Virus record (IMG/VR): IMGVR_UViG_3300030392_002189
Coordinates: 1-29,004 of that record
Length of the DNA stretch: 29,004 nucleotides
Source of the DNA: a virus
Taxonomy: Duplodnaviria; Caudoviricetes
Reading direction: 5' to 3' (one strand)
The position numbers and the translations under genes are program-made. A model generated the notes under the pieces. The model worked only from the letters and a program-made list of their open reading frames with translations, made no database searches and was not told the origin of the DNA. Of this stretch, positions 1 to 29,004 are shown one piece after another; the first letter of the stretch is position 1; each line of letters starts with the position of its first letter.

Positions 1-576
1 TTACTTATACTTTTGATAGGCAGCTGCCATTTTTGTGTCGTATTTATTGGCTTTATAACCTGGACCATTATAACCACGCGCAAAACCACGCCAATCTAAA
101 GCACGAAGGTTGTCATCAAGACGGTTTAATTTTACAAACTGAACAAAAGCCATTAGGTTTTCTTTGGCACCGGTGCGAATTGAAAAAACAAAATCAAACA
201 CATCGTTATACCCTAAATCTTCAGCCCATTTACCCAATATTTGAAACGTTCCCCAACTGCACGAACGCAAAGCGGCCTCTTCGTCTATTTTACACGCTTT
301 TTCCAAGCGGCTATATTCTGCAATACCGCCTTTGTATTTTCGCTTCCAGGACTTAAACAAAATATCGTTATTACCTTCGGTGTGCTCTTGCGGTACTATT
401 CCTTTTTTTTGAAGCTCACGCCAAAAAATATGACCTTCAAATAGTATTTTTGGGCTTCCATCACTTAAAAAACCACTACCTAAACTTTCAACTTCGGCAA
501 CAGCTTTAACAGCCGCTACTTCACATTTAAGCATTGCAGCAGCTTCTTTATAATCATTTTCGGTAAGTGTTTTCAT
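1..576 (-). CDS. Endolysin, N-acetylmuramidase (DUF3380-like)
   Basis: Motifs AVAEVES, ILFEGHIF, SWGTFQILG and FARGYNGPGY..NKYD; follows the holin at the end of the late operon. Confidence 0.9.
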   Translation of the reverse strand: MKTLTENDYKEAAAMLKCEVAAVKAVAEVESLGSGFLSDGSPKILFEGHIFWRELQKKGIVPQEHTEGNNDILFKSWKRKYKGGIAEYSRLEKACKIDEEAALRSCSWGTFQILGKWAEDLGYNDVFDFVFSIRTGAKENLMAFVQFVKLNRLDDNLRALDWRGFARGYNGPGYKANKYDTKMAAAYQKYK

Positions 577-1141
577 TTTGTTTTTGCTTATTTGTGTTTC
601 CTAAGTCTTGTGGGTTTAATGTTCCTTCAAACTTATCCATCTTGTCAATCCAGCTTTTGGGCGGGAATTTTCCTTTTGTTATAAAACTCATACTTCTAAA
701 TGCTGACCGGGCGGGATAGATAAATACAATTAACCTGGTAATGATGGTTAAATATTCTTTAATGATCGAATCTTCATAAATAATTATGTTCATACCTTCA
801 AATAACAGTGCGCCAAAAAGGACTATAAACATTTTAGTGAACAGCCCAGCTATATTTTTTTTGAATACGAAATCTCGCTGTTTAAGGTATTTCCAAGTTC
901 CCAAAGTGTAATCTACCGCAATAGTGAACAGCACTACTAAAATGTAATCTTCATTATATGCATACCAGTCTAACGCCTTTTGTAACGTTGAAGGTTCACC
1001 TCTTAAAAATGGGGTTGAAAACTCAAATAAATACGTGTAGGTTTTAAAATATATATAGCTTATAGAGCCTACAAATGTTGAAATTTTAACCGCAGATTTT
1101 AGTTGCAAAAAGTAGTAAATCAAAATTGGGATTAAGTTCAT
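554..1141 (-). CDS. Putative holin
   Basis: Several hydrophobic segments and a 'LFTIAVDYTLGTWK' holin-like motif; overlaps the endolysin start. Confidence 0.7.
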   Translation of the reverse strand: MNLIPILIYYFLQLKSAVKISTFVGSISYIYFKTYTYLFEFSTPFLRGEPSTLQKALDWYAYNEDYILVVLFTIAVDYTLGTWKYLKQRDFVFKKNIAGLFTKMFIVLFGALLFEGMNIIIYEDSIIKEYLTIITRLIVFIYPARSAFRSMSFITKGKFPPKSWIDKMDKFEGTLNPQDLGNTNKQKQNENTYRK

Positions 1142-1154
1142 TTTATTCCTATTT

Positions 1155-1358
1155 CTATTTCTTACGTTCTTTAAACATTTTATAGTTTATCCCTGTCTTT
1201 TGCTCAAAGTCTTGTTTTACTTCTTTTTTGGTAATCTTTTCATAAGCTATCCACACCAACCCTGCTGCTGTGGTTGCCATAAATAAATCTTCTTTTAATA
1301 AGTAAACGCCTACGCTTACTATCGCTGCGATTATTCCGAATATTAGTTTTGTTTTCAT
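1155..1358 (-). CDS. Small membrane protein in the lysis region
   Basis: Two hydrophobic helices and a basic C-terminus. Confidence 0.6.
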   Translation of the reverse strand: MKTKLIFGIIAAIVSVGVYLLKEDLFMATTAAGLVWIAYEKITKKEVKQDFEQKTGINYKMFKERKK

Positions 1359-1363
1359 ACTAT

Positions 1364-4300
1364 TTAATCTTCTGTTAATGTTGCGTATGTAATACCGTCA
1401 CCCGCACCTGCTGTGCCGCTTCCGTTATGTACATAATATAGTTTATCTGTACCGGGCATTCTGCAAGGCGCACCCACATCAGCATCGTCAAATGACGTTC
1501 CGCCTACTTCAATTAATGGGGCGTCAGAAACCCTAACATATTTACCATCTATCACTTTTGAAATTGCTAAAAAGATATTGTGAACGAAATTTGAACCATC
1601 CCTACCTTTATATGCTGAATAGAACATTTCATAATAACCGTTATCTTCATTAAACTTAACACTCACACCTGTTAGGCTGCAAGTATCATCTTTAAAACCT
1701 GGAGTAGAAAGTGCTTCCTTTATATCACCTAATGAAGTTAAGTCATTTCCTGAAAAATGGGCTAAATAACCAAATTCCCCTGCGGGTTGGTCAGTTCGTA
1801 TTGTTGAATGGACGTGCCAAACACCATTCTCATAATTAAGGGTTGATTGCCGTATGTATATACCGTCACCTGTTAAATCCTTAATAACCCCTTGTGGAGT
1901 TAAAGAACCTATATCAGCCCCTGTAGCATATAGTAGTTTTCCTTCTGTCCTGTCTGTATAAACTACGTGAAATAAAGAACCTACTTTTTTAACAGCACAT
2001 CCCGCTATATCATCCACTTCAAGAGCGTAAGCTACTTGTGCAGTCCAATTGTGTGGGTCTGAAACATCTGAAGTAGCTAAACATAAACCCTTAAAATCAT
2101 TGTTGCTATCACGTGTAGAATAAAGTAAGTAATTAGTGTCATCAACGGTTTCCATGTCGAAATCACCAATTTGGCTACTGTCTTTTGGTGCGTTAAAACC
2201 TTTTGCGATTACACTGCTTCCTAATTTTGTTGCAGTGTATGAAACCGTACTATCAATAGGTTGTGGTGCTATAGGAATTATCGTGAAATTATCGATTTGC
2301 GTGGAAGAAGTTGCACCGCCCCTTCTAAATCCAAATTTTGTATATGAAGATGCAATAGGTATTTCAATAAATGCTTTTACTTCATTACCAACAACTATTT
2401 TTAATTCCCTATCAATCAACCATAATTCAAATAAACCACCATTTGTTAAATTAGTGTCATCTGACCAAACCACATTATTGCTGCCACCCGAAACTTGTGT
2501 TAAGGAAGTTAATGTGCCACTCTTGTATAGGTTTAAATAATCATCTGCGCTGTCATATCTCAAAATAACCTGCATTGCATCAATATATGGTGTCGTAAAC
2601 TTAAAAATGCAATCTGCATATCCTAAATCGTGGTGCATATCTAAAGGTACACCAGAAACACCAGATTCATTTTTTAGTGTGTTTCCGATAATTTCCCAAT
2701 CGCCATTTAAAATAGTCCATCCATTAGCACCTAAATTACTATCTGGCGTATGTGATGTTATACTTGTGCCGTTTGTATCTGTAAATGTATCGTGAATGGA
2801 AATTGAATATAAATTGTTTTCAACTTCCTGTGTTGTGGTATCTGCATACGTAGCAACTGCTTTAATTGCTGTAGCGGGTACAGTTGGTGACCAACTAGCT
2901 ACTTCCCAAATATCACCGCTTATGTTTACGGCATCGTCTATACTTACCCAAGTATCAGATAGGTTTTTATAGAAAAACTCTACACTTTCTGCATTTTCGG
3001 CTTCTACAGTTGGGTTTAACGTATCACCCTCTTCAATTTCAGTTCGTGGGGTTGGTGATGTTATGAATAAATAACTATTGGAACGGATTATTTCTTCAGC
3101 TATAATGTAGTCTTTAATAGTAATATGCCATCCCGAAGCAGCACCTAACCACTCATACATAATTCTATACGTATCGCCTGATGATGAAAAGCTAAACGTT
3201 GTCTTGTCTGAAGAAATAGTAACATTTGTAGCACCGCTAATATCATAAGAATAAGGCATTGTGCTTAATACTAAATCGCTACCGTCTGTTATAAATTCTT
3301 CTGAAGTGAAAGATGTAATTTTTGCATTGGTGTTATCTAAAGTAACATTCCTACTGCCAGACTGCGTTACTTTATTGCTTCCGTGACGGGTGTATATTTT
3401 ATCTGCTTTAACAGTGTCTGTTGGGCTTTCTTCTATACGGGATATGCCTGAGGATTCCCCCCCAGGATTACTCAAAATCAAATAATCTTCTTCATCGCCA
3501 TCGGTTGTGCCTAAGTATAATACCAAAGCACCACCGCTTGTAATGGTTGTAAAATCTGTGGCATCGGTTACAAAATACTCTTCGCCTTCTTCCTGTGCGT
3601 TTTGGTCTGTAATTAATGCGGTTACATCTGCATAAATATCGGTGTCGGGGTCTATGTCTGTGCCGCCAGAAGGAGGTGCAGCTTCCCACTTTCCAGTAGT
3701 AGTATTATAGGTTAATACCGACCCATTAAGTATTGGTGTGGTCGTTAGGTCGCGGGGTATATTTAAATCCCATAAATCTGCAAGGCTCATTCCTTTCACG
3801 GGTGCATCTTCATTGAGCAATAAAAAATCAGAAGCTGTGGCTGTTCCTATTTCGGGATCGGTTGCAGCATCGTCACCGCCCCAAAAAGTAAAACCAGTAC
3901 CTACAAACTTCCAAATAGTAGGCTGGCCATCCAGCTCGGCAGTGATAAACTTTGTACCTACTATTTGCCACGCATCGCCACCATCACCCAAATTAAAAGC
4001 ATCTTCTACTGGGCCAGAACCAATATCGCCTAAATCTAAAAACAGATCTTCATTGGTTTCAGGATTGCGTACATAAGGCCCTCCTGAAATAACCAAATCA
4101 TTTCCCGTTACCAAAGTACTACCACCGATAGAAGCTCCAGAAAACCCTTTTTTTAACTCAAAATACGTTATCGTAACACTATAATCATCTGTATAATTAC
4201 TTTCAAAACCACTCACAGAAAATGTTCTAAACACAATGCGGCCACCAGGTATATTGTTAAATGGCCCCGAAGCATTAATAGCATCGGCTATATAATTTAG

Positions 4301-4522
4301 TAGCGGTTGGTTTGTGTCTATACCGTTAAGGTTAAGGTCGTATTCTGTTATCGGCACTGTACCAAAAGGCCTAAAAGCACCAACAGGCACTAGTTTTAAC
4401 GTACCACCTGGTCCCGATTGTGGTCCAGACGTGGCGCTTTTATCTAAAAACAACGCATAGTCACCTGATACAATCTCACTTATTGAGCCTATTGTTACAT
4501 CACTTATTTTTATATCAGCCAT
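1364..4522 (-). CDS. Tail fibre/receptor-binding protein; possible lectin-like domain and C-terminal beta-propeller (glycoside hydrolase-like)
   Basis: MADIKISD N-terminus, NGSVLTYNTTTGKWE linker, DTFTDTNGT..SHTPD motif, C-terminal blade-like repeats (FDDADVGAP..KLYY); acidic and T/S/G-rich; last tail gene. Confidence 0.65.
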   Translation of the reverse strand: MADIKISDVTIGSISEIVSGDYALFLDKSATSGPQSGPGGTLKLVPVGAFRPFGTVPITEYDLNLNGIDTNQPLLNYIADAINASGPFNNIPGGRIVFRTFSVSGFESNYTDDYSVTITYFELKKGFSGASIGGSTLVTGNDLVISGGPYVRNPETNEDLFLDLGDIGSGPVEDAFNLGDGGDAWQIVGTKFITAELDGQPTIWKFVGTGFTFWGGDDAATDPEIGTATASDFLLLNEDAPVKGMSLADLWDLNIPRDLTTTPILNGSVLTYNTTTGKWEAAPPSGGTDIDPDTDIYADVTALITDQNAQEEGEEYFVTDATDFTTITSGGALVLYLGTTDGDEEDYLILSNPGGESSGISRIEESPTDTVKADKIYTRHGSNKVTQSGSRNVTLDNTNAKITSFTSEEFITDGSDLVLSTMPYSYDISGATNVTISSDKTTFSFSSSGDTYRIMYEWLGAASGWHITIKDYIIAEEIIRSNSYLFITSPTPRTEIEEGDTLNPTVEAENAESVEFFYKNLSDTWVSIDDAVNISGDIWEVASWSPTVPATAIKAVATYADTTTQEVENNLYSISIHDTFTDTNGTSITSHTPDSNLGANGWTILNGDWEIIGNTLKNESGVSGVPLDMHHDLGYADCIFKFTTPYIDAMQVILRYDSADDYLNLYKSGTLTSLTQVSGGSNNVVWSDDTNLTNGGLFELWLIDRELKIVVGNEVKAFIEIPIASSYTKFGFRRGGATSSTQIDNFTIIPIAPQPIDSTVSYTATKLGSSVIAKGFNAPKDSSQIGDFDMETVDDTNYLLYSTRDSNNDFKGLCLATSDVSDPHNWTAQVAYALEVDDIAGCAVKKVGSLFHVVYTDRTEGKLLYATGADIGSLTPQGVIKDLTGDGIYIRQSTLNYENGVWHVHSTIRTDQPAGEFGYLAHFSGNDLTSLGDIKEALSTPGFKDDTCSLTGVSVKFNEDNGYYEMFYSAYKGRDGSNFVHNIFLAISKVIDGKYVRVSDAPLIEVGGTSFDDADVGAPCRMPGTDKLYYVHNGSGTAGAGDGITYATLTED

Positions 4523-4655
4523 TATTTTCTGGTATTAATTTTTTATTATCTTCTGTTGTTATATTGTTTCCATCTTCTAACAGCAAATACACCGTTTCTT
4601 CTGGTGGCGGTGGCGGGTCTTGTACCCTCACGAATATTTGATGTTTAAGCCTCAT
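4515..4655 (-). CDS. 46-aa tail-associated protein (missing from the ORF track)
   Basis: Hand translation MRLKHQIFVRVQDPPPPPEETVYLLLEDGNNITTEDNKKLIPENNG; overlaps both neighbouring genes. Confidence 0.65.
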   Translation of the reverse strand: MRLKHQIFVRVQDPPPPPEETVYLLLEDGNNITTEDNKKLIPENNG

Positions 4656-6795
4656 AATCCCTTACTTTTTCGTTTTTAAATTCTATAAATGTGGCTCTGG
4701 TTTCGTTTTCACCAAAGATGAGTTCTAACCGTAACGGGATCCATCGCCTAAACCCTTCGCCTACTTCGTAGCCTGTTAATGATAATGGAAACACCAACCC
4801 TGCCGTAGTACCTTCAAACATCACTAATCCTGTAGGGTAGTTGTCGTGTATCATTTCGCTTAAAATATACCCGAAACGCTGTGCGTGCCGTTGGTGGGTT
4901 GTTTTACGCCATTGCTCGCGGTAATTGTGCAACGTGGCGGTTTGTGGGTCACCAGCCGCGCCAGATTCACGCACTAACAACCTATCACCTGTGCGTACTA
5001 TATGACCATCTGGTAGGTCTAAAAAAATGTAATATTGCCCTGCATTTATCCATCTTACACTTTGTACATATTCTGGAAAGTCGCTGTCTATTCGCTGTAA
5101 ATAAATTTTTGTAGGTTGTGTTATCACCCGTAAATAATCAGTTTCGTTTGCAACAAGCAGCCCCCAACCTAACGGGTTATTATCACCATCATATGCATAG
5201 GTTTGCCCAAAGGGTACTTCGGTAAACTCTGCTTCAGGGATTACAGGTTGGTAGATAAAGTTGTTTTTCACTTTATCCAGTACACTATCACCGTGTTTTA
5301 TATCTAAGGTTTCAGTTTGGGTGAAATCTATATCCCGCCGCTTACTAAATGTTTTTTGTTGTTGGTCTATGTAGTTTATTTCCAAAACTTCAATTTGTAC
5401 AGGCTGACCGGTATATTTACTGTAAGGGTGGTGAATGCGTACATCTAAAAAACCACTTTGTTTTAACCTATAATCTTCAATAACAAGCGTAGAAGTAGCT
5501 TTCCCAAATGTTGAAGATATTTCAGTTTTATCAAAATCAGGTAAATAATTGTCACGTGATGTGAAGTTTTTTCTATTTGAAATAATAGAAGTTCCACCTA
5601 AAAGAATATCATAAACCAATGTGTCTACCGTTGGCGGATCATCAAAAAACGTATCTGCATAAACGGTACTTAATGTAATTTTTATTGAAAGTTTTTCACC
5701 ATTTCCACCTTTAACATAAACAGGATTCTTAAATGATATGTAGTTATTATACACTTGCGCGTCATTAGCCTCTTCATAAATACCTGCCGCACTTATAAAT
5801 GATTGCACCTGTAGATCTTCGCCATCATATTCAGGAATAGGTGAAGCTATCATAGAACCTAATATTGGTGTTATTCCCGTTCCTTTCCAATATTTAGGTA
5901 ACGGAAACTCATCTGTATCACTTGTTTTCGTCCACGGTTGTACTACAATATCTTCAGGGAACAATGGGTTTACATCACTTACCCCACTATTAACAATAAC
6001 CTCTTTATACGGTGGTTTTAACGTAATTTGTGGTGATGCGTTCCAGTCGTTATAAGTGGTTGATAAAACAGCATTTGCCACATCGCTTACATAAACACCA
6101 TCGGCATCTATATGGTAATACGAAGCAGGGTTTTTACTACGGCGGTTATAGCCTTCTACATACCACCGTCCGTTTTGCTGAAACAACGTGCAAGCGGTTT
6201 CTTTTAAAACGGCTTCTAAAATTTCGTAACAATCGGCTTTACTGGTTTCATCACCCCACGAAGCACCATCTATAAATATAGAATCCCATCTTCCGGCATT
6301 GGGCGCCACGTTTTCTATTGCGGGACTTAAATATATATCTAACGCTAAACCTGTTTTTTTAAGGCAATCGGCTAAAATCTTTGTATAACTATGTCTTGCT
6401 CTGTACCAAGCATCGCTAAATTTTTTACCTTTTAATCTTGCTAATCCATCAGTAGCGGTTAAATCAATAAAAAAAGTACCAGTGGTAAATGGCTCGCTAT
6501 ATTCATCGGGCAACAAAAAACCTTCCCATAACGTATTATCGTCCTGGTCGCGAACAATGGTTTTAAATTTGGTTTCGTTTCCTGTAAAAAGGTGATCGTA
6601 AAACAAAGAGTTTAACGACTGACTGTAATCTACTTCCATTGCAAATTCCAGTCTGGAAGCCATTAGGTTTACCAGCTTTGTGTCACCGCCATCATAATAG
6701 AGTTTACAACTACCTTTTTCAGCAAAATTTTCAGGAATAGGACGAATAGCCGGCACCGTAGTATCATAAATCGATATGGAAATACACTCAATCAT
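4645..6795 (-). CDS. Tail tip/structural tail protein
   Basis: 716 aa directly after the tape measure gene with TAATG coupling; LWEGFLLPDEYSE and LTATDGLARLK motifs. Confidence 0.7.
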   Translation of the reverse strand: MIECISISIYDTTVPAIRPIPENFAEKGSCKLYYDGGDTKLVNLMASRLEFAMEVDYSQSLNSLFYDHLFTGNETKFKTIVRDQDDNTLWEGFLLPDEYSEPFTTGTFFIDLTATDGLARLKGKKFSDAWYRARHSYTKILADCLKKTGLALDIYLSPAIENVAPNAGRWDSIFIDGASWGDETSKADCYEILEAVLKETACTLFQQNGRWYVEGYNRRSKNPASYYHIDADGVYVSDVANAVLSTTYNDWNASPQITLKPPYKEVIVNSGVSDVNPLFPEDIVVQPWTKTSDTDEFPLPKYWKGTGITPILGSMIASPIPEYDGEDLQVQSFISAAGIYEEANDAQVYNNYISFKNPVYVKGGNGEKLSIKITLSTVYADTFFDDPPTVDTLVYDILLGGTSIISNRKNFTSRDNYLPDFDKTEISSTFGKATSTLVIEDYRLKQSGFLDVRIHHPYSKYTGQPVQIEVLEINYIDQQQKTFSKRRDIDFTQTETLDIKHGDSVLDKVKNNFIYQPVIPEAEFTEVPFGQTYAYDGDNNPLGWGLLVANETDYLRVITQPTKIYLQRIDSDFPEYVQSVRWINAGQYYIFLDLPDGHIVRTGDRLLVRESGAAGDPQTATLHNYREQWRKTTHQRHAQRFGYILSEMIHDNYPTGLVMFEGTTAGLVFPLSLTGYEVGEGFRRWIPLRLELIFGENETRATFIEFKNEKVRDYEA

Positions 6796-8951
6796 TACCC
6801 TATACGTCTTTGGTTGGTTCTATCCAGCGCTAAGGCTAGATCCTTACCGTTTATTTTAAATTCGCCACTTAATTCTACTTTACCACTTCCGCCGCCATCG
6901 CCAGGGCTTATAAATTCTTTAAGTTTACTTAATGGCGAAACCACTTCGGGATCAAACGCGGCGTTACGGTTATCACCAATAATCGATAAGGTTTCACCAA
7001 ACACAACCCCACCGTTAGCCAGTGCCACTTCACCGGGTGCATTTGCCATTGAAGATTTTATTAAATTACCGAATGCAATAAGCGCAATACCCGCTACTGC
7101 TGCTAAAGTTGGATTTAACTCAAACGCAGCTATAATCGCTTCAACACCAATTGCTGTTTTTATAGCTATCTCTCCTAATCTTATCATTAAATCACCCAAA
7201 GTACCAAGCGCTAGATTTGCAATATCTTTTAACCCAGCAGTACCGTTTGCAAAACCAGCCAATAGCTTTCCAAATCCTGCCGCTAAACTTTCAATTGCAC
7301 TTTCAACCAATGGCGCTACCTGTGAACTTAAAGCAACACCAACCTCTAATGCTTTGGTTTGTGCAGCGGTTAACGGTGCTACAACACCTCTGGCCATTAC
7401 ACCAATTTCACCAATGGCAGCAGCCATTTTTTTAGCACCTTCAGGTTCTAATGAATTAACAGATTCTACTTTAGCGCGGTAGCCTTCCAGTTCTTTATTT
7501 GTGTTTTGTATTGCTGTGGTCTGCTCGTTAAATTGGGCGGCCACTTCTTTGTTTTCACTTAAAAAAGAAACTATTTTTTCCTGAAGAAGGTTTAATTGCT
7601 TTTCTTCTTCTGAAAGGTTCGCCACCACATCTTTAGCGGTTTTTGAAACAAACGCCCCGGCATTACCAGCAGCCGTAAAACCATTGGCTAAATTTTGCCA
7701 CAACGAAGGTTGCGCAGCAGCATTTGTACCTAACTGAAGGTTTAACAGCTCGCGCTCTACTTCTACCAGTTTTTCTTGGGCGGCTTGTACTTTTGCCTTT
7801 AGCAATAAAGACTGTACATACTTATCGGTAGCGGCTTTTGCCTTGTCGGTGTTTACCGTTTCTAAAGAAAGTTCTTTGTTGTATTGCGGTACAATTTCGT
7901 TAAGCTTGTTGATCGCCTTTATACGTTCTTCTTTGCTTAACTTTTCGTTTCTGGCAGTACGTAAAAGTGTATCTAATTGTACTTTTTCATCTGCAATATT
8001 ATCGGCTGCTTTTGCCGTAATATCTGAATATTCCTTAGTCGCATTGGTTAAAGCGGTAAACCTACTGTTAGCAACCAGCGCAGCACCAGCCGTAGCGGCT
8101 AAAACCGTTGCCAACAACCCAATAGGGTTAGAAGCTATTGCAACTTTTAAAGCGGCAAGCGCACTAATTAAACCAGGAATAACATTGGTGGCCAAAAACC
8201 CAATAGAAACCAATACGGGACCTATTGAAGCTGCCAAAGCCGAAACCACAACTATTATTTTTTTGGTTTCTGGTGAAAGGTTTTTAAAGGATTTTGCAAC
8301 ATCGCCTATTTTATCAATAAACGGATTAATGGCGTCTATTAAAATAGCGCCAAAATCGGCTGCCAATAGTTTTAAATTATCTTTTAATGTGGAAAGACGG
8401 CCGTTAAAGGTTTTGCTTTGGCGTTCCATACCGCCTGCAAAATCCACTTCACCAATATTCAGTAAATATTCCTGTATGGCGGCGGCATCTTTTTTAACGG
8501 TGGTTTCTATCCCTTTAAATGTAAACGTAACCCGATCACCTTGTTGTTTTGCCTTAATACCAAACTCTTTAAGGCGTTCAAACTCACCCGTTGCGGCATC
8601 GGCAACAGCTTCTACCACTTGGTTAAGGCTTTTGCCCATTGCGGCGGCGGTGTTACCATAACTAGTTAACGCCCGTTCGCTAGGATCCAGCCCTAAGTTT
8701 TTAAGTTTTATAAATGCTTCGGCAACTTGATCTACTTGAAAAGGCGTTGTAGCAGCAAATTTGTTAATCTGGTCAAACGCTTTTTTTGCGGCGGCTTCGT
8801 TACCTTCCAGTGCGGTAACCAAAGACGTGTTAAGCGTTTCAAAATCGGCTGCGGTTTTAATGGATAACGCACCCAGCCCGGCAAGCGGCAAAGACAACCC
8901 AGCGGTTAAATTAGCACCGGTACGCTGTAAGTTTTTACCAAATTTTTTCAT
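6795..8951 (-). CDS. Tape measure protein (open frame extends upstream to 9035 without a start codon)
   Basis: Ala-rich helical protein with FAATTPF tape-measure motif and C-terminal LANGGVVFG..IGD...PEVVSPL. Confidence 0.92.
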   Translation of the reverse strand: MKKFGKNLQRTGANLTAGLSLPLAGLGALSIKTAADFETLNTSLVTALEGNEAAAKKAFDQINKFAATTPFQVDQVAEAFIKLKNLGLDPSERALTSYGNTAAAMGKSLNQVVEAVADAATGEFERLKEFGIKAKQQGDRVTFTFKGIETTVKKDAAAIQEYLLNIGEVDFAGGMERQSKTFNGRLSTLKDNLKLLAADFGAILIDAINPFIDKIGDVAKSFKNLSPETKKIIVVVSALAASIGPVLVSIGFLATNVIPGLISALAALKVAIASNPIGLLATVLAATAGAALVANSRFTALTNATKEYSDITAKAADNIADEKVQLDTLLRTARNEKLSKEERIKAINKLNEIVPQYNKELSLETVNTDKAKAATDKYVQSLLLKAKVQAAQEKLVEVERELLNLQLGTNAAAQPSLWQNLANGFTAAGNAGAFVSKTAKDVVANLSEEEKQLNLLQEKIVSFLSENKEVAAQFNEQTTAIQNTNKELEGYRAKVESVNSLEPEGAKKMAAAIGEIGVMARGVVAPLTAAQTKALEVGVALSSQVAPLVESAIESLAAGFGKLLAGFANGTAGLKDIANLALGTLGDLMIRLGEIAIKTAIGVEAIIAAFELNPTLAAVAGIALIAFGNLIKSSMANAPGEVALANGGVVFGETLSIIGDNRNAAFDPEVVSPLSKLKEFISPGDGGGSGKVELSGEFKINGKDLALALDRTNQRRIG

Positions 8952-9040
8952 TTGGCGTTCAGCGTTCTGGATCTGTGAACTAAACTGCTCTAGATCAGCA
9001 TTAAACTTAATATTTATAGATGCAAGGTTTGCGCTTCAGC

Positions 9041-9556
9041 TTATAATTTTAAGTTATTAATTCTTTCTGTATAAGTAGTTTTACCGTTTAAAATCATCCA
9101 TACCCAACCTTGGGTACAATTTAATTCTTTAGCAATTTGTCTATAAAACAAACCTTCTTTTCTTAATTTAAACATTTTAACTATTTGCTCTTCATCGAAA
9201 CCACATTTAGTTTCAGCCATTTTAGAAATTATTTTCTTTCTGGCTTTTTTTGGTATATCGTGATAATTATCAACATAACTTCCCAAAACAATGTTATCAG
9301 CTTTATTATTTAATTTATCACCATCTAAATGTCTTACAACTTGTAAGTTATAAATAGATTTACCAAATAAACAAAACGCTTGTAAGCGGTGAACAGCTAC
9401 ATTTTTAAATGTTTTTTTAACTCTTGAACCAGTACCAAAGATTAAATAACCTTCACTGTTTTTTGTAGTAATAACTTTTTCGTTGTTTGAATTATAAACA
9501 ACACCAGTTTTATCAACTCTATAACCTCTTTTATATGCAATTTCTTCGTTTCTCAT
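9041..9556 (-). CDS. HNH homing-type endonuclease with C-terminal HTH
   Basis: VHRLQA...VVRHLDGDKLNNKADN motif; YRQIAKELNCTQGWV HTH. Confidence 0.85.
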   Translation of the reverse strand: MRNEEIAYKRGYRVDKTGVVYNSNNEKVITTKNSEGYLIFGTGSRVKKTFKNVAVHRLQAFCLFGKSIYNLQVVRHLDGDKLNNKADNIVLGSYVDNYHDIPKKARKKIISKMAETKCGFDEEQIVKMFKLRKEGLFYRQIAKELNCTQGWVWMILNGKTTYTERINNLKL

Positions 9557-9714
9557 TAGTTCAAGTGAATTAATGGAAATGAAGTAAGCTTCACACCAAG
9601 GTTAGATAAATACTCTTTTAATAATTTTTGTTCTTTTTGCCGCTCTATTTTTTCTAAAGTGGCTCGTAGACTTTCAATAGCATTACTGCTATTTTTTTGT
9701 GGATTGTTTCGCAT
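9556..9714 (-). CDS. 52-aa protein; start codon covered by an antisense element
   Basis: ATG at 9714 after an AT-rich leader; coupled to the HNH gene (TAATG). Confidence 0.55.
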   Translation of the reverse strand: MRNNPQKNSSNAIESLRATLEKIERQKEQKLLKEYLSNLGVKLTSFPLIHLN

Positions 9715-9871
9715 AACAAAATAATTTGAGTTTTGAGCAGCAGCGGGTAGGTCGCTGCGAAACAATCCACAGTCAAACTGAAGAGTTGCGATACTTGCAA
9801 TCGCTCGCCTACCCATAGGCTCATTAAAATTTTTCTTGTGGTGACCATAAAATGAATTGTTTCGCACCACA
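9698..9871 (-). ncRNA. Structured leader / antisense-switch-like RNA
   Basis: 9756-9771 is the exact reverse complement of 9698-9713; near-copy at 9853-9866; stems 9745-9751/9808-9814 and 9788-9792/9800-9804. Confidence 0.6.
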
Positions 9872-9904
9872 AATATAAGAATTAAAATCAATATGTATAT
9901 CAAA
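9870..9904 (-). promoter_or_regulatory. Bacteroidota-type sigma70 promoter
   Basis: TATATTTG (9877-9870) fits the -7 TAnnTTTG box; TTTG lies 23 nt upstream, slightly longer than typical spacing. Confidence 0.55.
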
Positions 9905-9925
9905 ATAATCATATTTACATTTTAG

Positions 9926-10000
9926 TAGCGATGACCGGATTCGAACCGATGACCTCTTGCAAAGCAAGCAAGCGAGCTAACCAGACTGCTCTACATCGCG
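9926..10000 (-). tRNA. tRNA-like gene: initiator-type body with GCT anticodon
   Basis: Cloverleaf: acceptor GCGATG/CATCGC with C1·T72, D stem GAGC/GCTC, anticodon stem CTTGC/GCAAG with loop TTGCTTT, T arm ATCGG-TTCGAAT-CCGGT. Confidence 0.75.
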
Positions 10001-10384
10001 CTTTTTATCTACTTTATTAAAAAACGCTCGTAATCGTTCACGGCGTTCTTCGGGGTTTTCGTCAAGCCGTTCGGGCTTGTATTCTTGTTTTGTTTCAAAA
10101 AAAGCTTCTACAAAATCTGGGAAACTTTTTTGTTTAGCTTTCTTTTTTGGTATGCTACTAAACACAAAGTAGCTTAGTACTTTTGTTTGCAACCAGTCGT
10201 TTTCCAGCAGTCGCTCTTGTTTTTTAAAGTAACCCGCTTGTATGTTGAAGAACTGGCGCGGCGTAAGGCTATAGAAATAGTTGACTTTTAATCCTATTTC
10301 ACCGCACGCCAACTGTTCCAGTTCATCCCAAGTAATTGCGGTTACTTCTTTTTGCTTTTTTTTTGTGGTTTTTTTTGCTTTCCC
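9977..10384 (-). CDS. Tail assembly chaperone, gpT-like -1 frame extension
   Basis: Frame is open from the GGGAAAG slippery site; ITWDELEQLACGEIGL...FYSLTPRQF motif. Confidence 0.8.
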   Translation of the reverse strand, partial: GKAKKTTKKKQKEVTAITWDELEQLACGEIGLKVNYFYSLTPRQFFNIQAGYFKKQERLLENDWLQTKVLSYFVFSSIPKKKAKQKSFPDFVEAFFETKQEYKPERLDENPEERRERLRAFFNKVDKKRDVEQSG

Positions 10385-10788
10385 AACTTTTGCGGGTGAA
10401 CTGTTTGTGAACTTTCTGGAATATTATGTTTGAAAAATGAAGCCATTATAAAACCACAAGCTTCAGAATTATCAATAAACAACTTCCAACTATCACCACC
10501 TTCAACCGAAAAATTTAATTCAGGATTTGCAGCATTAATAGCAGATTCAGTTAAATCCCGAAACATATCCATTTGTTCAAATGTTATTTTTTCGGGATCC
10601 ACTTTATCAAAATCCTTTTCATCCAGATCACCGTATAAACTAATTAAGCTTTCAAAACATTTACCTACTCTGTTTAAAGTCGCAACAGGGCTGTTTGATT
10701 TGAATTTTTCACTTAAAAGCTTTATACATTTGTATGAAAAATCTACTTTATACTCTTTCTTATCAATTGTAATTACTTGGGCTTCCAT
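10342..10788 (-). CDS. Tail assembly chaperone (gpG-like)
   Basis: Follows the tail tube gene; start revised to MEAQVIT; ends LGK with G GGA AAG. Confidence 0.8.
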   Translation of the reverse strand: MEAQVITIDKKEYKVDFSYKCIKLLSEKFKSNSPVATLNRVGKCFESLISLYGDLDEKDFDKVDPEKITFEQMDMFRDLTESAINAANPELNFSVEGGDSWKLFIDNSEACGFIMASFFKHNIPESSQTVHPQKLGKQKKPQKKSKKK

Positions 10789-10790
10789 AC

Positions 10791-11201
10791 TTACGCGCTT
10801 ACGGTTGAACTTGTTAATGCACCCGTACCTTGTAAGGACCAGCTGCACGTTGGGTCTTCATTTACCGCTGCATTTACCGTCAGGTTGGTAATCAATGCCT
10901 GCCCGGTGTAATAGTTATCGCCAGTGGCATCGGTTGTAAACTCTACGGTTACTTCGGCAGAAGCATCGTATTTATCAAACAAGCCTTTAAAGGTTAGCTC
11001 ATCACCGGTTACTTCTTCAACTTGAAGTCCGTTACCGCTCATTGTCCAAGACTTTTTACCTGCACGGTATTCTGTACCGTTGGTGTCTTTTGTTTCGCGT
11101 TCTTTTGTTTCCAGATCCATTGAAAGCTCTGCTTCAATCTCGTGGTAGACATTATCATCGTCTATCTTAATGCGTGCTACGCCGCTAATTGTGTTTGGCA
11201 T
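10791..11201 (-). CDS. Major tail tube protein
   Basis: GKKSWTMSGNGL, YTGQALIT and SLQGTGAL motifs. Confidence 0.9.
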   Translation of the reverse strand: MPNTISGVARIKIDDDNVYHEIEAELSMDLETKERETKDTNGTEYRAGKKSWTMSGNGLQVEEVTGDELTFKGLFDKYDASAEVTVEFTTDATGDNYYTGQALITNLTVNAAVNEDPTCSWSLQGTGALTSSTVSA

Positions 11202-11205
11202 TGTG

Positions 11206-11559
11206 TTATATTTTAAAGGTGAATATTAAACTTATATATACATTCTTATAATCTTCTGTAAATGTTGCTCTTGCACCATTTCCAAAAATTATATTATGAT
11301 TTGTTAATTCTTCTTCTACTATATCGCTTATACGCGCTGCTTCTAATAAGTTTGAAGCAAAAACTCTAACTTCAGCATTGTAATTTGCTGCTTTATCTTT
11401 CGTAAAACGACCTTCTCGAGTCGCTGAAAAAACCATAAAATTGTTTATATCAACCTTCGCGGCAGCAATCAAGGGATATATATTTTCAGCAGGAACTTCA
11501 TTGGTGATCGTGCTGTTATCTACTAATTGCTCTTTTAAAAAAAGTAGCGCGTTATACAT
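11206..11559 (-). CDS. Tail terminator/completion protein
   Basis: Synteny; 'NIYPLIA' motif. Confidence 0.7.
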   Translation of the reverse strand: MYNALLFLKEQLVDNSTITNEVPAENIYPLIAAAKVDINNFMVFSATREGRFTKDKAANYNAEVRVFASNLLEAARISDIVEEELTNHNIIFGNGARATFTEDYKNVYISLIFTFKI

Positions 11560-12034
11560 TGCTTAACTTGTCTATTTGTTTTTGAATGGCTTTTGCCACT
11601 TTATCTTCTGCTTCTTTGGTAACCTTGCCTTTTGTTTGGTTATAGGCACGGTCCATATATTTATTTGCTTTTTGATACTTGGTGCCGCCGTGTACCATTG
11701 CACCGTAATACCCATCGTACTTTCTACCTTTAGAGCGTGGCCCCACATAAATAACAGCGTTTATTTTTGCGCTGCCCCTACGCCCGGTAATATTCCCAAT
11801 GGATTTTTTAAGGTTTCCCGGTTGGTAGGTTGCTAAAACACTTCCATCCCTTCGGCTGTAACGCTTATGTTCTTTATTACCTACTGGTGCTTGTTGTCTT
11901 GCAGCATCTATGGTAGGCTTGGTTACTTTACGTAACACTTTCAACATTTCACGTTTTTTAACCTTATCTGGCAGTTGCTTAATTTTTGCTTGCAACTTGC
12001 CGAAACCTTCTATTTCAAATAGCGATTTACTCAC
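11552..12034 (-). CDS. HK97 gp10-like tail component
   Basis: IEGFGKL, APV..GNLKKSI and YYGAMVHGGTKYQKANKYM motifs. Confidence 0.85.
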   Translation of the reverse strand: MSKSLFEIEGFGKLQAKIKQLPDKVKKREMLKVLRKVTKPTIDAARQQAPVGNKEHKRYSRRDGSVLATYQPGNLKKSIGNITGRRGSAKINAVIYVGPRSKGRKYDGYYGAMVHGGTKYQKANKYMDRAYNQTKGKVTKEAEDKVAKAIQKQIDKLSNV

Positions 12035-12368
12035 GTTTTTTACAGTTTAAAATCAACTGCTCTTTACGCCCTACTTCTTTTACATAGTAAATGGCGTATT
12101 CTTCATTTTCTTGGGTATCAATTAAAACCATCTGCTCACCATCTGCTTTAATTTCCTTTTGGTAGGGTATTGCATAGGTCCGATTGATAATGTGGATTAC
12201 CTTTCCTTCATCGGTCATACTACCGGATAGATCTTCCATTTTTGAGTAGAAAAAACCCATAGATTCTTCAGCACGTACATCTTCATTTAGTACGTTTTTG
12301 GTGTCGACAAATTTTACAATCTCAACACGCCGTTGCCGTTGCCCTACAGTTGCTCTTTCTCTACTCAT
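12027..12368 (-). CDS. Head closure/head-tail adaptor
   Basis: Synteny; GQRQRRVEI...GRKEQLILNC; TAATG coupling. Confidence 0.8.
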   Translation of the reverse strand: MSRERATVGQRQRRVEIVKFVDTKNVLNEDVRAEESMGFFYSKMEDLSGSMTDEGKVIHIINRTYAIPYQKEIKADGEQMVLIDTQENEEYAIYYVKEVGRKEQLILNCKKRE

Positions 12369-12970
12369 TATGCCCATTGCTTATATGGCCTTAACAGTGA
12401 TCTACTGCTGCGGTTGGGTTTTACTTCTTTTTCGCCGCGGTACTCATACGCATCGGTAAGGATTAACTTCACGGCTTTTATAATATCTTCTGGTATTTTA
12501 CCTTCTTCATACCCTATAGTTGCTGTAATTTTAACAGCATCCAGTGTTTCAGGTTCTAGGGTTTCGGTACGGCCGGCTTGTTTAATAAGCAGTACGTCTT
12601 TATTGTTTCCGAAGTTGTACAGCTTCCAATTAGCTTCATCTAACTCGGTATATTCTGTATCACCTTCTTTTAAATACTCAACCGAAGTAACCTCGGTTAC
12701 GGGACCGGCAGGAAATACAATATTCTTTTCCCATTCTGAAAGACCAAAAACCATTTCGCGCGGTTGTAAGGTGCGCGACATATATTTTTCAGCTTCACTC
12801 ACTGCGGAATTAATACACGACTGTATTACGCTATCTTCGTGTTCCCAAAAATCGGGGTCGCTGTCATCATCCATTAACCGAAGCTGTTTTTTAGCATCGA
12901 TTAACGAAACCACTTCTACAGCGTTTTGCGCTTCGTTATCATATTCTGGTATGTTATAGGTGATTTCCAT
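12368..12970 (-). CDS. Head-tail connector (gp6-like)
   Basis: VSLIDAKKQLR and IPEDIIKAVKLILTDAYEYR..LLRPY motifs. Confidence 0.88.
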   Translation of the reverse strand: MEITYNIPEYDNEAQNAVEVVSLIDAKKQLRLMDDDSDPDFWEHEDSVIQSCINSAVSEAEKYMSRTLQPREMVFGLSEWEKNIVFPAGPVTEVTSVEYLKEGDTEYTELDEANWKLYNFGNNKDVLLIKQAGRTETLEPETLDAVKITATIGYEEGKIPEDIIKAVKLILTDAYEYRGEKEVKPNRSSRSLLRPYKQWA

Positions 12971-13197
12971 TATTTTACGTATTTACCACGGTTGGCGTTT
13001 ACCACTTCTTCGCCTTGTTTTTCTTCAAGTTCTGCAACTTGCCCCACGTTATGCGGCAAGCCTAACCAAGCAACACCACCGGTAATTTCAACTTTAACCG
13101 TTTTTGCTTTGCTTTTTTTAGCTGCTTTACGTTTATCGTTTGCTTCGGTAGTTTCCTTTTTAGGCTGTTTTGCTGTTGCTGTTTTCTTCTTTGCCAT
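12970..13197 (-). CDS. Small basic protein after the capsid gene
   Basis: Start revised to MAKKK, downstream of the terminator hairpin. Confidence 0.65.
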   Translation of the reverse strand: MAKKKTATAKQPKKETTEANDKRKAAKKSKAKTVKVEITGGVAWLGLPHNVGQVAELEEKQGEEVVNANRGKYVK

Positions 13198-13210
13198 CTG
13201 TTTTGTTTTT

Positions 13211-13250
13211 AAAAAAGCCCCTCCCGCTATTACCTGTTCAGGGCTTTTTT
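13211..13250 (-). terminator. Intrinsic terminator-like hairpin after the capsid gene
   Basis: AAAAAAGCCC...GGGCTTTTTT. Confidence 0.6.
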
Positions 13251-13282
13251 TCAATTAACTAACTAAACCAATTATGAAAAAT

Positions 13283-14602
13283 TTATGTTGCATCAGTAGC
13301 ATTAAAGTACTTGTTCACCGCAAATGCGTTAGGTTGTGCAATTGCTACATCGGCGTGACCGTTTAATACAAGACGAACACTGTTAGACAATGCACCGCTG
13401 TAAGGGTCGCTTAATACAGAAAGTGAACCCCACTCACCGATAAACATCTTGGACCAATCACCAAAGATTAACGGGAAGTTTCCACTTAAAGCAGGAACCA
13501 ATGTTGATGTTACAAACTTGTAACCAAATAGCTCATTCATTTTTTCCATTAGGAAACGGCCACTACCAGCATCAAGCTTCGTGTTTTCAATTAAGTGCTT
13601 TAATCCAGGTGCACCTAAAAACGCAAGGTTGTTTGTTGTTGAATTTGCAGCTTCCAGTTTTGAAACCAGTTCTGTAATCAACAATTTAGAAGGCACATCT
13701 GCATCGGTTGAAGCACCGGTAGGCACAGAAGAATTATTTAAAATCCCTTCTGGTTGGTTACTGGAACCACTACCGTTAATTGCAGCAGCATCAATAGCAC
13801 GTTGATACCCTTGAATAATCAATCCTCTAATCATAGATTCTACATCTACTGAAGATTGAATTAACAAGCGGTTTGAAATCTCTACAGCCGCACCTAAACG
13901 GTTAGGTGAAAGTGACGGTCCAGAAATTTCTTTTTTCTGCGGTGTGATTGCTGCAGTTTCTGCCAACCACGCAAAATCGTAATCGCTCATAACCGGTAAT
14001 GGCACATCGCCACCAGAAAGGTTACGTAAACGCGTTACACCCAATTGATCTAAAAGACCAGCAGGCGTTAACGGCATTTGCACTCTAGGCGCATTATCTT
14101 GCACCAAGGCACCACCGTAATCACCACTATCTTCACTTACCGTTTGTGCAGATGCACGTAAGAAAGACATAGGGATGTTTACTTTTGAGTTATCTGGAAT
14201 TGGAACACCCGCTGCACGGCTTTCTTCGATTGCCAGTTCGTTCATTTCTTTTTCTGCACCGGTTAATTCTCTACCGGACATTGCAGAACGAATTGCTTTT
14301 GTAACCGAAGCACGTTGCGATAACGCACGTTTTTCTTTTGATTCACCACCTTCAGTTTTAAATTCAGGTGCTGGGTTATGAATTTCAGCAGCTTGTTCGG
14401 CAGCTCTTTTTTCGGCTGCTTCTACTTTTTCTTCACGCTTAATTTGCGTGTCTAAGTTGCCAATTTCTTCTTCCAAAGAATCGAAACGCGTTTCTTCTTC
14501 TGAAGTGAAATCACGTTTTTCATTTTTGCGAGTTGTAATTAGGTTGTCTAATTCTTCAAGTTTTGAAGCTCGCTCTTGCTTTAATTGATCGCTTTTTTTC
14601 AT
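13283..14602 (-). CDS. HK97-fold major capsid protein
   Basis: Coiled-coil delta domain; GGALV, INGSGSSNQPEGIL and IFGDWS motifs. Confidence 0.95.
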   Translation of the reverse strand: MKKSDQLKQERASKLEELDNLITTRKNEKRDFTSEEETRFDSLEEEIGNLDTQIKREEKVEAAEKRAAEQAAEIHNPAPEFKTEGGESKEKRALSQRASVTKAIRSAMSGRELTGAEKEMNELAIEESRAAGVPIPDNSKVNIPMSFLRASAQTVSEDSGDYGGALVQDNAPRVQMPLTPAGLLDQLGVTRLRNLSGGDVPLPVMSDYDFAWLAETAAITPQKKEISGPSLSPNRLGAAVEISNRLLIQSSVDVESMIRGLIIQGYQRAIDAAAINGSGSSNQPEGILNNSSVPTGASTDADVPSKLLITELVSKLEAANSTTNNLAFLGAPGLKHLIENTKLDAGSGRFLMEKMNELFGYKFVTSTLVPALSGNFPLIFGDWSKMFIGEWGSLSVLSDPYSGALSNSVRLVLNGHADVAIAQPNAFAVNKYFNATDAT

Positions 14603-15219
14603 TATTTAGCGGATTTAAGGGTTAACACTCTATGACGAGCTTCGTACTCGTCAAATTTTGGTTGTACTACCTGGGGTTTATTTGTTTCTTCAAATGATCG
14701 CTTTGCTACGGTGGTATCTGCATAAGCAGGAAAGGTGACCGGGCTAACATCGTACAAGCGTTCAAACTTTTTAATTTTTCTAAGATCGGGCTGGCCGTCT
14801 CTTTTTATCCATTCTTCTTCTTTAATACTGAAGGCGAACGAACTTTGCGACACATCGCCAGAGCGTATTGCATCTTCCAAGTCTTTTGCATAGCTACGGT
14901 TAGGGGTTTTGTAGCTGTACTTTAACCCGCGAGCATCTAACGTTAAGGTTAATGTGCCTTGCCCGTTATTGCTTCGTGCTAAAATGTATTGCGGATCGTG
15001 ATTGATAAGGCAGCGAACATCGTCGTTCACTACATCATCAAAGGCACCCGGAAGTATTTCTTCTTCCATCCACCCTAAATTAGTACGGCTTTCGTATAGA
15101 GCGGCATACCCTTCAATAATACCTTCGTTAGTATCGTTTTCGTTACGTGCTTCGAAGGTTACCGGAACATCAAAAAACCGACGTTCTTTTTCGTTTGCTG
15201 TTTTATTTACTTTGCTCAT
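14602..15219 (-). CDS. HK97-family prohead protease
   Basis: IEGYAALY, LINHD, SSFAF and LYDVSPVTFPAY motifs. Confidence 0.95.
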   Translation of the reverse strand: MSKVNKTANEKERRFFDVPVTFEARNENDTNEGIIEGYAALYESRTNLGWMEEEILPGAFDDVVNDDVRCLINHDPQYILARSNNGQGTLTLTLDARGLKYSYKTPNRSYAKDLEDAIRSGDVSQSSFAFSIKEEEWIKRDGQPDLRKIKKFERLYDVSPVTFPAYADTTVAKRSFEETNKPQVVQPKFDEYEARHRVLTLKSAK

Positions 15220-16420
15220 CGTTTAGGTTTTTTTGAATTTGTTCTGGGGTTTGTGTGTTTACCGGGGTTAGATATTCGGCTAATACACCGCCTACTGTGT
15301 TAAGTTCTTCCAGTTGGCGTACTTCGTCACGGCTCATCCAGCCGCTAAATATTGCTTGATTGTAGAAAGCGCCTTTTGCAGTTAAATCGCCACGCAACAA
15401 TAGATTGTCGTTTAGTTTTACGTAGTGGTCCAGTTTTTCGGAAGGGGAAAATAACTTACGGCCATATTCCTGCTCAAAGCGTTTTATCCACGGCATTAAA
15501 CAGTCGTTTAGGTGATCTACCGCATCTTGATACGCACTGGCGTAGTTATCGCTTTCGCTGTCTTTTAATTTTCTGGTTGAAATGTTAAGGATGCGGGCAA
15601 TATCGGCTATACTAAATTTACCTTGCTCTATTAGCTGGGCTTCTTGCATATTCATTGTAATGGGATGGTATTTCATCCCTTCGTCCAACATTACGGTTTT
15701 AATTTTTCCTTCAGCAGAAAGTTTGCTGTTTACAGCAGTTTCAATTTTCTTTTTAGCTGAAGGCTCTAATGCTTTTTCACTTTCAACCCATCCGAAACCT
15801 AAGCCACGTGATTTGTAGTTATGGCTGGTGAATGATTGTGCCGATTTTGCAATACCTAACGTTTCCGCGGCATACGTGATAAGGCTTTTACCTATAAGAC
15901 CGTTATCGGTAAAGCCTTTAATGTGTACTACTTCTTCTTCGGTGAATAGACCGAATTTAGTTTTGTAATACAGCTTCCCGTTTGAAAGGAAAATATTATG
16001 TAGATCGTCCGGGTGAATAAAAATAAGGCTGTCAATTTCGGCCGTGTTTTTATTACGAACTATATAAGCCACGGCATTACCGCGGTGCATAGCAGCAAAG
16101 GCCATAATAAAATGAAAGTCGTATGCCGTCATTAAATTATTAGGCTCTTTGTTAAGCAGGTATTTTACTTTGTGGTTTACCGCGGTGCCCTCGCCATCTA
16201 CTTTTTGAAAAACTCCTTTTGGCAGTTTTGCAATATCGCCGGCTATCTGGTTAAGACCATTAAAATAAGCCGGGATGGTAAGTGCGGTGTTGCTGTTTAC
16301 AGTTGTTGAAGTAGCATCGCCACCAAAAAAAGGAAAAAAGGAACCAAGACCAGACGACCTTGATTCCTGTAAAGGTGAGGAGTTAACGATAGATACTAAT
16401 GCCTTTTTAAAGGAGCTCAT
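15203..16420 (-). CDS. HK97-family portal protein
   Basis: PNNLMT, GNAVAYI, VVHIK..G.S and GWMSRDEVRQLE motifs. Confidence 0.95.
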   Translation of the reverse strand: MSSFKKALVSIVNSSPLQESRSSGLGSFFPFFGGDATSTTVNSNTALTIPAYFNGLNQIAGDIAKLPKGVFQKVDGEGTAVNHKVKYLLNKEPNNLMTAYDFHFIMAFAAMHRGNAVAYIVRNKNTAEIDSLIFIHPDDLHNIFLSNGKLYYKTKFGLFTEEEVVHIKGFTDNGLIGKSLITYAAETLGIAKSAQSFTSHNYKSRGLGFGWVESEKALEPSAKKKIETAVNSKLSAEGKIKTVMLDEGMKYHPITMNMQEAQLIEQGKFSIADIARILNISTRKLKDSESDNYASAYQDAVDHLNDCLMPWIKRFEQEYGRKLFSPSEKLDHYVKLNDNLLLRGDLTAKGAFYNQAIFSGWMSRDEVRQLEELNTVGGVLAEYLTPVNTQTPEQIQKNLNDEQSK

Positions 16421-16465
16421 ACTTACAACTTATGTTGCTAAAGTAGTGGGCGATGTATCTATTTT

Positions 16466-16484
16466 AAGTTAACATTGTTAACTT
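16466..16484. promoter_or_regulatory. Palindrome upstream of portal (operator candidate)
   Basis: AAGTTAACA-T-TGTTAACTT. Confidence 0.45.
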
Positions 16485-16639
16485 TGTTTATATTTAATTT
16501 TATTATAAAAATCGTTTCTTTCAGACCTAGTCCCAAAAAACTTAACAGATTTCCATCCGTACCATTTTTTAACTTGTATATAATAACTAACTATACCACT
16601 AGACATTCTTACTTTTTCCGTTTTTCTAAATGCAGTCAT
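16478..16639 (-). CDS. 53-aa hypothetical protein (missing from the ORF track)
   Basis: Hand translation MTAFRKTEKVRMSSGIVSYYIQVKKWYGWKSVKFFG...; starts 2 nt after the upstream stop. Confidence 0.6.
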   Translation of the reverse strand: MTAFRKTEKVRMSSGIVSYYIQVKKWYGWKSVKFFGTRSERNDFYNKIKYKQS

Positions 16640-16641
16640 AA

Positions 16642-16836
16642 TTAGTTATTTGAAAGTTTTTTAATATCAATTATCACCCACTTTACACCCACGATTAAAA
16701 TAGCTGCAATAAACATACATACAAGGGCGTAACGCACCCAATTGCTGTAAATTAGCTCTAAATCTAACAGAAAGGAAGCTGAAAACGCCAATAAAAGCGT
16801 AATTATAAAGCGGAATATGATGTAAAAAAGGTTCAT
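16642..16836 (-). CDS. Small two-TM membrane protein
   Basis: Two hydrophobic helices; ATGA overlap with the upstream gene. Confidence 0.65.
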   Translation of the reverse strand: MNLFYIIFRFIITLLLAFSASFLLDLELIYSNWVRYALVCMFIAAILIVGVKWVIIDIKKLSNN

Positions 16837-17081
16837 TTATTTCTTGATTTTAGGTATTTTTTTCCGTCCCGGTGCATTATCACCCTAAAGCTTCCGTAGT
16901 TTGAGTATTTTTCTTCACCAAACACTTCTAAATGTATTTCGTTTAAGTAGTTAAAACAGTCTTTTTGCATTTTAAATTTAGGTAAATACTCGTAATAAGT
17001 GGCGAAAAAATCGGCAGCGGAGCGTAATTTAATGGCTATTTCTACTTTTTGGGCGTGTGTTAACTTCTGTACCGGAATCAT
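16833..17081 (-). CDS. Hypothetical phage protein, possibly a late-gene regulator
   Basis: FGEEKYSNYGSFR motif; abuts the recombinase stop; function is inference only. Confidence 0.55.
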   Translation of the reverse strand: MIPVQKLTHAQKVEIAIKLRSAADFFATYYEYLPKFKMQKDCFNYLNEIHLEVFGEEKYSNYGSFRVIMHRDGKKYLKSRNK

Positions 17082-17927
17082 TTATGCGGCGGTTTCAATT
17101 TTATGTTTTAAAAATCTATCTGCAGTGGTGATCTGGTCCTGCAACATTGTAGTGGTGAGATGCAGGTAACGTTCGGTTGTTTTTATGCTGTTGTGGCCTA
17201 AAAACTGTTTTATAAATTTAATATCTACCCCGTTTGCCAGTAAGTGCGTTGCACGGCTGTGGCGTAAGCTATGCGGAGTGATATTTTTACTTATACCTTG
17301 TAAATGTACTGCTTTTTTTACTACTTTTCTAATGGATTTTACACTGTATTTCGTGTTTTTTATGTAACTATTAAACAGGTAGGTTTTCGGTTTGTATTTT
17401 TTGTAATACGCACGTAGCAGGTCCATTGTTTCTTCTGGTAAGGGTATTACCCTATCTTTGGCACCTTTCGCATTTTTAATATGAACGGTGTTGTTTTTTC
17501 CGTTTATATCAAAAATTTTTAAATTTACTACTTCGGAAATTCGCATACCACCGTAATACAGCAAATGAAGTATGGACCGGTGTTTTATATTTAATAATCC
17601 TGCTATTACGTGATGTGCTTCTACTTCACTTAATATCACCGGAAGCTTACTTTGCTTTTTTATTTTTGGTAGGCAGGTTAGTATCTTCGGTTTCAGGATT
17701 ATCTTTCTATAGAAATGTTTAAACACACCTTGGGTTTGCTTTCGGTGGCTTACACTGTTTTTAGTTAGCGCAAAGTCTATTAAATCTTGCGTAGTAGCAA
17801 AATACGGATCGGGCACAAAGTTTAAATAGTCTTTTAATATTTTGCTGTAACTTCTAATGGTCCGCGGTGACATTCCAGCTAACTGAAGGTACTTTTTAAA
17901 CTCGTCTATTAAGTGTTGATTTTTCAT
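17082..17927 (-). CDS. Tyrosine recombinase, integron-integrase-like, lacking the IntI-specific insertion
   Basis: SAM-like N-terminus (SPRTIRSY), LPVILS; complete catalytic set GMRISE, KGAKDR, HSLRH, LGH, TTERY. Confidence 0.92.
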   Translation of the reverse strand: MKNQHLIDEFKKYLQLAGMSPRTIRSYSKILKDYLNFVPDPYFATTQDLIDFALTKNSVSHRKQTQGVFKHFYRKIILKPKILTCLPKIKKQSKLPVILSEVEAHHVIAGLLNIKHRSILHLLYYGGMRISEVVNLKIFDINGKNNTVHIKNAKGAKDRVIPLPEETMDLLRAYYKKYKPKTYLFNSYIKNTKYSVKSIRKVVKKAVHLQGISKNITPHSLRHSRATHLLANGVDIKFIKQFLGHNSIKTTERYLHLTTTMLQDQITTADRFLKHKIETAA

Positions 17928-17984
17928 AATTATTTATTTTAGTTAATTAATACTTGCAGGTATTATAAGGGTTACAAAGGAAGG

Positions 17985-18008
17985 TGGTGATATACTTATG
18001 TTAGCGGT
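17985..18008 (+). other. attI-like site, crossover G|TT at 18000/18001
   Basis: GATATACTTATG|TTAGCGGT, ~70 bp upstream of the recombinase start; no partner hairpin arm; GTTAGCGGT complements ACCGCTAAC at 18690. Confidence 0.75.
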
Positions 18009-18028
18009 CAGGCAAGAAGACGACACCG

Positions 18029-18676
18029 ATGATAAGAACATTTTTAATAATGGGAATAATATCAACAATTTTAAACTTGTTCGGCTGTTCGGGACGGACA
18101 AAGAATAATGACAGTACAAAAACAAATGATATGGACGACCAGATTGCCCAATCAATAGAAGCATTTAAAAACAGACCAATTCACGAAGAATTGACCAAAG
18201 AAATAATTGAATCTACTTCTGACGATGAGTTATTGCAAGTTGTTTTTGACAACCTCACCACGAAACTGCCAGATAACTACGAAAAAGAATATGAAACCGT
18301 AATGACTTGGAATAAGTCAAGACAAGCAATCTATTTGATTTGGCTGTTGGAAGCAGAAGTAAATAACGGTGGCTACAATCAATTCTACTTCAATTCAAGT
18401 GGACAGTTTTACAATGAAATACCAGCAGCATTAAAACTTGTCGGTGCGAACAAATTTGCCAACCTGACTGAAAGAGCGAATAAGATTTATGAAAAAGAAA
18501 ATCAAGAAATTACAAAACATCAAGACGGAACAATTGAAGGATTTAGCAAATCATATGAAGACAATCCATTAAATGACTTGGACGATGAATTCTATGAACT
18601 TTATCAGACTGAGAACCTGCAACAAATTCAGGTAAATTACATTCGACAGAATAAAAATGACTTTGCCGACAAATAA
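18029..18676 (+). CDS. Cassette 1: DUF4375/DMP19-like protein with possible lipoprotein signal
   Basis: EAEVNNGGYNQFYFNSSG motif; LFGC lipobox; the only convincing + strand gene. Confidence 0.8.
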   Translation: MIRTFLIMGIISTILNLFGCSGRTKNNDSTKTNDMDDQIAQSIEAFKNRPIHEELTKEIIESTSDDELLQVVFDNLTTKLPDNYEKEYETVMTWNKSRQAIYLIWLLEAEVNNGGYNQFYFNSSGQFYNEIPAALKLVGANKFANLTERANKIYEKENQEITKHQDGTIEGFSKSYEDNPLNDLDDEFYELYQTENLQQIQVNYIRQNKNDFADK

Positions 18677-18689
18677 AAAAAAAGCCCGA

Positions 18690-18823
18690 ACCGCTAACAT
18701 CGGCTATAGCAAATGCGGGCTGACTGCTTAAAAATGAATATATTACAACTAAATAACTTTCTGTCTGGCGGACAAAGAATCGGTTTCAAAATCCCGCACT
18801 TGCCATAGCCATGGCCGTTAGGC
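18690..18823 (+). repeat. attC-like site 1
   Basis: CGCTAAC atc GGCTATaGCAAaTGCGGG...CCCGCAcTTGCcATAGCC atggcc GTTAGGC. Confidence 0.9.
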
Positions 18824-18827
18824 ACAA

Positions 18828-19001
18828 TTAAAAATAAGTGACCAGTTTTAAATCTTTTGGTTTTACTTGTTCACCAGAGTTGTAGTTTAATTTTTTAGAA
18901 CCTTTTTCTCTTGCTTCATCTTCGTTTTTTGCATAGACCAAAATATATTCAGCAGGGTCATACTTCCACAATTTCAATTTAAATAAATATGCTTTTTTCA
19001 T
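18828..19001 (-). CDS. Cassette 2: 57-aa phage-type protein (missing from the ORF track)
   Basis: MKKAYLFKLKLWKYDPAEYILVYAKNEDEAREKG...; fills the cassette. Confidence 0.7.
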   Translation of the reverse strand: MKKAYLFKLKLWKYDPAEYILVYAKNEDEAREKGSKKLNYNSGEQVKPKDLKLVTYF

Positions 19002-19018
19002 AATCATATTTTTAAAAG

Positions 19019-19303
19019 ATGTCTAACACGGTATATAAATAATAAATAATGCTAATCAACATTGTGCTTCAAACACTCTCCGTCAGTGTGTTTTATGTAT
19101 TGTCGTTTCGTCATATTAGCTATCCATCTATCGTCTCTACACGCAGGATTTTTACAATACTTTTGGTTTCCAGAATCCATTTCAAATTCTTCATTACACC
19201 AAATGCAATTCTTTAAAATACCTGCTTCGCTTATATTTCTGTGTTTGTGTTGAAAATATCCCATATCGCATTATTTACTATTCATATACCATTTACGTTA
19301 TGT
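19019..19303 (+). repeat. attC-like site 2, with a gene in its loop
   Basis: Arms 19030-19052 and 19268-19290 are 21/23 complementary; cores GTCTAAC and GTTATGT. Confidence 0.85.
19052..19264 (-). CDS. 70-aa zinc-finger-like protein inside the attC2 loop
   Basis: CIWC...QKYCKNPAC. Confidence 0.7.
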   Translation of the reverse strand: MGYFQHKHRNISEAGILKNCIWCNEEFEMDSGNQKYCKNPACRDDRWIANMTKRQYIKHTDGECLKHNVD

Positions 19304-19351
19304 TTAATTGCGCCAATCTTTACGCAAGTGTTACGCTTTAGGGCGCAACTA

Positions 19352-19875
19352 AAACATAACAATGCATATAATTAAACACTTACTTCGTGCTTAACCGTAA
19401 GTTCATTACCTGTAATCGCAAAAAACAAGTTTTGTAATTGATGTACATATTTCAATTCGGTATATTCATCAAATATTGGCATCCAAAAACCTGTACTATC
19501 GGCATAGAAATCAACACCGCCAATTTGAAATGTAGCGTCTATTAAACTTTGTGATGTTTTTCTAAAATGGTTAAACGGGTCGTCATACTTGCATTTTCCG
19601 TGTTCAAATATTGGGTCGTCAGTTATAGGCGTTTCCATTCCTAATTTTATTAACCAATCCTCTGTTAAGTAAATTGGCTTATATTCGTTCACACCTAAAG
19701 TTTCGTTATTTTCCTTAACGCTCATTTGCCATAGGTCATAACCAGACATTTCACATAATTTGTCGTCTATATCAATATACAGGTTTCCTATTCTAAAGTT
19801 TTTTGCTTTCATTCTGTTCTATATTTAAGTTTTGTTCTTCTATTACGTGTCAAATCATATGCTAATCCGTTCAGG
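19352..19875 (+). repeat. attC-like site 3, with a gene in its loop
   Basis: ACATAAC aat GCATATaATTaaACAC...GTGTcaAATcATATGC taatcc GTTCAGG. Confidence 0.75.
19372..19812 (-). CDS. Conserved-type Bacteroidota phage protein inside the attC3 loop
   Basis: FRIGN, PIYLTEDWLIKLG and LKYVHQLQNLFFAITGNEL motifs. Confidence 0.8.
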   Translation of the reverse strand: MKAKNFRIGNLYIDIDDKLCEMSGYDLWQMSVKENNETLGVNEYKPIYLTEDWLIKLGMETPITDDPIFEHGKCKYDDPFNHFRKTSQSLIDATFQIGGVDFYADSTGFWMPIFDEYTELKYVHQLQNLFFAITGNELTVKHEVSV

Positions 19876-19899
19876 TTAATTGCCCTACGGGGCGCATTA

Positions 19900-20079
19900 C
19901 TACACATTTAAAACCCACTTTAATACAGAAATTTTACTTTGTATTTCATTTAATTTTAGGGCTTTACCTAAAGAGATAGGCTCTTTTTTCAAAGCTTGGT
20001 TTTTTTTATAAATTAAAATTTCCTCTTCTTTGTTGCGTAAATTCTTAATTTTTGCTTCAATTTGGTCAAATGTCTTCAT
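19900..20079 (-). CDS. Cassette 4: 59-aa coiled-coil phage protein
   Basis: MKTFDQIEAKI...ISVLKWVL; start revised to ATG at 20079. Confidence 0.65.
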   Translation of the reverse strand: MKTFDQIEAKIKNLRNKEEEILIYKKNQALKKEPISLGKALKLNEIQSKISVLKWVLNV

Positions 20080-20195
20080 CCGAATGGTTTTAAATATTCC
20101 CGTAACGCTCAATTAACCTGAACGCTCGGGGTGTAAAATGCCTATATTTAGGCTTGTTAATATTTGGTTTCTGTAGGACTGCCCTACGGTCAACG

Positions 20196-20356
20196 AACCC
20201 GAACAACATATAAAGCGAATACGGCATTTTAAAAGCTGCCGTTCGGCTGGACTATTTAAGAATATCGGGTTAAACTTAAATAAGGTTGTTTACTAATTAA
20301 TGTTTCTTATAAATTCCTTAAAACGCCGCACTCGCTTTATACCCCGAGCGTTAGCA
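20196..20356 (+). repeat. attC-like site 4
   Basis: Arms 20209-20232 and 20318-20341 are 21/24 complementary; cores CCCGAAC and GTTAGCA. Confidence 0.8.
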
Positions 20357-20362
20357 TTAATA

Positions 20363-20698
20363 CTACCTACTCACTTCTATTTTAGCTTCAGGGTATTCTT
20401 TAAGTGCTTCCAAGTATTTAGCAACAAAAGGAACAAAATGCTCGTACATTCCCCATCCATTTGGGCTATTAAATTGCTCAAAGTATTCAGGCCTTGCTTT
20501 TAAGTCAGCTAATCCTTTTTCTACAGTCTCAATAATGTCTTCTGCATACTTCGCACCTATTTCTTCAGGTCGCCAAAGTGCTTTGTAAATTCCAGCTTTA
20601 TCAGCCATTTCGCCCAAATTATGGGTAATGTTTGCCCAGTACAAAGATTCCGTTTCATACTTTGCTGTCGGGTCTTCTAAATAAACATCTAAACTCAT
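20363..20698 (-). CDS. Cassette 5: 111-aa phage hypothetical protein
   Basis: MSLDVYL..NITHNL..NGWG; fills the cassette between GTTAGCATTA and TAATGCTAAC. Confidence 0.8.
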   Translation of the reverse strand: MSLDVYLEDPTAKYETESLYWANITHNLGEMADKAGIYKALWRPEEIGAKYAEDIIETVEKGLADLKARPEYFEQFNSPNGWGMYEHFVPFVAKYLEALKEYPEAKIEVSR

Positions 20699-20732
20699 TT
20701 TGTTCCTTTTTTATCGTTAAATTAATCCGTAC

Positions 20733-20801
20733 TAATGCTAACAACACCTATGCCCCATATTCCGCTATGCTTCATACGGTGCATAGCCAATTCCGTTCGG
20801 C
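20733..20801 (+). repeat. attC-like site 5 (short)
   Basis: TGCTAAC aacac CTATGCcCCaTAT...ATAcGGtGCATAG ccaattcc GTTCGGC. Confidence 0.8.
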
Positions 20802-20870
20802 TGTTCAAATCCATTAAATCAATATATTCTGGTTATTATGTTACCAACATTAAAATAAATACATATCTGC

Positions 20871-20903
20871 AAAACGCCGCACTCGCTTTATACCCCGAGC
20901 GTT
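20871..20903 (+). repeat. Exact 33-bp direct repeat of the attC4 right arm (20320-20352)
   Basis: AAAACGCCGCACTCGCTTTATACCCCGAGCGTT occurs twice. Confidence 0.95.
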
Positions 20904-21043
20904 CACAGGCATAACCTCAACAAGGGCAAGTGCTAATTCGTTCCACTCTGACCACTTGCCCTTGCATCGGATACGTGTTGTGGTTATCGTGCCTCAAACA
21001 CACTACAACACTAATGCCTGTGAACGTATGGGGAGTATTCGAT

Positions 21044-21448
21044 TTAAAAAGCCCTTGCGGTTCGTTCCACTTCACCGTCTTTAAAATTTGGATTATCGTG
21101 TATATTACCTATAATTTTACTCCTATCTGAATTTGTAACTAAACTCACTACATAACCAGTATCAATATTTTTTTGCTGAAAAACTCCATTACTAAAACAA
21201 ACTTCTACTAATCTATTTGTTTGAGTTTCCATAATGTCGCCTTCGTAAATTTCATTTCCATTTTTGTCTTTTAATCCAGTCCATTCATCACAAGAAACTA
21301 CATCCCACCTTTCATCTATTGAAAAACGGTACAATCCGTTTGTTTTATCATTTAAAGAGATATAAAAAGTATCTATATCACCTTCTTTGTAATTCCCCCA
21401 ATCATCAGAAACTAGTTTTAATCTGTATCTAAATTTAATTTCTCTCAT
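21044..21448 (-). CDS. YopX-family protein within the array
   Basis: MREIKFR, TGLKDKNGNEIYEGDI and IIGNIHDNP motifs. Confidence 0.92.
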   Translation of the reverse strand: MREIKFRYRLKLVSDDWGNYKEGDIDTFYISLNDKTNGLYRFSIDERWDVVSCDEWTGLKDKNGNEIYEGDIMETQTNRLVEVCFSNGVFQQKNIDTGYVVSLVTNSDRSKIIGNIHDNPNFKDGEVERTARAF

Positions 21449-21492
21449 AATTCAATGTTTAAGTTATTGTTTACTTGTTTTGTTTCGGCAAC

Positions 21493-21631
21493 GCCTGTGA
21501 ACACCGAGTATATTACATTGCCTAACGGCAGGGCTTTTTAAATCGTTCATTGCCTTACGTGTTCCCAAACCATTCCTTGCAGTCATAGTTTTACACACAC
21601 GGCAACGAAACATACTCCCCATACGTTCTAA
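21493..21631 (+). repeat. attC-like site 6
   Basis: TGTGAAC acc GAGTATaTTaCaTTGCC...GGCAAcGaAAcATACTC cccatac GTTCTAA. Confidence 0.8.
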
Positions 21632-21659
21632 CCAATTTAAAAACACGGTTAGAACATAA

Positions 21660-23444
21660 TCACGCATAAAACTCTGCGTCCGGGTTGTTGTAAACGCTTT
21701 CGCTGGTTTCGGGTTCTTCGGTGTTTAGTACGCCAGCTTCAGCCATTACTAATGTTATTAATGGATCTATTCTTTTTGTACTGTGTTTTTTACTTAATCT
21801 TACATTTTCATTAGGGTCTATATACGTTCCGCAACCGGTTAAACACCATTGTAATAATGGATTTCCGCCGTGTCGGAGTTTTCCGGATAATGCTAATTTT
21901 TCAATTTCTTTTGTTGGTGTTGAAAAATAGGTGGTGGTCTGCGCAAATTGTAACATTTCTAACCCTGATTCTATTAAATTTGTTACTAGTTGTGTGCTGT
22001 TATACCTATCAAAAAGAAACGCTAAACACTTCAATAGGAAATAATATTTTTTTGAATAATCTTCCATTACATTATAATCCACCACATTTCCTTCAGTAGC
22101 TATTAACAATCTTAAATCGTTGATTAAATGTGAAAAATCTGCTTCTAAATGTTTAGGAACCTCTACATAATCAATCATATTGGTTTCACTCCAGTGCCTA
22201 TAAGGAACTCTATCTTCTTTTGAACGTTTATCAATGGTGTCTTTAGGGCAAAAAACTAAAACCAAAAAATCTTGAATACCTTCTTCATCTGGATTGCTTA
22301 AAAATCCTGTACAGGTTAAATCGGTAGTGGTACTTAAATCTATAGCGCCGTAACAGCCGTATTTTATAAAATTTTCAATTTTTACTTTATCACTGTTTTG
22401 CATCCACACTTCATTTTCAATCCAAGGGTCTTGTTCATCAACCCACATATTAAGGTTTTTGGTTTTGAAAATTCTCTTTTTTGAAGGCTGAAGCACACAC
22501 TTATGATAATCTTTTTTCATTCGTTCCATTGTAAGGCCTTGCCCTAAAAGCGGGTTACACTTATACCAATTTTCGGGATCTTGCCAATCATCGCCATCAT
22601 CCATTTCGTGAATCATGATCCATAGGGTATCATCTTCTTCATTTGTCCCCAACAAAACACCTTTACACACTTCTTCATAATTATAGCACACCGATTGTAT
22701 ATTGGTTCCGGCTGTGGTGATATGATAGGTTATGGGCTGGGTGCGTAATACTGAAGAAGTTTCTAAATTTTCCTTTACACCATCGTCTTTATGGGCGTGG
22801 TATTCATCTATTATTGAAACGTGACTGTTTATACCATCTTGCGTTTTACTATCACCACCCAAAGGCATCATTTTACTACCGTTGCCAGCAAAACGAATTT
22901 CCTTTAACCGAGTACTGAAACCTATTTGCTTTAACCGTGGGTTTGCCAACGGGCTTTCAATAAAGTTTTTTGCGGCCGTCCAACATATTTTCGCTTGATC
23001 TTCTTTCGTGGCACCTACATAAATTTCAGCTTCGTATTCATCATCATCGGCCATAACGTAAAGAGAAAGCCCTGCCATCTCTGCAGATTTACCGTTTTTC
23101 TTTGCTCGCTTATCGTAAATTGTATTTATACGACGATGGCCAGTGGTGGTGCTTTTCCACCCAAAAAGATTGTATTGTGTAAACTGTTGAAATGGTGCTA
23201 AATTAAATGGTGTTCCCGCAATACCCGCGCCCTTTGTATGATTAATAAACATTGGGAAGAAATTAATTACACGCATCCCTGCTTCGTGGTCCAGGTAATA
23301 CCCATCTTCTTCGGCGGTGTCTAACCATCTAAAAAACCGCTCAACCGCCAACTTAATATACTTTCCGGTTACAATTTTACCGGAACGTACATCGTTTGCA
23401 TACTGAAACGGAACGGATTGAAGCATTTCTTTTGTTGGTTTCAT
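21660..23444 (-). CDS. terL: Terminase large subunit
   Basis: Walker A AKKNGKS, IIDEYH, ITTAG, GAIDLS and RIDP motifs. Confidence 0.97.
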   Translation of the reverse strand: MKPTKEMLQSVPFQYANDVRSGKIVTGKYIKLAVERFFRWLDTAEEDGYYLDHEAGMRVINFFPMFINHTKGAGIAGTPFNLAPFQQFTQYNLFGWKSTTTGHRRINTIYDKRAKKNGKSAEMAGLSLYVMADDDEYEAEIYVGATKEDQAKICWTAAKNFIESPLANPRLKQIGFSTRLKEIRFAGNGSKMMPLGGDSKTQDGINSHVSIIDEYHAHKDDGVKENLETSSVLRTQPITYHITTAGTNIQSVCYNYEEVCKGVLLGTNEEDDTLWIMIHEMDDGDDWQDPENWYKCNPLLGQGLTMERMKKDYHKCVLQPSKKRIFKTKNLNMWVDEQDPWIENEVWMQNSDKVKIENFIKYGCYGAIDLSTTTDLTCTGFLSNPDEEGIQDFLVLVFCPKDTIDKRSKEDRVPYRHWSETNMIDYVEVPKHLEADFSHLINDLRLLIATEGNVVDYNVMEDYSKKYYFLLKCLAFLFDRYNSTQLVTNLIESGLEMLQFAQTTTYFSTPTKEIEKLALSGKLRHGGNPLLQWCLTGCGTYIDPNENVRLSKKHSTKRIDPLITLVMAEAGVLNTEEPETSESVYNNPDAEFYA

Positions 23445-23446
23445 TT

Positions 23447-23896
23447 TTAAGATGATTTTTTTCCTAAGAAGTCGTCAACTCCCAACGGTAGTTTTAATTG
23501 GTTACTAGCTTCCAGTTCTTTTTCACTTTTTGGATCCATACCAAAACGGCGAAGGCAAATAAAAATCTGTTTCAATGCTTTTTCTTTTACGGTAATGTAT
23601 GGGCTTACCTGTACAGCACCAGTTGTAAATTTTTGCACAAACCCGGTTCCTGCTTTTTTACGGTTTTTTTTATGGATTTCTTTCACGGCCCATTCGTACT
23701 GCGCAAGCTCTACCGAGAATATTTCCATAGTAGGTATGTGCCGTTTCTTTAAAGCTTTTTCTGAAATTAATATTTCAGCAATACGTTTAAAATTTCTTTT
23801 TTCGGTGCCATTAAAATAACTAGGCACTTTCGGAACTTCAGTAACCACATCGGTCACCTTCTTTCCTTTCGATTTTGAATTATGTACTATATTCAT
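23447..23896 (-). CDS. terS: Terminase small subunit (P27-like)
   Basis: PKVPSYF, QVSPY and FGMDPKS motifs; directly upstream of terL. Confidence 0.88.
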   Translation of the reverse strand: MNIVHNSKSKGKKVTDVVTEVPKVPSYFNGTEKRNFKRIAEILISEKALKKRHIPTMEIFSVELAQYEWAVKEIHKKNRKKAGTGFVQKFTTGAVQVSPYITVKEKALKQIFICLRRFGMDPKSEKELEASNQLKLPLGVDDFLGKKSS

Positions 23897-24006
23897 ACTA
23901 CTCTATTTTATACCCCCCCTTAAAAAATATTGCTTCACAAAAATTCTGATTAACAGGCGATGTTTAGTGTTTTTACTATTCTAACTTTTTTAGGGATACC
24001 CCGTAT
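23897..24006. other. Candidate cos/packaging site region
   Basis: Non-coding gap between HNH and terS with a G-run on the minus strand, the usual cos position in HK97-like phages; exact site not identified. Confidence 0.45.
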
Positions 24007-24327
24007 TTATTTACTCCTAGCTGACTCTTCACCACTCTTTTTCGCGTGGCATTTTTTACAACCACTCTGTAATTCATTCCAATCATAAGGATCTCTACCC
24101 TGTTCTAATATAATTTGTAACTGTTCTTTATGATCACAAACATCTGCTGGGCCAACAATACCTAAATCTTTACACTCTAATTCACAAGTTTTATTTACAC
24201 TTCTATAAGCTAAACTTGTTCTCCTCCATTTTGAGGAATTATAAAAATCATAATTATCAACTAAACGTTGATGCTTTTCACGTTTAGGGACCCAATTAGG
24301 ACGTAATTTTTTACTTTGTTTAGGCAT
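24007..24327 (-). CDS. Packaging-associated HNH nuclease (HK97 gp74-like)
   Basis: FYNSSKWRR, VCDH and LQSGCKKCHAKKS motifs; next to terS. Confidence 0.88.
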   Translation of the reverse strand: MPKQSKKLRPNWVPKREKHQRLVDNYDFYNSSKWRRTSLAYRSVNKTCELECKDLGIVGPADVCDHKEQLQIILEQGRDPYDWNELQSGCKKCHAKKSGEESARSK

Positions 24328-24329
24328 AA

Positions 24330-25736
24330 TTAAAAATCTACTTCATCATCTTCACGGTTAATCATTGGCGAATAATCCATAAACTTTGTTTTGTTTTCTT
24401 CAAACCAAATCCCTTCAGTTCCTATCCCACCGTTTCTATTTTTTGCTACAATAAATTCAGTATTCTCGTCTTGTTCTAATATTTCATAATCACATTCAAA
24501 ACCATAATAAGCAGGACGGTACAAGAAACCTACTATATCTGCATCCTGCTCAATATCACCAGCTTCTTTTAAATCTGATAACAAAGGTCTTTTACTACCA
24601 CCTCTTGTTTCCACACCTCTAGATAATTGAGATAAACCGATTACAGGAATTTCTAATTCTTTTGCAATATGTTTTAATCCACGGGAAGTTTCACCAGTTC
24701 TAATCCTTACATCACTATGACCATCAGCTAATTGAATATAATCTACTATTAGAATATCTAAGCCGTACTTTCTTTTCCAAGAACGTGCTTTAGCTTTCAT
24801 TTCACCAATATTTAAACCAGGGCGATCATCAATATGAATAGGCAACTCTGCCATTACATTCACCAAATCATTTAAACCTTTAAAATATTTAGGATGTTCA
24901 AATCCAGTTTGATTTAACTGCCTCATATGATAATTACTATTAACCGCCACACCTCTTGTAGCTAACTGAATAGCACTCATTTCTAAACTCATAAACCCTA
25001 CAACTTTACCAGATTGAGCGGCCTTAATCATATTATTAATAGTAAAAGCTGTCTTTCCCATACCAGGGCGCGCACCAATCACAATTAAATCTGTAGGCTG
25101 CCAACCACCAAACCATTTGTCTAACTTTACCAATCCAGTTGTAACACCTGTAACATCGCCACTATTATTGGTTAAAAATTCAACACGCTTCGGCACTTCA
25201 TTAATTGCATCTGCCCAACTAACTTCAGATTTACCACGGTTAATCATCTCACTAATTTTAGTGAAATTAATTTCTGCTTGTTCCATCATATCAAACACAT
25301 CAGCAGAATCATCATAACTACTTTCAAGCAGTTGATTTGCAAAACGGATATACTCACGTTGAATAAATTTTTGTAGCACAATCCTACTATGAAATTCAAT
25401 GTGAGCGGCAGAAGAAACTTTCTGCGTTAACTGAACCAAATAATAATCACCACCAGAAGCCTCTAGTAATTTTTTCTTTTTTAATTGTTCCGAAACCGTA
25501 ACAATATCAACACCTTCAGCTTTGTTATATAAATAACTAATCGCTTCAAATATGTTTTTATGGGCATCTTTATAAAATACATCCGGGGTTTTAATAACCT
25601 CTAAACAGTCATCCACACCTTTTTTATCTATCAACATCCCACCAAGTATGATGACTTCTAATCCAACATCTTGTGGCGGAAGCTTTCCTTTTTCAAGTGA
25701 AACTATTTTGCTTTTATTTACTTGGTTAGTTTGCAT
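24330..25736 (-). CDS. dnaB: Replicative DNA helicase
   Basis: GARPGMGKT, SLEM, VDYIQL, LSQLSR, IEQDAD and AKNRNG motifs. Confidence 0.97.
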   Translation of the reverse strand: MQTNQVNKSKIVSLEKGKLPPQDVGLEVIILGGMLIDKKGVDDCLEVIKTPDVFYKDAHKNIFEAISYLYNKAEGVDIVTVSEQLKKKKLLEASGGDYYLVQLTQKVSSAAHIEFHSRIVLQKFIQREYIRFANQLLESSYDDSADVFDMMEQAEINFTKISEMINRGKSEVSWADAINEVPKRVEFLTNNSGDVTGVTTGLVKLDKWFGGWQPTDLIVIGARPGMGKTAFTINNMIKAAQSGKVVGFMSLEMSAIQLATRGVAVNSNYHMRQLNQTGFEHPKYFKGLNDLVNVMAELPIHIDDRPGLNIGEMKAKARSWKRKYGLDILIVDYIQLADGHSDVRIRTGETSRGLKHIAKELEIPVIGLSQLSRGVETRGGSKRPLLSDLKEAGDIEQDADIVGFLYRPAYYGFECDYEILEQDENTEFIVAKNRNGGIGTEGIWFEENKTKFMDYSPMINREDDEVDF

Positions 25737-26404
25737 CAGCTGTATTTTATACGTTTTCTACTTGGGTGCGCTTCATTTGCTTCATTCAGTTTAACCACAC
25801 GCCCCTTATCCTTACCAATGTTATAAATCCAGTTGCCGGCATACTTTTCAAGGCGGGCAAATAAAACACGATCTTTGAACGGCAGTTCCTCGATGTCTAC
25901 AGTAGTATCAAAATCTTTAAGAAATTTATTCCATTCAGGAATTTGTTTTTTATGCTTCATTTCAAAGCTTTCCCATTTACTAGGATAATTAGACATTAAA
26001 AAAAAGAGCGCGCCTTCTCTCTCTTGTATTTCTATATGTATATCTATATTCCTATTATTTGGTTGTCGAGATTCCGAAGGGGTCAGTCGAGATTCCGAAG
26101 GGGTCAGTCGAGATTCCGAAGGGGGGTTCGAGATTCCGAAGGGGGTAATTAATACCATTCTTCGTAAATTATCTTCTTCATAAAACGTTCTTAAAAATCC
26201 CTTTTCAGACAATGAAGAAATAATCTCACTACAACGGTTTTTACTTAGTTTAAACAGCTCGGCAAAGTGTCTGTTTTTAGCAAAACAACCAGCGCCCTGA
26301 TCTAAACTATCTATTTCTGAAAGGAATACTTTTTCAGTAATAGTAAGCCCTTCAAAAAACCATATCTCTTTCGGGATCCATATACCTTTAAAATCTCTTT
26401 GCAT
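25736..26404 (-). CDS. Phage replication initiator (N-terminal HTH)
   Basis: FKGIWIP...GCFAKNRHFAE HTH; internal iterons; next to DnaB. Confidence 0.85.
   Translation of the reverse strand: MQRDFKGIWIPKEIWFFEGLTITEKVFLSEIDSLDQGAGCFAKNRHFAELFKLSKNRCSEIISSLSEKGFLRTFYEEDNLRRMVLITPFGISNPPSESRLTPSESRLTPSESRQPNNRNIDIHIEIQEREGALFFLMSNYPSKWESFEMKHKKQIPEWNKFLKDFDTTVDIEELPFKDRVLFARLEKYAGNWIYNIGKDKGRVVKLNEANEAHPSRKRIKYS
26066..26144. repeat. Four iterons, probable replication origin
   Basis: TCGAGATTCCGAAGGGG at 26066, 26087, 26108 and 26128, beside an AT-rich tract. Confidence 0.85.
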
Positions 26405-26760
26405 TATTGCGGAATTTCAGTATTGATTAATTGTTCTTCAGGAAATACAATAAACTCATTTGCAGTATTTTTAGCCCGCTCAATTGAAGCTATATTTAAC
26501 GTCTGCATAAAGCCTTGCGTTTCATCTTTTTTAGTGAAGAACCTTCCATTTATATAAAACTTCACATCCACCACATCACCACGTTTTAACCCAGATAGAT
26601 CCACCTTGCCGTTTATAACCTGAAAATGATTGCAGTTTTCGTACTTTTCACCGGTCATATTGTTATAATTACTGGTGTCTATATAGACGTTTTGAACGCT
26701 AAACCGTTCGCTTATTTGTTTCACTGGTTGTATTTCCAGTATTGCACCTCTTACTTGCAT
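26404..26760 (-). CDS. DUF3127-like OB-fold/SSB-like protein
   Basis: QISERF..Q and GDVVDVKFYINGR motifs. Confidence 0.75.
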   Translation of the reverse strand: MQVRGAILEIQPVKQISERFSVQNVYIDTSNYNNMTGEKYENCNHFQVINGKVDLSGLKRGDVVDVKFYINGRFFTKKDETQGFMQTLNIASIERAKNTANEFIVFPEEQLINTEIPQ

Positions 26761-26766
26761 AGTATT

Positions 26767-27093
26767 TTATTTTTTAATAAATTTTATCGATTCAATTTTA
26801 CTACCCCTTTTAGATGTTTTTACTTCAACTAAATATTCTGGTATTTTTTCACCTTCTTCTATTTCTTCAAAACTTTTATTAACCCCAAAAACTTTAATCT
26901 TCCTATCAAAAGGAACCATTGTATTATCAATAAAATATGGTCTAAAAACCTTATAAATTGAAGCGAATAATTCATTTTGATTTTCATCATAAAACACAGC
27001 TTCACTTATAATTAAAACACCTTTTCTTTTTGATTTTACCATATTCAAATATTTAATTAATTCCGTTTTTATAATAACCCACCAACTCGCCAC
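26767..27093 (-). CDS. Hypothetical protein
   Basis: FEEIEEGEKIPEY motif; true start may be ATG at 27042. Confidence 0.65.
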   Translation of the reverse strand: MASWWVIIKTELIKYLNMVKSKRKGVLIISEAVFYDENQNELFASIYKVFRPYFIDNTMVPFDRKIKVFGVNKSFEEIEEGEKIPEYLVEVKTSKRGSKIESIKFIKK

Positions 27094-27436
27094 GGCTAGC
27101 TAGCTTTGCTTGTTGTTTCCAAGTATTACTAATAGCTTTACCTATCTTTCTTTTGGTCCATCCATTGTGTTCATACCCATTCTCTAGGCGGGTTTGCGTT
27201 CGTTGCTGTACCATTTTAACCGTTGGTTTATTGGTATTGCTAAACCTGGTATGGCCCGCCAACCGTTTCATAATATCATTACGTTGCTTTTTGGTTCGTT
27301 TTAAACCCAAAGCGGTCAATTTTTTACTGATTGCAGTGGCAGTTCTATCTATTTGTTCACCCAGTTCGGCATCGCCCAACTTCCGGTAATTGTTATAGAT
27401 AAACTGTTCTTCAGCTTCAGTATATCTTCTCACCAT
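27053..27436 (-). CDS. HTH DNA-binding protein
   Basis: RYTEAEEQFI...ELGEQIDRTATAISKK..LGL; start revised. Confidence 0.65.
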   Translation of the reverse strand: MVRRYTEAEEQFIYNNYRKLGDAELGEQIDRTATAISKKLTALGLKRTKKQRNDIMKRLAGHTRFSNTNKPTVKMVQQRTQTRLENGYEHNGWTKRKIGKAISNTWKQQAKLASRGELVGYYKNGIN

Positions 27437-27740
27437 CCTGTACACATTTCCAAAGCCCACGCACTTGCCCAAACTTCATTACTAGATCGTCGTCAATTTC
27501 AAGCTGTATGGCTATATCTTCAAATTTGCTTCGCATATACCCAACATTGGTACGGAAATACGTACTAATAACACCATCATCAAACCCAGTTAATTTTTTA
27601 GCCAAATACGCACACGCAAATTTGTTACCTTCATCATTAAAACCACGTAGTCCGTTATAATCAGTGTTAAACAAAAACGCTACACAACTGGTAATGCGGT
27701 TAAGCGTTTTTACTTGGGTTGATTCTTGTTCTTTTTCCAT
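27417..27740 (-). CDS. Protein resembling the DnaA C-terminal HTH
   Basis: ACAYLAKKLTG...ISTYF. Confidence 0.5.
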   Translation of the reverse strand: MEKEQESTQVKTLNRITSCVAFLFNTDYNGLRGFNDEGNKFACAYLAKKLTGFDDGVISTYFRTNVGYMRSKFEDIAIQLEIDDDLVMKFGQVRGLWKCVQDGEKIY

Positions 27741-27743
27741 AAC

Positions 27744-28226
27744 CTACAGTTTAAAACCTAATTTTAAGTGAACACTTTCCTTCCAGTCGGCATCATCCCA
27801 AAGCACACCAAGGTCGGTCCTGTAATCGCTGCTTACTTCAATAGCAACAAAAAACCTGTTTATGTTTTTACGCACTTCCACATCAAACCCGTAATATTGT
27901 GTACCACTGTTATAATCTGCAGTATCGCGCATAATAACACCGTATTTACCACCAGGTATAAACAACCAGCCTTCTTTGTCTATAATTACCACGCCAACAC
28001 CAGCACTAAAACTGTGATACTTTTGGCGTAGGTTTACAAACTCATACCGAGCCGAAACGTCTAAAAAATGATACGTTACACCCGCTTCACCAATAGCGTT
28101 CATCACCAAATTATCGTTATGGTTAACCGCATAATTTGTTGCCACAGCCAGGTACTTATCGTCCCTAACTTGCGAAAGCAAACTTCCTGCTAGCAGAAGC
28201 GCTAAAATTGTTACCTTTGTTTTCAT
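27744..28226 (-). CDS. Secreted outer-membrane beta-barrel-like protein
   Basis: Signal peptide, alternating beta-strands, C-terminal LKLGFKL. Confidence 0.7.
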   Translation of the reverse strand: MKTKVTILALLLAGSLLSQVRDDKYLAVATNYAVNHNDNLVMNAIGEAGVTYHFLDVSARYEFVNLRQKYHSFSAGVGVVIIDKEGWLFIPGGKYGVIMRDTADYNSGTQYYGFDVEVRKNINRFFVAIEVSSDYRTDLGVLWDDADWKESVHLKLGFKL

Positions 28227-28242
28227 AATTATTTATTTAATT

Positions 28243-28278
28243 AAGGCGCTCATATGCCTTGCAGGGCGAGCGCCTTTT
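28243..28278. terminator. Intergenic hairpin/terminator
   Basis: AAGGCGCTC...GAGCGCCTT followed by Ts on the + strand. Confidence 0.5.
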
Positions 28279-28279
28279 G

Positions 28280-28489
28280 TTAATCTTTAGTCCATACTTC
28301 CCAGCAACCGTTTAAATGGTTGTATTCCCAAACAATGTTAACTTTTACGTCCTTAACATTTTTATGTTTAGGTTTAGGCTTTCTTTTTTCTGAAACTTTA
28401 TTATCGAAAAACAAAAAACCACCAACCCCCACAGCAACTGCGGTTCCTAAAATTTGCGCTAGAATTAAACCAATATTTAGTAACATCAT
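28280..28489 (-). CDS. Small membrane-anchored protein
   Basis: N-terminal hydrophobic helix and basic tail. Confidence 0.55.
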   Translation of the reverse strand: MMLLNIGLILAQILGTAVAVGVGGFLFFDNKVSEKRKPKPKHKNVKDVKVNIVWEYNHLNGCWEVWTKD

Positions 28490-28630
28490 TTTTAAACGGA
28501 TTTTCCACAATTAGGGCAGGTATCAACGAAGCTACCGGCTTCCCGGTCACCACAAACCTTTGGATCGTAATTTTCATTACACACCGGATAGCTTCGTTTA
28601 ACCTTACACCCTAGGGAGTTAATAGTTTCT

Positions 28631-28789
28631 TTATTTTGTATCTTCATTTTCTTGTCTACACTCTTTTATTATTTCTTCCCAAAAATCAAGTACTTCGTCC
28701 CAACTCATATTCAACTCATCAATTAAGCGTAGGTTAATATCCTTAACCCGCTCAACAAACCATCTAGGTACTTCTTTTTGTTTCGGCAT
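28631..28789 (-). CDS. 52-aa hypothetical protein (missing from the ORF track)
   Basis: MPKQKEVPRWFVERVKDINLRLIDELNMSWDEVLDFWEEII... Confidence 0.6.
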   Translation of the reverse strand: MPKQKEVPRWFVERVKDINLRLIDELNMSWDEVLDFWEEIIKECRQENEDTK

Positions 28790-28794
28790 AGCTT

Positions 28795-29004
28795 TTATTT
28801 TTCAACCCAATGGGTTATCTTAACAACTTCCATTTTTTTCCAATTAAAAACCAACTGGATATTAGGTACATATCTTTTAATTTGCCCTCTACCCCAATTA
28901 ACCACCTTCATTTTATAGGTGTTACGGTTATTAAATTCACGTGGTTTGTTCAAAATTTCACGTCTTTCTTTTCTGCCAGAACTTTGTCCTAAATTTCTAC
29001 TCAT
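28795..29004 (-). CDS. Hypothetical basic protein
   Basis: ORF in operon orientation. Confidence 0.55.
   Translation of the reverse strand: MSRNLGQSSGRKERREILNKPREFNNRNTYKMKVVNWGRGQIKRYVPNIQLVFNWKKMEVVKITHWVEK

Follow-up and report, generated by a model that had tools for sequence, protein, structure and literature searches.

Does the loop of an attC-like hairpin that encloses a complete gene act as a place for cargo, and could such a loop indicate how new cassettes arise? The question is raised by the 29,004-nucleotide stretch of DNA analysed here (the window), a complete 29-kb viral contig of a flavobacterial phage whose minus strand bears tail, head, portal and terminase genes. A recombinase gene (17082-17927) is located between the portal and terminase genes and is followed by a row of small genes with imperfect inverted repeats between them, one of which, site 2, holds a gene between its arms. 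We consider it somewhat probable that site 2 belongs to a family of attC-like hairpins of Bacteroidota that form the joints of a two-slot array, in which recombination may occur at either core and the modules assort independently.

Organization of the array

The array and its recombinase comprise the following features, those of site 2 being given in the next section.

17082 to 17927, minus strand: tyrosine recombinase, 281 aa, XerA/IntI-like (PF00589, 136 bits, cut-off 27)
17981 to 18002, plus strand: attI-like site, predicted crossover G|TT at 18000/18001
18029 to 18676, plus strand: cassette 1 gene, DMP19-like, 215 aa, in conventional orientation (PF14300, E 9e-26)
18691 to 18824, plus strand: site 1, attC-like, with a non-coding loop (model R1, 54.8 bits, for a site in its own training set)
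18817 to 19027, plus strand: spacer preceding site 2 (GTT to AAC), a conventional cargo slot
18828 to 19007, minus strand: 59-aa ORF within that spacer
19297 to 19360, plus strand: spacer without a gene, with a small hairpin
19354 to 19875, plus strand: site 3, the second long site, read by eye, with weaker arms at 19363-19379 and 19847-19862
19372 to 19812, minus strand: site 3 loop gene, 146 aa (phrog_10066, E 1.6e-18)
19900 to 20112, minus strand: 70-aa ORF in the spacer 19869-20123
20197 to 20357, plus strand: site 4, with a non-coding loop (model R1, 35.8 bits)
20363 to 20698, minus strand: 111-aa ORF in the spacer 20350-20742 (phrog_4019, E 2e-14)
20735 to 20802, plus strand: site 5, short (model R1, 20 bits, E 0.08)
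21495 to 21632, plus strand: distal site (model R1, 34 bits), downstream of the YopX gene at 21044-21448

This arrangement can be read as an alternation of spacers, which run from GTT to AAC and would be the usual cargo slot, with hairpins, which run from AAC to GTT and whose loop would be a second one. Model R1, a covariance model trained on 27 short sites with window site 1 among them, was used in place of a first strict site detector that found just 2 sites in the window. It matches five plus-strand places in the window, site 2 included (21 bits, E 0.05), and leaves site 3 unmatched. The arms of site 3 pair in the bottom-strand fold, and site 1 folds with its cores paired. A comparison of 16500-22000 with Rfam returned nothing near the gathering score, and a search for relatives of the 59-aa spacer ORF gave one spurious locus and nothing useful.

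A GTT-containing motif inside site 4 (20241-20247) reappears at the right-hand end of site 5 (20795-20801), and at 20871-20903 stands an exact 33-nt copy of the right arm of site 4 that has no left arm; taken together (20197-20903), the shared motif and the lone arm copy resemble integration at a secondary core in the loop. Two stretches, 20115-20140 and 21016-21045, each show the AAC end of a spacer with a long-spacer-type arm behind it; these may be inverted sites, which would suit occasional use of the top strand. Elsewhere in the window, an HNH endonuclease gene lies in the tail region (9041-9556), a small HNH gene adjoins the terminase gene (24007-24327), and four 21-nt iteron-like repeats stand inside a putative replication initiator gene (26065-26147).

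Structure of site 2

Site 2 is composed of two cores, two arms and a loop gene.

19021 to 19027, plus strand: left core GTCTAAC, R''-like, predicted second crossover AA|C at 19026/19027
19030 to 19052, plus strand: left arm
19052 to 19264, minus strand: loop gene, 70 aa, with the motif C-x2-C-x13-C-x4-C
19268 to 19290, plus strand: right arm
19297 to 19303, plus strand: right core GTTATGT, R'-like, predicted crossover G|TT at 19297/19298

The arms are complementary at 21 of 23 positions, exactly as a preliminary description of this DNA had it. Nowhere else in the 29-kb window do two 23-nt stretches within 600 nt of each other pair with two or fewer mismatches, and such a pair was absent from all 20 dinucleotide shuffles of it. 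The left core fits RYYYAAC fully, and the right core has the GTT of GTTRRRY with a T at one of the purine positions. Two unpaired bases separate core and stem on the left and six on the right. From AAC to GTT the site spans 275 nt, outside the 57-141 bp reported for canonical attC sites (PMC5371416), a range that agrees with the limit of about 140 bp quoted beforehand. Its 23-bp stem is ungapped, with none of the two or three extrahelical bases that the definition of attC given in PMC2727003 places on the R''-L'' arm. Site 2 is attC-like but not a canonical attC, as it has no extrahelical bases and its neighbouring recombinase lacks the IntI insertion.

The bottom strand of site 2 folds at -29.2 kcal/mol versus -23.0 kcal/mol for the top strand, and under DNA parameters the recombinogenic fold, with stem and cores paired, has a probability of 0.48 on the bottom strand versus 0.07 on the top. 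A probability above 0.1 is termed very high in PMC5371416, where the constraint set differs from the one used here. Both arm mismatches are A-C on the top strand and so become G-T wobbles on the bottom strand.

Since the bottom strand is the mRNA strand of the loop gene, this wobble pattern fits RNA pairing too. It is conceivable, and in our view improbable, that the arms act in RNA, pairing around the gene in its mRNA to control translation or processing, with modules swapped by homology at such conserved borders and with the recombinase as the phage's lysogeny integrase that has its own attP. The more stable strand is indeed the coding strand of the loop gene, and the ATG lies 3 nt from the stem. 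Yet site 1 has the same strand bias with the cassette 1 gene on the other strand, and cassette 1 is found joined exactly at G|TT to a site without its partner arm. Moreover, in an alignment of 27 short sites every one of the 27 has the AAC and GTT cores, although the sites were selected for having them.

A search of IMG/VR for the exact right arm of site 2 gave one occurrence, on the same contig as locus L001, and a DNA search of GenBank phages gave two short, chance-level matches only.

The loop gene

The gene occupies the loop as had been described: its TAG overlaps the left arm by that arm's final base (19052), and 3 nt (19265-19267) separate its ATG from the right arm. Six of six candidate relatives of the protein, of 62-70 aa, were upheld, and the cysteines C20, C23, C37 and C42 are kept in every one of the 8 sequences aligned. 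The preliminary description had named conservation of the ORF as a check, and the dN/dS values of 0.03-0.08 (0.031 against L010, 0.083 against L081 and 0.06 against L082) answer it; judged by these comparisons, the ORF is real and under purifying selection. It had also been called a zinc-finger ORF, a label for which the four cysteines are the basis, and metal binding is a prediction from that motif. The protein has no family above cut-off in Pfam and NCBIfam, and a fold search with a model of pLDDT 66 as the query gave no PDB match at E<=0.001. Residues 13-50 match phrog_1271 (E 1.4e-4), and the neighbours in the Atlas are phage clusters, one of which has NinG on 14% of its members. The product may be a small metal-binding accessory protein of phages.

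Between the window and L010, 16 of 33.7 synonymous sites differ, against 0 of 50 arm bases. That the arms stay unchanged while half of the synonymous sites differ speaks against a dead site, in which a gene landed once in the loop of a hairpin whose arms are now relics. A length of 275 nt, about twice that of the longest canonical attC, would be in keeping with such an accident, but L081 carries a paired change in both arms and the layout is common to 16 gene families. Arm conservation together with repeated mobility largely refutes this reading, which we regard as very improbable.

Among the relatives of the loop ORF whose context is known, the most distant (L083, 69%) belongs to an ordinary operon, where it overlaps its neighbour, and has no arms. 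There (L083:1500-2090) the unwrapped relative overlaps a gene related to the loop gene of window site 3 (26% identity, E 2e-11).

Sites with the same arms and other loops

In IMG/VR, 55 stretches matched a left-arm pattern, and these were pooled with further loci. The resulting set is enriched by design, L012-L023 having come from a right-arm pattern and three loci (L081, L082 and L118) having been added by hand; L079, which matches the window without a difference over 3210 nt, and L080, from the same contig as L001, were left uncounted. L002 was rejected as a spurious locus, and L027 was dropped as a likely false match. Among 50 distinct left arms, 31 have the family right arm (89 of 1540 with shuffled downstream sequence). 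The 19 left-arm matches without a right arm, none of them counted, include three cut by contig ends and several that look like diverged members, and the remainder resemble chance matches.

The 31 two-armed sites are made up of 6 short sites (86-126 nt), 24 gene-filled sites (199-470 nt) that hold 16 gene families, and 1 likely false match. A search for the same arms around empty or different loops, as suggested in the preliminary description, thus found both, in 6 short non-coding loops and 15 other gene families. With a script that sought minus-strand ORFs ending near the left arm, such an ORF was found to fill at least 81% of the loop in 24 of 24 gene-filled sites; in 19 of them its stop falls in the range from 4 nt inside the arm end to 0 nt outside it, and in 14 its placement is identical to that in the window. 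The inner stem halves covary across 20 types, 5.25 of 8 positions pairing with the true partner and 2.83 with swapped ones (0 of 20000 permutations). The bottom strand folds better than the top in 22 of the 24 long sites and reaches a fold probability of 0.1 in 15, the other 9 folding poorly (<0.1). The same layout recurs in window site 3 and in gene 35 (DUF551) of Leef_1, a cultured Polaribacter phage.

On these comparisons the gene-in-loop layout is real, recurrent and under selection. The proposal that the loop is a second cargo slot gains support from the conservation of the ORF and from the empty and differently filled loops. Among the loci compared, both slots are shown to occur empty or loaded, and a loaded hairpin sits between different spacers on either side.

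One short filler is present in empty spacers and in minimal empty-hairpin loops (L004 left flank, L017:476-530, L020:224-279 and L130:206-260), with an overlapping stop-start on its minus strand. A Bacteroidales contig (L118:700-4600) has a relative of the recombinase and an array with a loop cassette 99% identical to one in L020; the spacer stems of the two differ, and some ORFs of L118 start inside loops and read through a core.

Mobility and module boundaries

The arms and gene of site 2 recur together in L001, L081 and L082, where the DNA flanking them outside both AAC and GTT is unrelated. Identity with the window begins at the left core, and, as in an integron cassette, the unit has different neighbours at G|TT. 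In all nine pairs of gene-filled sites that are at least 80% alike (5 gene families, 92 sites compared), the last 9 nt before AAC match at 0-7 of 9 positions and the 60 nt behind GTT at 41-66%. Two of three short-site pairs keep the spacer end (8/9 and 9/9), and in the sole pair with a common loaded spacer the sites behind it differ (62%). The spacer before site 2 has the same ends as those of L031 and L062, which hold other genes and precede an empty site of the 86-nt type, so that both slots are loaded in the window. Run X7 contains cassette 1 (18000-18822) behind the right arm of another site, starting at the G of GTT, and run X9 contains the gene-less spacer 19297-19360 joined to other arms at both ends; a pattern search for this spacer gave 0 matches. 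The loop module seems, from these junctions, to move independently of the spacer ahead of the site, and the flanks suggest crossovers at both cores.

A rather unlikely alternative is that recombination occurs at G|TT only, as in integrons, the unit being a spacer plus a long hairpin. The loop would then remain a cargo slot and not an independent module, and the differing left neighbours would stem from homologous or microhomology exchange in the arm or from compensatory drift of the spacer stem. The preference for the bottom strand in 22 of 24 long sites agrees with this, as do the spacer ends retained in the short-site pairs L031/L036 and L038/L061, and the mismatched spacer stem of L081 and the arms of two subtypes in L013 are signs of exchange away from the cores. 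All arms have 13-20 nt in common, enough for homology-driven exchange, and compensatory drift could yield the three of nine gene-filled pairs that differ at merely 2-4 of the last 9 nt before AAC; both points count against crossovers at either core.

Nevertheless, four of four cassette copies have the same three bases after AAC, and window-type spacers elsewhere precede other bases, which weakly places the break at or left of AACA and not in the shared box. Furthermore, 20 of the 31 sites are preceded by a 29-nt empty spacer with a common 11-nt filler, and in 17 of these 20 the 9-bp stem is perfect, so that the spacer itself should seldom be the place of a break. Finally, one 151-nt contig of another run is broken at AA|C (a single case, depth 8.9).

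The recombinase and its attI-like site

The recombinase reaches 197 bits against NF040815 (XerA, cut-off 220) and 145 bits, in two stretches, against TIGR02249 (IntI, cut-off 265), and its catalytic motifs are visible in the sequence. It lacks the IntI-specific insertion (I2 helix), with 26 residues there versus 68 in IntI4 (2A3V). The start of its gene is 72 nt from the first GTT, so that, as in an integron, the gene adjoins the array, and the attI-like site with its GTT crossover beside the recombinase is recognised by comparison only: a motif AAGGTG..TATA..GTT lies upstream of the recombinase gene in the window, Leef_1 and L086, and the DNA that follows the motif differs among them. These two loci hold its nearest kin (SH-aLRT 98, quick tree), and its relatives are mostly in Bacteroidota. 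Leef_1 thus combines a loop gene with the nearest recombinase and the shared attI-like motif, and has five strong sites of the same polarity upstream of the recombinase gene.

Among 53 loci of recombinase relatives at 30-50%, 12 have site matches and 41 do not, many with short flanks. Array presence is not clustered on the recombinase tree (quick version; 378 of 500 shuffles as low). For arms that act in RNA, it would be natural that most relatives have no array in the fetched flanks and that the Leef_1 gene is annotated simply "integrase", but the sites read away from the recombinase gene in 11 of the 12 loci with matches, the exception having been in the training set. We infer that the window recombinase acts on the sites; it could be a lysogeny integrase.

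In the cultured Polaribacter phages Leef_1 (L138, 2239-5990) and Freya_10 (L139, 895-1028 and 3786-3983), sites lie upstream of the annotated integrase. Length differences among Freya phages were considered as array variation and set aside, the gene order upstream of the integrase being the same in two records. The accessible text of PMC8776804 does not contain the word "integron".

A model for two-slot recombination

In integrons, extrahelical bases select the bottom strand and their deletion partly depolarises the site, and the top strand of a Vibrio attC without them recombines at R'' (PMC2727003, in the parts available); the I2 helix is described as acting through contact with attC (PMC4792948). 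Given a stem without extrahelical bases and an enzyme without the insertion, crossovers are predicted at both cores. We propose that the recombinase, like IntI, would cut at G|TT in the folded bottom strand, and that the folded top strand, because its stem has no extrahelical bases, could also be cut at AA|C, the hairpin and its gene moving as a unit of their own. The loop gene would have been captured from an ordinary phage operon and would be expressed from minus-strand phage transcription, not from an integron promoter.

Several observations count against this model. With IntI1, attC x attC excision was reportedly lost when both sites lacked extrahelical bases (PMC2727003), and a site of Polaribacter phage P12002L, which is probably a member of the site 2 family, did not recombine with IntI1 (PMC9892861). 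The poor fold of 9 of 24 long sites and the 41 of 53 recombinase-relative loci without a site match point the same way.

A wider reading, which we offer only tentatively, is that the arrays of Bacteroidota phages consist of freely assorting spacer and hairpin modules worked by an enzyme that lacks the insertion and cuts at either core of hairpins free of extrahelical bases, with operon genes captured into either slot and ending at their stop codon. The arrays would then be a visible record of cassette building, and possibly a primitive state of the integron. The formation of new integron cassettes is described as largely unknown in PMC5371416 and PMC4792948, and the preliminary description had seen in the loop a hint at their genesis. 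What stands of this is a lead, given by one unwrapped relative and the precise position of the stop; filler-like remnants adjoining loaded genes, seen by eye, are a further lead to the entry of genes into the loop. Sequence data contain the site both empty and loaded as well as a relative of the cargo gene that is unwrapped, and the cultured pair of Leef_1 and its host Polaribacter sp. AHE13PA has the layout, making both capture and two-ended recombination directly testable. If the model is true, the I2 helix and extrahelical bases would be dispensable for a cassette array, and tools based on canonical attC length or shape would presumably miss such arrays.

Comparison with known systems

Complete integrons are reported to be almost absent in Bacteroidetes (PMC9024848). 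The literature surveyed (listings and abstracts, with subscription journals mostly uncovered) held no natural genes inside attC loops, nor such a pairing of recombinase and array. The phage attC clusters without an integrase, as in P12002L (PMC9892861), likewise have small genes bounded by hairpins in a Bacteroidota phage, and the P12002L_attC1 oligonucleotide resembles, by eye, the reverse complement of the minimal empty site in L004; unlike the window, that account, as far as it is accessible, describes no loop genes and no cognate recombinase. Integration of CTXphi by XerCD (PMC4792948) similarly uses a folded single strand without extrahelical bases and enzymes without the I2 helix, but involves one phage attachment site and host enzymes, as described there, rather than a gene-swapping array that brings its own recombinase. 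Synthetic attC sites in coding sequence (PMC7439510) indicate that the attC structure tolerates coding sequence; these are, in the available text, engineered sites inside a gene with loops of 3-21 nt, whereas here a natural gene lies inside a site.

The closest likeness is to integrons, both class 1 and the sedentary ones of Vibrio. As in these, a tyrosine recombinase has an attI-like site next to it, along with a polarised series of imperfect hairpins whose cores are AAC and GTT, each window spacer starts and ends with complementary cores, the boundary of cassette 1 is at G|TT, and the bottom strand of the window sites folds better. In contrast to integrons, the left arm of site 2 has no extrahelical bases, and the surplus of unpaired bases (2 versus 6) is on the right arm. 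Site 2 has a length of 275 nt versus 57-141 bp, and its 70-aa gene lies whole and antisense inside the site, the gene being upstream of attC, as in an integron gene cassette, for cassette 1 only. The recombinase is about 40 residues short across the IntI insertion, and both cores appear to be exchange points. With neither extrahelical bases nor the IntI insertion, the system would therefore work like an integron yet fall outside strict membership of that class.
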